From Balanoglossus misakiensis (Eukaryota > Animalia > Hemichordata), in the NCBI GenBank assembly GCA_040954595.2, contig CM082596.2:5530791-5594790 (forward strand): DNA of 64,000 nt. The letters are read 5' to 3'. A program made the translations under genes and the position numbers. Numbering within the stretch: the first letter of the stretch is position 1; every line of letters begins with the position of its first letter. The notes under the pieces are model-generated. The model was not told the DNA's origin. It made no database searches and saw only the letters and a program-made list of their open reading frames with translations. Positions 1-64,000 of this stretch are shown here, piece by piece.

Positions 1-3000
1 TTCGGTGCACATGTTCTGACGTCTGCAAATAAAAAAATACATGATTAATAGCAATAATATTCAAACAGCCAAAATGTACACATGATTCAAATTAGTTTTT
101 GTCAATCTACTGTTTATAAAAATCTCAGTGCATAGGTTTTAGCATTTCAATTTTTTTTAAATCAGTGACTGATCCTTTTGCGAATATATTTCTTAGCTGA
201 GACTAGAGGTAAAATATTTCCTGTGACTAAGAAATAAATTTCTGTGTTCAATCCACCATGCCTATGTGAGATAAATAACCAAGTGTAGACTTACTGCAGT
301 CTGGTCCCTCATCTGAGCCATCGCCACAGTCATCATCGCCATCACATAACCAGACATTTGGTATGCAGCGCTTTGTGTGCACACATTGGAATCGGTCTCC
401 GTCGCACGTTATCTCATCTGAAACGGGTACACGAAATAAAGTTAATTGGAACCTGTTCATCCCCTTGTCACCTTGGTACGACCCAAATGACTCAGGAATC
501 CAGTTGGATGATACTATTACACTGGCATTCTGGGGGTAGCATGGGAGTAAAATACTGTAAACATTACAAAGCTAAGATATCTGTTTTGGTAAAAATCATA
601 GGTAGGTCTTCATTTGAACAAATAAAATGGTTCTCTCTGGGGCTAGCATGGGAGTAAAATACTGAAAACATTACAAAGCTAAGATTTCCTGCTTTGGTGA
701 GAATCATATTAGGAGAATAGGTAGGTCTTTATTTGAAGATACAAAATGGTTGTCTCACCGCAACCGTCTTCATCCTCCCCTCCATCGCAATGATCTATTC
801 CGTCGCATCTCAGGGAAGCCATGATGCATTTCTGGGAGTTGACACACTTAAACTGGTTGGCCAGGCAAGAGTGGTTGATGCAGTCAGTTTCGTCCGAGTT
901 GTCATCGCAGTCGTCATCGCCGTCGCAGAGAAAGGCCGGGTTGATGCAGCGCTGGTTGTTGCACTGGAACTGGCCCGCCCTGCACACAAACGGCCCTTCA
1001 AAGCAATAAAAATAGGATTGGATGTCAGTACACAATACACAACAACAGTTAAAGTTGCAACAACACGTTCCCTAGAGTCTCATAGAATTTTAGACTAGCA
1101 CATCCACACCAATATCATTGGTTATATAAAGCTTGTCCTTATCAAGTATTAGCGATGTCTCGTCCAAACTACACCGTACGTACACAACATACACAGGCAC
1201 TATATGCATCATGGGTTCTAACTAACTGAGACAGGTGACTTTACAAAAGCCAATTAGTGATTTAATACAGTCCCTGTGTCACGTTCTTGAAAAAAATCTG
1301 ACAACTTACGACAATCTGCCGGTTCATCCGAACCATCCCCACAGTCATCCTCCAGGTCACACTTCCACCAGAACGGAATGCATTTGTCATTGTTGCAGAC
1401 GAACTGACTGGCTGTGCAGTTGGAAAGACAGGTGCGTTGGTCGGCAGCCAGGTAGAAGTGATCGGGGCAGGCACAGGTGCGCGTTCCCCCAGGTGCTAGT
1501 AAACAGAGGTTACTGCACCCACCATTGTCTTTGCATGGACTCCTCGGCACTGCAGAGAAATCCAAATCAGTGTCAGCGTGATCAAAAATTATACCTTTCA
1601 CCCCCATTTCTCTGCATAGTGGTCCAACCTACTATTAGGAAACAATGGGTTTGGACTGAACCATGGCAGTCGAGGGGTTAAATTTTACGGCAGGTCTCAT
1701 GATTTCATAATGTGGTGATGCTTTAAGTCCTTTTTCTTAGGATTCCGAACATGCTTTCAGGTTAAAGGTAAACGCGGTCTCCATTAATGCGAAGTTTATC
1801 ACTGTCATCATGAAAATTCAAATACATGTAGTCAATCTGAATGCCAGAACGGAGTAATGGCATCTATATTTTTGCGTTGCACTTACTTGGTGGCTGACGC
1901 AACGGGTGATAGACATGGACATCCATCGGTCGGTGGACTGTGGTGATCAGAGTGGTGCGATTTTCGCCGGTGAATTTGTGAGCGCGGTGGATGGAACGGG
2001 TCTCCCAGTCGCTCCAGAATATGTAGTCTTCAAATATTGATATCGCAAACACGTGGGGGAGACCCTCGTTCATAACAGTTCTCCTGCAAGAAAAACAGAA
2101 AGACGATATGAGTTTTGTCCAATCAGTCACTCAGCCTACACCAACGCACGTAAATGAAAAGAGAGAGAAAAGTTGCATACAAGCACACTGGATCAATGCA
2201 CACATACCTATTTGAGCCATCGAGATCGGCATACTCAATGTAGTCCTCCCTCGCGTCGGCCCAGAACAATTTGGCCGTTGTGTAGTCTATGGTCAATCCG
2301 TTCGGCCATCCTAGTTTCTCTGTGATCAAGCGAGTCATGTCACTGCCATCCATACCTGCCGTGAAATACAAATAACATTTTATGTATCAATACAAGGGAG
2401 TGATTTTTCAATCTTTCTTTTACATACGTGTATTATACATATTGACATATCTCTGTTGAAATAAAGTTCATTCATTCATCTTATTTCTGTATTTGGGATT
2501 GAATAACATCAAAGCTGGTCAAACATACATGAAGGTGTTGTCAGTTTGTACTAATCTGTAAATACACATGTAAATATACATACCTGCTCTACCAATGTAA
2601 GGATCTCGGCCCCAGTCTGTCCAATACATATATCTACAGAGAAGAAGAATGATACATTAATATACATTTCACAGCAATTTACCTAGTACAGCAGTTGCCT
2701 ATTTTAGGGGTCAAAAAATCTGTCCAGGACAGGCAGACAGTTGGGAAATTGACCACTCCTAGTTATAGAATACAGAAGTTGATATATCATGTACCGGGGG
2801 TACATGTACATACCCATTGAATGGATCCAAGACAATGGCTCTGGGCTCGTCCAGACCCTCGTTGATGAGAACCTTCCTGAAGTCGCCATTCAGCTTGGAC
2901 ACTTCAATGGTGTCACTACCCTTGTCACACCAGTACAGATTTCTCCCCACCCAGTCCACTGTCAAACCGTCAGGGTTACGGAGACCAAGTGAGTGCAGAG

Positions 3001-3538
3001 TCTGTAATGCGTTAGTGATAATGAACTGTCAGTTGGTAATAATATAGCTACATGTATAACAGTATAAGTTCAGAGATACCTCATCGCAACTTAAGAATAT
3101 TCAGGCTTTTGAGAAAATATCCTGTTTTACAATATAAACCGCATTGTATACTCGCTAGAAAAGATGGACACCTCACCTCATTCTCAGGCTTGTCCTCCCC
3201 GGGCTTCTCCTGGTCGATCTTGGCACGGCTGATGTTGCTCCTCTGGCCCGTCACGTCCGACCAGTAGACGTACTGCCCCTGGATGTCGTAGTCCAGCGCC
3301 ACGGCGTTGACCAGGTCCGACAGCACGATGTCGTACTTCTCCACACTGCCGTGCAGGTCGATCTTGCGGATGTAGTAGCGGTTGGAGAACAGCAGGAAGG
3401 GCTCCACGTTGGAGGTGTGCTTGCAGCTGCGGCGGTCCGGCTGCAGCTGGTAGCCGGCCGTGCAGAAGCAGCGGTAGCTGCCCACGTCGTTGTGACACAG
3501 CTGACTGCACGGTTGCAGTTCTTGGCACTCGTTAAGAT
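1..3538 (-). CDS. LRP1: LRP1 EGF, propeller 7, EGF and start of cluster IV (9 exons, truncated by window edge)
   Basis: [59 protein letters not shown]. Confidence 0.92.
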
Positions 3539-4270
3539 CTGAAACAAGAACAGAGTTGACGAAGCGATGTCACATACTCTCTGATTTCCCAGCAAAAATC
3601 AGCATTCAGTCCCATCTTCATTTATATTCTCAAAATGTAAGAATATTAACCACAATGCGGACATGAATCTTAAAATGCCAGAAACAACATGTGAAGTGAA
3701 CATGAATCATATACCATTCACCAGTTCCCTTCTCTGCGACAGCCAATCAGATGTCCAGCTCTTATCACGTGATTAGAATTCAACCAATTAACACTGACCT
3801 TTACAAGTTGCGTTATCCTTGTCCAGGATGTATCCCACGGGGCAAGCACACTTGAACCCAGTGGGCAGGTCGACACACTCGTGGCTGCACCGATTGATAT
3901 TGGGGTTGTCGCATTCATTGACGTTGCAACTGCGCTCGTCCGAACCATCGCCACAGTCATCTTGGCCATCACACACATTGGTGGACGCCTGACACACGCC
4001 ATTGTCACACATGAACTGATCTGGTCCGCAGGTCACATGTCCTGAAAAGACGTACAAATTAAATTCATCATAAGCTGTGCTGATTTAAGAAAATGCTAAC
4101 ATTCCACATATACAAGTACACACACACACACGCACACACTCATACATACATACATACATATACATACATACATACATACATACATACATACATACATACA
4201 TGCATACATACATGTACATACATACATACATACATACATACATACATACATACATACATACATACATACA

Positions 4271-4302
<32 letters not shown>

Positions 4303-7300
4303 CACAACAACATACAGACCACATTCTAGGGTGTCTGCAATTGTACTAATTTTCGTCAAGCCAAGATAATGGCCATGTTTACAAAAAAGCAGAAATTGGT
4401 TGATATTATCCCCAATTGGTTGCAATTGGAATTCTCAAACCACATGCTTACCACAGTTGCTGTTCTGTGGAGCCTCATCGGAGAAATCATGACAGTCGTT
4501 GTCACCATCACACTGCCACTGGTTGGGAATGCAGCGTCCGTTCCGGCACTGGTAGTGGCTGGACTCGCACGCCGGAAATTCACAGGTCTCCGGCTCATCT
4601 GAGTTGTCGCCGCAGTCGTTGTCATGGTCGCAGACCCACGTCATCTGAATACATCTCCTGTTGTCGCACTGGTATTCCCCATCATCGCAAGTCTGCTGAT
4701 CCGCTGTGAATAAAAATAAATCTTTTTCAGTGAGAAACGGGTTTTCCTAAAATCATGTCAATTGCAGTTTTACAGAGCAGTTCAGTATTAAATGTTCACA
4801 CGGTAGACCGCATTTTCTTTACACCACAAAAATTCAAGACAACTTTAAGGCATTTAGTTCACAAAAATTTTATCACTAAACGACTTCAAAGCAATTATAT
4901 TTTACCACTTGTCTCAAAATTTCCTTGGAATTTTGTTTTGTGTGGGGATAAACTTACCACAGCCGTGATCTGGGTGTTCGTCCGTCGCATCTCCACAGTC
5001 GTTGTCCCCATCGCACACCCAATTATTCGGGATGCAGCGGCGTGCTTCGACGCATCGGAAGTGGTCGGCATCGCAGGTCACCTCCGTACATCGGTGTTTC
5101 TCGCCATCCTCATCGGAGCCGTCGCCGCAGTCGTCGTCGAAGTCGCATATCCACCGGCTGGGGATGCAGCGCCCGTTGTCGCAGGTGAACTGGTCGTCCC
5201 GGCAGGAGTACTGGCACCCGTCGTGCTCGTCCGAACCGTCGGGGCAGTCGTTGTCGCGATCGCACTCCCACGACGGCGGGATGCAGCGACCGGTGGAGCA
5301 ACGGAAGAAGCCGTCGGGGCAGGGCCCTTCTGATGCACCAGGACCTGAGAGTTGGTAAAAACAAAAACAGGATTGAAACATTTGTCTCATTATAATTTTG
5401 TCTCTGTGCATATAAAGTAGCATGTGTAGGCAAATTTTGGCTTGTCTAACAGCTGTAAAAGGAGAATCAATGGTCGGCTATACTGAAAGAAGACACTGTG
5501 CTTGACAAAACTGATAATAGCTTGAACACTAGCACATGATGCTCAGTACCGTGGCGCCACCACTCATAACCCCCACCCACCCAGGTGACACTTTGCCTCC
5601 ATGCACGATGTACACAGTGATGTCTATATAACGTTTGAGTTATTATACTGGCAAAATGTGATTGTTTTTTTGTTTTGCATTCTTAATAGTGAAAACACCT
5701 TTCATTGTTGCATCTTTTATATCAAAGTTTGCTGTCTTCTGCTCTCTAATGAAATCCTCTCTTTTACGCACACTCAGAACATGACATTGTATCTGTAATT
5801 GCCGATCTTCTATTTCTCTTTTACCTGAACAGCCTTCTTCATCGGAGTTGTCACCGCAGTCGTTTTCTCCATCACACACCCAGTCCTCCAGAATACAGAC
5901 AGTAGTACGAGCACAGTTGACGTACTTGGGGATGTCAATACTACCAATGGGGATGGTGAAACCAGGCGGTCGATGTAGGCTGCAGTTGCGGAACGCTGCG
6001 AAGAAAAATCATGACGGTAAGGTGTTAGTGACGTTTTGCTCGTTGTCAGATCAAAGTGGCCGCCAAGCCAATGTAGCAACTGGCTTATGCAGAAGGCTCT
6101 CCATGGTGCATGAAATGAAGGATTGATATCCAAGAAACAAGTTCCTGGAGTGTTGCATTGTTCTATGACAGTATGTGTGGCTGAATCATATTCTAGAAAT
6201 TTGCAGGTGTGAATTTTTACTGTTATGGACATCACAGGACTTTCTGAGAGTGATTTGATATACCATGGCTTTCCATGAATTTCCAAGAATGAGTGTCCAG
6301 GGAGAGAGACACATTAGGGGCAGCCAGTAGGTCTGATGTGTTATCGATACAACACTTTCCGAACTCCCTGAAGATAACGATGCAGTGAATGAAATAAGAA
6401 AACACGAAAATTAATACTCGCGAAACAGTGGCCTCTCTCGATATCGCGAAAATTTCAACTCGCGAAAATAAAGTGTTTTACAGTTATCCATCGCCACACG
6501 TATAAGAGTGAAAGACTTACGGCAGCCGATTTCATCTGAAGCATCCACACAGTCTATCTCTCCATCACACCTGAATGTGTTGCTGATACACTGACCACTC
6601 CCGCAGATAAATTCATCATCTTCACAATCAACAACAGCTGAGAAGAAAATTGACAAGTTTTAATCCAAAGTTTTTCATCACTTGCAATCTCCCATTTTAT
6701 ATAACGTGAAGAGTTCTGATTAAATGTAGAAGATTGACAAAATTCACATATTTTTGGCCATTTACAGTTACTGTAGTATTTTCAATCATGATGTACAATT
6801 ATAAGACTTATTATATACATTTTTCATACAATGAGAAAGATATGATGGTTGTTAAATGCAACTACCGATATGTATCAAGGCAGTAACCATACTTGAGAAA
6901 AGTTGATTTACAAATGAAATTGTAAAGAAAATTAAATGATATGAAAATTTATACTTTGATGGTTGAAATTTAATTTATATAACTGGACTGAAGATGGTAC
7001 ATATATTTATGATAGAGGCTGTAGATAGAAAAGTTATTCATTAATATTTTATGAGTTAAAATTGTTATGTAATTATGATGATTGTTAGTACACATATGAT
7101 GCAATGCATTATTTGACACGCATGACAAGTTTCGTACAGTATGAGAGAAGCAATGAAAAATCCTTTGTTTTTTATGATCAGCTATATTACTTGTAGTTGA
7201 TACAAATCTGTACAATTCGGCTCTGGAACACAATGAAACAGCAAACAGGGCAGATACATGAACATGTACATACATGTATATAGGCCAACGGATAAATGGA

Positions 7301-10300
7301 TGGATGGATGGATGGATGGATGGATGGACAGATGGATGGATGGATGGGGTGGGTGGGCATGTGGTTACATTGCACACAGATATGTATTGGCAGCAAACAC
7401 AGATATGTATTATGGCAAAATATGAGCAAACAGTCTGTGGCAGATGTTGTATTGTCCACAGGTAGACAACGATGTATCATAACAAGACAGAAAGACACAC
7501 TGACAAACAGGGAGACAGACAGACAGACAAACACACGTAACAAACTGATGAATAAATCACATAAAACAATTTTAGCGACCAATGATATATTGAAATGGAG
7601 TTCACACTGAACATAACATTATGTCGTACAAACAGACAAAAGACAGACTGAAGCTTGAATGAGGGACGTAGACTGCAAATTTTCATCTCCACAAATCTGG
7701 TCAAGAAACAGCACATCTGATGTGGCTATTTTCAAAGATGCCTTTTCATTGCTACTGTTTACTGTGATGCATACACAATGATATGAGTTTAAACAGATTT
7801 GACTATTATACCTTTAAACCGACACACCCCTTATATGAGAGTTGGCCAATCCTGTCTACATGACGCGTACCAATGGATTTGGTACGCACAATCATGTAGG
7901 AGGGTAGACCAGCCAAACATCTGCATATCCGATGTAGGGACAGTGGTTTGTTTTCAAAATCAAGTCTTTCGAAATCAAGTCTTACAGTATATCATTCTTG
8001 CGAGGATAAAACAATACAGTCAATGGACACTTTTTATGAAAATTTGGAGGATACTGTAAGTCATTAGAAAGAGCTAACTTGATAATGAACAAATATGAAA
8101 AAAGGCCAAGGCAAAACAGAATATGCATATAAGGACAGCTATAATATCATTCTGATTGGATATGCAAATGTCAAAACATATATGATTGGTGGAAACATGC
8201 ACCTCACTGGACACCATGGCAACTAGTGTCATGATGTCGTGCGTGAGACAAGACATGGCGAAACCAAACTGTTAGCATGCAGTTAAACGTTAGAGTAACT
8301 AATTAAAAACAGCTCGGACTTACTGCTGTCGGTATCTGCTAAGGCAAATCAGTACAAACCATTGCCAATAAAATAAAAAAAAGAGAAAAGAGACCAGGCG
8401 GTAATCACACACGCATAAACTACCGGTACAAGCAAAATTAACGCAAAATGGTCAACGCATTACTGCTGGATCCAATGATTAGCAACGGCATATGTTAAGG
8501 TTTGGATACAATGCAATATGGAAAATCTGGAGCTGGACGCCTGATAAAAACTGACAGTGTACATTGTACATGATCCAATGTTTTTTGAAATTTAACTTTC
8601 TATTTTAATTTGTTTATTCAGAATGTGAAACAAACACAGCTCAATTAACCATCTTCTTGCTGGTCCAGCTCCAAATTTCCCTTGTTGTACGAATTCCCAC
8701 AGGTAAGAGTCACAAAGGATGGCATAAACTCATCAAAATGCACATGCAAACCCCTGGGTTAAGAATAAACTGCAAAAGCAACACACAACCTTAAAAACAA
8801 TAGGACAAAGCACGGTCCCTAGCCTCAAAAGCGGACAGTAAAACGAATTGTGGCAACTCGATTTTCAAATTTCAGTTCAGCACACAATCAGAACAGAGAA
8901 TCCAAACTAAAAATGGTACAAAGATTTTTATAAAAAACAAACAAAAAAGATTATGGGATATTTTCTAAAATAAAGAAAAGCAATGGTTTGAATACTAATC
9001 AACAAAATAACTTGATATAAAATACAGAACCGTTTTTAACGAAACAGTCAAAAAGGTCACCCAGTGTGGAAAAAGATTGAGCAAAATTCGGGAAAAATAG
9101 ACCTCACAGACAAATTGACAAGTTGCTTTACAATTGGAGAGCATGGTTTGTGCTTTAATTTTGGCAGAGTATTGCATTTTTCAGTGTAAAACCGACAGGA
9201 CAATTGGGCGAGTTCTAACACCGTGACCAAACGTCAAGACATGCTTCACTCATGCCAAAGGTAACACACGATACAATCACACCATCAACAGTCGTGCACA
9301 ACCAACTTCAATAATGTGACATTTTGACTCAACTGATAAGATCTCCTCACTCGATTGTCACAACCCTTTTCTGCGCATTATATATCAGTCTTGCTAATAA
9401 ATGTAATTTCACATTATTTCATAATTTTACTGACAAAATCAACAGCTTTCATTAAATATGTCATTAAATGACTAAGAATATTGGAGAGTCATATTATAAG
9501 CATCTGCAATTTTGCTACAGAGAGCAAAGACATGCCGAAACAAGTAAGAAGTTACTGCCATTTTCTATTTGTAGGTCTCTACAGTTTCTTTACCACAGTA
9601 AACTTTTCTAACTTTTTAACTTCAAAACTCCCCTACTCAAGAAAGTGGAATGGCCAAAGTGTCTAGTGACTGGGCCATTCCACTGTGAAAAGCAGGTAAA
9701 GTGGAACTAAATGCACTCACCACAACCAGCTTCGTCACTGTTGTCGTTGCAGTCATTTTTACCGTTGCACTGCAAGTCTCTACGGATGCATCGGCCATTA
9801 GCGCAGGAGAAGTAGTTGGAACGACACTGTCTTGTAGCTGAAGGCGAAAGAAACATCACTGTCAGAGATTTTAAATTTGCACATTAGACCAATATACCAT
9901 TAACCACTATATGAATAAAACAATCCGGCTGAAAATCTATATTATCTGCACTGCTCACTTTCAACCAAATATGAATTTATAAACAGGTACATGTACCTCG
10001 GAAGTTGCTATCTGTGACTGCCACAAATGGTATCTGCTAGCAGTTCAACTCATATCTACAATCGTCCCAGTTGTTAGTTTGTGACTGAGATTTTTGATAC
10101 CCAAACTTTTCTCGAATGATGTCTGCTCCATTTATATACTATGAGTCTGTCAGGCCCAAACCCCAGGCTCAGGAACACGATGAACATGTAGCAGCTTGAT
10201 TGGCTCAGTCTGACTTACCACAGTAGGCCACAGCCTCGTCGGAGGAGTCCTCGCACTCCGTGTAGCCATCACAGGTGTACTCGTAGGGAATACACATACC

Positions 10301-13300
10301 GCTTCCGCATTCAAACTCTTCCTCCGAGCACTGGATTCCCATCTCTACGCAGCGCGTGCCATCCACGAGACGGTAGTCGCTGGTGCAGTTACAGAACACT
10401 GCTCCGGTCTCGTCGGTTGAACAGATGGCCTTCTCGTCGCAGCCGCCATTGAGCTTCCGACAGAGATTCAATTCACCTGCAACGGAAGCAAGCAACTTGT
10501 TTTGAATGAAATTCAGCAGTGTTTTTTTGTTCGTCCAGTGCCTCTTGACATCAAATGAGGAAGTACATGTACCTGTAAAAGCAACGGATTGCAGGTCTCT
10601 CGTCCGAAGTTTTGGTTTTACTAGCTTTCATTAAAAATATGATTTAAAGATACTGTCCCTGTTGGACAGCTACTGTATATTGACCAACTCACAATCTTCA
10701 GCATCGTTGGAAACCGCGATGATACCCATGGGTTGCTGGGCAATGTTGCTACGGAGAACGGTCACATCTTCACCAGTGAATTTATTCACCCTGACGACGG
10801 TGCGACGGACCCAGTCTGTCCAGTAGAGGAAGTCCATGTAGACAGCCAATCCAAACGGGTGCACTGGTTCAGACTGCACAATTATCTGTGGAAGAAATGC
10901 CGAGATGTTTACATGTAAGAAGCAATCCTTCTTTTCTGTGATTTAAATCCCTAGTAACTCAAACTTTGGGCCATTTTCTCAGTATTTTTGTTTTGGGGAT
11001 CTACTATGGTTCCTTGGCTCTTGCCAGAGATTCTTGTTAAAAATTAATCTCTACACATTATGCAGAGGAGTTGTGGAAAATTTGGAAAAAAAATTAGAAA
11101 TGTTTTGAACGTCCATCACTGAGATGCTCGAGCCCCCATGACTGACCTGTCTGTCTCCGCCCTCGAAGTCGCACCTTTCGATCTTGTCGAGTCTGGCGTC
11201 TGACCAATACAGTTTGGCCGCCTTGTGGTCAATAGTGAGACCGTTGGGGGTCTGAATATCCGTTGAGATGATGGCCTTGACGTCGAACCCGCCCTGGAAG
11301 GCCTTCATGATGCTGGGGTTGTCGTCATTCCAATTGGTCCAATACATTCGCCTGCAGAAAAATGAAAAAAATCGACGCTCAAGTTTCGTTATACATTTCA
11401 GCAAACATGCTTCTCAGGAAATTGTCCTCACTTTCAGAAGAATTTACAACCTTTTCTGTGAAATATCTGATGAAAAAGAGCGGCTTTCCACCAAACAAAG
11501 ATGGCCGACTTACCCTTCGCAGACATCCAACACAATGGCCCTGGGATGGTCCGCTGGAGCCATCCGTACGACCACCTCTCTCTCCGCATTCTCCTCATCA
11601 ACGCGTATCCTGTTGATGGTAGAGTCTGTGTACCCGGTCCAGTAAATCTCTTTGAAGATGACGTCATAAGCCAAGCCTTCAGCTGAGCCAATTCCTGTGT
11701 TACAAAAATGTAAGAGGTTAGCATTGTCGTACATTATTTACAGAAAAATGAATGTGTCTGCTATGATTTCCATGCACCTCTCACTTTTCCCCAGTAACTT
11801 AAACATCATTTTGCCATTAAAAAACTACTCTCTGTGAAAACATCCACAGAGGAATAGTTCTGATGGTGGTGTAGTTTCCATCAAATTTAGCACAAAATGA
11901 AGTCGACAGATAGACAGGCAGTTGACAAATTGATACCTACATGTATGTCCATCAAAACAGTTTTTGCAGACTCCTTTCAGAGACAAAAACATGGAAAACT
12001 TCACTCATGAACAGACTCACACTCACTTGTTATCTATGAAAAAAAAAACATCCAGGAATTTTAAGACACTGGTTCAAAACATGCGACTGGGAAACTCACC
12101 TGTAATGACAACCTTACGGCCTGTACCGTTGAAGTACACAGCCTGAATGTCACCCCTCTGAATGTCTGTGTAAAAAACGCGCTGGTTAGCGTGGTCGTAG
12201 GCGAGGCCGATCACACTGCGTATGTACTCCTCATCCTCCAGGGCTTTGATCGGCTGGTTTGGGTTGGACTGGTCGAAGAGGTGGATGCTCTTGATGATGG
12301 TGCGCTCCGAGTAGAGAAGGAACGTGTCAAAGTCTGTGAAAATCGAATACGAAAATGCAGATTGATTACAATAATCATTGAATTGAACGTGCCTGGAAAT
12401 CAGGGTCCATCAGACTATGACTTTACAGCCCAGGTTTCTTGATACATGTATGTATAGAAACAAACAAAATACCCTTTGTCTGTGTGAACAGGACTGTTTA
12501 TTGGGAATGAAAAGTCAGCTGTGTATGACACATGCCGTTTAACCCTTTCATTACCATGGTTAGGTCCGAATCTATTAAGAATAGATGAAAATGGAAGGAG
12601 AAAATGTTGGGCGTTTTTGCAACCGGCTATCACCACCCCCCCCCCCCCCACCCTAATCTCGATTGCTGAACTCTCACCTGTGCACGTGTGTCCGTCTGCA
12701 GCAAGCCTGCCGTGCGCACACATGCATGTGTGGGTGTTGTCGCCTATGTACAGACACAGCTGCTCACAACCTCCGTAGTTGTTCTCCCTGGAGCAAAGAT
12801 TGGTGCCTGCAACAACAAAGAGACACAACCACAACTGGAGTCGTATTCGCAACTACAGGAAGCCAAATTCATTCAAAGGGAAAAGGATTGAAAATTGAGA
12901 TATAGTAGATGTACACACACTCAGCCACAGACAAAAGTGATAGAGCACATCTCAAACAAGTGTGAGAAATCTTATTCAAGATCCTCAATGTGAGATTCAT
13001 TTTCTCACCTGAAATAATATATACAAGTGACTTACCTGTTTGTCTGTCTCTATTGTAGATGTGGACATCTTTAATCAACATACCAATATCACTTCTCATG
13101 GTAATCAAATCATCACCACCATTTTTGTTGGCACGATATATGGCACCCTTGTCTTTGGTCCTGTTTGTTTGGAGAAGAGGTTTTCCAGTGTAAGAATACA
13201 TGTATCTTTGTGGTTGACACATGCATGCATACATACGGTACATACACGTACATGTACATAATATTGAACATACATACATTTTGTACATACACACATGTAC

Positions 13301-16300
13301 ATACCAGGTCTGTACAGATGCTCACACACACACAAATGAAATGGCCATTTCATCCTTTTAGAGTTGACGGGTTACCATGGTGATCACTCACCTATCAGTC
13401 CAGTAGATGTGATTTCCAAACTGCGTCACAGCAAACGGGTCTTGATTTTCGTGTATGATGACCGACCGATCTGTCCCGTCGAATTTCACCCGTTCGATGT
13501 TGTCAGTGCTGGCGTCGCACCAGTACAGGAAGGCATCCTCGTAATCAATGGTGAGGCCATTGGGCCAACGCAGGTCTTCTGTTACGATAGCCCGCCTCTG
13601 CGAGCCATCCAGCTGGGCTCTTTCAATTTTGGGCTCTGCACCCCAGTCACCCCAGAACATGTATCTGTGGAATTCAGTGAGGGGGAATTCATTGCGTTAC
13701 TGTTGTCAGACAAAGGCACTTCTAATACTAGTACATGCTAACCATGACGCACCAAATGATCTGTATTAAACTCAGTGATACCTACTGTCCTATCTCTTGA
13801 CAAGTTTGCTTTTAACCCTTTCACCACCATAGTTTAGTCCAGCCCCACTGTTTCCTATGGTACATTTGAACCTCTAAAGAGGGTTCTGGGGATGAAAGGG
13901 TTAAAGTTATACAGGTAGGCTAGTCTATGGCATAATGACAACTTACCCAGCTACTGGATGTACAACAATGGCCCTCGGTTTGTCCAGGTCATCCGAAATG
14001 AGAACATAGCGATTGCTCCCATCAGTCCGGGCAACCTCTATTAAATTCAACTGTTGATCAGTCCAGTAAATGTTTTCTGTAAATTAAAAAGAGAGAAAGT
14101 GAGACACTTCATGACTTGCTGTTTTTGATAATATATTTGATTTTTTTTGCAATGAATGATTATGGTACCTGGTGTTCAAACTTCACTGACCATAAAACAT
14201 GCAACAGAGATCAATACATTATGAAGCTGATTTTAAATAATTTACAATTATCACTCTATGTCAATAATACTAGAGGTAGCTAGCACACAACAAAGGTACA
14301 TGTATTTACAGTAAGTGACTGTACTGCCATATATAGAGGGAAAATAATACCATATTCTAAACAGAAGTCAGAAAACAGGTTTATATTATAATTTTATGAG
14401 CGTTGACTAACTTGCAATCCAATCAACGGCAATTCCTTCCACTCTGCCAAGTCCATTGGTGAGGATGTCTTCTTTCCCGGTCAAATCTCTCTTGATTCTG
14501 TGGATTGTACTTTCCATAGTGTCTGTCCAGTAGATGTAGTCTTCCTCTGCATATACAAGAAAAGTGGGAAAAAATTATAAAAATCGAAGATATACTGGCA
14601 CAATTCAGTTTTGGTGCCCCATGATAATAAAGCATTCCATATGATTTTTTTCAAAGCAGGATTCGAAAATGGAGTTTTCGTTTGGATGTAAGTAAAGTTC
14701 GACACCCCATTTGGGAAAGACAGTGATAGAAGGTCAACACGCGCGACTGTATTTTATCATACCTGCATCGAAGTCGATGGCAACAGCTAAGGTTGCACCT
14801 GTGATGGGGTTGAGCACATCGGTGTTGACATCGGGGTCCAGGGATATTCCACGGATGCCGTAGTCGATGGAGTACATCAGGAATGAAGCGATCCCTGGAC
14901 GAGGAAGAATTTTGAGAGGTTGTTATTTTATAGTCATGAAGGCAAAGACTGAAAGATCCATTGAAAGAATATTCAAAGTCATCTTTATTTGTCAGGGGTG
15001 CCATGACGATTCCACACAGCTAAAAACACGAGGAAAACCTTTATATTAAAGGTACACAGTCATCTTCAATTTACATCGCCCATATATGGTTGAAATGGCG
15101 TATTTGGACGTTCTTAGAGGTTATAAACGGCTAGCGAGGGTATTTGGTTGCGGATATAAGACCTCTCAGGTGAAAATTAGCATATTTGGCGGGAAATAAT
15201 CACCGAGCGAAGCGAGGTGATTATTTCACCCAAATATGCTAATTTTCACCTGAGAGGTCTTATATCCGTACCAAATACCCGAGCGCACCGTTTATAACCT
15301 CATTATAATATGATTTTGCTTGATAAAGATAAGCTATTTCATTTTTTCAAATCGGTTGTTTGGTTGAGAATAAATCGTGCTAGTTCAAGGGCCTCGTCGC
15401 GCACTGTTCCAGAACACGCAAGCTGAGCTCGTGCAAACGTGTTCTAGAATGTCTAAAGTCACGCGATTTTATGCCACCGCCAATAGAATTCATAAAGTGC
15501 GTTCTATTCAGGCGCGTTCCCTTCTACGTGTTCTATTTCGGTTACTTTTTTAAAAACTATTCACTGTTCAGGGTCCAGGTACTAGGTCTTCTTGTCGAGA
15601 ATATAAACCCCGGCTCCAGCCAATCAGCGAGCTAGATTCACACCAAGCATATTATAATAAAGAACATATGGTGGCGCTCTTTTTTTCGCGTGTGCCACCC
15701 ACTGAAAATCAGTGATTGGTTAGATCTCAATTTGCCATGGTAACTATAGCTAATTTTCAATAGGTGACCGTATACCTTTAAAGAGGCACTGACCTATTTG
15801 TAAATTCTGTTAAACACATTGTACCATACAAGGATCATACCAGTGCCATGGTCAAGAACCCTCAGACTCTGCAGCAAATGGAATAAAACACTTACCCTCA
15901 CACCGAGTGGGCTCTGTTTTGCTGACAGTGAAACCCGCAGTACACTGACAAGCTTTGGCAGTGGCAGATGTTGGCAAGCATAGTTGCTGACAGCCTCCAT
16001 TGTTATTCTGACAGGCATTACTTCCTGAAATGACAAACAAATAAACTTTTAGTTTGACTCACAGATCGCTGTATCGTGCAATATCTCACTATAGAATTTA
16101 TTTTGACCAGGAGTAATTTTTTTCTTGACCAGAACTTTCATATCAACTCAATTTTTTTTTTTGCTTTAGCGATAAACAGTGCAGTGAACAAAACTCATCC
16201 AAAATCATAGTTTGCAACTAATGTACAACTCTACAAGCATGAATTTTTTAATTTTGCATTTCTCCAAAATTGCTAGTTTCTCTCTACAGAAATGACTTCT

Positions 16301-19300
16301 CAACCATAAAAATGCTCCCCATCTTGTCACTTGGTTTAAGGTACAATTTAATTGTTTGAAAAGACAGAAATGGGGTGTGAGGAGCAAGTAACACTGAACA
16401 GATCCAAAACCCGTACTACAAAATTGGCAACAAAATCAATCAAAACAGTAAACCCAGCCTAACCTTGTTGGACTGACACGTCGTAGATGGCCATATCCAT
16501 GACGTTCGGACTACGGCTTCGCAGCACCTCTGGCGGTAAACTCATGTCGGTCTTCGATTTGTGTCGGATATTTTCGCCTTCTTTCTCCGACCAGTAAATG
16601 TGTGTGTCGCTGACCGCAATGCCCCATGGTTGGAGACCCTCCTCTGTGAACACGGTCACCGGGTGTTGGCCGTTGAAGTTCACAGCGCGGATTGCGTGGC
16701 TGGCTTCGTCGGTCCAGAATAATTCGTTGGTCGACAAGTCAACCGTCAGACCTGGTATCAGAACGAAATCAAATTAGATGTACTCAAACTCGAGTGTCTA
16801 TGACCAGTCCATACAACTATATACACAACTGTCCAATACCAATCAATCAGGAGCCAATTCATATTGTCACACCATTTAATCCCCACATAAATGTTAGCAC
16901 AAGACTTTTACTTTCATGAAATTCTACTTTCTTGGACTATCAAAAAGTACTCCATGGAGGTATATTTTCATTTGAATCGTCATCTATTTGTCTTCCCTCA
17001 AATTTGATAAAGAGATGAATGACCTACTTCTGGGCTTGATGGTTTCTCCACTCGTAGGCGCCATGGTTACTCTGTTTGTTCCATTCATGTTGGCAGATTC
17101 TATTCTCGGATTCTCCCCATCATCGATCCAGTACATTTTTCTGGACAGAAAAATAAAGAAAGTTGACGAGTTACGTAAAATCGCTATGAAAATCTTCTTA
17201 GCAGCTGTACATATAGTAGTGTATGCTAATTAGCAACAATTTGCATTTATGCCAGAATATCAAATTATACTTCTTCACAAGTACAGAATATTCTCAGAGC
17301 AAATGTTGCATACAGTGTTCTGCAGTGTGGTATGCGACATCCATAAGTACAATGTATGCCGCCTTAAAAGTTAGCAGAAATGATAGCAGTAGGACCCTGT
17401 TAAACTCACCCTATTTTAGGATTGACTGCAATGGCCTTGGGTTGGTTCAAATCTGCAGTAATGATGGCGTTACGGTAGGACCCATCCAACCTGGCCACAT
17501 TGATGGATTTCTTGTTGCTGTCGTAGCTCGTCCAGTACATATTCCTTGAGATCCAATCGATTGCCAGGCCGTACGGATTAGTCACACCTGGAAAGAAATA
17601 TGGATCAACATGTAATGTCTTGTCAGAAATTTCGAATTTGCAAGTGATAAGCATGATTTCAAAAACCACTCAAAACACAGAATTCTAGTAAATTTTTGTT
17701 ATATTTCTTTCAACTTCAGTTTCAAAGATGTTTACAATAGAGTCTAAATCGGTGTCAAAATTTCGGTATTAACAGACTAAAATTTTTTAATATATCTTGT
17801 AATAATATAATATCACATTAACTGTAGGAGAGTTATACAATATTTCACAGATGTGTACAAATGAACTTTGACCCACCACTGATCACTGTCTCCATCCCAG
17901 TGCCGTTAATGTACACCCTCTTGATCGTATTGAGTTTGATGTCCGTCCAATAAATTCTCTTCTCCACTGCATCAAAGTCTACACTGGTCGCGTTCTCCAA
18001 TTCCGGCACCGTCATTGACGGAATGACGTTGAAGAAGCCGTCTTGAAGGTCGACACCTCGGAGCTCAGTTTGTCGTGTGAACAGGAGGAAGTGGTCGTCA
18101 GCTGAAGTTTAAAAAGAAGTCAACTGTCAGTGTAACAGACAGGCAAATGGGTCCTCGCGACAGACAGACTTATACAGACAGACAGACAGAGGCTGAATAA
18201 GACATACAGAATAATGTTAGCAGGTTTACAGTGCTGAAACTATAAGATATACATATTTAACTTTTTGAACACATTTTTTCGGTCAAAATGTGGTACAACA
18301 TTTTTATCATTTTCACACATTTTTAACTATTTTCTCCCTTAATTCTAAACCAAGTACATGTAGATATAATTTTCCATTGTCTGCAAGTTTTAATCAAAAT
18401 TTTCAAAAAATAATGGTTACAAGGTAAATTTGGTGAAAAATGACAAGTTGACTATCATAAAAAATACGTAACAAGGAAAAATGATTACCTCCACATGACT
18501 TGCCGTCCTCTGATAATTTCATCAGATGTGGACATTTGCAGACAGGTCTGTTTGATGCTCCAATCACACACAGATGCGTGCAGTCAGCGTTCTCACATGG
18601 ATTGCCATTAGAACCTGGAAAAACGGCCACAAATGAACAAATTAAAAAAAGAGGAAAATAAATGGAAAAAAACAACAGAAATACGAACAAATGCATTAGC
18701 CAAACCAATATCTGCTAAAAATTACTGTTAAGATAAACCACACTTCTGTAAGACTATTAAACTCCAATCTCAAATCTTTACAATTCTCTGAAGCATTATA
18801 CATGTATAAGTTTGTTGCAATATCTTTTCTCCATTCAAGAAGAAGAAGAAAAGATGATTGTTTTTGGAATTCAGGGGAGTACCCTTCTTTATCAACACAA
18901 CAAATGTTAACGTACTATTACAAGCCCAGATGAACACTTAGTTTTAACCAACAAAACCAGAAATTATTTGAATTGAACAAAATCTAATGTTAGTTTGAAA
19001 TATCAAATATGATCAATCAATCACTTGTGCGAAGTGAGCATGTCTTGTGGTGTACATTATACCAACACACAGAGGTCATGCGATTAATTTAATCCTCAGG
19101 CTTTAAAATAATTAGCAATAAATATCAGCGAAAATGCCAAAATTTTAACATTTTCTGACCAAACAGCAACTATTTTTTGTCTTTATCTTCATTCCAGAAC
19201 TACATAAAAATGTACTTCACCAAAACTGACTTTTCATGCATTTGAAATCACCCTAAACTACACTAAACTCTGTCACCACTTCCAAATTATAAACCGCAGG

Positions 19301-22300
19301 AATTTGGTCCTTCTCAACACCCTCCACCATCACCACTGCCAAAATTTTAGAATGGTCCCACTGGTAGTTTATTTTGAGAAGTCTAGATTTACATACACTA
19401 ACTTATTAATTTCATCCCCAATCATTCATAAAACCATGACTTCAAGGTTCTATATCACAACAACATTCAAAGCCTAAGGTTAATGTATGCAGCCCCACGT
19501 AATACCAAGAGTATGCAACATATACTGGGCAATCCTACAGCCTGGATAAAACACTCAGATACCGTATTGTAACCAACTAAAAATATACGGATGGCGCAAA
19601 TTTCAGTGCAAAGAATGCGTCACTGACATCTGCATCATTTTGGCCATCCAATGCATTTTTGTGTTTTACTTTTTTTATTTGTCATAATACCTGCAGGTTG
19701 TCTAGATCGGTGGTGAGCTACAATGCCTGTGAGACAAACAGAGCATTGCTTGTTATATCTGGAGCCGAGAGAAAGAATGGACTATAGACAGAGATAATAA
19801 AAAGTAGAAATGAACAGAAAATGACAAGCCAAAAGGTGGAAACAAAATGCTGTTATCCAGAGGTGTCCTGATTACCATGGCGATGGAAAATAAAATAACT
19901 GGTCTTGAGAAACGTTAATTGAGAATGCACTGAAGTGAAAATGATCATGTTTAAAATGAGATTACTGAAGATTATACAAGCATTATGTAAAATATGAAGA
20001 ATAAATACAAGATGGAGGATTAAATGAAAAGGTTTACGATAAGAGAAAATGTGGAAAGATAGAATGAAGTAAGATGGAAAAACATGGAAGAAAAGTATGA
20101 AAGAGCTCCATCTTCTAAAACATGTATTTTTGTTTAAATCACCACTAGAAATTTGGGTTATTTCATAAAATTTGTAATTAAATTTCACATACCTGAAGGC
20201 TGCCTAGATTTATGGTACATCTGCAAGTCGAAGGGTTGTGTGGTGGTCTTTTGTATGACAGTGACATTTTCACCTGTCCACTTGTTGGCGCTCAGGACCG
20301 AGTCGCTCCGCCAGTCCGTCCAGTAGACGTAACCCTCGAAGATGGTGACCGCGAACGGATGCGACAGAAACTCGTGACCGTGCAGGATCAGGAGGATGTC
20401 GCTGCCGTCGTACTTGGCCGAGTGAATGGAGTCTGATCTGTACAAGAAGAAATACATGCATGATGCTCTGTTTATTCTTGGATACTGGTTTGATACAAAA
20501 ATGTATATATAGAAACGCTAATTTTCCCAGTGCAGTAGCACACAAACTACGTGTATGAAAAATGGTATGCATGGTAAAGGTTTGACGGATTGACAATTGT
20601 CGGACGGAAGTTGACTCAGGAAGAAAAGTTTTCCTATTCCAAAGGCTCCTTGTATACACCGCGAGGCGCCACAGATCAGTGGTCAACATTCAAGCCATAT
20701 AAGGAAGTTTTCCTCCCTTATATGGTAAACAAAGGAAAATGATTCGACCAATACCTGGCGTCAATCCAAAAGATTCTTCTCTCCAGGTAGTCAACACTGA
20801 GACCATTGGGCCAGCCACCTTCAACATTAGAAACATTGATAATCACCCTCCTATCTTCACCAGCCATGGACGCACACTCGATGCGCGGTTGGCTGCTTTC
20901 CCAATCGGTCCAAAACATCAATCTTGAAATAAAACAAACAAAATTATTTCAAGTACTCATGATAGAATTCCTGAAAGTTTTCACCCTATCCCTATAATCA
21001 CTATTATCACCCACCATCCAACAGTACCACTTACCCTTCTCTTGGGTCCAACGCAATGGCTCTTGGGCTCTCCATCTGACCGGCGACCAGGGTCGTCCTC
21101 ATGCTGCCGTCCAGTTTGGACACCTCAATTTGATCCAGGTTGCTCTCGACCCAATACAGGTTGTTCGCAATCCAGTCCACGGCCAGGCCCTCAGTTGTAG
21201 CCAGGCCCGTTTCAACGACTGACTCAACATTCAGGAGGCCTGGAAAGTTGAGAAAGTATCCAAGATAAAACCACATGAAAAATACAAGAATGATACAGCC
21301 ATTTTTAATCAGTGCTACTAGGCGTCTGGAATGTGTGTATACCTTGCTACATGTAGCATTTTACACTCATCAAAAATGCCCAAGATGTAATGAGTTAGGA
21401 ACTCTTGCTTGAAGTACTTGCATACTCAGTCTGCTCAAGTCTTAAGCATTTGGAAACTTTATCAGCCCAAGTATGCTCCTTCAAAAGTAACTCCTTGGAT
21501 ATCCACGACAGGTTGCAACCAAGTCAGACATGGGAGTTTAGTGAGGCAAGCCAATTTTATTCTGACAGTCTTAATACCTGCATTGTTATCGTCCGAAGAA
21601 AGCTCTCCTTTGTAGATCTTGTCGTCCACGACATCGGTCCAAAAGATGAGCCTCCGGTCATAGTGGAAGTCCACGGCGATGCTGTTGCGCAGGTTGGAGA
21701 TGAGGGAGGTGTAGGTCAAGTCGCGGATGTTGATGCGACGTAATTCGTGCCGATTTGAGAAGATCAGAAAAGGAACGGAGGGATCTATGGAAAAAAAATT
21801 ATAAGACGGTTACTTAAAGTTGTGTTTATGTTACATTAAACAAAACTGACAGTGGAAAGGTGAAATAACTGTTCCTTATGCCAAACATTTGAATTATCTA
21901 TTAACTTTACAAGAAAACAACAGTTTTGCTCTTTATGCATAAGGTAACAACATAATTTTTTCAACAATATTTTTCCACCTATGAAATATTTTATAGAGAT
22001 TAAGCAGCAAACGCTGTGCACAGAGAAATGTCAAAGATGAAAGTCGGTCTCTACCAGTGCTTTTGCATGTCCACTCGTCAGGTTCCAGCATGTACCCCTC
22101 GTAGCAGTCGCAGATGTACGGACCTCTGGTTCCTTTGACATTGACACATATCTGGCTGCAGCGGCCTCGTTGCTCGCAGAAGTCGTAATCTGAAATAACG
22201 TCAGAAGATATGTTGCTATAGAACCCAGTCAGAGTGTGCAGTGTGCATGGTGTTGACAATGAAAACTTTACTTTTACAGGATACAGGAAAACAATGCATT

Positions 22301-25300
22301 TGGACCAAACCATGGTGGTGAAAGGGTTAACAAAAATAAACCTACATAAAGTGACCACCTCAAAATACTGACATGATACATATTGATGACACATGCTCAG
22401 GAAGTCGAATAGGGTAAGACTGCTTAACTTACCGGACATGACACACTGTTTCCGGTCCACGTCAAGAACCATGCCCTCTGGGCACCCGCACCTGTAACCA
22501 TCTGGTGTGTTGTAACAGATGTGACTACACTCAATATTCCCGCCGTTCAATTCGCAGTCGCGCCTCTCTGAAAGGTCAAGCGTTGACATAAACACAGATT
22601 ATTCAGTTGATTCAACGAAACATGGACATCTTTCAGTGCAGTGATGTACAGTTAACAGCCAGTCATTGGTCAAAATACCCACCCTGAACATGCTGAACTC
22701 AAAATGTGACCAGCTATAATGGTTCTTAAACCCCAAAGAAACACACGTATTAATGAGCTTATTTTATGTGCCTTGACCATCGGTTGCTAGTTCCTCTTTC
22801 CCGCCTGTTACAAAACATATCTACATCACTGCAATGCCTCATCAGATACTTCAATAAATTTCAAACAAACTCACACTATTCCACCTGGTATTTCCTATCA
22901 AAACTCCCAAAACAAAATGTCCGTTCTTGAACAGCAGGAACACAAAGAACAGAGCACTTACCACAGTGTCCACCTTCATCAGAGCCATCGTCACAATCTT
23001 CATTGCCATTACACAGAAACTGTGGATCCAGACAGGTCGCTGACAGTCCACAAGTCCATCTAGGTGGCTTACAATCATCATCAATGGCTATATTATAATA
23101 AATAAAAACACCGTCATTTTTACTTCACAAAGGATACAATTTCAATTAGAAACTTAACAGAACACAGTACTGTAATTCAACCCACCTTCCTAAAGTCATG
23201 ATAATGATAATGAACATATAAAACTTGCACATTACACCAATATACTTAAGAGATACATGTACCACTTTACTGATAAAAACTGGTATTTATCACTCACAAT
23301 AATATCAAAAGTTAATTTGACATAAAAGTTTTAGTAAACAAGCTCTTATTTTCTTTATATTATTTCATACTTACGGCAATTGGCTTCATCAGAATCGTCA
23401 TCACAATCATTGTCCTCGTCGCAGCGCCATCGTTTGGCGATGCACTGACCGCTGTCACACGTAAACTGAGTCAGCGGGTCGCAGGTCTTGGGGGCATTGG
23501 CTGGAACCAGACGGCAAAAATGTGCAATTTTGTCAGGGGTCTTTCAAGAAGTGTTTAGGTTGAAACGTGCCCTTGTCTTGAAAAGTAATCATGCTGTACT
23601 CACAAAATTTGTGTCTCTGAAATTGTTCGCAATCATCACCACCCTCTTACAACAAAGAGTGAAGTTTATTTTTTCCGGGACTTTAAAGGGAATTTTCAGG
23701 AGTGGCTTAAAAATTCCACCACCTCCAAGTAGCATAGAAAGCCTTGCCACACTTATACATGACACAAACTATCAAAAATTCCAGCCTTTTTTTTGACACA
23801 AACTATCAAAAATTCCCGCCTTTTTTTTTTAAGTTGGGATGTTGGGCGTATTATTGGTGATCTCTACTTACGACAGCCTGATTCATCCGACTGATCACTG
23901 CAGTCGTCTTCTCCGTCACATCGCCACCTCTTCGGAATACAGTTGTCGTTTCGACACTGGAACTCATCTGCATGACAACCAGCAGGTGGGCGGGTACCTA
24001 AGTATGGATATACAACGGGTTAATTTGCTGGGAATTATGTTTAACCTTTTCGCCACCATGATTTGGTCCGAATTCTTATTGTTACAATCTGACAATATAC
24101 AAGGACGTCAAACACATTTGATTCTGACATTTTATCTTTGTTTGTTGCATTCTGTTTTAAATGAATAAACTATAAAATCCTATCAAAACATTCGAATTAC
24201 AATTTGCAAAAAATCCAAACTTACTGCAGTCTTCTTCATCAGAATTGTCTCCACAGTCATTGTCGCCATCGCAGACCCAGTCAGCTCTGATGCAGCGGTC
24301 AATAGTAGCACACTTGAACTCGGTGGCGTTTGCACAAGTATGTGATGGGCAATTAATTTCATCACTGTTATCGCCGCAGTCGTTGTCTGCACAGGACCAT
24401 TAAAATAAAAAACAAGTCAATTTGTGAATGATAGGGAAATGAGCCACACAAGTCACATTTCACAAGTCACAGCTATTTTTCCAAAGAACTGGAATTGCGC
24501 GAAATACTATTCTTTTCAAATGTTAAGAATACCGGTATAATCTACAACAGAAATTGTGAAGAACTGTTATTTTTTGATGAACTGTCATTTTTTTAATGAG
24601 AACTTGGTCTACTGTGAGCAGTTGAACAATCTGCCGTCCAGACAGTGAAAGGAGAGTTGAAATGTCAATTAAAATGGGTTGAAATGTTGAAAGGAATTCA
24701 GTGACACTACCATACCTGCATCACATCTCCAATTGACTGGAATACACCTTCCATTGGAACAGCCATACTGGGTCGGCTCACACGGTGGGTAAACTAAACA
24801 GGAATAAAAGGTACGCGAGAATTAAAAGTGGAATTCAAAATTAAGCCCAAGTATGAAGGGAAAGTCAGCTGATTTTGATCAGCTGTGGCTACAGGCAACA
24901 ATCAATGTCCTACACACTTGTTCACGCGACCAACATAAACATAAACACAAGTCTCCTTAATAGCTAATTTACAAATGTAGGTAGGTGTGTTTTGGGTTAA
25001 GCATTCGGGCTGCTCTCATCATTTCACATATCTAAAACATGGTACGACTGCTGAGAAGATTTATTTTCAAATAAAACTGCTATCTAAACTCTTTTCTTGA
25101 CTCTCAGAATTAACCTTCGGCAATTGGAACGTACCACAGTCGTCTGGTTCGTCAGAGTTGTCTCCGCAGTCATCATCCCGATCGCACTTCCAATTGATCG
25201 GAACGCACCTCCCGCTCGCACACTGGAACTGACTGTCACCACAGGTGTTTTCTGAAAAACCAAGGATGCATTTTGTGAAACGTATTTGCAATTTTGGCGG

Positions 25301-28300
25301 CAGTGTTTAAGTACCGACTTTTTGAAATGTCAATTGTTGTCAACAGACGTAATAATGGAAACAAAAAATACTGGGCTGTTAGTCAAAGATGTAGATCTAA
25401 AAGTGAACCTACATGTAAGCACATCAAAATAGTCAAAACACTGGTAGATTTTGGAAGTATGTCACTCATGATTATCTGAGGGTAAACAACGTCTTTGCAT
25501 GATCACCCCTGAACTAAAATCTAAAACGGTGAGACACACACCTCCACATTGTCTTTCATCACCGCCATCACTGCAGTCGTTATCGCCATCGCACACCCAG
25601 CGATCTGGAATACACTTGTTGCTGGAGCACTTGAAGTGGTCTGGTCTGCAGGTTGCATTAGCTGAAATCAAGACATGGATGAAATTTGACATTATCCACA
25701 TCAATATCATTTATCCCTCCAATTATTGTGGTATCCACAATGTCAAAATGTCAAAATAGTGTCATTTGTCAACTTTTAAAAGAACGAAGATTGAAGTATT
25801 TTATCAATTAAAATTAGGGTCAGAGTGGCAAACATTGGGGCTTTAACGTTGAAAGCATCTATACAACAAGAATCCTTTGCAATTCCTCACTCACCACAAA
25901 TAACACTGTCTTCATCCGAACCGTCTCCGCAGTCATCATCACCATCACACTTCCATTCTAGGATAATGCAGCGGCCATTGCTGCACCCAAATTCCCCGCT
26001 GTCGCAGCTGGGACCACCTGTTTCGTCCGAGACTTCTGTGGTGGGATAAAGGGTTAAAGAAATATTGCTAGAAGTTTACAGAGAGCTTCTTTACAAGACC
26101 GGGTCTGATGGATGCCGTCTCTACTAGGAGGGTGATTCTTGGAACATTAGTTCCCGGTTTTGATTATTGGTTATTTAATTTTTTTCGGCCGATTTGAAAG
26201 AAGTTCTTTGAGAACAAACAATGATTTTTATCTGTACGGTTGTTCATTGCTGAATTTGCCTTGACATGCAAAAAGAGTTCCAATGTAACCCTTTCACCAC
26301 CATGGTAAATTTGGACCTCTAAAGAGGTAACTGGGGGTGAAAGGGTTAACTGTCTGCATCCTGGTCGACGACATCGCATTTTTCTTGAGAATTATACTCG
26401 TTGGAAACAAAAATCAGACTTACCTGAACAGGTAACTTGATCAGACTGAAGAGTCTGACCATCAGGGCATGCACAGACTTTGCCATTTGGTACAGGAAGA
26501 CAAAGGGCAGAGCACCCACCATTGTTATTGGAACAAGCATTGGTACCTTGAACGAGAAAAGGGAAAAAGATTAGACCAGATTTCATTATACGTTCACTAA
26601 CTTTTGGTACATGAAACCATACAATTCACTTCAAGGCTTTCAAGACTGTAGCACAGATTTAAATTTTGTAGTCATACTCAAGTGCAAGATCGGCCAGTGA
26701 CAACAAATGCCGGTGATTCCCATGGCAACACACATCCATTTCTCATTGCACACAAGTGTAACTTTGGTTAATAGTGACAAAAACAGTGGCTTTTTGCACC
26801 ACCATTCAGCTCAATTGAATATGAAGTACAGTCAAACCTGTGTTAGTGACCACCTCTATATGGTGGCCACTATGTTACAGTCCCTGTGCAACTTACATGT
26901 GCATTAAATGACCTGTCTATAAAGACCACCTGTCTATAAAGGCCAGTTTATGAAAGTCCCTTGACTGGCCACTATACACAGGTTTGACTGTATTACGCAA
27001 ATTATCTTTTCATGGTATACTACTAGAAAATGAATATTACATACCAGATTGAAGCTGCTCGTCGTAAACTCGAATCTCAAATATCGGTGGATTGTCAGCT
27101 AGCAATAGCTCGTACGATCCGTCACGCAGATCATAGCGGTAAATCTTGCCGAGCCTGTATTCCGACCAGTATAGATAGTTGTTGTAGTGCACCAGACCGA
27201 ATGGATGTTCCAGAATGCCTTGATCTGTGATGTCGTGTCTTCCGATTACCTGTTGAGAAAGGTTTAGAAAGAATGTTGAACTGCACGGCTGAGCGTTGTT
27301 TGCGATGAAATCTTTCTGTGGGAAAATCAATCCCGCACCCATAGTCTTTGTTAGTAACCTATAGCTTGATTACTCTCATCATATTCAACCTGCTGTTGTG
27401 ACCACTCTTGGATATGGTAGATGGCACATGCAGGGCAGGGGTTGCTCACTCTTTTCACCTGACTTTATGTCACTTGCCTGGCAAAGTATGAATGATTTCC
27501 ACCTAAAATATCGGATGATAATTGATTACTGAGCAAAGTATAAACGAATCAACCACTTTACCTTTTGCCTGGTATTCGGGTCACCGCTCAGACTGATGAC
27601 TTCAATCTTATCAAAATATGCGTCGCACCAGTAGAGTTTTTGCCCTTGTCTGTCGAGTGTCAGTCCATTGGGCCACAAGAGTTCCTTTCCATTGGAGGAG
27701 GAGGAGACAAACACTTCTCGGTCGGAACCGTCCATTTTCGCCCTTTCAATTTTGGCTGGGGAGGTGGAGGAAAGTTCCTCAGCCCAATCTGCCCAATATA
27801 CATATCTACAAGAAAGGGGAAATTAATTATTTGTTTTAGTCTCCCATGAGTCATAACGAACATTGGCCAATCAATGATTATAATTTTTATTTCTCAAACT
27901 TTTTGGTACGTACCCTTGAGCGGGATCAACCACAATTGCGCGGGGATGTCCCATGTCCTCTTTAATGAGGGTCTTCCTATTGTGGCCAGTGAGATTGGCC
28001 ACGCTTATTGCCTTCAGTCCATCATCCGTCCAGTAGATGTTCTTACTAATCCAATCAATGGCGATGCCCTCACAGTTGTAAATGGCTGTCATAAGATACG
28101 ACAAAACAACACTCTTGATTATTATATACCCACTGCGAATCTAATGAACGGAAGTGTCGGATTTGAGCGACTTGTCCAGTATCATGCGAGTGCAACCCTC
28201 AAACAGCCGTTAAACAGAATTTCTCAAATGTGCACTTCACCTCTGGTATTTGCAGTTGTCGAAAAACTAATCAGAGAGCAGTATATACTGAGTGAGCGAA

Positions 28301-31300
28301 CTTCCGGTGTAAAGTGACCGTAGCGCGGCTAAGCGATTCACAATTGGCGTTTCGATAATCACGCAAACAGGAGGGAATTCAGAAGTTATGATGGATGCAC
28401 ACACGTAAAACATTCTATCATCTCATCCCTTCAATGTAAAAATCGGCTAAGTGGTAAGTAATGCCATTTCAATTCGAACATTCTCACTCACAAGATTCTA
28501 TTAGTTCTTCCTTGACATTGGTGTCCTTCCTCTGTCGACCAATCAAAAACCGCGTACTATCCGAGTAGTAGATGTACTGCCCTGCGGCGTAGAAATCCAC
28601 CCCACGAGGGTTGCCAAGGTTTTCCACGGGCATTGTGATGTGGGTGATACCGCCACCTGGAGTGAGGGAGACCCCCTTGATGGTGCCTGGCTGGCCCTTG
28701 CCATAGAACAGGAAATTGTCGGCCGATTGAGCTGAAAAAATAAAAAAGGTAATGTTAATGTCGGGTCAAACGGCGTACAGAAATCAGCCCATCACCGCTT
28801 TGCGTGAACAAGACAGAAACAGTGCTGTTTTCGTTCCATTTTTTTCTTCTTTAACTATTTTTTTCTTGCACTTAAGGCAGCAGCTTCAGCTTCAGAACAT
28901 AAACTCATTTTCCATTCCATAACAAAAGTCACTTGATTACATGGTTACACTCTACAGTCATTTTTTTTCTTCTTGTTGAGATATGATACAATTCCCATAA
29001 AACAAATATCCCAAAGAAAATGAAAAATATATAAGGGTCATGGACATCTCTTTATGGTGACTTTTGTTGATGAACTGTAAAACGTGAGTTTATGATTTGC
29101 AAAGCACAAGTTCATGTCATACAACAATGCTACTGAACAGCCATTTTTGAGAAACTAACATAAATTTAAAAAGACATTTCTGTAGCCATTCGTGAAAAAA
29201 AGCATTTCATTCCAGGGAAGTCTGGCATAGCATTTTGAAAACTGCTTGTCATTCTTAAAATACGCTCCGAGTTTCTATTTTAATTTTAAAAAGTCTAAGA
29301 TTGCAGGGGAAAGTCAATCTGATTAAAACCAGATGTAGAGTTAGGTGCTGGTGATAGTTTTGGCTATTCTGTTCTCTGTCTTGGCTATTCTTGACCCCCT
29401 TCCAAACGGAACAGCAAAGAATCAGAAAACCCAAAGACTCTACATCTGATTTTAATCAGATTGAGGGTTAGTACCATCAAAACAAGAACGTGACAATGTC
29501 ACAGGTCACAAATTCATTGGGCCACTCACGGTTGATAAATAAATTTTTAACAACAAGCAATTCTACTGGAAAAAAATTCTGTTCAATAGTAATACAACAG
29601 TAAATATATTTACAGCAGAGCAGGGTGGCAACAAGCAAAATATGACAGTGAAAGAAAATGCTGTAAAAAAGTTTGTTTGTTTTTATTTTCAGTTCAACCA
29701 AGATATCTGAATTTTATGACTCCATTTCTTGAATCACAAGACTTTCTGTCCTGATAAAACAGTTTCAGAAATCAGATATCTTTGTTTTGAAACTGAAAAT
29801 ACAAGCAACTGCTTCTTTTTTTCTTGAATAAGCGTGAAACAACAATTTGGCACAGGGCAGGAATGACAGAAAGTAGGAATGAAGAATGAAACAAGGAGAA
29901 ATGTTACTTCCTGAATCACATTTTTGATTTTACAAAAAAATAAATGCTTTCAAGTACCTTGATCTGGAATAAAGAAGATTGGTGATGTAATTGACAGGGG
30001 AGAAGCATGGATGCTCTGAACAAGTTAATTTTGGTTATTGTTGGTTATGTGTGGTGGAGTGAAGGGGTGTTATTAGTTAGTGTGAGTTTAGTGTCAGCTA
30101 GTGTGAGTTGGTATGCTTAATACTGGTATATGTATAACTGGTAGTTAGCTGGTAGTATACTATGGTAATGGAACTGGTTATTAGTTTCTTGAAGTTGACT
30201 ATTGTAAATGACTACTGAAAATGTTAACGAAACTACGTGTCTGGTTATACTGGGTTAGTAATGGTATAGATTGCTAGCTATGAATAGCTATAGTAAGAAA
30301 TTTCTTATTTACCTTGATGTGATGAAAAACAGAAATGTAATGTATGCAACTGAGAAAAACTGAAATACATACCTAAACATGACTTGCCATCGCTGTTCAG
30401 GATATATCCAGCAGCGCATTTACAAACTTTGCTGCCTCCAGCGCCAATAACACACACCTGGTCACAATCTCCACGTCCATCGTTTGCACTGCATGCATGA
30501 TCAACTATGTAAATACAAACACAGAAAGTATAGTTAGAAAAGTCCGGCATTTTTTCTCTTATTTTTTCTCAGGGAAACTATAGAATATTCGCTCTTAAAA
30601 TTGCAACTAAAATAGGGGGTTATCGTGCAAATTGTCTAAAATTTGAAATTCAAGATGGCCACTGCTTGCTGTGTTAGCAGTGATCTTTGTGAAAACAAGA
30701 CGTTTTCTTCTGTTTTCAAGAAGATTCCTCACATACTTTAAGATGTCAAAGAATTCATCTGTTTGGAGGACTATAATTTTTTCCTGAAAATCTGTCCCCA
30801 ATGAGTTTATTCCCTTGAGTGATGCATGTAACGTAGATAAAACAATGAACAGTACAATGTCTCAAGGATTTGTTGCCAAAGGAAGCTATTTTATACAACA
30901 GACAAATGCACAAAATTCGAAAAGTGCAATTTTTTGGTAAACGGTGCCCTGTACATCCTTGAACTTCTCTACAACTACATGTCGTCTTTTTGGGGGGTAA
31001 AAAGATGGAACGTGATCTTCTCTGAGTTTGGCTTACTTACTCTGCTTTTGCCGGAAGCTGTGGTAAACCTGGATGGCTCCGGCGCGGTTCATGCCCTCGC
31101 GGATCTCTTGCACCGAGCCGGTGAACTTGTCCACTTTCACAACGCTGTTGCTGTGCCAGTTGGTGGAGTAGAGGTAGTTTTCAAACATGGTGATGCCGTA
31201 CAGGTGCTCCACCTGGAGTTGGAATGAAGAGAAAAGACAGGCTGTGAGATTGAAAGATCTGAGAATACAATTGTCTATACATGAAATACGGCACTTCTTA

Positions 31301-34300
31301 CAGAGGTTGTAAACTAAAATGCCTGATTTGAAAATGTGGTCTCCTTTATTATTTTTACGAAAATTCTTGTATTTACAAAAGATGTTACTAGTACACTAGT
31401 GTCAAGACTAGCTATATTTAAGAAGGTTACCCTATCAAAAATACCTTAAATACAAAAAAACTAAAATGTGTGATAAAACATTTTTATGATAAAATAAAAC
31501 GAACCTGTACTCCGTTCACAATATTTCTTCTGTTCGTACCGTCGTAGTTCATACACTCAATGTAGTCCAGGTAGGCGTCCACCCAGTACACTTTCTTCTG
31601 GTCGAAGTCTAATGTCAGTCCGTGGGGAAATACAACTTTGGTGTCCACTAAGGAGTGTCTGTCGGTGCCGTCCATGTTGGCCCGTTCCACTTTGGGATGC
31701 GAGCCCCAGTCGGTGAAGAACATCAGACTGCAACAGGAAAGGTGTGGGATGAACTGTTAGAATTGGTTGAAGATTGTGGGTATGGTAACTTGTGGAATCT
31801 TCTCGTGTGCTGTGAATTTCCTTTGACATAAAACTGCTTAACAGGCCGATACCGTCCGCCTATATTTCCTTATTGAGTCTGACTGAAAAAAAGGTCAACA
31901 CCCCTCGCTTGACTTACCCATCTATAGGATCCAATGCAATACCCCTTGGATTGATAAGGTCAACGTCAATTATGGTGATGCAGTTTGAGGGCCCGGGTCT
32001 ACACACAAAAATTCTGTCACCGACATCATCAACAAAGTAGTAGTTGCCAGTTATCCAGTCAATAGAAATTTGCTCAACATCTAGAGAAAAGAAAAGAAAA
32101 TGAAAAATTACTTATTCAATGCATAGATACCTCACCCGAACAGAGATTAGATAATTAGGGTGTGATAACGAGTGCTTTCTTTTTGCTTAAATACCCTCTC
32201 GATGAGGCTACATTACGTTAAATTAATATTTGCGATCATACCCATCCATATTCTAATGGTAACAGGTCATCTTACAAACCCTGATTCAGAGTGAGAATTC
32301 CTGCATGATGTCAGCGGTGATCAGGAATCAGTGTTTAACCCTTTCACCACCATGGTATGGTCCATATCCAATGTTTTCTATGGCAAAGTTGGACCTCTGA
32401 ACGGGGAAATGGGGGTGAAAGGGTGAAATTAAAGTCAGATACTTACTGTCAAGGTGAAAGAAGATGTCAACTTCTTCAACGGTTGTTGGATCCATAGAGG
32501 TGCCGTTGACACACTTCAGCTTGCTTCCGCCAGTGCCCGGCTCGTGGTCGACCCAACAAACTTTCTCCTTTCGGTGATTGAAATCCAACGAAATGGCTCG
32601 GTAGGCACGGATGAACTCAGTGGTGTAGTCGCTTCCGTTGAGTGACACGGTTTCGATGTTTATCGAATTGGCCACGACGAGTTTGGGTTCCTCACCTGCA
32701 AGAAAAACATTTTCCAAAAAGTTTGAGCCCATCAGTGGTCCTGCACTATGCACATAATGATTTTTAGAACACTAAGCAACATGAAGTATACATCAGTTGC
32801 CTTTTTTAACGTAAGAAGATGTTTTCTTGGGGACACAGCAAGAGGGTTCTGGTATTGATGACATGCAAATTTAGGGGTCAATTGCAGGGTATTGGTCGGG
32901 TTTCAACTTGGTTTCATGTTGAGGAATCAAGCAAGCAAGTGTATCACAAACTGCAATAAAGTCCTACATGCTTTAGGTAATTCTTGGCCATGCAATGTGT
33001 AACTGACTTCAGGCCTTTTGTACGGACTCAGGTTGTACAGCAATCAATGCTTATCTTGGAGGTCTCAAGCTTTTCTCCACTTCCGTCAAGACTGTGTTAT
33101 CATATCACATGCATGTCTTGGCATGCAAAACAGTTTCTATCAGCGCAGCGCATATATATGGAAAACCATGCTAAACTGGCAAACAGCCCCCTGGGTTAGT
33201 TTGTTAATGCCAGCAACCAAAAACTATAACAAGCACTCTATATTAGCTTTGTTAGAGTTCCCAGAGGACACAGGCTTCATGCAATCAACACAAAGGCATG
33301 CAATATATAACACTACATCATGCACAATTAGCAATGCAGAAATGATCGCATGCAGGGTCTGTCGGAAAGAGATTGGGAGAATCTTGGTTGTCTGTGGGTT
33401 AGAATGGGTATATCATCAGACTGGGATATGATATTGCTGGGTGAGCATATCAGTGAAGCCTGGGTATAGCAGGCACAGACAGGGACACAAAGCATAATGT
33501 GTTTTAGTCAACCAGTACAGTATAAGGGAATTTTGGGGGAATATTCATGGAGATTGGGCCGTGGCATTTTATACCCGGTGGTAAAACTTTTTGAGGAACG
33601 GCGTAATCTCATTCTGGGCGCTACAGATGGGTGGCGGGGAAAGTTTAGGGATATACGGATAGGAATAATTTAGTGACAGTAAAAGGGGAAAGGAATGTAC
33701 AGAAACCTAGAATATAATAGTATCACAGAAAACTTGCGTAGAATTTTCACACTGCAATATGAAATTATGCTTGGCACAACAATGCTTGTTGAACATTAAA
33801 CCATTAAAAATAAATCCCACAACAGACACGCATCACAAATCTCTGGAGCTCACCTTCATCTTTTGACATGACATGAAAGACAAGATGTGATACAGACAAA
33901 AAGTAGGACAAAATGGTCATGACAATGAACTACATGGACATATTCAACATTCTCACCTTGTCAACTCAATATCATTGTATAGTACAAAAAACATGTATCA
34001 GCCTAAATAATTCAAAATTAAACTGTGTTCTAATACTGTTAGAAAGAAAAATATGACGTCACAGAATCATGAAGTAATCTTTGAAAGAAGAATGGAAAAC
34101 TGATGAGACCTTCTTCATCCTTCAGTGATAAACATAGAACAACATCCGTGAAAGAATCAAAATGGATATTATTTGTTAGTAACTATAGCAACACTCACCA
34201 CTGAGGGAGACACAGTGTCGGCCATCTTCGTGAAGTTGGTAATGTTCGCTGAAACAGCCACACTGATAGCTGCCGACATTGTTTGTACAGACTTGGTCAC

Positions 34301-37300
34301 AGGCACCGATGTCGGCCTCACACTCGTCCACATCTGAATGACAAAAACACAAAAGGTGTCATAGATGCTACAGCTATAGTTTCCTCAGAGTAACTTTAAA
34401 CACTTCATTTGCCAATCACAGAAAATTCTGCTGATGTTTTTGTTATAGAAATAATTCATGTCATTGCAAACCAAGACAACCACCAACTAAAGACGAAACC
34501 ATAATGGGAAGCTGAACAACCATATTTTTTTTCATTTGACAATGATTTCATAAAAATTTCATTTTTCAGACATCTCCATCCAAGCTGGATTTAATCTGGA
34601 TGACCTACCATCACACGAAGTACCATCTGCAGATACTTGGTATCCAGCCTGACAATAACACAGAGCTCCATTTGGACTTTCTTTACACCGGTACTGGCAA
34701 CTTTGTGATGCACAACTGTTCTGTTGAGCTAAAAAATATAACACAAGACAAGATAAATAAGACAAGACATAATAAAAGATTTATACAGACTACAAAAACA
34801 TTTTTAAAATGCTTATTATTCACAAAATGTTGCCTATATGTAAATCAGTATATATTCAAATCTACATGCAAACTTTGCATGATGAAAAGCTTGTTTGAAA
34901 ATGATAGTGAAATCTCAAGCTTTGAAGTCTTTTGTAAAATGCAGCTTTCCGAATATTCGGTCCATGCAGTTTCTACTTACAACAATGGGCTCCTTCGTCG
35001 GAGCCGTCGCCGGTACAGTCGATGTTGCCGTCGCAGAGCTGCGTTACGTGTATGCAAAAGTCTTGCCCCAAACACTGGAAGTGATTGGCCGGACAGGTGA
35101 ACGGTGCTGGAGTGGCGCCTGAAAATCAACGACAACAGTTACGTGTAAGCAGCGAGTCTAACTTAGGAGAATGCCAACAGTGCTTCGCTCCACCACAAGT
35201 TACTCCAGCCGTACCTGCAGTTTAGTGAGAGAAAATCCACACGGCACAGTACAGCATACAAACTATCATTTTCAAGCCATGAATTTATGTTGAAATTTGT
35301 TATTCTGAAATTCAAATTTGTTATTCTGAAATTCAAATTTGCTTTTCAAATTTGTTATTCTGAAATTCAAATTTGTTATTCTCACTTTTGAAGTTAGTCA
35401 TCCCACACAGAAACACCGGGTATTAAGACCAGGCATTTGCAGGTGCTGGGTCAAAAATTCCTAATAAATAGACTCAACATTTCCTTGATGAGGTCATCAC
35501 AATTAATGATCAAGTATTAGTCATATGCATACAAAAACTTGCAAATTGGATAACTGTCGTCATTCATTAACTCATATGCAACCAATATTTCTCACACAAT
35601 TTGACAAATGATTATGTTATCAAACAGCTTGGTTAAACAGGCCATCTTTAACAGTTTGAATTATCAGGCAACATGACAGCCTTAGTAAGTCAACAAGTCT
35701 CATAGTTGTGAATGTTAAGACAACTCTCTCGGACAAAAGCTCATTGTCCTAGTCATTTGACATTTTGAGAAAAACAACTTCAAGTGTTTTAATGAAACTT
35801 TGCAACTTAAATTAAAGAAGTGAAAAGGCAATTGGCTGTAGATAAAAAAAACATCACTTGAGAAAAACTCTAGTTTAACACCACTTTTTCCCCCAAATAA
35901 ACTGTCACTGAGGGCGCTCTCCTGGAACCATACAGAGCACCCCTCGCATGACATCTCACACAGACAAAAGAGAAAAAGAAAAACTTACACAAAGAAGTCC
36001 ACAAGGGAAATGAAATATAGATTTACGAAGAAATGAGAATGAAGAATTATCAGAATAAGTACAGATATCCAAAGTGTAGAACATATTTTTCTGATGCCTG
36101 ACCATTACTGTATTCACCCGTCATCCACCCTAATTTCTAAAACCGAAAAAACTATATTTTAACCATGAAAATAAACACTGAACATGGTTCCTTCAGTAGG
36201 GTTCAACATGTTCTAACAATGAGAACAGTTTCATCAATAAAACAAAACAAAAATTGTTACTCCACCCATCTATATTACCATGCAAATGGTGTCACTGTAC
36301 AAAAAGAAAATGCATGCAGTATTATAATCAGAGACTCCTATTTTTGACTTCGTAAAGACAAAAAGTCACACAGCACATCTCCCAATCTGACGAGATTTCA
36401 ATGTCAATGAAACCCGCAATAATTTGATTTCAATCAGCTGTCGGGATTGGCTTTTTTCCTCATTTGCGTTTATATCAGTCAGTAGACAGATAACAGATAC
36501 AGGGAGCATGACATGAATTCAATAAAAAGACCGAGAAAATGTCTGCATCTTCAAACAAGTTGCACTTCTTGAAAATAGCCTTAATATTAAATGCATTCTT
36601 TTGTTTTTGGAGAACCATGCACTATTTTGTTCCATTACATTTTTCTTTGCCACTGAGGTAATCTTACATCACCTTGGTTACAGACCACCCATCAACTGTT
36701 TACATTTATTACTAATTTTCTCCACCTATACGTGTTAACATCTACAGCAGTCACATGTCTCTTGTGTCTGCCAATTTCCCTACGTTTAACCCATCAAATT
36801 CTGCTTCCCACAACACCTTACAGGTAGATAGAAAACTTCACCATATCCCTTTAATATCACCCCTATTTCTCTGTACATGGTTGGACCCTTTCCTTTGAAT
36901 ACAACACAGCTCATACCAAGGTAGAGGGGTGATCGGGTGAGAAAAACGTGATTTATCAGTACATGTTGACTCCACTCTAATACTTACAACACACTGAAAC
37001 TTCTCATTAGTGGTTAACAGCAACATGCAAACCTCAGAACGTGCAGAAACTTAAACTTAAAAAAAACAAACCAAATCTGCACACTATACTTGCCACGACC
37101 TGACAGCGTACTTACTAAAACAACCAGAATCGGGCTCCGCTGGGGTTTTATGGAGGTTTATGTCAATCGATGAGAAATAAAATAGATGAAGAAAATGACG
37201 CATGAAAGGAAAAGTTAACATGAAAGAACATCAAAATATGGTCAGAGTAAGTGAAAATGCAAAGCTTGAAAAATTGTGTTTTTCTACAAGGAGGAAAAAA

Positions 37301-40300
37301 GCTATTTGGTTATTGTTTTTAACTAATTTTTTCCTTTGGATCAATTTACTAATTCCGAATGTTAAGTTCTCTGACAAATTTAGTTTATATTACAGCCAGA
37401 ATGAATACTTTTGACTACTGAATTTAAAATCTGGGTTTATCAATAGTCTTTTGGGATTTTTGTACAGAAAACAATTTTTCAGCCTTGCTTGGAGAGTATG
37501 CTGAAAGAAATAAAACATGTATGAGACATGCAAAACAAAACAAAACAAAACGCAGAAATGAAGATGAAGTTGGCGAAGATGATTACACTATTTACAACTG
37601 ACACAAAGTCAGACATACGAATTATGATAACATACATCTTTTGGAGGACCACTTCTCCAAACCTTGAAACTAGTTTCAGTTAGCATAGCCAACGTCACAA
37701 CCCCAGACCACTGCTGCCAACATTACCCCTCCCAAAATTCTCGTATCACCCCTTCAGACACTATCCAATCATCCCACTTCCCTTATTCAGTCGTAAACCA
37801 CCACAGACACTGAGACAGCAAGGAAGGGGGGGATTCGGTGATTGAGGGGACAGGGGTTGGACCTGGAGGGGACACATATTAGCGACTTACATTCGTCTAT
37901 TTCTTCGTCCGAGTTGTCTCCGCAATCATCCTCTTGGTCGCACCTCCACCCTCTCGGAATGCACATATTCGTCGTCTTGCATTTGAACTGACTTGTTGAA
38001 CATGTCAGAGCAGCTGTGAATTAAAAAAAAAAGATGTGCATAAAAACCTGTCATCTAGTGCCAGTCAATCATACACATCCTTCACCCTTTCACCCCCATT
38101 TCTCTCTGTAGAGGTCGTACTTTTCCATACACAACATATGGACTTGGACTGAACCATGGCGGTGAAAGGGTTAATATGCAGTATGATTTGAAGCTGTCTT
38201 TTACTGTTCATTGCTTGTATATGTTGCTTCCAGTTTGGCAACTCATTAAGATTAGACTACCCTCAATCTCCATAACAACGCAATATTATCCAGGCTTCCT
38301 CTCCCATAGCACAGGAAATGTCATAATGTCTGCATATTCAGTGTTTATTTCTGGTTCATGAGATATGTCAATTTCCCCTTCTTATACTTTCACAGGATTC
38401 TTTGCGCAAAGATATGTTTGTTCCGGTTGTTGTGAGAAGTGAAACCAACAACTGATGTCAAAGAAACTTTAATACTTTCTGGCGATTTTATTTCAGTACT
38501 TACGACAATCGACTTCATCGCTTCCGTCCCTACAGTCAGCATCTTGGTCGCATTTCCACACGGCTGGTATGCACTGATCACCACTTTCACATGCAAACTG
38601 AGAACTCGTACAAACTGCGAAAAAAAAGAAAGATTTGTAGAATTGGATTTGAGGTGTCAGTTGCAGTCATTGACACTCAACGGTTGTCCGGCACCTTACA
38701 AACCATAAAAGTGATAAAGAATAATCATATAGTCATATATTTCTCTATTTGGTTTTGAGGAATGCTAGATACACCTATATCAAGTCCTTGGCAAATGCAT
38801 GTACATGTACATGTACATTAAAGGTCACCTATGGAAAATTAGCTATAGTTACCATGGCAAATTGAGATCTAGCCAATCACAGACTTTCAGTGGGTGGCAC
38901 ACGCGAAAAAAACAGCGCCACCATATGTTCTTTAGAACGCTCAAATACGCCATTTCAGCCATATATGGGCGTATGTAAATTGGCGGTGACTGTATTTCTT
39001 TGATGTGTAAACAACAACACACGCAGATAAACAGACTCTCCACCTGATTGCGCGAGTCAAAGTTACATGTGACGTTCGACACCCTCCACTCACGTGACGC
39101 AAACATGCAAAATATTCCTAGCGTCAGTGCGAATGACAACATGACCTCACTGTGAACCCAATTCAACACAGACATCAGACACATACCACGTAATTAACCT
39201 AGCTGGCCTGTTCAAGCCATGCCATAGTACGACATGACTCCCTGCCAAACACCATTAAATCTTCTCTATGGACTACAACAAACCATCCCATTTTTTTTTC
39301 TTTTTGTTATATTTACGTAAAGATGAACTGAATTTGGATAAGATATCAATATAAACTCAAAACAACTTGTTTTTCCAAGATATTTGTTTCATATTTAGGA
39401 AAGGATAATCACATTAAGCTAAATGGCACAAATTATCTACTCACAAAATCACAGTAGTACATTTATTTGTTGATAATATTTTAATTTTGCAAATAATTTT
39501 TTTGTTTTATAATCTGAAATCTAAGACATTCGATATTTCTGTCGGCACTAAAGATTGGTCACAAAAGGGGAAAGGCAAGGGGTATCTATCATGAACTAGT
39601 TCATAAAGCAATGAATTTACCCCATGATAGTTGACTGAATGCATAGCCAGCAGACAAAATAAAGTGGTCAAGGAACCATTTATAGCAGGCGGAATTATCC
39701 AACTACATTCAATTACATGGTCACCGGGATCAGTCAGGCGAGACGAACCGTGAGGCATTATTGGCAACTAGAAATCGACAAGAATCATAATTCGAAGCAT
39801 TCCTTCCTGACAGACCTACACACTGATACGCCAATTCTTAACATCCGTATCACATTTAAAAATATGCAAGGTATTGCGAACGTGTCGCATTTGACAGTTT
39901 TCCCGTCTCGAACCTTCAAATACGCACTCTGAATTGGCAGACTGCCAGGGCTCCATTGACGCACTTTGCAAAGCACATGACCGACTGGCTGAGTCACATT
40001 TTTTACAAAACCGTGGCGGAGTTATGCTCCATTAATTACAACCACACTCCACACTGAATATCTGAACCAAAGAAAAAGAGAGCAAAGTTCAAAGACATAA
40101 AGTTAAGTCTCTCTACACGTAAAACTTAACTTTCCAACCTTCGGTAGTGTTGCCTGGTGCTAAAAGACGTGGTTACACTGCAGCCATATTGATATGCAAT
40201 ATATCAATCTTTGAACAAAACAGATTTTGACATTTTAGTTTCCAATAAAGTGCCGACCAGAGGGCATATTTTGACTGCAGATACAGAGATATTCCGGGTC

Positions 40301-43300
40301 TATTTTTGGACACATGCGAACTACCGGTAGATTCCGTTCATATTTATTTTGAATGAGGACAGCGCGTGATACTTGTGGGCGAATATTCTCCATGCGCTCT
40401 GAAGCCATTCAAAATATGGCCTGAACACAGGAAAATCTGATCTACGAAAAAGTGCCTGGGTATGTCCAATATTCTTGATCAAGCGTTAATTTCAGACGTT
40501 TTGAACCCACTCAGTAACTGGAAAATATGACCCACCACAGAATAAACTCAGCTACAAAGAAGGAGGATATATTTCCTTTATTCATGGTCAAACTTGAGAT
40601 AAACGTGACAGCTCGTTACTTAAGGCTGAAAGGAAAGGATATCACTGCACTGAGCCGATAAGAGGAAATGGAACATCCAACACTTTCCCAGTAATCCAGC
40701 CACTATCATTTCCTATTCCAGGGAATCCAATTGCAACTACATCCTTTCCACCATGTTCTGAAAGCTCACAGACAGACTTTGGGCAAAAAGACTATCTCCT
40801 TTGATTAGAATTCTTAGACAGCAGTCATGTTTGACACATTCGGCATTAAACCACGGGTATTATCATTCACCTTTCAAGATTCAAACGTGTTTCATGAATA
40901 AATTAATGTTCTTCGTAGATCATACAGTGAACTGGTGTTGGCTTGCCTGCAATATCCAAGTCTCAGCGAAAATTTCACAGCGAAAATTTCAATGGGCTGG
41001 AAAATTGCAAAGTAAACAGAAGCTCGCTCAAAGGCGAAATGATTGAAGTTATAAGAGACGAAATGGGATGTACGTACGTGACACATCTGGGGAAATGTTA
41101 CATTTGAATAAATTAGAATACAGAGATAACAGCAAGTGCAAGGTAAAGGTCGAATATGAATAAAGTGCAAGGATGCAGAAATGTATAGAAAAACAGCAGG
41201 GAATATCTGGAAAATAAATGGAGAAGAAACTGACAAAGGCAAGGGAGGATGTGTCCTTTCCTCCATTGACAGAGATGAGACACTTGACATCACAATCCTC
41301 AAAATATACATGACCTTGTTGACAACTGAATGTAGGTCCAGATTATCGTACCGTGCACGTAAAACGCAATTCATTTAATAAAATTCACATCACAGTATGA
41401 TATCGCTGAGCTGAGCTTTTGAACGTGCTTCAGAGGGGAGTAGAACGAGAACATGTTTTTGATTCACAGAACATGCTGCCTTTCACCTTAAAAAAACTTA
41501 ACATTGTCACTGTAAAATTTAATATTTTGATGAGTATCACTGATCTGCAGACACAGTCTGAACCTACAACCAATATGAATATTGTCCACCAACTCTAACC
41601 AAGTTATGATGAAGCCTTATATGTATCTGTTGAACATAATGATAGAAAGTTGGCCATTATGTGCATTGCAAAGCTGGACAAATTTGGCTTTATGATGCCA
41701 AAGAGTTCACAGACAATGCAAAATCAGTTCACCAACGAAGGACGAATATCCGAGCAGACAGCAACTGGTAGTACTTAGCATACGGCATGCTGTTGTAATA
41801 AAGCAATGACCCGTATGGAAAGCCTCACGCTATGGTTTTCAAAAAAAAAAAAATATTTGAATTGCAAATCTGACAGAGTGCAAAGCTGATGCAATCAGCA
41901 GGGAGCATAGTGATTTACGGAATTGCCCAAAACGCCGTAAAATACAAGTCACGTGTCACCGCCAAACAGAACTCAAGTGCCCCTTCAATGCAAGGGTGTC
42001 ATCTACCGGGCACCGCTCACAAAAATGCACAAAGAGACAGTTCAACGACCCACGCTACCACGGCTGAACATGTGCGTACAATGCCCTCAGACTGAATGAT
42101 TGATTAATAGGCGGCTTACTGGTGATAAAACAATTTTTAATTCAATGGAGGGGGGGGGGTGCTTCAAGGACAGCAATCCAGGGCCACTCAAGAAAGCGTG
42201 TCTTTACTCTTTAAAATTCCATTTACAAGAACCGGAATATTTCCAGGTGCTGCCCACCTGCTAGTGTGATCTTTCCCACCGCCAAAACTTTTCTGTAGCA
42301 AGCTAAAAATAATTTGCAGATTAGAGGATTTCTTCAATTCTAATATTATACCATATCAATTTAAAACATAATCAATAATCAAATAAGCCAGCTAGTCAGT
42401 CTACAGTAGTTAAAAATGTCAAAAAAGGAACATTTTGAGTGAAAAATTCTAAATTGAGAGTATTGCATCAGATCAACAACGGATGTGTTGGGTCAGACAG
42501 GGGTTTCCGTGGATACCGCACTCACGTTCTCTACTTCACCTGTCCCCATTGGGTAATGTAAGTATACCGATGCCTCATAAATTAATACAGGGTGTGTTTG
42601 GAGTCCATGACCTAATTACAAGAGACACGTGCTTCCGCGCCATATCAACATGCGGGGGGACTCGCGGCCTATGACCAGACTAATCATTTTTAACTGAATA
42701 TAAATGATAATATTAATATGAATAGCAGAATGCTGGCGTCATTCGTGACTACGATAGCACAGCTGCGATGGGATTACTTAGCAAAACTGCCTGATCACTG
42801 CAATGGGCGAGTCCTCTTTCCCACATCTTGACTGATGCACGTGAAGTTCAACGAGACTACCGGATGTAGAAAAAACGGAGATTATGATTGACGCTTTGAC
42901 CTTAGTTTAATAGAAATCATCACCCCTTTGAATTTCAGATATCGCTGGTAAAATAGTCTGTACTGAGGTTTTCAAGCGAATCATGATTAGCATGCATTGA
43001 CAAATGAAATATACACCTGAAATCAACACAGAATGTGCTCTCGTTTCATTGAACATTCTTGGTCAGACTTGCATCTAGTGAGCCACAAAACAGATTAGTG
43101 GAACTTAATTGCTGGGAATGTTGATAAAAAGGTATGGTCAGGTCATCACACGATAAGGGCTACCCCCAGTGTGTACAGAATTCACAAAAAATGTGATAAA
43201 CGAGCAGTCATGAAAAGGGCAACTATAGAGTTCACTGAACGGGACCAGACAGCATGATTTACAGGGCATCACCGGCATTTAAACATCCCAAGAAAATAAA

Positions 43301-46300
43301 AAAAGAAATGCCATAAAGAAAATTGAGAATTCAAACAGTGGACTATTTTCATTCCCTAGTTGATTGTTGACTACCGGTAGTCTAGACATTTGCGGTTGTT
43401 TTATTTAACTCCGAGTGCTTCTGTGGTATGCGTTTAAACCGCAATTTACAAAATATCAACGGTTCAGAATCGGGTAACGCATCCGTTGGAACAGTTCATA
43501 TAACGAACAAACTCATTCAACATGCCAAAGATGTGCCTGTTTTCGTTGTTTCTTACAGAACTGACAGTGATTGTGTCACTCAGTAATACGACACAGGCAT
43601 AGTTCAAACTGCATGAAAAGAATAAATTTCTCCAATCAGCCATCTCATTTCAATATGCAGTAATTATACACACAGGTCAGGACATCTATTTTTGACACGG
43701 ATATACCCATTTATTCTTTGATCAAACCAAAAATAGCTGTCATTGATTACACTGATCCCACGGTTACAGCATGGATGAATAAACCAGAGAGAAAAACCGT
43801 TACGAATGAGTGAAAGGACAGCGTACTAGGGGACGTTTATCACAAAGAAATACTAGTAGATAGAACTACAAAGTCGAGTTTATTGGTCCAGGAGGAAAAG
43901 TTGGGAAGCAAAATTCCAGACAACACAGCTGTTTCGGGAAGTGTTCCCTGATCTCAATCAAGTTCGTATTTTCTGCCTCACTGGTTGTCCTCCCAACCAA
44001 CAGTCAATATTATGACCTCTCTGAGGTCATGTTGGTGTCAAAGTTCACAACCTGTCACTGGTAGCCAATACACATTCCCAGACACTAAAATTTACAGATA
44101 TTTCACAAGTGGGGCTTAATCCTGTCTGGTACGTAAAAGTAACTTTATCGAGGCAATGCTGTCCAACAGAAACACTTTCCTGTTCAATTCACTAAGCCTT
44201 TGGTCCCTCGAGAAAGAATCAGCTATGAATAACTGCATCCTTTTTGACAAGATGAAAATCTGATCTCTCCTCCAGGATTTCCTTTTAAGCCAACTAATGG
44301 ACATTTTTTTCACAATTACCCAGAATAACAGAAATTTATATGGGGGCGTAATGACTTTTTGAAACTTATCTCTTAAAACACCGCATAATTTTGCCTGAAA
44401 TAACATTTGATAGAAATATCTTTTTCTCAGACCAGATAACTGATAACGCAGCTATTTTAGAGGAATTTATGACATTTACCAAGCTAAATACATGATACAT
44501 TTCTGTCTCTTTTCGCAGCCATCCCCAAACTCCTCAATCAATACAACAACCCCATTCATTTCACGGATGAAACCATGTCGTACAGGGGTGAAAGGGGTCA
44601 AGTATGCTGTAATGAGGGCAGCAATACAGGCTGGAACATTTCCGACATACCTGTACATCACCAAGACTGACTACAAGAAATTCAAACCAGGGGGTACATG
44701 TTCGTACTTCCATTAAGGATTTCAACTTTGGCAAATTGTTATACGGATAAAACGGAAAAGAGCATCTTTGACTGGAAAACAGAAAATCTTATTACATGTA
44801 TAACACAATAAAACATATATATTTCACTACTGTGGTTTATAGCTCAACACTATCATTGTCGATCAATGACTGCTTGGCATGAATTATTCAATTGAATATG
44901 TATGTTTCATAACCAAATCCACCAATTATGCTACAAACATGGCGAGTGACATTTTTAACACCGAGTGAAATTAATGCTTTTACAGAATTTCCAGTGCAAC
45001 TGTAGGGTACCTCTACACTTCTTAACTTGTTGGGTGTCGGATTACAGAGTCAATTTATGGGGAAAAGATAATCGTTTTTTAATAGACCTAAAAGACTCTG
45101 TGTGGGAAGTCAGCTGAAAAAGCTATCAGGAATTGCTATGTTAAGAGCTGAGTTCACACAAGATAGCTTTCTGTCTAGCTCAGGCCAGAACCTGGGTTTT
45201 GGTCAACTTCTAAGAAATGTATATTTTTGGCTTGTCTCAAAACTTGTCTTGTGCTTGGGCATGGCTCAATACCTACTGAATGCACAAGCAGAGATTCGGG
45301 AGAAATCACATACTTGATATCCTGAATTATATGATGCACACACACTGATCAATGGCTAAGTTCTCAAAAGTTGAACCCTTTCACCGCTATGGTTTGGTCC
45401 AAATACATTGTTTTCTATGGTAACGCTATCTCGTGCATAATTTCTAAGTGCTGAGTTAAGTTATGTCTGCGCGAGGAGTTACTTGATTTCTCAGCTCACG
45501 TAAAAGTCAATCCTGCTTGCTGCTTTCCCTCTGCCTTGATCAGATTATTCAAATCATTTGGACAAGTCCCAAGGTAACAGACGAGACAGCGTTAAATAAT
45601 ATACTTTGATATAAACACGGAGGCTTTTTTCAGCTTTCCTTATTTCAGTTCCTCAATGCCAAGTCATTGAATCTGACATCAGGGCTTTCACAGTGGCGAC
45701 TTGATTGATTGAAGACTATTGCGTATCTCCACGGAGATGACTTCATGAAAATTTTATGAGACAGTGAGTCTGCATTTCAAAGTGTGGGCAGCAGTGGTTC
45801 ACATGTCAACTTCAGGAGAGCGATGTGCTCCAAAACAGGAATAAAATGTAGAAATATAATACTGCCCTATAAACGGTAACACTGACAAGTAGCCTTCTAA
45901 AGTCATGCATATGTAGGTTTGGCCCTGGAGACGTTAATACGCGTTAAGTTTTTTTTTTTGTCTGACAGTGCAATACTTCAATTTGGCTAGGTGTTGTGTC
46001 TACGTTCCATCTATAATGATTAGGCAGGTTATGTACCCAGACAACTGATATATATTCTGCTGTGAGATGTAATACTTTTTATTAACCGGCCCACAACCAG
46101 AATTCCTTGCTGTTTTGTACTGGAAATGAACAAAAGCGGAAAGTCCATTGCTGGAATACACACAACAAAGCACTGGGCATCTATGCTACGGGAGGGGGGG
46201 GGTTTACTTGAATGTCTGCACAAACACACACACGTGCAGAGGAGATATCACCTCGGAGCTATTCCATCTCAGACATTGCAATTTGCCATTCCGTCAGTTG

Positions 46301-49300
46301 ATTTGAACTCGTCTGGGTTCAATTATGTGTCTGGCAAATTATGCGTTCAGAATTTTGAGAAGGCACGTGCCCCTAAGTTTTACAGACAAACACTCGCGCA
46401 TACATAACGAGAAGTCCAGGGTTTAAGATAGAACCAGTTTTCTGCAAAACTCACCAAACTTTCTGCATTTTATTTGAGCCCATCAGGGTGGAGACAATCT
46501 GATTAAAATACCGCACCCCATAAGTAAAAGATATGGACAGTCGCCGTACAATCTATATCAGATTTTAATCAGATTGGGTGAAGAAGATGGCTTCCCCTAG
46601 ACTACATTCTTTTAATCAAATGTTTCCCGGTGGCATATAGGCCACAATATTATTCCTCAAAAAGTTCTGTATTGCAAGCACACAGTCACTGACTACTAGA
46701 ACGCCAGGCACATATATGACACCGTGATAAATTACATGTATCGCGCTCACACATGACTGCCACACCCGTAACTCTGTGGACAGAACGAAGGAATGCGGTT
46801 GCCAGTATTTACAATCTTTCAAAACTTGTCAAATGTAGGGCAGGTACCGTGTATACAAACAAAGAGCACATGTGTGTGTACACTGTGCGATGTCAGCGCC
46901 TGTCTGGAGATCAGTCAATGAAATACTTCTCTCAGCTTATCTCATGATATCTCAGCTAATCTCCGATATCCCCTTTATCTCTAGTGTCACATGAATAGGC
47001 AGGATGCGATTTAGATAAGTGCCTTCAATATCTAGATTTCAAGGATATACAAGTGTCTTGCCTGATGGCAAAGTTCAAGGATATTTCCTCGAAGACCGGA
47101 TGGATTTCACCTATATATGTTTCAATTTGTCTTTTCGCATGTGTGTAAGTGTGTTAAGTATTATGTATGTATGTATGTATGTATGTATGTATGTATGTAT
47201 GTATGTATGTATGTATGTATGTATGTATGTATGTATGTATGTATGTATGTATGTATGTATCATGTATGTATGTATGTATGTATGTATGTATGTATGTATG
47301 TATGTATCATGTATATATTATTTATAAAATATACAACAATCAAACATTACATTGAGGTTTTTGAATGAAACAACGAGATGTTTGGCAACACAGATCCTCT
47401 GAACTCTTGAGCCATCACACATCCAACACTTTACAGGGACACATTTACTTAACCGAGTAAAATGCCATACAGGCTGGCTGATATGCATGACAACCAAAAA
47501 GTGTTGGCTTCGAGCCAAACACGTGCTCTTAACTGCAGCTAAGTTATGGCGGCATAGGCCGGTCATCTAAGCGCAGTAAGTTACCCACAGGATGCTACAA
47601 GTTGGATAAAATCCAAATATAAGTTTATAAGGCTGCATTCACAAACACCTCTGGAGGGGGGGGCAGGAGAATTGAGGGGGGGGATTTGAAAAAATTGAGG
47701 GTATGTAAGGGGGGGGATTTGAAATAATTTAGGGACTGAAAGGGGGGGACTTGAAAACTTTGACGACTAAATATTTATTTTGAGTCCACAAAAATGCAGT
47801 TTCGCGCCCTTTATTTTACAAAATTTTCTAATGTGGGAGGGGGACACCCCCTCCCACACCCACCCCCTCCATTCATCAACACCTTTCAATCATTTACTGC
47901 TTTATCTAGTGTCCCAGGTCAGGGGACTTGCCCCCACCCCTTGATAACTTTGAGCGGCGACGGTTTAATTTGTCCTCCCCAACATACCGGTAGTTGAGTT
48001 AATTTGCTTTTGCTGGGTTCATTAAAATGCAGCTTTGAGCTCTGTATTTTATAAAATTTTCTTACGTGGGAGGGGGACACCCCCTCCCAAACCCACCCCC
48101 TTCAATTCTCGGTTTACAATGTCTCCCAACACAGAATACAAATACTTAAACAATAAAAACAATGTTCAGTTTTAATACCCACTGATGAGGGGAAACATCA
48201 GTTTCAAATTCTTTTCATGGGAACGCTGTTTTTCTTTTTTACAAGATAGATGTGTTTTGCTCTGTGAAAGAAAATGGGGGGGGGGATTTCAAAATTTTGG
48301 CAGTACGGAAGGGGGGGATTTGAAAATATTTCGGGTTGTGTGGGGGGGCATGTGAAAATTAGCGGTAAAAAAAATTGAATTCTCCCGCCCCCCCCTCCAG
48401 AGGTGTTTGTGAATGCAGCCTAACCAAAACACATATGTTTTCAAACACAAAGTTTACTAAGTAACAGGCCTGCAGTCTTGTTACAATGTAGCTTTACCAA
48501 TAAAGTAATGGCCATTAAATTGCTTCAAAATATAATATTTTGGAAACTATTGCAATATGCACTCAATTAAATTCTACTTTGATACAATGTATCTTAAAGA
48601 CCTGATCAGTTTCACTTCAATAAACTCAAAATAAACAGTGAAAAATACACACAGCGAGAGACTGGTGTTTTATTTTTGCCAAGGGGGTAAACTGTCTGAC
48701 ATCAATGTTGGCACTGCGTGGTTTATGAAAGTGCTTCTACCTACATCGAAGTGGCTTACAATGGCCCCATCACCCACGATCACCACTAAAAAGACTTCTG
48801 GTCAATTTGCACACTTTTGTAAGCTCTTTGTCATACTACAAAGCTGAAACTGGTTTATACCCTGTACGTTATATAATAACCTTATTACCTAACCGCTGGT
48901 AATAATGCAGTTTTTCAGAAGTTCACTGCCTCCCTATTAACTATGTTGTTAATCCCATTTCTGGAAAAACATTCTGGGGCTATTATCAGCATATGAATAA
49001 TTAGTAGATTCTGTTCAATTAATTAACAAAAAAAAAGCCAAACACATTCGTTGACATTTCTGATGCAATAGGACAAATGCACCGAGGTGATATACCAATT
49101 CTCAGTAACCTCTAGAAGAACACCCCTATCTTAAGTTAAACTTTATTCTATTCTGTCACCTGACTGGATCAACATGTACTGGAAGGGGGGGGGGGACAGG
49201 GGTCAAATCAAGGTCAACATCAGGTTTTATACCAGCTTCAGACACTGCAATGCTCCAATGTATTCATGATTTCATTGTCCACAAAATGCACTGAATAAAC

Positions 49301-50846
49301 CAGTATTAGCTGGTAATTTTCTCCCCATAACATGGTATGAGCCTTTGGTTCCCATAACAACAGAGTTCTACCATACTCTGCTGTTCATGCGCTCTCTGCA
49401 ACATTGTATTTATGTTGTACCTTGGCTATAGATAAATTACTCCTTTTAATAATGTAATGAAAGCCAAAGTAATGACAACTTGGGATCGTGTTAATTTCAC
49501 AGTGTTCAGTGTTTTGACATATGGACATATTTACAAACATTTGCGGTAGGGGACCCAATGTGACCTTGTGCACATCAGCACTGGGTGGTGGGGGCCAGGA
49601 ATCCCCGGGAAGAGCGCTTTTTCCCGGCTTGCGGATAAGATTACAGTGATGCGCCCCACTGGGGCTGGTATCTACCGGTTTCTCTTTCAAGGCTAGATTT
49701 GCATACGTGTGACCGTGCCACATGTGCCAGTTTGAACTGTAAAACCACGTAATACATGTAAATGTTCTGAGATGTGACACGCGAGACGTGCCATTCCAAG
49801 ACTGTACACAGGTGGTGATTTCTAATGGATGAAAGTCACGTGCTACAACCTAATTATCGCGGAAGTCTCATTAATTAACACGTCCTGTTGATTGGTGTCT
49901 GAGGGATAGCGGTAAACAACAATGCGAAATAAATTATTTCAGAGGTGTTAATTTCTGGAAAGTGAGAAAGGGTCGCTCGGGTTTCGTGACCTTAGACTTA
50001 AGTTAGAGCCGCCTGGCCTCGTCTGGCACAGGCAGAACATGGAAACGTCAGCCATGCCAGACGCGGTCATGTGACCATAACACTCTCCACAAATGAGCCG
50101 ACAGTTCAAGCGAATATATTGCTAATATCCGCTGTTTTTTATTTCGGCGTTCATTGCTATCTAATCATTAAGAATCATTTGTATCATTTTTATCACCGGG
50201 TTGTAATTTGGGAACAGAAATTTTACAGGGTAAAGACGCGGATCAACATCAGCGGCCGCGGCCCAACTTTCCCCCCAGCGTCGTCAGACACATTACCACG
50301 TGTCAGACGTTATAATTTCTAGACACAATAATAGAAACCACGCACGCAAGCCCAGGTGGCAATTGGAATTTTCTGCAACAAATCTTCATATTAGAAAGAA
50401 TCGGACTTTTAACGTTGGATGCAGAACGAACAAAATAGATAAATTTGCCGGCAAATGTAAATATTAATGTTACGTGTACACGGATAAGGTCAAACCGAGC
50501 CGGTATTTCATTTGTGTACATTTTTCACTGGCATTTTGCCTGAATTGTTATGAAAACACATTCCTGAGAATTAGATGCAGCTAAAGTGGAAAATCGCTGC
50601 GTCGCGTTGTTTATAAATAAAGTGCAGTGGGGACAAGCAGTTTGAGGAATCACCCACGCGAACATGGCCGTCGTCGGCAAAAATATTCCTACGTCAACAT
50701 AGACCCGGCCTGTTACATATACACACACTATGTATACATTACAACATGCTTAAAATCTAACACATACCTTCTGACTTTCCTTCCTGAAAATGGCAAAAAA
50801 GCAATACGGAGATCACGGCAAGTGACGTCCCTGGCCTCAGCAGCAT
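1..50846 (-). CDS. LRP1: Low-density lipoprotein receptor-related protein 1 (LRP1/LRP1B co-orthologue); 5' part, gene continues beyond position 1
   Basis: 62 GT-AG exons, phases consistent throughout (about 10.6 kb CDS). In transcript order: 50768-50846, 38504-38614, 37891-38013, 34981-35118, 34609-34728, 34199-34333, 32447-32695, 31918-32080, 31505-31727, 31041-31212, 30373-30504, 28492-28731, 27914-28085, 27562-27805, 27045-27249, 26424-26546, 25895-26035, 25542-25661, 25135-25251, 24716-24793, 24225-24386, 23872-23997, 23375-23500, 22962-23087, 22433-22567, 22055-22189, 21578-21784, 21035-21239, 20755-20922, 20193-20437, 18489-18614, 17877-18101, 17410-17587, 17028-17140, 16464-16751, 15896-16024, 14763-14894, 14412-14546, 13947-14076, 13392-13664, 13036-13160, 12678-12806, 12100-12333, 11514-11694, 11147-11351, 10693-10885, 10219-10476, 9721-9837, 6521-6637, 5825-5995, 4958-5344, 4452-4703, 3799-4041, 3177-3538, 2814-3001, 2584-2633, 2208-2355, 1887-2083, 1310-1549, 759-995, 295-417, 1-22. 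Domain order: LDLa x3, 2 YWTD propellers, LDLa x8, 4 propellers, LDLa x10, 1 propeller, LDLa cluster IV. This is the LRP1 layout, not LRP2. Diagnostic peptides: [50 protein letters not shown]. Confidence 0.95.
530..738. repeat. Imperfect tandem duplication (~90-100 bp unit x2)
   Basis: tagcatgggagtaaaatactg..aacattacaaagctaagat...aggtaggtctt.atttgaa occurs at ~537 and ~644. Confidence 0.85.
3799..10476 (-). CDS. LRP1: LRP1 ligand-binding cluster III: ten LDLa repeats plus flanking EGFs (7 exons)
   Basis: Ten LDLa modules, including the atypical fourth repeat with a long C1-C2 loop, as in LRP1 CR14. Confidence 0.92.
4116..4312. repeat. (CA)n / (CATA)n microsatellite
   Basis: Direct inspection. 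Confidence 0.97.
7290..7347. repeat. (GGAT)n microsatellite
   Basis: Direct inspection. Confidence 0.95.
8208..8222 (-). CDS. LRP1: Candidate 15-nt LRP1 microexon (I/V-A-M-V-S)
   Basis: CACTAG / TTGCCATGGTGTCCA / GTGAGG followed immediately by TGCATG; CTAAC branch-point motifs upstream; phase 1-1. Confidence 0.5.
8324..8335 (-). CDS. LRP1: Candidate 12-nt LRP1 microexon (DTDS)
   Basis: Long pyrimidine tract, TTTGCCTTAGCAG / ATACCGACAGCA / GTAAGT; phase 1-1; TGCATG about 45 nt downstream. Confidence 0.7.
10693..22567 (-). CDS. LRP1: LRP1 EGF/YWTD propellers 3-6 (22 exons)
   Basis: [53 protein letters not shown] blades separated by EGF exons. Confidence 0.92.
13812..13904. mobile_element. 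~90-bp TTAA/CCC-terminated palindromic MITE (piggyBac-like termini), representative copy
   Basis: ttaaCCCTTTCACCACCAT...ATGAAAGGGttaa. Related copies or fragments near 1594-1681, 12539, 22260-22330, 24041, 26287-26349, 32336-32426, 38083-38174, 45374 and 57106-57195. Confidence 0.8.
15050..15777. mobile_element. TTAA-flanked non-autonomous DNA element (AGG...CCT termini, Kolobok/T2-MITE-like) carrying a nested insertion
   Basis: ttaa-AGGTACACAGTCA ... TGACCGTATACCT-ttaa. The two halves match the uninterrupted inverted copy at 38822-38999. Confidence 0.8.
15115..15658. mobile_element. Nested ~545-bp insertion beginning with a ~185-bp near-perfect palindrome (15117-15301)
   Basis: gaggttataaacgg...gaaataatcacc-gagcgaagcga-ggtgattatttc...ccgtttataacctc. 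Absent from the 38.9-kb copy of the host element. Confidence 0.75.
19691..19726 (-). CDS. LRP1: Candidate 36-nt LRP1 cassette exon [12 protein letters not shown]
   Basis: AATGCTCTGTTTGTCTCACAG acceptor, CAG/GTATTA donor, phase 1-1. The peptide resembles the preceding propeller end [11 protein letters not shown]. Confidence 0.7.
22962..26035 (-). CDS. LRP1: LRP1 ligand-binding cluster II: eight LDLa repeats (8 exons)
   Basis: Eight consecutive LDLa modules, the same count as vertebrate LRP1 CR3-CR10; all phase-1 introns. Confidence 0.92.
23760..23830. repeat. Direct repeat tgacacaaactatcaaaaattcc...ttttt x2
   Basis: Direct inspection. Confidence 0.85.
26424..34728 (-). CDS. LRP1: LRP1 EGF-EGF-propeller 1-EGF-propeller 2-EGF block (12 exons)
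   Basis: YWTD-type blades ([37 protein letters not shown]) and EGF cysteine patterns. Confidence 0.92.
26829..26990. mobile_element. Tc1/mariner (pogo/Tigger-like) MITE
   Basis: ta-CAGTCAAACCTGTGT ... ACACAGGTTTGACTG-ta, TA TSD. Confidence 0.8.
29315..29463. mobile_element. Small TIR element (CAATCTGATTAAAA termini); shorter relative at 46495-46576
   Basis: caatctgattaaaaccagatgtagag ... ctctacatctgattttaatcagattg. The same termini recur in LRP1 intron 1. Confidence 0.65.
29530..29565 (-). CDS. LRP1: Candidate 36-nt (33 nt with NAGNAG acceptor) LRP1 cassette exon [12 protein letters not shown]
   Basis: TTTTTTTCCAG acceptor, C/GTGAGT donor, phase 1-1, open frame. Confidence 0.45.
29958..29963 (-). 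CDS. LRP1: Candidate 6-nt LRP1 microexon ATCAAG (adds D-Q)
   Basis: CTTCTTTATTCCAG / ATCAAG / GTACTT; phase 1-1; ACTAAY cluster upstream. Confidence 0.55.
30020..30295 (-). promoter_or_regulatory. AC-rich intronic tract with repeated ACTAAY (QKI/STAR sites or multiple branch points)
   Basis: GT-rich on +. attagt/gttagt at about 30072, 30076, 30180 and 30254, plus several near matches. Confidence 0.5.
32336..32426. mobile_element. Copy of the ~90-bp TTAA palindromic MITE
   Basis: ttaaccctttcaccaccatggtatggtcc...ggggtgaaagggtgaa. Confidence 0.75.
32862..33354 (-). promoter_or_regulatory. Intronic RBFOX (UGCAUG) motif cluster
   Basis: catgca on + (TGCATG on the transcribed strand) at 32862, 32989, 33108, 33122, 33278, 33297, 33319 and 33349. 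Only one copy seen in the opposite orientation. Confidence 0.7.
33854..33859 (-). CDS. LRP1: Candidate 6-nt LRP1 microexon ATGAAG (adds D-E)
   Basis: Pyrimidine tract ...GTCAAAAG / ATGAAG / GTGAGC; phase 1-1; eight TGCATG downstream. Confidence 0.6.
34981..38614 (-). CDS. LRP1: LRP1 ligand-binding cluster I: three LDLa exons (38504-38614, 37891-38013, 34981-35118)
   Basis: Each repeat has six Cys and the DxSDE motif: [36 protein letters not shown]; [38 protein letters not shown]; [38 protein letters not shown]. Confidence 0.9.
35293..35382. repeat. 21-bp minisatellite aaatttgttattctgaaattc (~4 copies)
   Basis: Direct inspection. Confidence 0.88.
37116..37139 (-). CDS. LRP1: Candidate 24-nt LRP1 cassette microexon (SEPDSGCF)
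   Basis: CCCCAG / CGGAGCCCGATTCTGGTTGTTTTA / GTAAGT; phase 1-1, no stop codon; long pyrimidine tract with YCAY motifs upstream. Confidence 0.6.
38083..38174. mobile_element. Copy of the ~90-bp TTAA palindromic MITE (opposite orientation)
   Basis: cacccttttcacccccatt-like left end ... ccatggcggtgaaagggttaa right end. Confidence 0.72.
38822..38999. mobile_element. Uninterrupted copy (opposite orientation) of the TTAA MITE at 15050-15777
   Basis: Reverse complement matches 15050-15114 plus 15659-15777, e.g. aattagctatagttaccatggcaaattgagatct and aaatacgccatttc. Confidence 0.8.
47163..47313. repeat. (GTAT)n microsatellite
   Basis: Direct inspection. Confidence 0.97.
47631..48420. mobile_element. 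PIF/Harbinger-type (Tourist-like) MITE, ~790 bp
   Basis: TIR GGCTGCATTCACAAACACCTCTGGAGGGGGGG is perfect at both ends, with TAA on both flanks (3-bp TWA TSD). Internal G-run repeats ggggggatttgaaa and two gggagggggacacccc hairpins. Confidence 0.88.
50768..50846 (-). CDS. LRP1: LRP1 exon 1, signal peptide [26 protein letters not shown]
   Basis: ATG at 50846, hydrophobic core, AAG/GTATGT donor in phase 1 matching the phase-1 acceptor of the first LDLa exon (38614). Too short for the ORF track. Confidence 0.8.
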
Positions 50847-50965
50847 TTCGGCTGCCAATTTTTAACAGATCCGAATAGCAGTAGGAGATTTTTTTCCCTG
50901 TAGAAGACGGTCGTACTGATCAGCGCGTAAGTTAAGACGACACGCAGGGAGTATATATGCTAATA
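50847..50965 (-). promoter_or_regulatory. Probable LRP1 5' UTR / core promoter
   Basis: CpG-retaining region upstream of the ATG. Inr-like TCAGT at 50915-50919 and TATATA at about 50952-50957; spacing is longer than canonical. Confidence 0.3.
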
Positions 50966-51320
50966 TGGTGTGTATAGCGCACAGTGAGAGTATATAGGGG
51001 CATGCCCAACGTGCATGGTGATGGTAATGTATACAAACCGTTTCAAAACGCCCTAACTACCTTGTCTACATTTTACAATTTTACTAGAATACCGGATTAC
51101 GCTAGTTGGTGCCACTTTTTTTTAGACATAATCGTCGTGCAATGTTATTTTTGCACTTTCTACCATTATAAGTCAAAAATGTTGGGCGACAAACGTTTTT
51201 GTCCACAATTTAGGTCATATTTATTTAATATTTCTGTCCGTCTGTCTACTTGTTTTTTCTTTTATAGAATTTATGTATTTTAATATTTATTTTCAATAGT
51301 TAGGTCTATTTATTTTTAAT

Positions 51321-51440
51321 TAACTCACTCACTCACTTATCCACGTATCCACTCACTTACAAACTCCATATTAACTCACTCATGCGCACACCCCACTTAC
51401 TAGTAGAAACCCACTAACTCACTCACTCCACCTAACTCGC
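51321..51440. repeat. Degenerate (ACTC)n low-complexity tract
   Basis: Repeated actcactc units upstream of LRP1 exon 1. Confidence 0.7.
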
Positions 51441-52652
51441 TTGTCCTGATTTGTGTGATATTGGAGATGGTCGCTGTGAGTAGAAAAAGCCAATGTTTTG
51501 CTCTGAGTAAAAACGTAAACACTGACGATTAGAAATCACTCACTATAAATACATAATAGAGTACGTACGTACGTCATGCGTCACGAGTACCGGGTAATTA
51601 ATCATTAGTCGGATATCTTGAAACTGCGGGGCAGGTTTTTATGAATGACGCACAAGCCCATGTATATGAAAACCGCGCCAAAGTGATTTACGAACAGGTA
51701 GCCGCATGTAACAGACGTGTCTGTACGTTTATTACTCCAGAAGTTAACTTGTGTTCGATGTCGTTTATATCTCGATATTTCCAATGTACATTGATGAGGG
51801 GGATGCGCCCACTTATAGGGAATAATTATACCTGATGAATATTTAATATGATAACACACATTCTTGTTGCGTACACAGTTCATGCATTATATCTCCCACG
51901 TTAGGTTAAAAGTTAACCGCGTCATAATTACATTTTAAATTCTGGACAGTTCTGAATGTTTATTCAACTTCAAAACGCAAATTGTCGATACATCCGGTGT
52001 AGATTCTTCGAACAAATAGTGGGCATAAATTTAATACCTGTAAGGTATGATATAAAGTTGGTGTGTCACCCTTTAATTAAGATGCTTTTAATCTATAAGA
52101 CTTGCAAGAACTTGAAAAAGTCTTAACTGTCCTACTTATTCGTGAACAGATTAATTGGTGAATATCAATTGTAAAGCGATTGGGACTCAGTTCTGACATG
52201 ACGTACGCACCGCGGACGGACGGTATAAAGGTACATGGTAAGGTGCCGGAAGTTATGTCGCCACCAACGGCGGGTATGACAAAAGTTGATGACGTTTGTT
52301 TTTTGTCGGTCCAGACCACTATGCATACAGTGTGTGGCTACGCTACCACGTCAGCTTTATTACAACAATAAACAAGGTTTTGATAAACAGAGTTTGAAAA
52401 AAAATCATCTTAAGACTTTTGCCTAAAAGCATGGCTTAAAAAAACTACTTGAGGTAAAATTCCTCCGAAAAAGCATTAGGTCTACAAACCATGCAAACTA
52501 ATACCCATGGAAAACTTTTTATTTTTTAACAAAACACAATACTGCTAAAGGAAGACCATGATTATAATCCGTTCTGTAAGCCTCTGAAGTTTGTCCAAAA
52601 CAAACAGTTGTACTTTTCATAGAGCCGTGGGTGGTACTGAATGTAGTTTAGT

Positions 52653-54138
52653 TTATGGTTTTGATTTTTTCTTTTTCATTTCTGCAATCAGTTTTGCATT
52701 TTCTGACAGACTTTTGGCATGTGCTGCTAACGATGCAGTCCTCTGTTCTGTGTCCTGAAGCTTATCACCTCTTTCAACTGTACTCTATCGAAAAGAAAAA
52801 AAAAACAGTAATAAAGTTACACGGTGAATAAGGGTACATTGGTTTATGAATCCTTTTGCAGACTTTTATGTGAAAGCTCAGACACACAATAACCTCTAAA
52901 GCTCTGAGGTCATTCAGTGACCCCAATTCTTACATTCAATCAATGAAAAACAATGCATCAACACTGAATGTCGCATGACTAACATGACAAGCATGTGATC
53001 CCGAATAAAAATGTGCAAGTCACAATAACTTTTCTTATCTGTGATTGATACTAGGCAATAGTTAATTCACCAACGTATCTGTTGTTTGGATCTCACTTCA
53101 TACAAAGAGTTCACTCTTGCACAGCTTAAAGACAGCACTGCACTTGGAATGTCACTGAAACATGCAAAGTGACATAAACCTATGAAAAATTGAAACTTCA
53201 TTTGTGATAAAAAATATGGTATTTTTTACTCACTTTATAAGCTGCTCTTGTCGCATCAGCTGTGGAAAGTGTTTTGGTTTCATCTTGACTGGAGTGACTT
53301 GATCCATCATCTTTATATCGCCCTGAAAAAAGGATAGAGTTACAATAATTTCAGCTGTCAAACCATTTTGGACATTCCTATTTGTGCTGGGCCCCCGTAT
53401 GCTCACTGAAAAATAGTTTTATGTAGTCCCTGACAAAAAAAATGGACATTGACATTTGACTGCTGGATTCTGTGGGGCAAAATGACCACCAGCACATTGG
53501 GACGGCAATATGTGGGCTTGTCTTTTTGAAACAAAAACACCCAGTAATAGCCTTTAAAATGTCCTTGATAACCAGTTGCTGGTATATTGTCACAATTACT
53601 TTCATGTAAACTGCACGCATAATTTCCACAGGAAGATGATTCAAAGCCTAAACATAGAAAATTTAGTTTCACACAGCGATTATATTTCACCAACACGTAA
53701 TGGTAAATTTGATTAAGTTTCATATGTGACATTTTCAGTATCATTGTATTGAACAGGAACACTGGAATATTTCATCTTAGCAGAAGTATCCCCCCCCCCC
53801 CCCCCCCGCATGAACTGATATGATATAGGGGTGTTACCTTTGCCTCTTTTCTTATCCATGAGTTTCTGTTTGAGTTTCTTCAACGGAGACTTTTTGTGTT
53901 TCTTTTTCACACTTTCAGAAGTTTCTTCCGTCGTGCTGCTGTCGGTATCCAAGAGAGGCGTCTTTTCTGTGGACTTTGACTTGTTTGTAGTACTTCCGTA
54001 TTTGCGCGCACTTCGCGCCGGCTGGGTTACCTGGACAGGTGGTGGTGTCGCCTCGTGTTTTGGGACCCCGGCCCCGGCCCCTTCCCCAAGTTCGTCTTGT
54101 TGACTCGAAGCCCGAAAACAGTCGGCACAGTTCCCCAT
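52653..54138 (-). CDS. Uncharacterised 173-aa protein: N-terminal myristoylation/palmitoylation motif, dileucine signal, C-terminal tomosyn/amisyn-like R-SNARE motif without TM
   Basis: Exons 53838-54138, 53234-53322 and 52653-52784 join in frame through canonical GT-AG sites. Translation: MGNCADCFRASS...STEKTPLLDTD...KKKHKKSPLKKLKQKLMDKKRGKGRYKDDGSSHSSQDETKTLSTADATRAAYKSTVERGDKLQDTEQRTASLAAHAKSLSENAKLIAEMKKKKSKP*. AATAAA on the minus strand at about 52518 and 52356. Confidence 0.8.
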
Positions 54139-55944
54139 CGAAATAACATCCAGGCGCTCACCGAGTTAAGAGTTACCGAACTTCACATTAGTGTTCGGCA
54201 CATGCAAATGAAATCCTGGAGTGTATTCCTGTAGCATTTTGCAAGTTGATCAGTGCTGTCCCCCGCGACGCAACAGGTTCGCCATAGATTCGCGCCACTT
54301 TCCGGGAAAATTTATAGTCAACTTCGAAGGACAAAAAGACCAGACTAGAACAGGGCTTCCATTACAGTACTAGTAAGATCTTACCACAAATTATCCAAAA
54401 GTTGTTTTGAGGGTATGACCTACTTCCAGCTGTACAATGTAAACTGTCCTGTCACCAGTCACTTTCCTTCGGCCATAACCTCGCTCTGATTGGCTAACGA
54501 TGTCGTAATAGAACCTCTAGCTTACTCGAATTATATTTGAGGATCTTCAACCCGGCCCATTTTCACACCAAGGTTCTTACCAAAATCGAAGTTCTTACTT
54601 TTTACAGCCTTAAAAGTCAAAAATACTCGGGGTTCCAGCTTGCAAAGTCATAGCAACCACAAAAATCACCACCTGGTATCATTAGCCAGAAGCAAAGTGG
54701 AAGAATATATCTCAGAAATAGAGCACAAAATTTGAAATCATGGGAGTATATGATTCAAAAGCACCTTTATTTGCTTTCAATTCATCACAATCTGACATGA
54801 AGTTTGAACGAAGGGGAGAGAGGAAATGTTCGTGACTGCTATGTTGTAGTATCTGAGAGGTGATAGGGGTGCTGTCAACCTTTAAATACTCGACCACACC
54901 ATTTTGTAATATAGTAATTCAGAAACACAAGTCTGTATCTTCTGTACAAAAACTTGTTCGATTACATCTATTCAACGGGTATCAGATCAAAAAATATGCA
55001 CTACCCCTACACCCCGAATCACTGGCATATCAACACAGAACAAATGGCATTGTGATTAGCTGGAGAATAAAAATACAAAGGAGAAATGACTCCTGTCTAA
55101 ACTGCACCTGTTTATAGTTCAGACCCAATGTTCATTTTCACAAATCGGCTGAGTGACATTGCCAGTATTGCAGAGTGCAATTGTGTCTTTCAACCCAAAC
55201 AATATATATACACAAAAAAACAACAACAGTATTACAACAATGGTAAAAATAAACAGTACGAGAATAAACTCAAACCAAAACACTTATGAAGTATGAAATT
55301 AATATAATATAAACAATGGGACTAAAAGATATTTGCACTACAAGTCATCAGTTTTTTCCCCACTGCCCTTTGTGAATTATTAAAATAGGGCTTTGAAGCC
55401 ACACCAGTCGCCTGTAAAAATCTGGCCATAAATAGATGCAAAAAGCCTATAGCTCACTCATTGATTTTCCCATAAGTGGCCACACATCAATGCACACAAA
55501 AAGCTAAGCCATTACTTTAGAACCCGCTCCTTTCTTACCATAAATGGGCATTATGTAAATTAAACGTGACTTGTACATCTTTGACCAAATATGGTCGCAA
55601 AAGGGGCCACACAAAGTGCATTTTATGTTACTGAGCTGTACTGTGAGAGAGATGCATCTAATAATTTACTGATCGTGTGTGACTGAGTAAACAGACTATT
55701 GGGGGAAAAAAGAAAATCTGTGGGGACTATAATATTAATGAGAAGTGCTGAAGAAAACGGGGCCAAGCCGCAGAAATTCACTGGTATATATATATCACAA
55801 CGTCTACATAAAAATGAAAGAAGTTATTGCAAAACATTTTCACTCCGAAGGAGCTCATAATTATGAAATTCACTGGAAAATAGTGATCACCTATTATAAG
55901 TAGTGTTCATACAAACTTTCCTTAAATTACTCGACTTTAGGACT

Positions 55945-58900
55945 TTACGATGAAGGGTTGGGAACTCGCAGGGGAAGCCGAGATCTATTTGGTGTGGGTA
56001 TTTTGGTGGCCTGCAACACTTTGCCATGGAGACCAATGATGCCTTTGTCACTGCATACAGACTCAGTGTCTGAGTTTTCCTTCTCGTGGTCTGATGATGA
56101 ATCAATTTCTTCAGGTTCGGGTAATGGTAACGTCGGTGGCTCTGGCTGCTGCTGCAAAAAATAAAACAAATGAAGAATACACTATTAGTAATCTCTCTCA
56201 AAATTATAATAACAAATAAAACTTATAATCAGTGTGCCTTCTCAGCCCATATGACGTGCACTGACTCAACAAACTCACTGGTGACTCAAGAAAATTATCC
56301 ACACTACATGCAAAGGTATAGGGCTGACTGAGAGAAATTTCTAAAAATCCTCAAATGGACGCAAAGCTCTTACACTGCTAATAATGAATTTTGAGGTGCT
56401 GCCAATGACATCGGACAAACACACAACAGCACGGGCACGACGTAACCACTTACCTGAGTACGGTCCTCTGTATCCGCGTCATCTTCAAACGGTATCCGAT
56501 ACGTTTCCATGAAATTGGCGATCAGCAGGTCGTGGGGTTCGGTTCTCTTCAAGTCTTTGGGATAGCGGAACTGCCGTCTCACAGGTGTGTTGCCTGTGGT
56601 CCAATCAAAGAACCAGGGTACATGTGAAAATTTTAGACTAAATCCAGGCGCTTTTCATGTTCAAATTAGGTGTCCTTATTATGACACATGTAAAACATGG
56701 CCACCCAAGTGAAAATTTGTGATTGGCTCGATCTCACCATCAAATCACCCCATGTCAATCATTTTACATACACCTGGCCATTGCCAAGTCATGGATGACC
56801 CATTGTGTCAGCATTGATCGTAAATCCATATTTACCTGTTGGGACATCGACTTTCAGGTCGTCCTGCAAGAACTTGTGTACATCGGTCACTCTTCTCTCA
56901 AGCTGACCCTTCATGAACTCCGACCACAGCTTCACGCCCGACGACTGATTGTTTATCGAGTCTGTTACCTCCGTTGTCTTGCCAACCATCCTCTCCTTCA
57001 TCGCATCGCCCGCTGTCTCCTGTGCCTTTGTCAGAGCCACTGTGGTTTGTGAAATATCCTGCAATGCACAGAAGACAATGATTACACTTCTAACACTACA
57101 AATTTGAACCCTGTCACCCCCATTTCCCTGTATAGAGGTCCAACTTTACCATAGAAAACAATGGATTTGGACCGAACCATGGTGATGAAAGAGTAAAGTG
57201 TAACCCTGAAATATAACATTACACAGCAGAATTTGCCCGCAAGGAGGATCTGAATAGATGTCTGGACACAACCCTCTATTGCATGCAACAACTAGAACTA
57301 AGATAATTTCAATAAGAGATTTTGCATTCATTCACTGACCTTAATTCCTTGTGTCTGCAATTCCACGTGTGTTACAACATTGTCTTTCATTTCTTGGCAT
57401 TTGGCAGAGACAGAGGCTATCACACTGATATTCTGTTGAAAAGCGAACAATCCAAAACACAGTTTTAAAATGATATAGTCACTTCCAATTCTTCAATATC
57501 CATTTAGTTGAGTTGATTTAGTTGAGTGACTGTCATTATTCAGGGAAAACAGGTGTAAACAAGTACTATTGAGAGTTTCTATCTCAGACATACCTCTCCG
57601 GCTTCATCACTGGATTGAATGGAAAACTCAGCCAACGACCTGGTATGCTTCGACGAGAACTCACTGGTTGTTGAAAGGACTGCGTCTGCATGTCTATATA
57701 ACAAAATATAAAATACATTACTACAGTACACTTCCCTCTGTTCAAAATTACATGTACAGTCTTTGTTTGCCTGATACATGTGTTGGAACAAGTATCTGAC
57801 TCCCTTAATTATTAACGGACACCAAGGACACTACAAAATCCAATGGAAAATATGCTCTGGAGAAGTGCTAATGGTCGCAATAGTTGAACACTATTCCTCT
57901 GATCCAATATTCACTACCATGCCAGACTGTATGTATGTACACAGATCGATAGATACTTACTGAACTGTGCTATCTGTCATGGTGGACAGACACTCCTCAA
58001 CATCATTCATTGCACTGGTATTCTGAAATATATAAAAATCGGGTGCTTATCAGATTGTTTCCAGTCTGATACAGTGTTTGCTTTTATTAATTTCAAAGTC
58101 AAAATTGTCAAACACTGACTGAAGAGTCCTTTTGGATAGGGCTCGGAATAGAGGGGTGAATGGGGAGTAACTGACCTCGGTGTGTTGCAACTCTGACCTC
58201 TCATGGCTTTCCTCCATCATGCTCTTCAGCGCGGCCAACTGGTTTGCCAAAGCGTCCACAACTGACATGGTTTGCTGTGTGTGAATATAGAATGAAATAA
58301 AAAACACTGATATACAGAACTCTAGTAGGAAAAGTGCTACAAGACGACACTGGAATCACTGGTGAGATTTCTTCTGACCTTGAGTTTTGAGCAGGTGAGA
58401 GTTCGGGGAAAAAACTCACCTTCTGAAATTGTCTTTTCTCCTCCACTTGCTGGTTGCATTTCCGATGGTAACCCTGGGCGATGGATTTGCCCTTCTCTTC
58501 GTGGGATCTCAGCTCGTCCTTCAGAGTCTGCAGCTGTTGGTGGCTTTGTTGTTGGTGCTTTTCTGTGTGTTCCACCCAGGCCAACAACTGGACAATCACA
58601 GCAACGGGTGAATAGAGGTGAAGAAAGCATACAATCAGTAAACCTAAGAGTTATATTTGGCAAACAAACATCATGTGATATACCGGTATGCCACACTGGA
58701 AACACATCAGAAGAATGGCCCAAAGTCAAACCTGTCTATAGTGGCCAGTCAAGGGACTTTCCTAAATTGGCCGTATAGACAGGTCAATTTGTACATGTAA
58801 ATTGCACAGGTACTATATAGAGGTGGCCACTAACACAGGTTTGGCTGTACTTAGTTTTGCTTACCTTTTGTTGACACTGGTATTTTTCCGCCTGTATCTT

Positions 58901-61900
58901 TCTGGACAAGCCACTGAGTGTCTGCATGACTGAGACCATCTGTGTAGTTACGCTGCATAGAAAACCCTGCAGTGTCTGGCATGCGTTACCCTGGTGGGAG
59001 AGGAAATGACACACGTCAGACTGACCAAAGAAATTCTGCAATTCCTCACCTCGAACTGAGTACATGTAAACCTTTTCTATAATTGTTTCTTGATAGAATC
59101 CACACTGACACCAAAGGTAATATTATCACTTGAATTATGACAGAAATTCGGAAATCTCACTGAGACAATATCAAAAACAAAACCTACGTCTTCAGGGTGC
59201 ATGTCAGATTCATTGCCTTGCAGACGCTGGCACTGGTCTAGGATGGTGTTACTCATCGTTGCTACGTCTACGCCGATTGCAGATACCGAGCTGCTCATCT
59301 CATTGAAAAACTTGTCTGTGAAACATCGCAAAGAAAATGGTCAGTCTTTATAGGAAAAAATGTTGACAAACTATTCATTTTTTGGACTGCATTTGTTTTG
59401 GTTGAATAAAACACAAATCAAAATTTTGCTATACGTATCAACTCCATTTGACTGCCAGACACTTCAATAAGACAAAGAGAAAGAACGCAAGCCAACGATG
59501 TAAGAGACAGACAAGGGAGTGTTGCAGATCCTGCATACCCACAGATATAACCATCTCACCTAGCCCATTTTGGAGACCGGCGAATTGCTGCACTTGTTTC
59601 TCGCAGTTCTTGGACGTGGTCTGCTGCATCTTGGCCAGACTTCCACTCATGCTCTGTTTGAATCGCTCCTGCTCGGACATGTTGTGGTGCTCCACGGCCC
59701 GCTTCCTGTCCAGTTTGTCGTGGACGCCGGTCAGGTCGGTGATACCGTCTTCTGTCGTTGACAACAACTGTAGGGTGGGGGGGGGGGGGGAGATTTTAAA
59801 GTTATGTATATTCAATACATATATATGGACAGAACACATGAACATTCCTATCACTTGATTTTTGGTCAATACCACAAAACAGTGTTACGGGTAGTTATTT
59901 TTTCACCAATGGGTACTGATCAGACACAGTCACACAGCAGAAAAAACTCACCTCCTCTGCCTGTTTGTAGAGATGCTCCTCTGTGTCAACCCGCACACAG
60001 ACCAAGTGCTGACTCTGGTCTCGCTCAATTACCACTTCTTTCAGATCCTAAAAATCATGGCACAAATTTTAGTTCAGAAGAAACGGCAAGGGTCTGTTCA
60101 ATGAATCTCATGCCTACATGCAGCAATCCGTTGATGAAATATCAAGTCACCATCAGACATACTGAAATCAAACGCTCCATTAAGATTCATTGCTAGATTG
60201 TGTTTCTCAAAATAGTCCTTGTAATGATGTGCATGCATAGCAGAAGAGGGCTCCTACTTTACCTGTTTTGTTTGGTGCAGTTTTGCTGAGGTGTCCTCCA
60301 GGTGAATTTCAGTTGTCGCAAGCTTCTCCGAGGTCTGTTCCAGTTCATTCTTTGTGTCTTGAAACAGGTCCATCATCTGCGATGGGATTAGGTGAGAAAA
60401 CAATCTTTATCAAAGATGTTAAGAACCAAGTTTTTGTGTGTTCACTATCAGTGTTCCGAGGAATACATACAGCTTCTAGCTACCCCAGGTAGGTCTGGAA
60501 GGCCACCATGAATATGGACGTGGTTCTACATTAACACTTCAAATACCTTTTTCATCTCTTCCTCCATGTTAGTAATCTTATTCTTCAGTTCTTCCACAGA
60601 ATGCGACTGAGATGAGATCTGGTTCTCCATTGTGCTGTAAACAACAAAATGAGCTGTAAGATATCGGTATAAAATCAACAGTGACAATACCATCATACCA
60701 AAACCACCAGCACTGTCACCACTTCACACCTGACCCCTTGCAAATGCCCAAGTGCAAAGAAACTGCTGGAAAATCTCACCTGTAGGTTTCCTTGGAGACG
60801 TAAAAACCGTCTTTCTCTCGCGCTGCATGCAAATCCTGCCGTAGTCTTTCAATTTCCTCTGTATATTGCTGCAAAAAAAAAACAGTTTTCGTTCACATTT
60901 AGTTTAATACATGCAAATTTTTTTTTCAATTCTGGAAAGCTACCATCAGTTCACAAAATCAAATGCACAGGACGCAGACTATAGTTTCAATGACTTTAAT
61001 CCACGTCTGACTCACCTTGATCAACGCTCTCTTTGTCATCTTCTGATTCACCTCGGGTCTGTTTGTGATGTTCCTGGCTCTGTGTGCATAGTCCAGGGTG
61101 CTCAGACTCTCCTGCAACACAACCACACAGCGACTGAAATCTTAGTCGTCATCACAAGGAGCAGTTGTGACTTGCCCTCTTGCTCTTCACTGAACAATCC
61201 ACATAATAGTCAATTGCTCTTTACAGACATGCACGAAAGTTTCAGGCAATGAAGCGAACACTAGTTCATAGTCAAAACTAAGTTGGATCTCATCTAGATC
61301 ACATAAGGAAAATTTAATTTTACAAACCTCTACATTGCAATGCGCTGGCGAAACTGTCGCAATGATGGAAGTCTTTGTACTGCCACCTAGGGAGTCCTGT
61401 AGAAGCCTGGTCAACTTACTCTCTCTGTGAAAAGAGCAATAACCAGAGCGAGCTGATGTGAAGTGGTATTACAAGGGTGTCAGTGACTGACAGATTTTCG
61501 AGTCAACTCCCCTTCAAACTGTCACACATAGGTGCTCTGAATGAGAAAGACCTCTGGCACTGTATGTTGTCCTAGTAGCAAATTTCTAGAGTCACACAGA
61601 GTTGCAAATATAGCTGGACACTGTGCCAAGATATGTTGGTAAGGTGTAGAATTCCAGAATTGTGGAGACATTTTGTTCCCCCCCCCCCTCACAAAGCAGT
61701 AGCAGTGCAGGGCATCAGATCTTACCTGTATGGTATATGGGGAGCATGCTCTGTCAGCGATGTGATGACCCGGCCGAGAGTCAGCAAACTTTGGTTGATG
61801 TTACCTAGGAAACCAAGAACAACAGAAAATTGTGGGCAATGCCGATTGATGCTAAAGCTAGGTCATCAATACCACTGGTATTGATCTCTGACAATGTGGC

Positions 61901-63899
61901 ACTAACAATCACACACACACATACTCACCAGCTTCTTTGGCTCTCCTGTCCACAGCCCCCGACTTGCCGATATTCTCGGACCCGGCCAGATCCACCAGGT
62001 ACAACTTGCCACATTTGACCATCTCCTCCCCGTCATTTGCCACCTCCTTGATGTGCACCAGTATTGTGAAGACAGCGTGCGATCGACTGTGAAAGGAAAG
62101 AGAACGTTGTTTTTACGCTGGTTTGCGACATAACTGATACATGACGTGCATGAGGGTACAAGACTGGTTAATGCCATAGACAGTGACTGCCTCTGGATGC
62201 AAATGAATGCCACAGACAGATTTCCTACCTGGAATGATCATTCATCTTGGTGGCAGCTGTCTGCCGTTTCTTCCAACCTGTTTCCAAGATATGGAACACT
62301 TCATTCTTGTCATGCACTGGCCTTTCCTCCAATCCAGATATCACAACAGAGCCCTGGAAACCGAAAAAATAACACCGATTTCAGTAAAACAACTTCCATG
62401 GCAAGTTATTTACAAAATATTGTTAGCACATGTTATATCTCAAAAATGAATCATGGCAAGGCGAGAAAGTTTTCACTTTGTCCGCTGGATAAAGAGAGAT
62501 AAAATATTTACCTTTTTAATAGTGTCTTCATACATACGCAGTTTACCGTCACCGTCACCCAGCAGATCAAACAGTTCCTCTTGGTAGATTTCAAGGAATG
62601 ACACGCGCACTGAAAACTCTACATTCATCACTTGCAGGGTTTCAAAGAGTTGATGCATGGACCTGGGAATTATACCAGCCAGTGGGTCCTGTGTGGGGGT
62701 TGGATCAGAGAAATTAGTGGTAGTGAAAACGACTTAGCTGTATGTCACAGATCACATATAGACCCTCCCCACTCTCTTACATGCCGGATTATTTTGTTTG
62801 ACTCACCTCATCCCATGAGATACTAGTATCCGGACTTCTCTCTCCTTCCATGGTGAAAGTTTTCCCGGTTCCGGTCTGTCCATAGCTGTTTTGCGATGGA
62901 ACACATAAACAATGGTTTAACCGAGATGAAAGTTGTGTGTGGTCGAACTTTGATCCACTCGTAGAATGACATAAACGGTGTCTTGTATCAAACAAAATGA
63001 AAAAAGAGCAGCGAGAGAGCGAGACTTTGTCCCTTTAAAGCCCTGGACAAAGTCTCTCTCTCGCTGCCTTTGTTGGCCAAACATTTGGTGCAGTCACGCA
63101 CTTAGAACGATTACAGAAAACTTACGCAAATATTGTACAGTTGTAACCCTGCAGTACTTCATCAACGATGGGTATGACCACAGACTTGTAGACATCAATT
63201 TGCTTGGCATGTGGCCCAAATACCTGCAAATATTGTTGTTATGAAAATTAGCCAAAAAGCGGTATTATATTCTGCAAATACTGAGGGAAGAACACTATGG
63301 CATACTGTGCTGTTTCAACCTGCTTTGACAGTTAAGTCTACAAAAAAAAATCTTACTTTGTCAAAACTAAAGGTTTTCTTGAAGGATTTTCCTGGTATAT
63401 CACATCCAACGCTGACTTGATTTTTCTTCTCATGAACAGATATTACAGACTGCTGTGACTTTTCTATGTCATTCAGTGGTCTGCAAAGGTAAATCAAATG
63501 TATTAGTTACATTTTCGCCACTTATAATATACTAGCCAGCAGTGTTTCATCCAGACAGGGCCCAGGCATTCACACCCTGTTGACAGTACCCCCTAGAAAT
63601 TTGTCAAAGGGGGACCCGAGTACCACTTGTGCTGTGGGACCCCCGTCCGTGTACTCAAGACGCGGTTGACCGTGTAAGCGTTTGTTTCTGATGAAATGAT
63701 CAATGAAGTGGACTTTACGAGAACATACTGAACCATAAAAACTAAATAACAAGTGACTTTTTGTTCGTGTTTATAATAATATGCCATCCCATCTCCCATT
63801 CCCAGATTTAAATACTTACCGACAACGAACGGCTACTTGAACGTTGGTTTCACGGGGTTTCTCCTTCGAGTTCTTCCCCGACCTATGAATAGACGTCAT
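55945..63899 (-). CDS. KIF11: Kinesin-5 (KIF11/Eg5/BimC family) mitotic motor, 25 exons, 1017 aa
   Basis: Exons: 63820-63899, 63357-63480, 63126-63223, 62807-62885, 62512-62688, 62229-62353, 61929-62086, 61726-61804, 61328-61424, 61016-61111, 60780-60868, 60547-60634, 60263-60376, 59952-60047, 59560-59767, 59188-59315, 58865-58990, 58420-58587, 58176-58274, 57961-58022, 57594-57693, 57340-57432, 56836-57058, 56454-56593, 55945-56151 (3054 nt). Motifs: [11 protein letters not shown]-loop GQTGTGKT, long L5 [53 protein letters not shown], neck [11 protein letters not shown], BimC box PTGNTPVRR. Confidence 0.95.
58723..58849. mobile_element. Second, inverted copy of the Tc1/mariner-type MITE in a KIF11 intron
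   Basis: agtcaaacctgtctatagtggccagtcaagggactttc...gtggccactaacacaggtttggctgta matches the reverse complement of 26829-26990. Confidence 0.75.
63008..63067. repeat. Near-perfect inverted repeat in KIF11 intron 3
   Basis: gcagcgagagagcgagactttgtcc / ggacaaagtctctctctcgctgc, 12-nt spacer. Confidence 0.85.
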
Positions 63900-64000
63900 G
63901 TCTGCTTCTTTGCAAAGTCTTAAAGATATTCTCTGTAGATTTTGCTCAATACAGGAGGCGAAAACCTGAGAAATCTCACGGTCAAATCGCTCTGCTCAAA

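Follow-up and report, generated by a model that had tools for sequence, protein, structure and literature searches.

The question raised by this locus is whether a small protein with a putative lipid anchor at its N-terminus and an R-SNARE-like helix at its C-terminus is encoded by a gene of its own and, if so, how such a protein would act on membrane fusion. The locus lies in a window, the whole stretch of 64,000 nucleotides of Balanoglossus misakiensis DNA that was analysed, for which an initial annotation had proposed a spliced open reading frame of 173 residues. This proposal was borne out by a gene model of three coding exons on the minus strand, joined across GT-AG introns of 515 and 449 nt with pyrimidine-rich acceptors (Table 1), and by tblastn searches of the raw window with three orthologous proteins, all of which matched exons 1 and 3 (E 1e-11 to 1e-26) and two of which matched exon 2 (E 0.007 and 0.088). 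The splicing itself is a prediction based on homology. When exon 1 is left unspliced the frame extends to 141 residues, and omission of exon 2 shifts the frame to give a product of 103 residues. A weak additional tblastn match at 23923-24027 (E=0.49) was disregarded. The annotated MGNCADC start, EKTPLL sequence, polybasic stretch, Arg135 and residues L,T,T,L,A,L,A,I at layers +1 to +8 were all present in the joined product.

Table 1. Features of the candidate gene and its neighbours, in coordinates of the window.
Feature	Position	Strand	Remarks
Coding exon 1	53838..54138	-	residues 1-100; GT donor, phase 1; 3/3 orthologues match from own residue 1
Coding exon 2	53234..53322	-	residues 101-130; AG/GT flanks, phase-0 end; SNARE layers -7 to -2; 2/3 orthologues match
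Coding exon 3	52653..52784	-	residues 131-173 and stop; layers -1 to +8 and basic tail; 61-78% identity to orthologues
N-terminal Gly2/Cys4/Cys7 motif, predicted lipidation site	54118..54138	-	M1, G2, N3, C4 and C7 invariant 4/4
ARK[YF]GST conserved motif	53989..54009	-	6/9 positions invariant
EKTPLL acidic dileucine-type motif, residues 58-63	53950..53967	-	EKTPL invariant; last residue L/L/I/M
Polybasic patch, KS.[LF]KK core	53845..53907	-	net charge +6 to +10 over 21 residues; 7/17 invariant
Predicted start of SNARE-like helix, layers -4 to -2	53234..53263	-	small residues T/A; from conservation and AlphaFold2
R-SNARE-like helix, layers -1 to +8	52686..52784	-	zero-layer Arg codon 52770-52772; PF00957 E=0.0077; 1URQ E=6.7e-4
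Lysine-rich C-terminal tail	52656..52676	-	without TM, without CAAX
First AATAAA past stop, candidate polyadenylation signal	52518..52523	-	from sequence
Second AATAAA past stop	52356-52361	-	from sequence
Kinesin gene, upstream	55942-64000	-	motor exons and Microtub_bind (PF13931) match near end; stop ~55945; AATAAA at 54771
Large LDL-receptor-family gene, downstream	about 250-33000	-	numerous exons for class A and class B repeats

A search with exon 1 identified one protein among 16 candidates, an uncharacterized 179-residue protein of Ptychodera flava (E=1.1e-18), and exon 3, scored against 1.84 billion representatives, yielded three proteins at E<=0.001. The orthologues are the P. flava protein, 63% identical to the window protein, and uncharacterized proteins of Glandiceps talaboti (LOC144450635, 193 residues, 44% identical) and Saccoglossus kowalevskii (LOC102806514, 170 residues, 47% identical), which represent three families of Enteropneusta. 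Scoring of 7,990 candidates with a family profile gave strong E-values for these three only, followed by five weak matches (E 0.94-4.7), in a search that relies on shared words and a short conserved part and with which distant relatives could be missed. None of 14 candidates was confirmed in a word-index search of exon 3 against longer proteins, nor was any of 110 pattern matches in metagenome contigs. By these searches the family is known from acorn worms only. All four members share Gly2/Cys4/Cys7, ARK[YF]GST, EKTPL[LIM], the polybasic patch and a C-terminal helix with an Arg layer but neither a transmembrane (TM) segment nor a CAAX box; a search for orthologues with the first and third of these and the helix had been suggested in the initial annotation. 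Invariant residues account for 5 of 8 positions in residues 1-8, 6 of 9 in the ARK[YF]GST region, 6 of 8 in the dileucine region and 7 of 17 in the polybasic patch, and for 2 of 33, 0 of 18 and 1 of 19 in the linkers between conserved motifs. The clustering of invariant residues of positions 1-110 in these four motif windows was equalled in 1 of 20000 shuffles.

The initial annotation had allowed that upstream exons might reveal the gene as the 3' portion of an ordinary gene for tomosyn or amisyn, and this was opposed by the stop, the spacing of the neighbouring gene and the start of the orthologues. An in-frame stop is present 10 codons 5' of the ATG. The nearest upstream gene on the same strand, with Pfam matches to Kinesin and Microtub_bind, ends 1803 nt away; from its motifs we take it to be a kinesin-5 (KIF11/Eg5-like) gene, and its position leaves no room for upstream WD40 or PH exons. 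All three orthologues begin at MGNC, so that the gene does not represent the 3' portion of tomosyn or amisyn. Consistent with this, no Pfam match to WD40 or PH regions was obtained in the four family proteins, exon 1 matched no Pfam family, and the AlphaFold2 model is of low confidence at the N-terminus with no strands of three or more residues that would indicate a PH fold. The orthologues are database gene models and the gene model in the window is sequence-based, which leaves some scope for a fragment or an artefact of gene prediction; set against the upstream stop, the adjacent kinesin gene, the MGNC start in three of three orthologues and motif-level conservation across three families, such an explanation is highly improbable. 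The LDL-receptor-family gene on the downstream side is presumably LRP1-like.

The C-terminal helix had been assigned to the R-SNARE type of tomosyn and amisyn. The zero-layer Arg is invariant in all four proteins, layers +1 to +8 read L,T,T,L,A/C,L,A,I/L with an atypical Thr at +2, and 14 of the 29 residues from layer 0 to +8 are invariant, as are 7 in the preceding 24. Synaptobrevin (PF00957) was the sole Pfam family matched, in three of the four members (E = 0.0077, 0.016 and 0.0008), with scores of 16.5 (exon 3 only), 15.4 and 19.6 bits and no match in the remaining member; every member was below the gathering cut-off of 26.4. A profile of the helix region, searched against 177,635 PDB sequences, had three matches in total at E<=10: tomosyn (1URQ, 6.7e-4), VAMP4 (0.62) and a zinc-finger protein (1.6). 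With a single sequence as query the tomosyn match had an E-value of only 0.008. In the ESM Atlas, Synaptobrevin-labelled clusters ranked first with values of 0.84-0.89, all under 0.9 and to be read as leads only. Matches in the PDB to designed repeat proteins, protein A, TIM barrels and PACSIN were attributed to repeat and composition effects, and a Foldseek comparison of the model with the PDB, which gave no match at E<=0.001, is uninformative for a lone helix. Five small R-SNARE-like proteins gave a profile-profile match (probability 95.6, 54 columns), which was set aside as circular because they had been chosen with the acorn-worm family's own profile.

Comparison layer by layer defines how far the likeness to tomosyn extends. 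Layers -5 to +8 are A,V,L,A,L,R,L,L,T,M,A,F,A,M in tomosyn and T,T,T,A,T,R,L,T,T,L,A,L,A,I in the window protein; layers -2, 0, +1, +3 and +7 are the same as in tomosyn in all four acorn-worm proteins and layer +5 in three. Layers -4, -3, -1 and +2, which are V, L, L and L in tomosyn, are T or A in the acorn-worm family, with Thr invariant at -1 and +2. A complete 16-layer SNARE motif is absent. Layers -7 to -5 are not conserved and each of the three orthologues carries a Pro between offsets -17 and -20, while AlphaFold2, run on the P. flava protein with a three-sequence alignment (pTM 0.25), produced one confident helix (residues 127-177) that begins at layer -4, the remainder being of low confidence; the Pro positions and the helix onset indicate that the motif covers about 13 of 16 layers. 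As a proxy for membership of the R.Reg class, to which tomosyn (STXBP5/STXBP5L) belongs, the match to tomosyn is stronger than that to VAMP4, but offsets -2 and -6 are hydrophobic as in VAMP4 (I, I) and not as in tomosyn (D, R). The Arg zero layer is also common to Synaptobrevin/VAMP proteins, from which the acorn-worm protein differs in its lack of a TM segment and in the weaker overall match. Judged by these comparisons, the helix is likely to have descended from tomosyn. The original assignment therefore stands as regards the closest solved relative and is to be modified as regards the shortened N-terminus and the Thr residues at -1 and +2.

The same data must be weighed for a different reading, in which the helix is a coiled coil whose partner is not a Q-SNARE acceptor but the protein itself, a tether or an adaptor, any resemblance to SNAREs is a relic or convergence, and the protein is a lipid-anchored adaptor. 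The Pfam scores below threshold, the modest tomosyn match by single sequence and the N-terminal motifs conserved as well as the helix would suit such a protein, as would invariant Thr in core positions where tomosyn, VAMP4 and most of the five weak relatives have large hydrophobic residues. Yet the invariant Arg with G-[DE]-K-L after it and the full +1 to +8 spacing agree specifically with R-SNAREs, and the only two non-trivial PDB matches at E<1 are both R-SNAREs. On balance a coiled coil without a SNARE partner is considered unlikely, if a serious contender.

The absence of a C-terminal anchor, claimed at the outset, was confirmed: the highest 19-residue Kyte-Doolittle mean in the window protein is 0.29 and no C-terminal Cys is present, and maximum hydropathy of 0.02-0.56 with no C-terminal Cys motif in all four members leaves neither a C-terminal TM segment nor a prenylation site. 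Features compatible with membrane attachment are located instead at the opposite end. Myristoylation together with palmitoylation had been proposed for the N-terminus. N-myristoylation involves Gly2 and usually a small residue at position 6, which is D, A, E and D in the four members. Gly2, Cys4 and Cys7 are invariant, in agreement with the proposal, and the myristoylation pattern is imperfect in three of four. S-acylation is the safer prediction, given the acidic residue 6 in three of four members in place of the usual small residue, and is favoured by the Cys cluster of the orthologues, which have three to five Cys within residues 4-12. The acidic dileucine motif, also claimed earlier, proved to be conserved and matches the consensus [D/E]XXXL[L/I] given in PMC9109462, with Met as the last residue in Saccoglossus. 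By chance a motif of this type is expected at 0.05-0.09 per shuffled sequence, yet it occupies the identical place in all four proteins. The ARK[YF]GST motif, conserved equally well, lies 8-11 residues N-terminal of it and is possibly a kinase site or a second sorting signal. No YxxPhi motif is present in the four proteins, and the polybasic patch was rejected as an amphipathic helix since 9-53% of shuffles equalled its hydrophobic moment. Taken from sequence, the dileucine motif suggests endosomal or lysosome-related membranes; the polybasic patch is compatible with the plasma membrane and could equally point there, myristoyl-electrostatic targeting to that membrane being described in PMC10940682.

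Starting from the gene structure, the conservation, the absence of TM, CAAX, WD40 and PH features and the likeness of the helix to the tomosyn motif, which the sequence analysis shows, the best explanation, to which we give about an even chance, is a conserved acorn-worm protein held by an N-terminal fatty-acid anchor on the cytosolic face of a membrane and acting as a non-fusogenic R-SNARE-like decoy. S-acylation of the Cys cluster, perhaps after N-myristoylation, would anchor the protein together with the polybasic patch, and AP adaptors would sort it via the dileucine motif. A disordered linker of about 110 residues could allow the helix to reach Q-SNAREs of the same membrane, where the shortened helix would, by prediction, take the R position in an acceptor of the syntaxin/SNAP-25 type. 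Because zippering could not draw the membranes together without a C-terminal anchor, fusion would be damped; owing to the absent layers -7 to -5 and the Thr residues in several core layers, this block would be weak and reversible. Targeting, which WD40 serves in tomosyn and PH in amisyn, would fall to the lipid anchor.

Several reports bear on this decoy. Tomosyn is described as lacking a membrane anchor and unable to drive fusion (PMC2639358, PMC8377282), and in Drosophila tomosyn the SNARE motif inhibits while the scaffold localises (PMC8612732). The lysine-rich tail that follows the motif counts in favour, since tomosyn is stated to need its lysine-rich/polybasic tail (PMC10965968). The membrane location of amisyn depends on its PH domain (bioRxiv 10.64898/2026.08.19.745707). 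Counted against the decoy are the variable results obtained with the SNARE domain on its own, which include enhanced sustained release (PMC3195084). The Pfam scores below cut-off, the lack of conservation at layers -7 to -5, the T/A core layers and the acidic residue 6 in three of four members likewise argue against it.

The protein resembles tomosyn in a TM-less C-terminal R-SNARE-like helix followed by a lysine-rich tail and differs from it in size and domains, tomosyn having WD40 propellers and >1000 residues, as well as in the predicted lipid anchor, the missing layers -7 to -5 and the Thr at -1 and +2. Amisyn (STXBP6) is likewise a small TM-less decoy with an N-terminal membrane-targeting module; its module is a PI(4,5)P2-binding PH domain whereas the acorn-worm N-terminus is of low complexity, a distinction drawn from description rather than sequence alignment. 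The acorn-worm protein probably functions like tomosyn or amisyn and belongs to neither. LAMTOR1 is comparable in targeting logic only, with N-terminal Gly and Cys residues and a dileucine motif; no sequence homology to it was found, and it has no SNARE motif. Its Gly2 myristoylation and lysosomal location are reported in PMC10940682. Ykt6 is an R-SNARE with a lipid anchor in place of a TM segment, but has a longin domain and, according to PMC1626469, prenylation and palmitoylation at the C-terminus beside the motif, at the end opposite to the anchor predicted here. The present protein is not the only instance of a tomosyn-like helix behind an exchanged module: the 237-residue metagenome protein P0004 combines ankyrin repeats with a C-terminal tomosyn-like R-SNARE helix (Synaptobrevin E=1.4e-9) and has no obvious TM segment, and a large TM-less R-SNARE without WD40 is described for Leishmania in PMC1626469.

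The shortened helix also admits a reading opposite in outcome, which arises from the finding in PMC9623535 that synaptobrevin-2 shortened at its N-terminus keeps the 1:1 acceptor stable and makes both assembly and liposome fusion faster. The acorn-worm protein would then be a natural 'delta-N' placeholder on the C-terminal half of a 1:1 syntaxin/SNAP-25 acceptor; the N-terminal half would stay accessible for nucleation by a true VAMP, after which the placeholder would be displaced, priming rather than clamping. Conservation and predicted helix confined to about layers -4 to +8, small residues in the N-terminal layers and Thr that weakens the core are in keeping with such a role. The helix runs four layers N-terminal of the zero layer, however, and may overcover the nucleation site, and we know of no natural precedent for a placeholder of this kind. 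Tomosyn-type helices are moreover inhibitory in vivo, as stated in PMC8377282 and PMC8612732. Priming by the helix is thus considered improbable. That acorn worms evolved a lipid-anchored truncated R-SNARE as a displaceable placeholder, keeping Q-SNAREs in a ready 1:1 acceptor state in a compartment set by the dileucine signal, is a speculative proposal with a small chance of being correct; if true, it would add a third design of animal R-SNARE regulator to WD40-tomosyn and PH-amisyn, and the first that primes and does not block.

Under the preferred decoy reading, a lipid anchor would stand in place of a folded targeting domain in a deuterostome lineage adjoining the chordates, and the protein is a natural system, pared to a minimum, in which to ask whether a tomosyn-type helix and a membrane anchor suffice for fusion control. 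Its missing N-terminal layers also bear directly on the choice between clamping and priming by an incomplete R-SNARE helix. The claim of an unrecognised architecture holds in the sense of a regulator of known kind with a new architecture: the full-text literature searched, which includes few subscription papers and was queried without gene identifiers, listed no paper on the acorn-worm proteins or on any TM-less R-SNARE with N-acylation. TRACEY distinguishes three R.Reg subclasses, and the family may already be included among them without a name.

Some further observations were made alongside. In the ESM Atlas, comparison of the whole P. flava protein with a cluster of vertebrate C3orf49 (PF28264) gave a score of 0.84. 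The end of C3orf49 presumably comprises a TM-less synaptobrevin-like stretch, and the protein may be an unrecognised vertebrate decoy R-SNARE; the literature search found no paper on C3orf49 with SNARE. Clusters of 82-112 residues in the same atlas, partly labelled Synaptobrevin, occur in arthropods ('RH19475p', 214 members) and plants and could be pieces of tomosyn or additional small R-SNAREs without a TM segment. Elsewhere in the window, an ATGT microsatellite of 45.5 copies and a 33-bp tandem repeat of 2.6 copies are located at 47139-47318 and 47675-47757.
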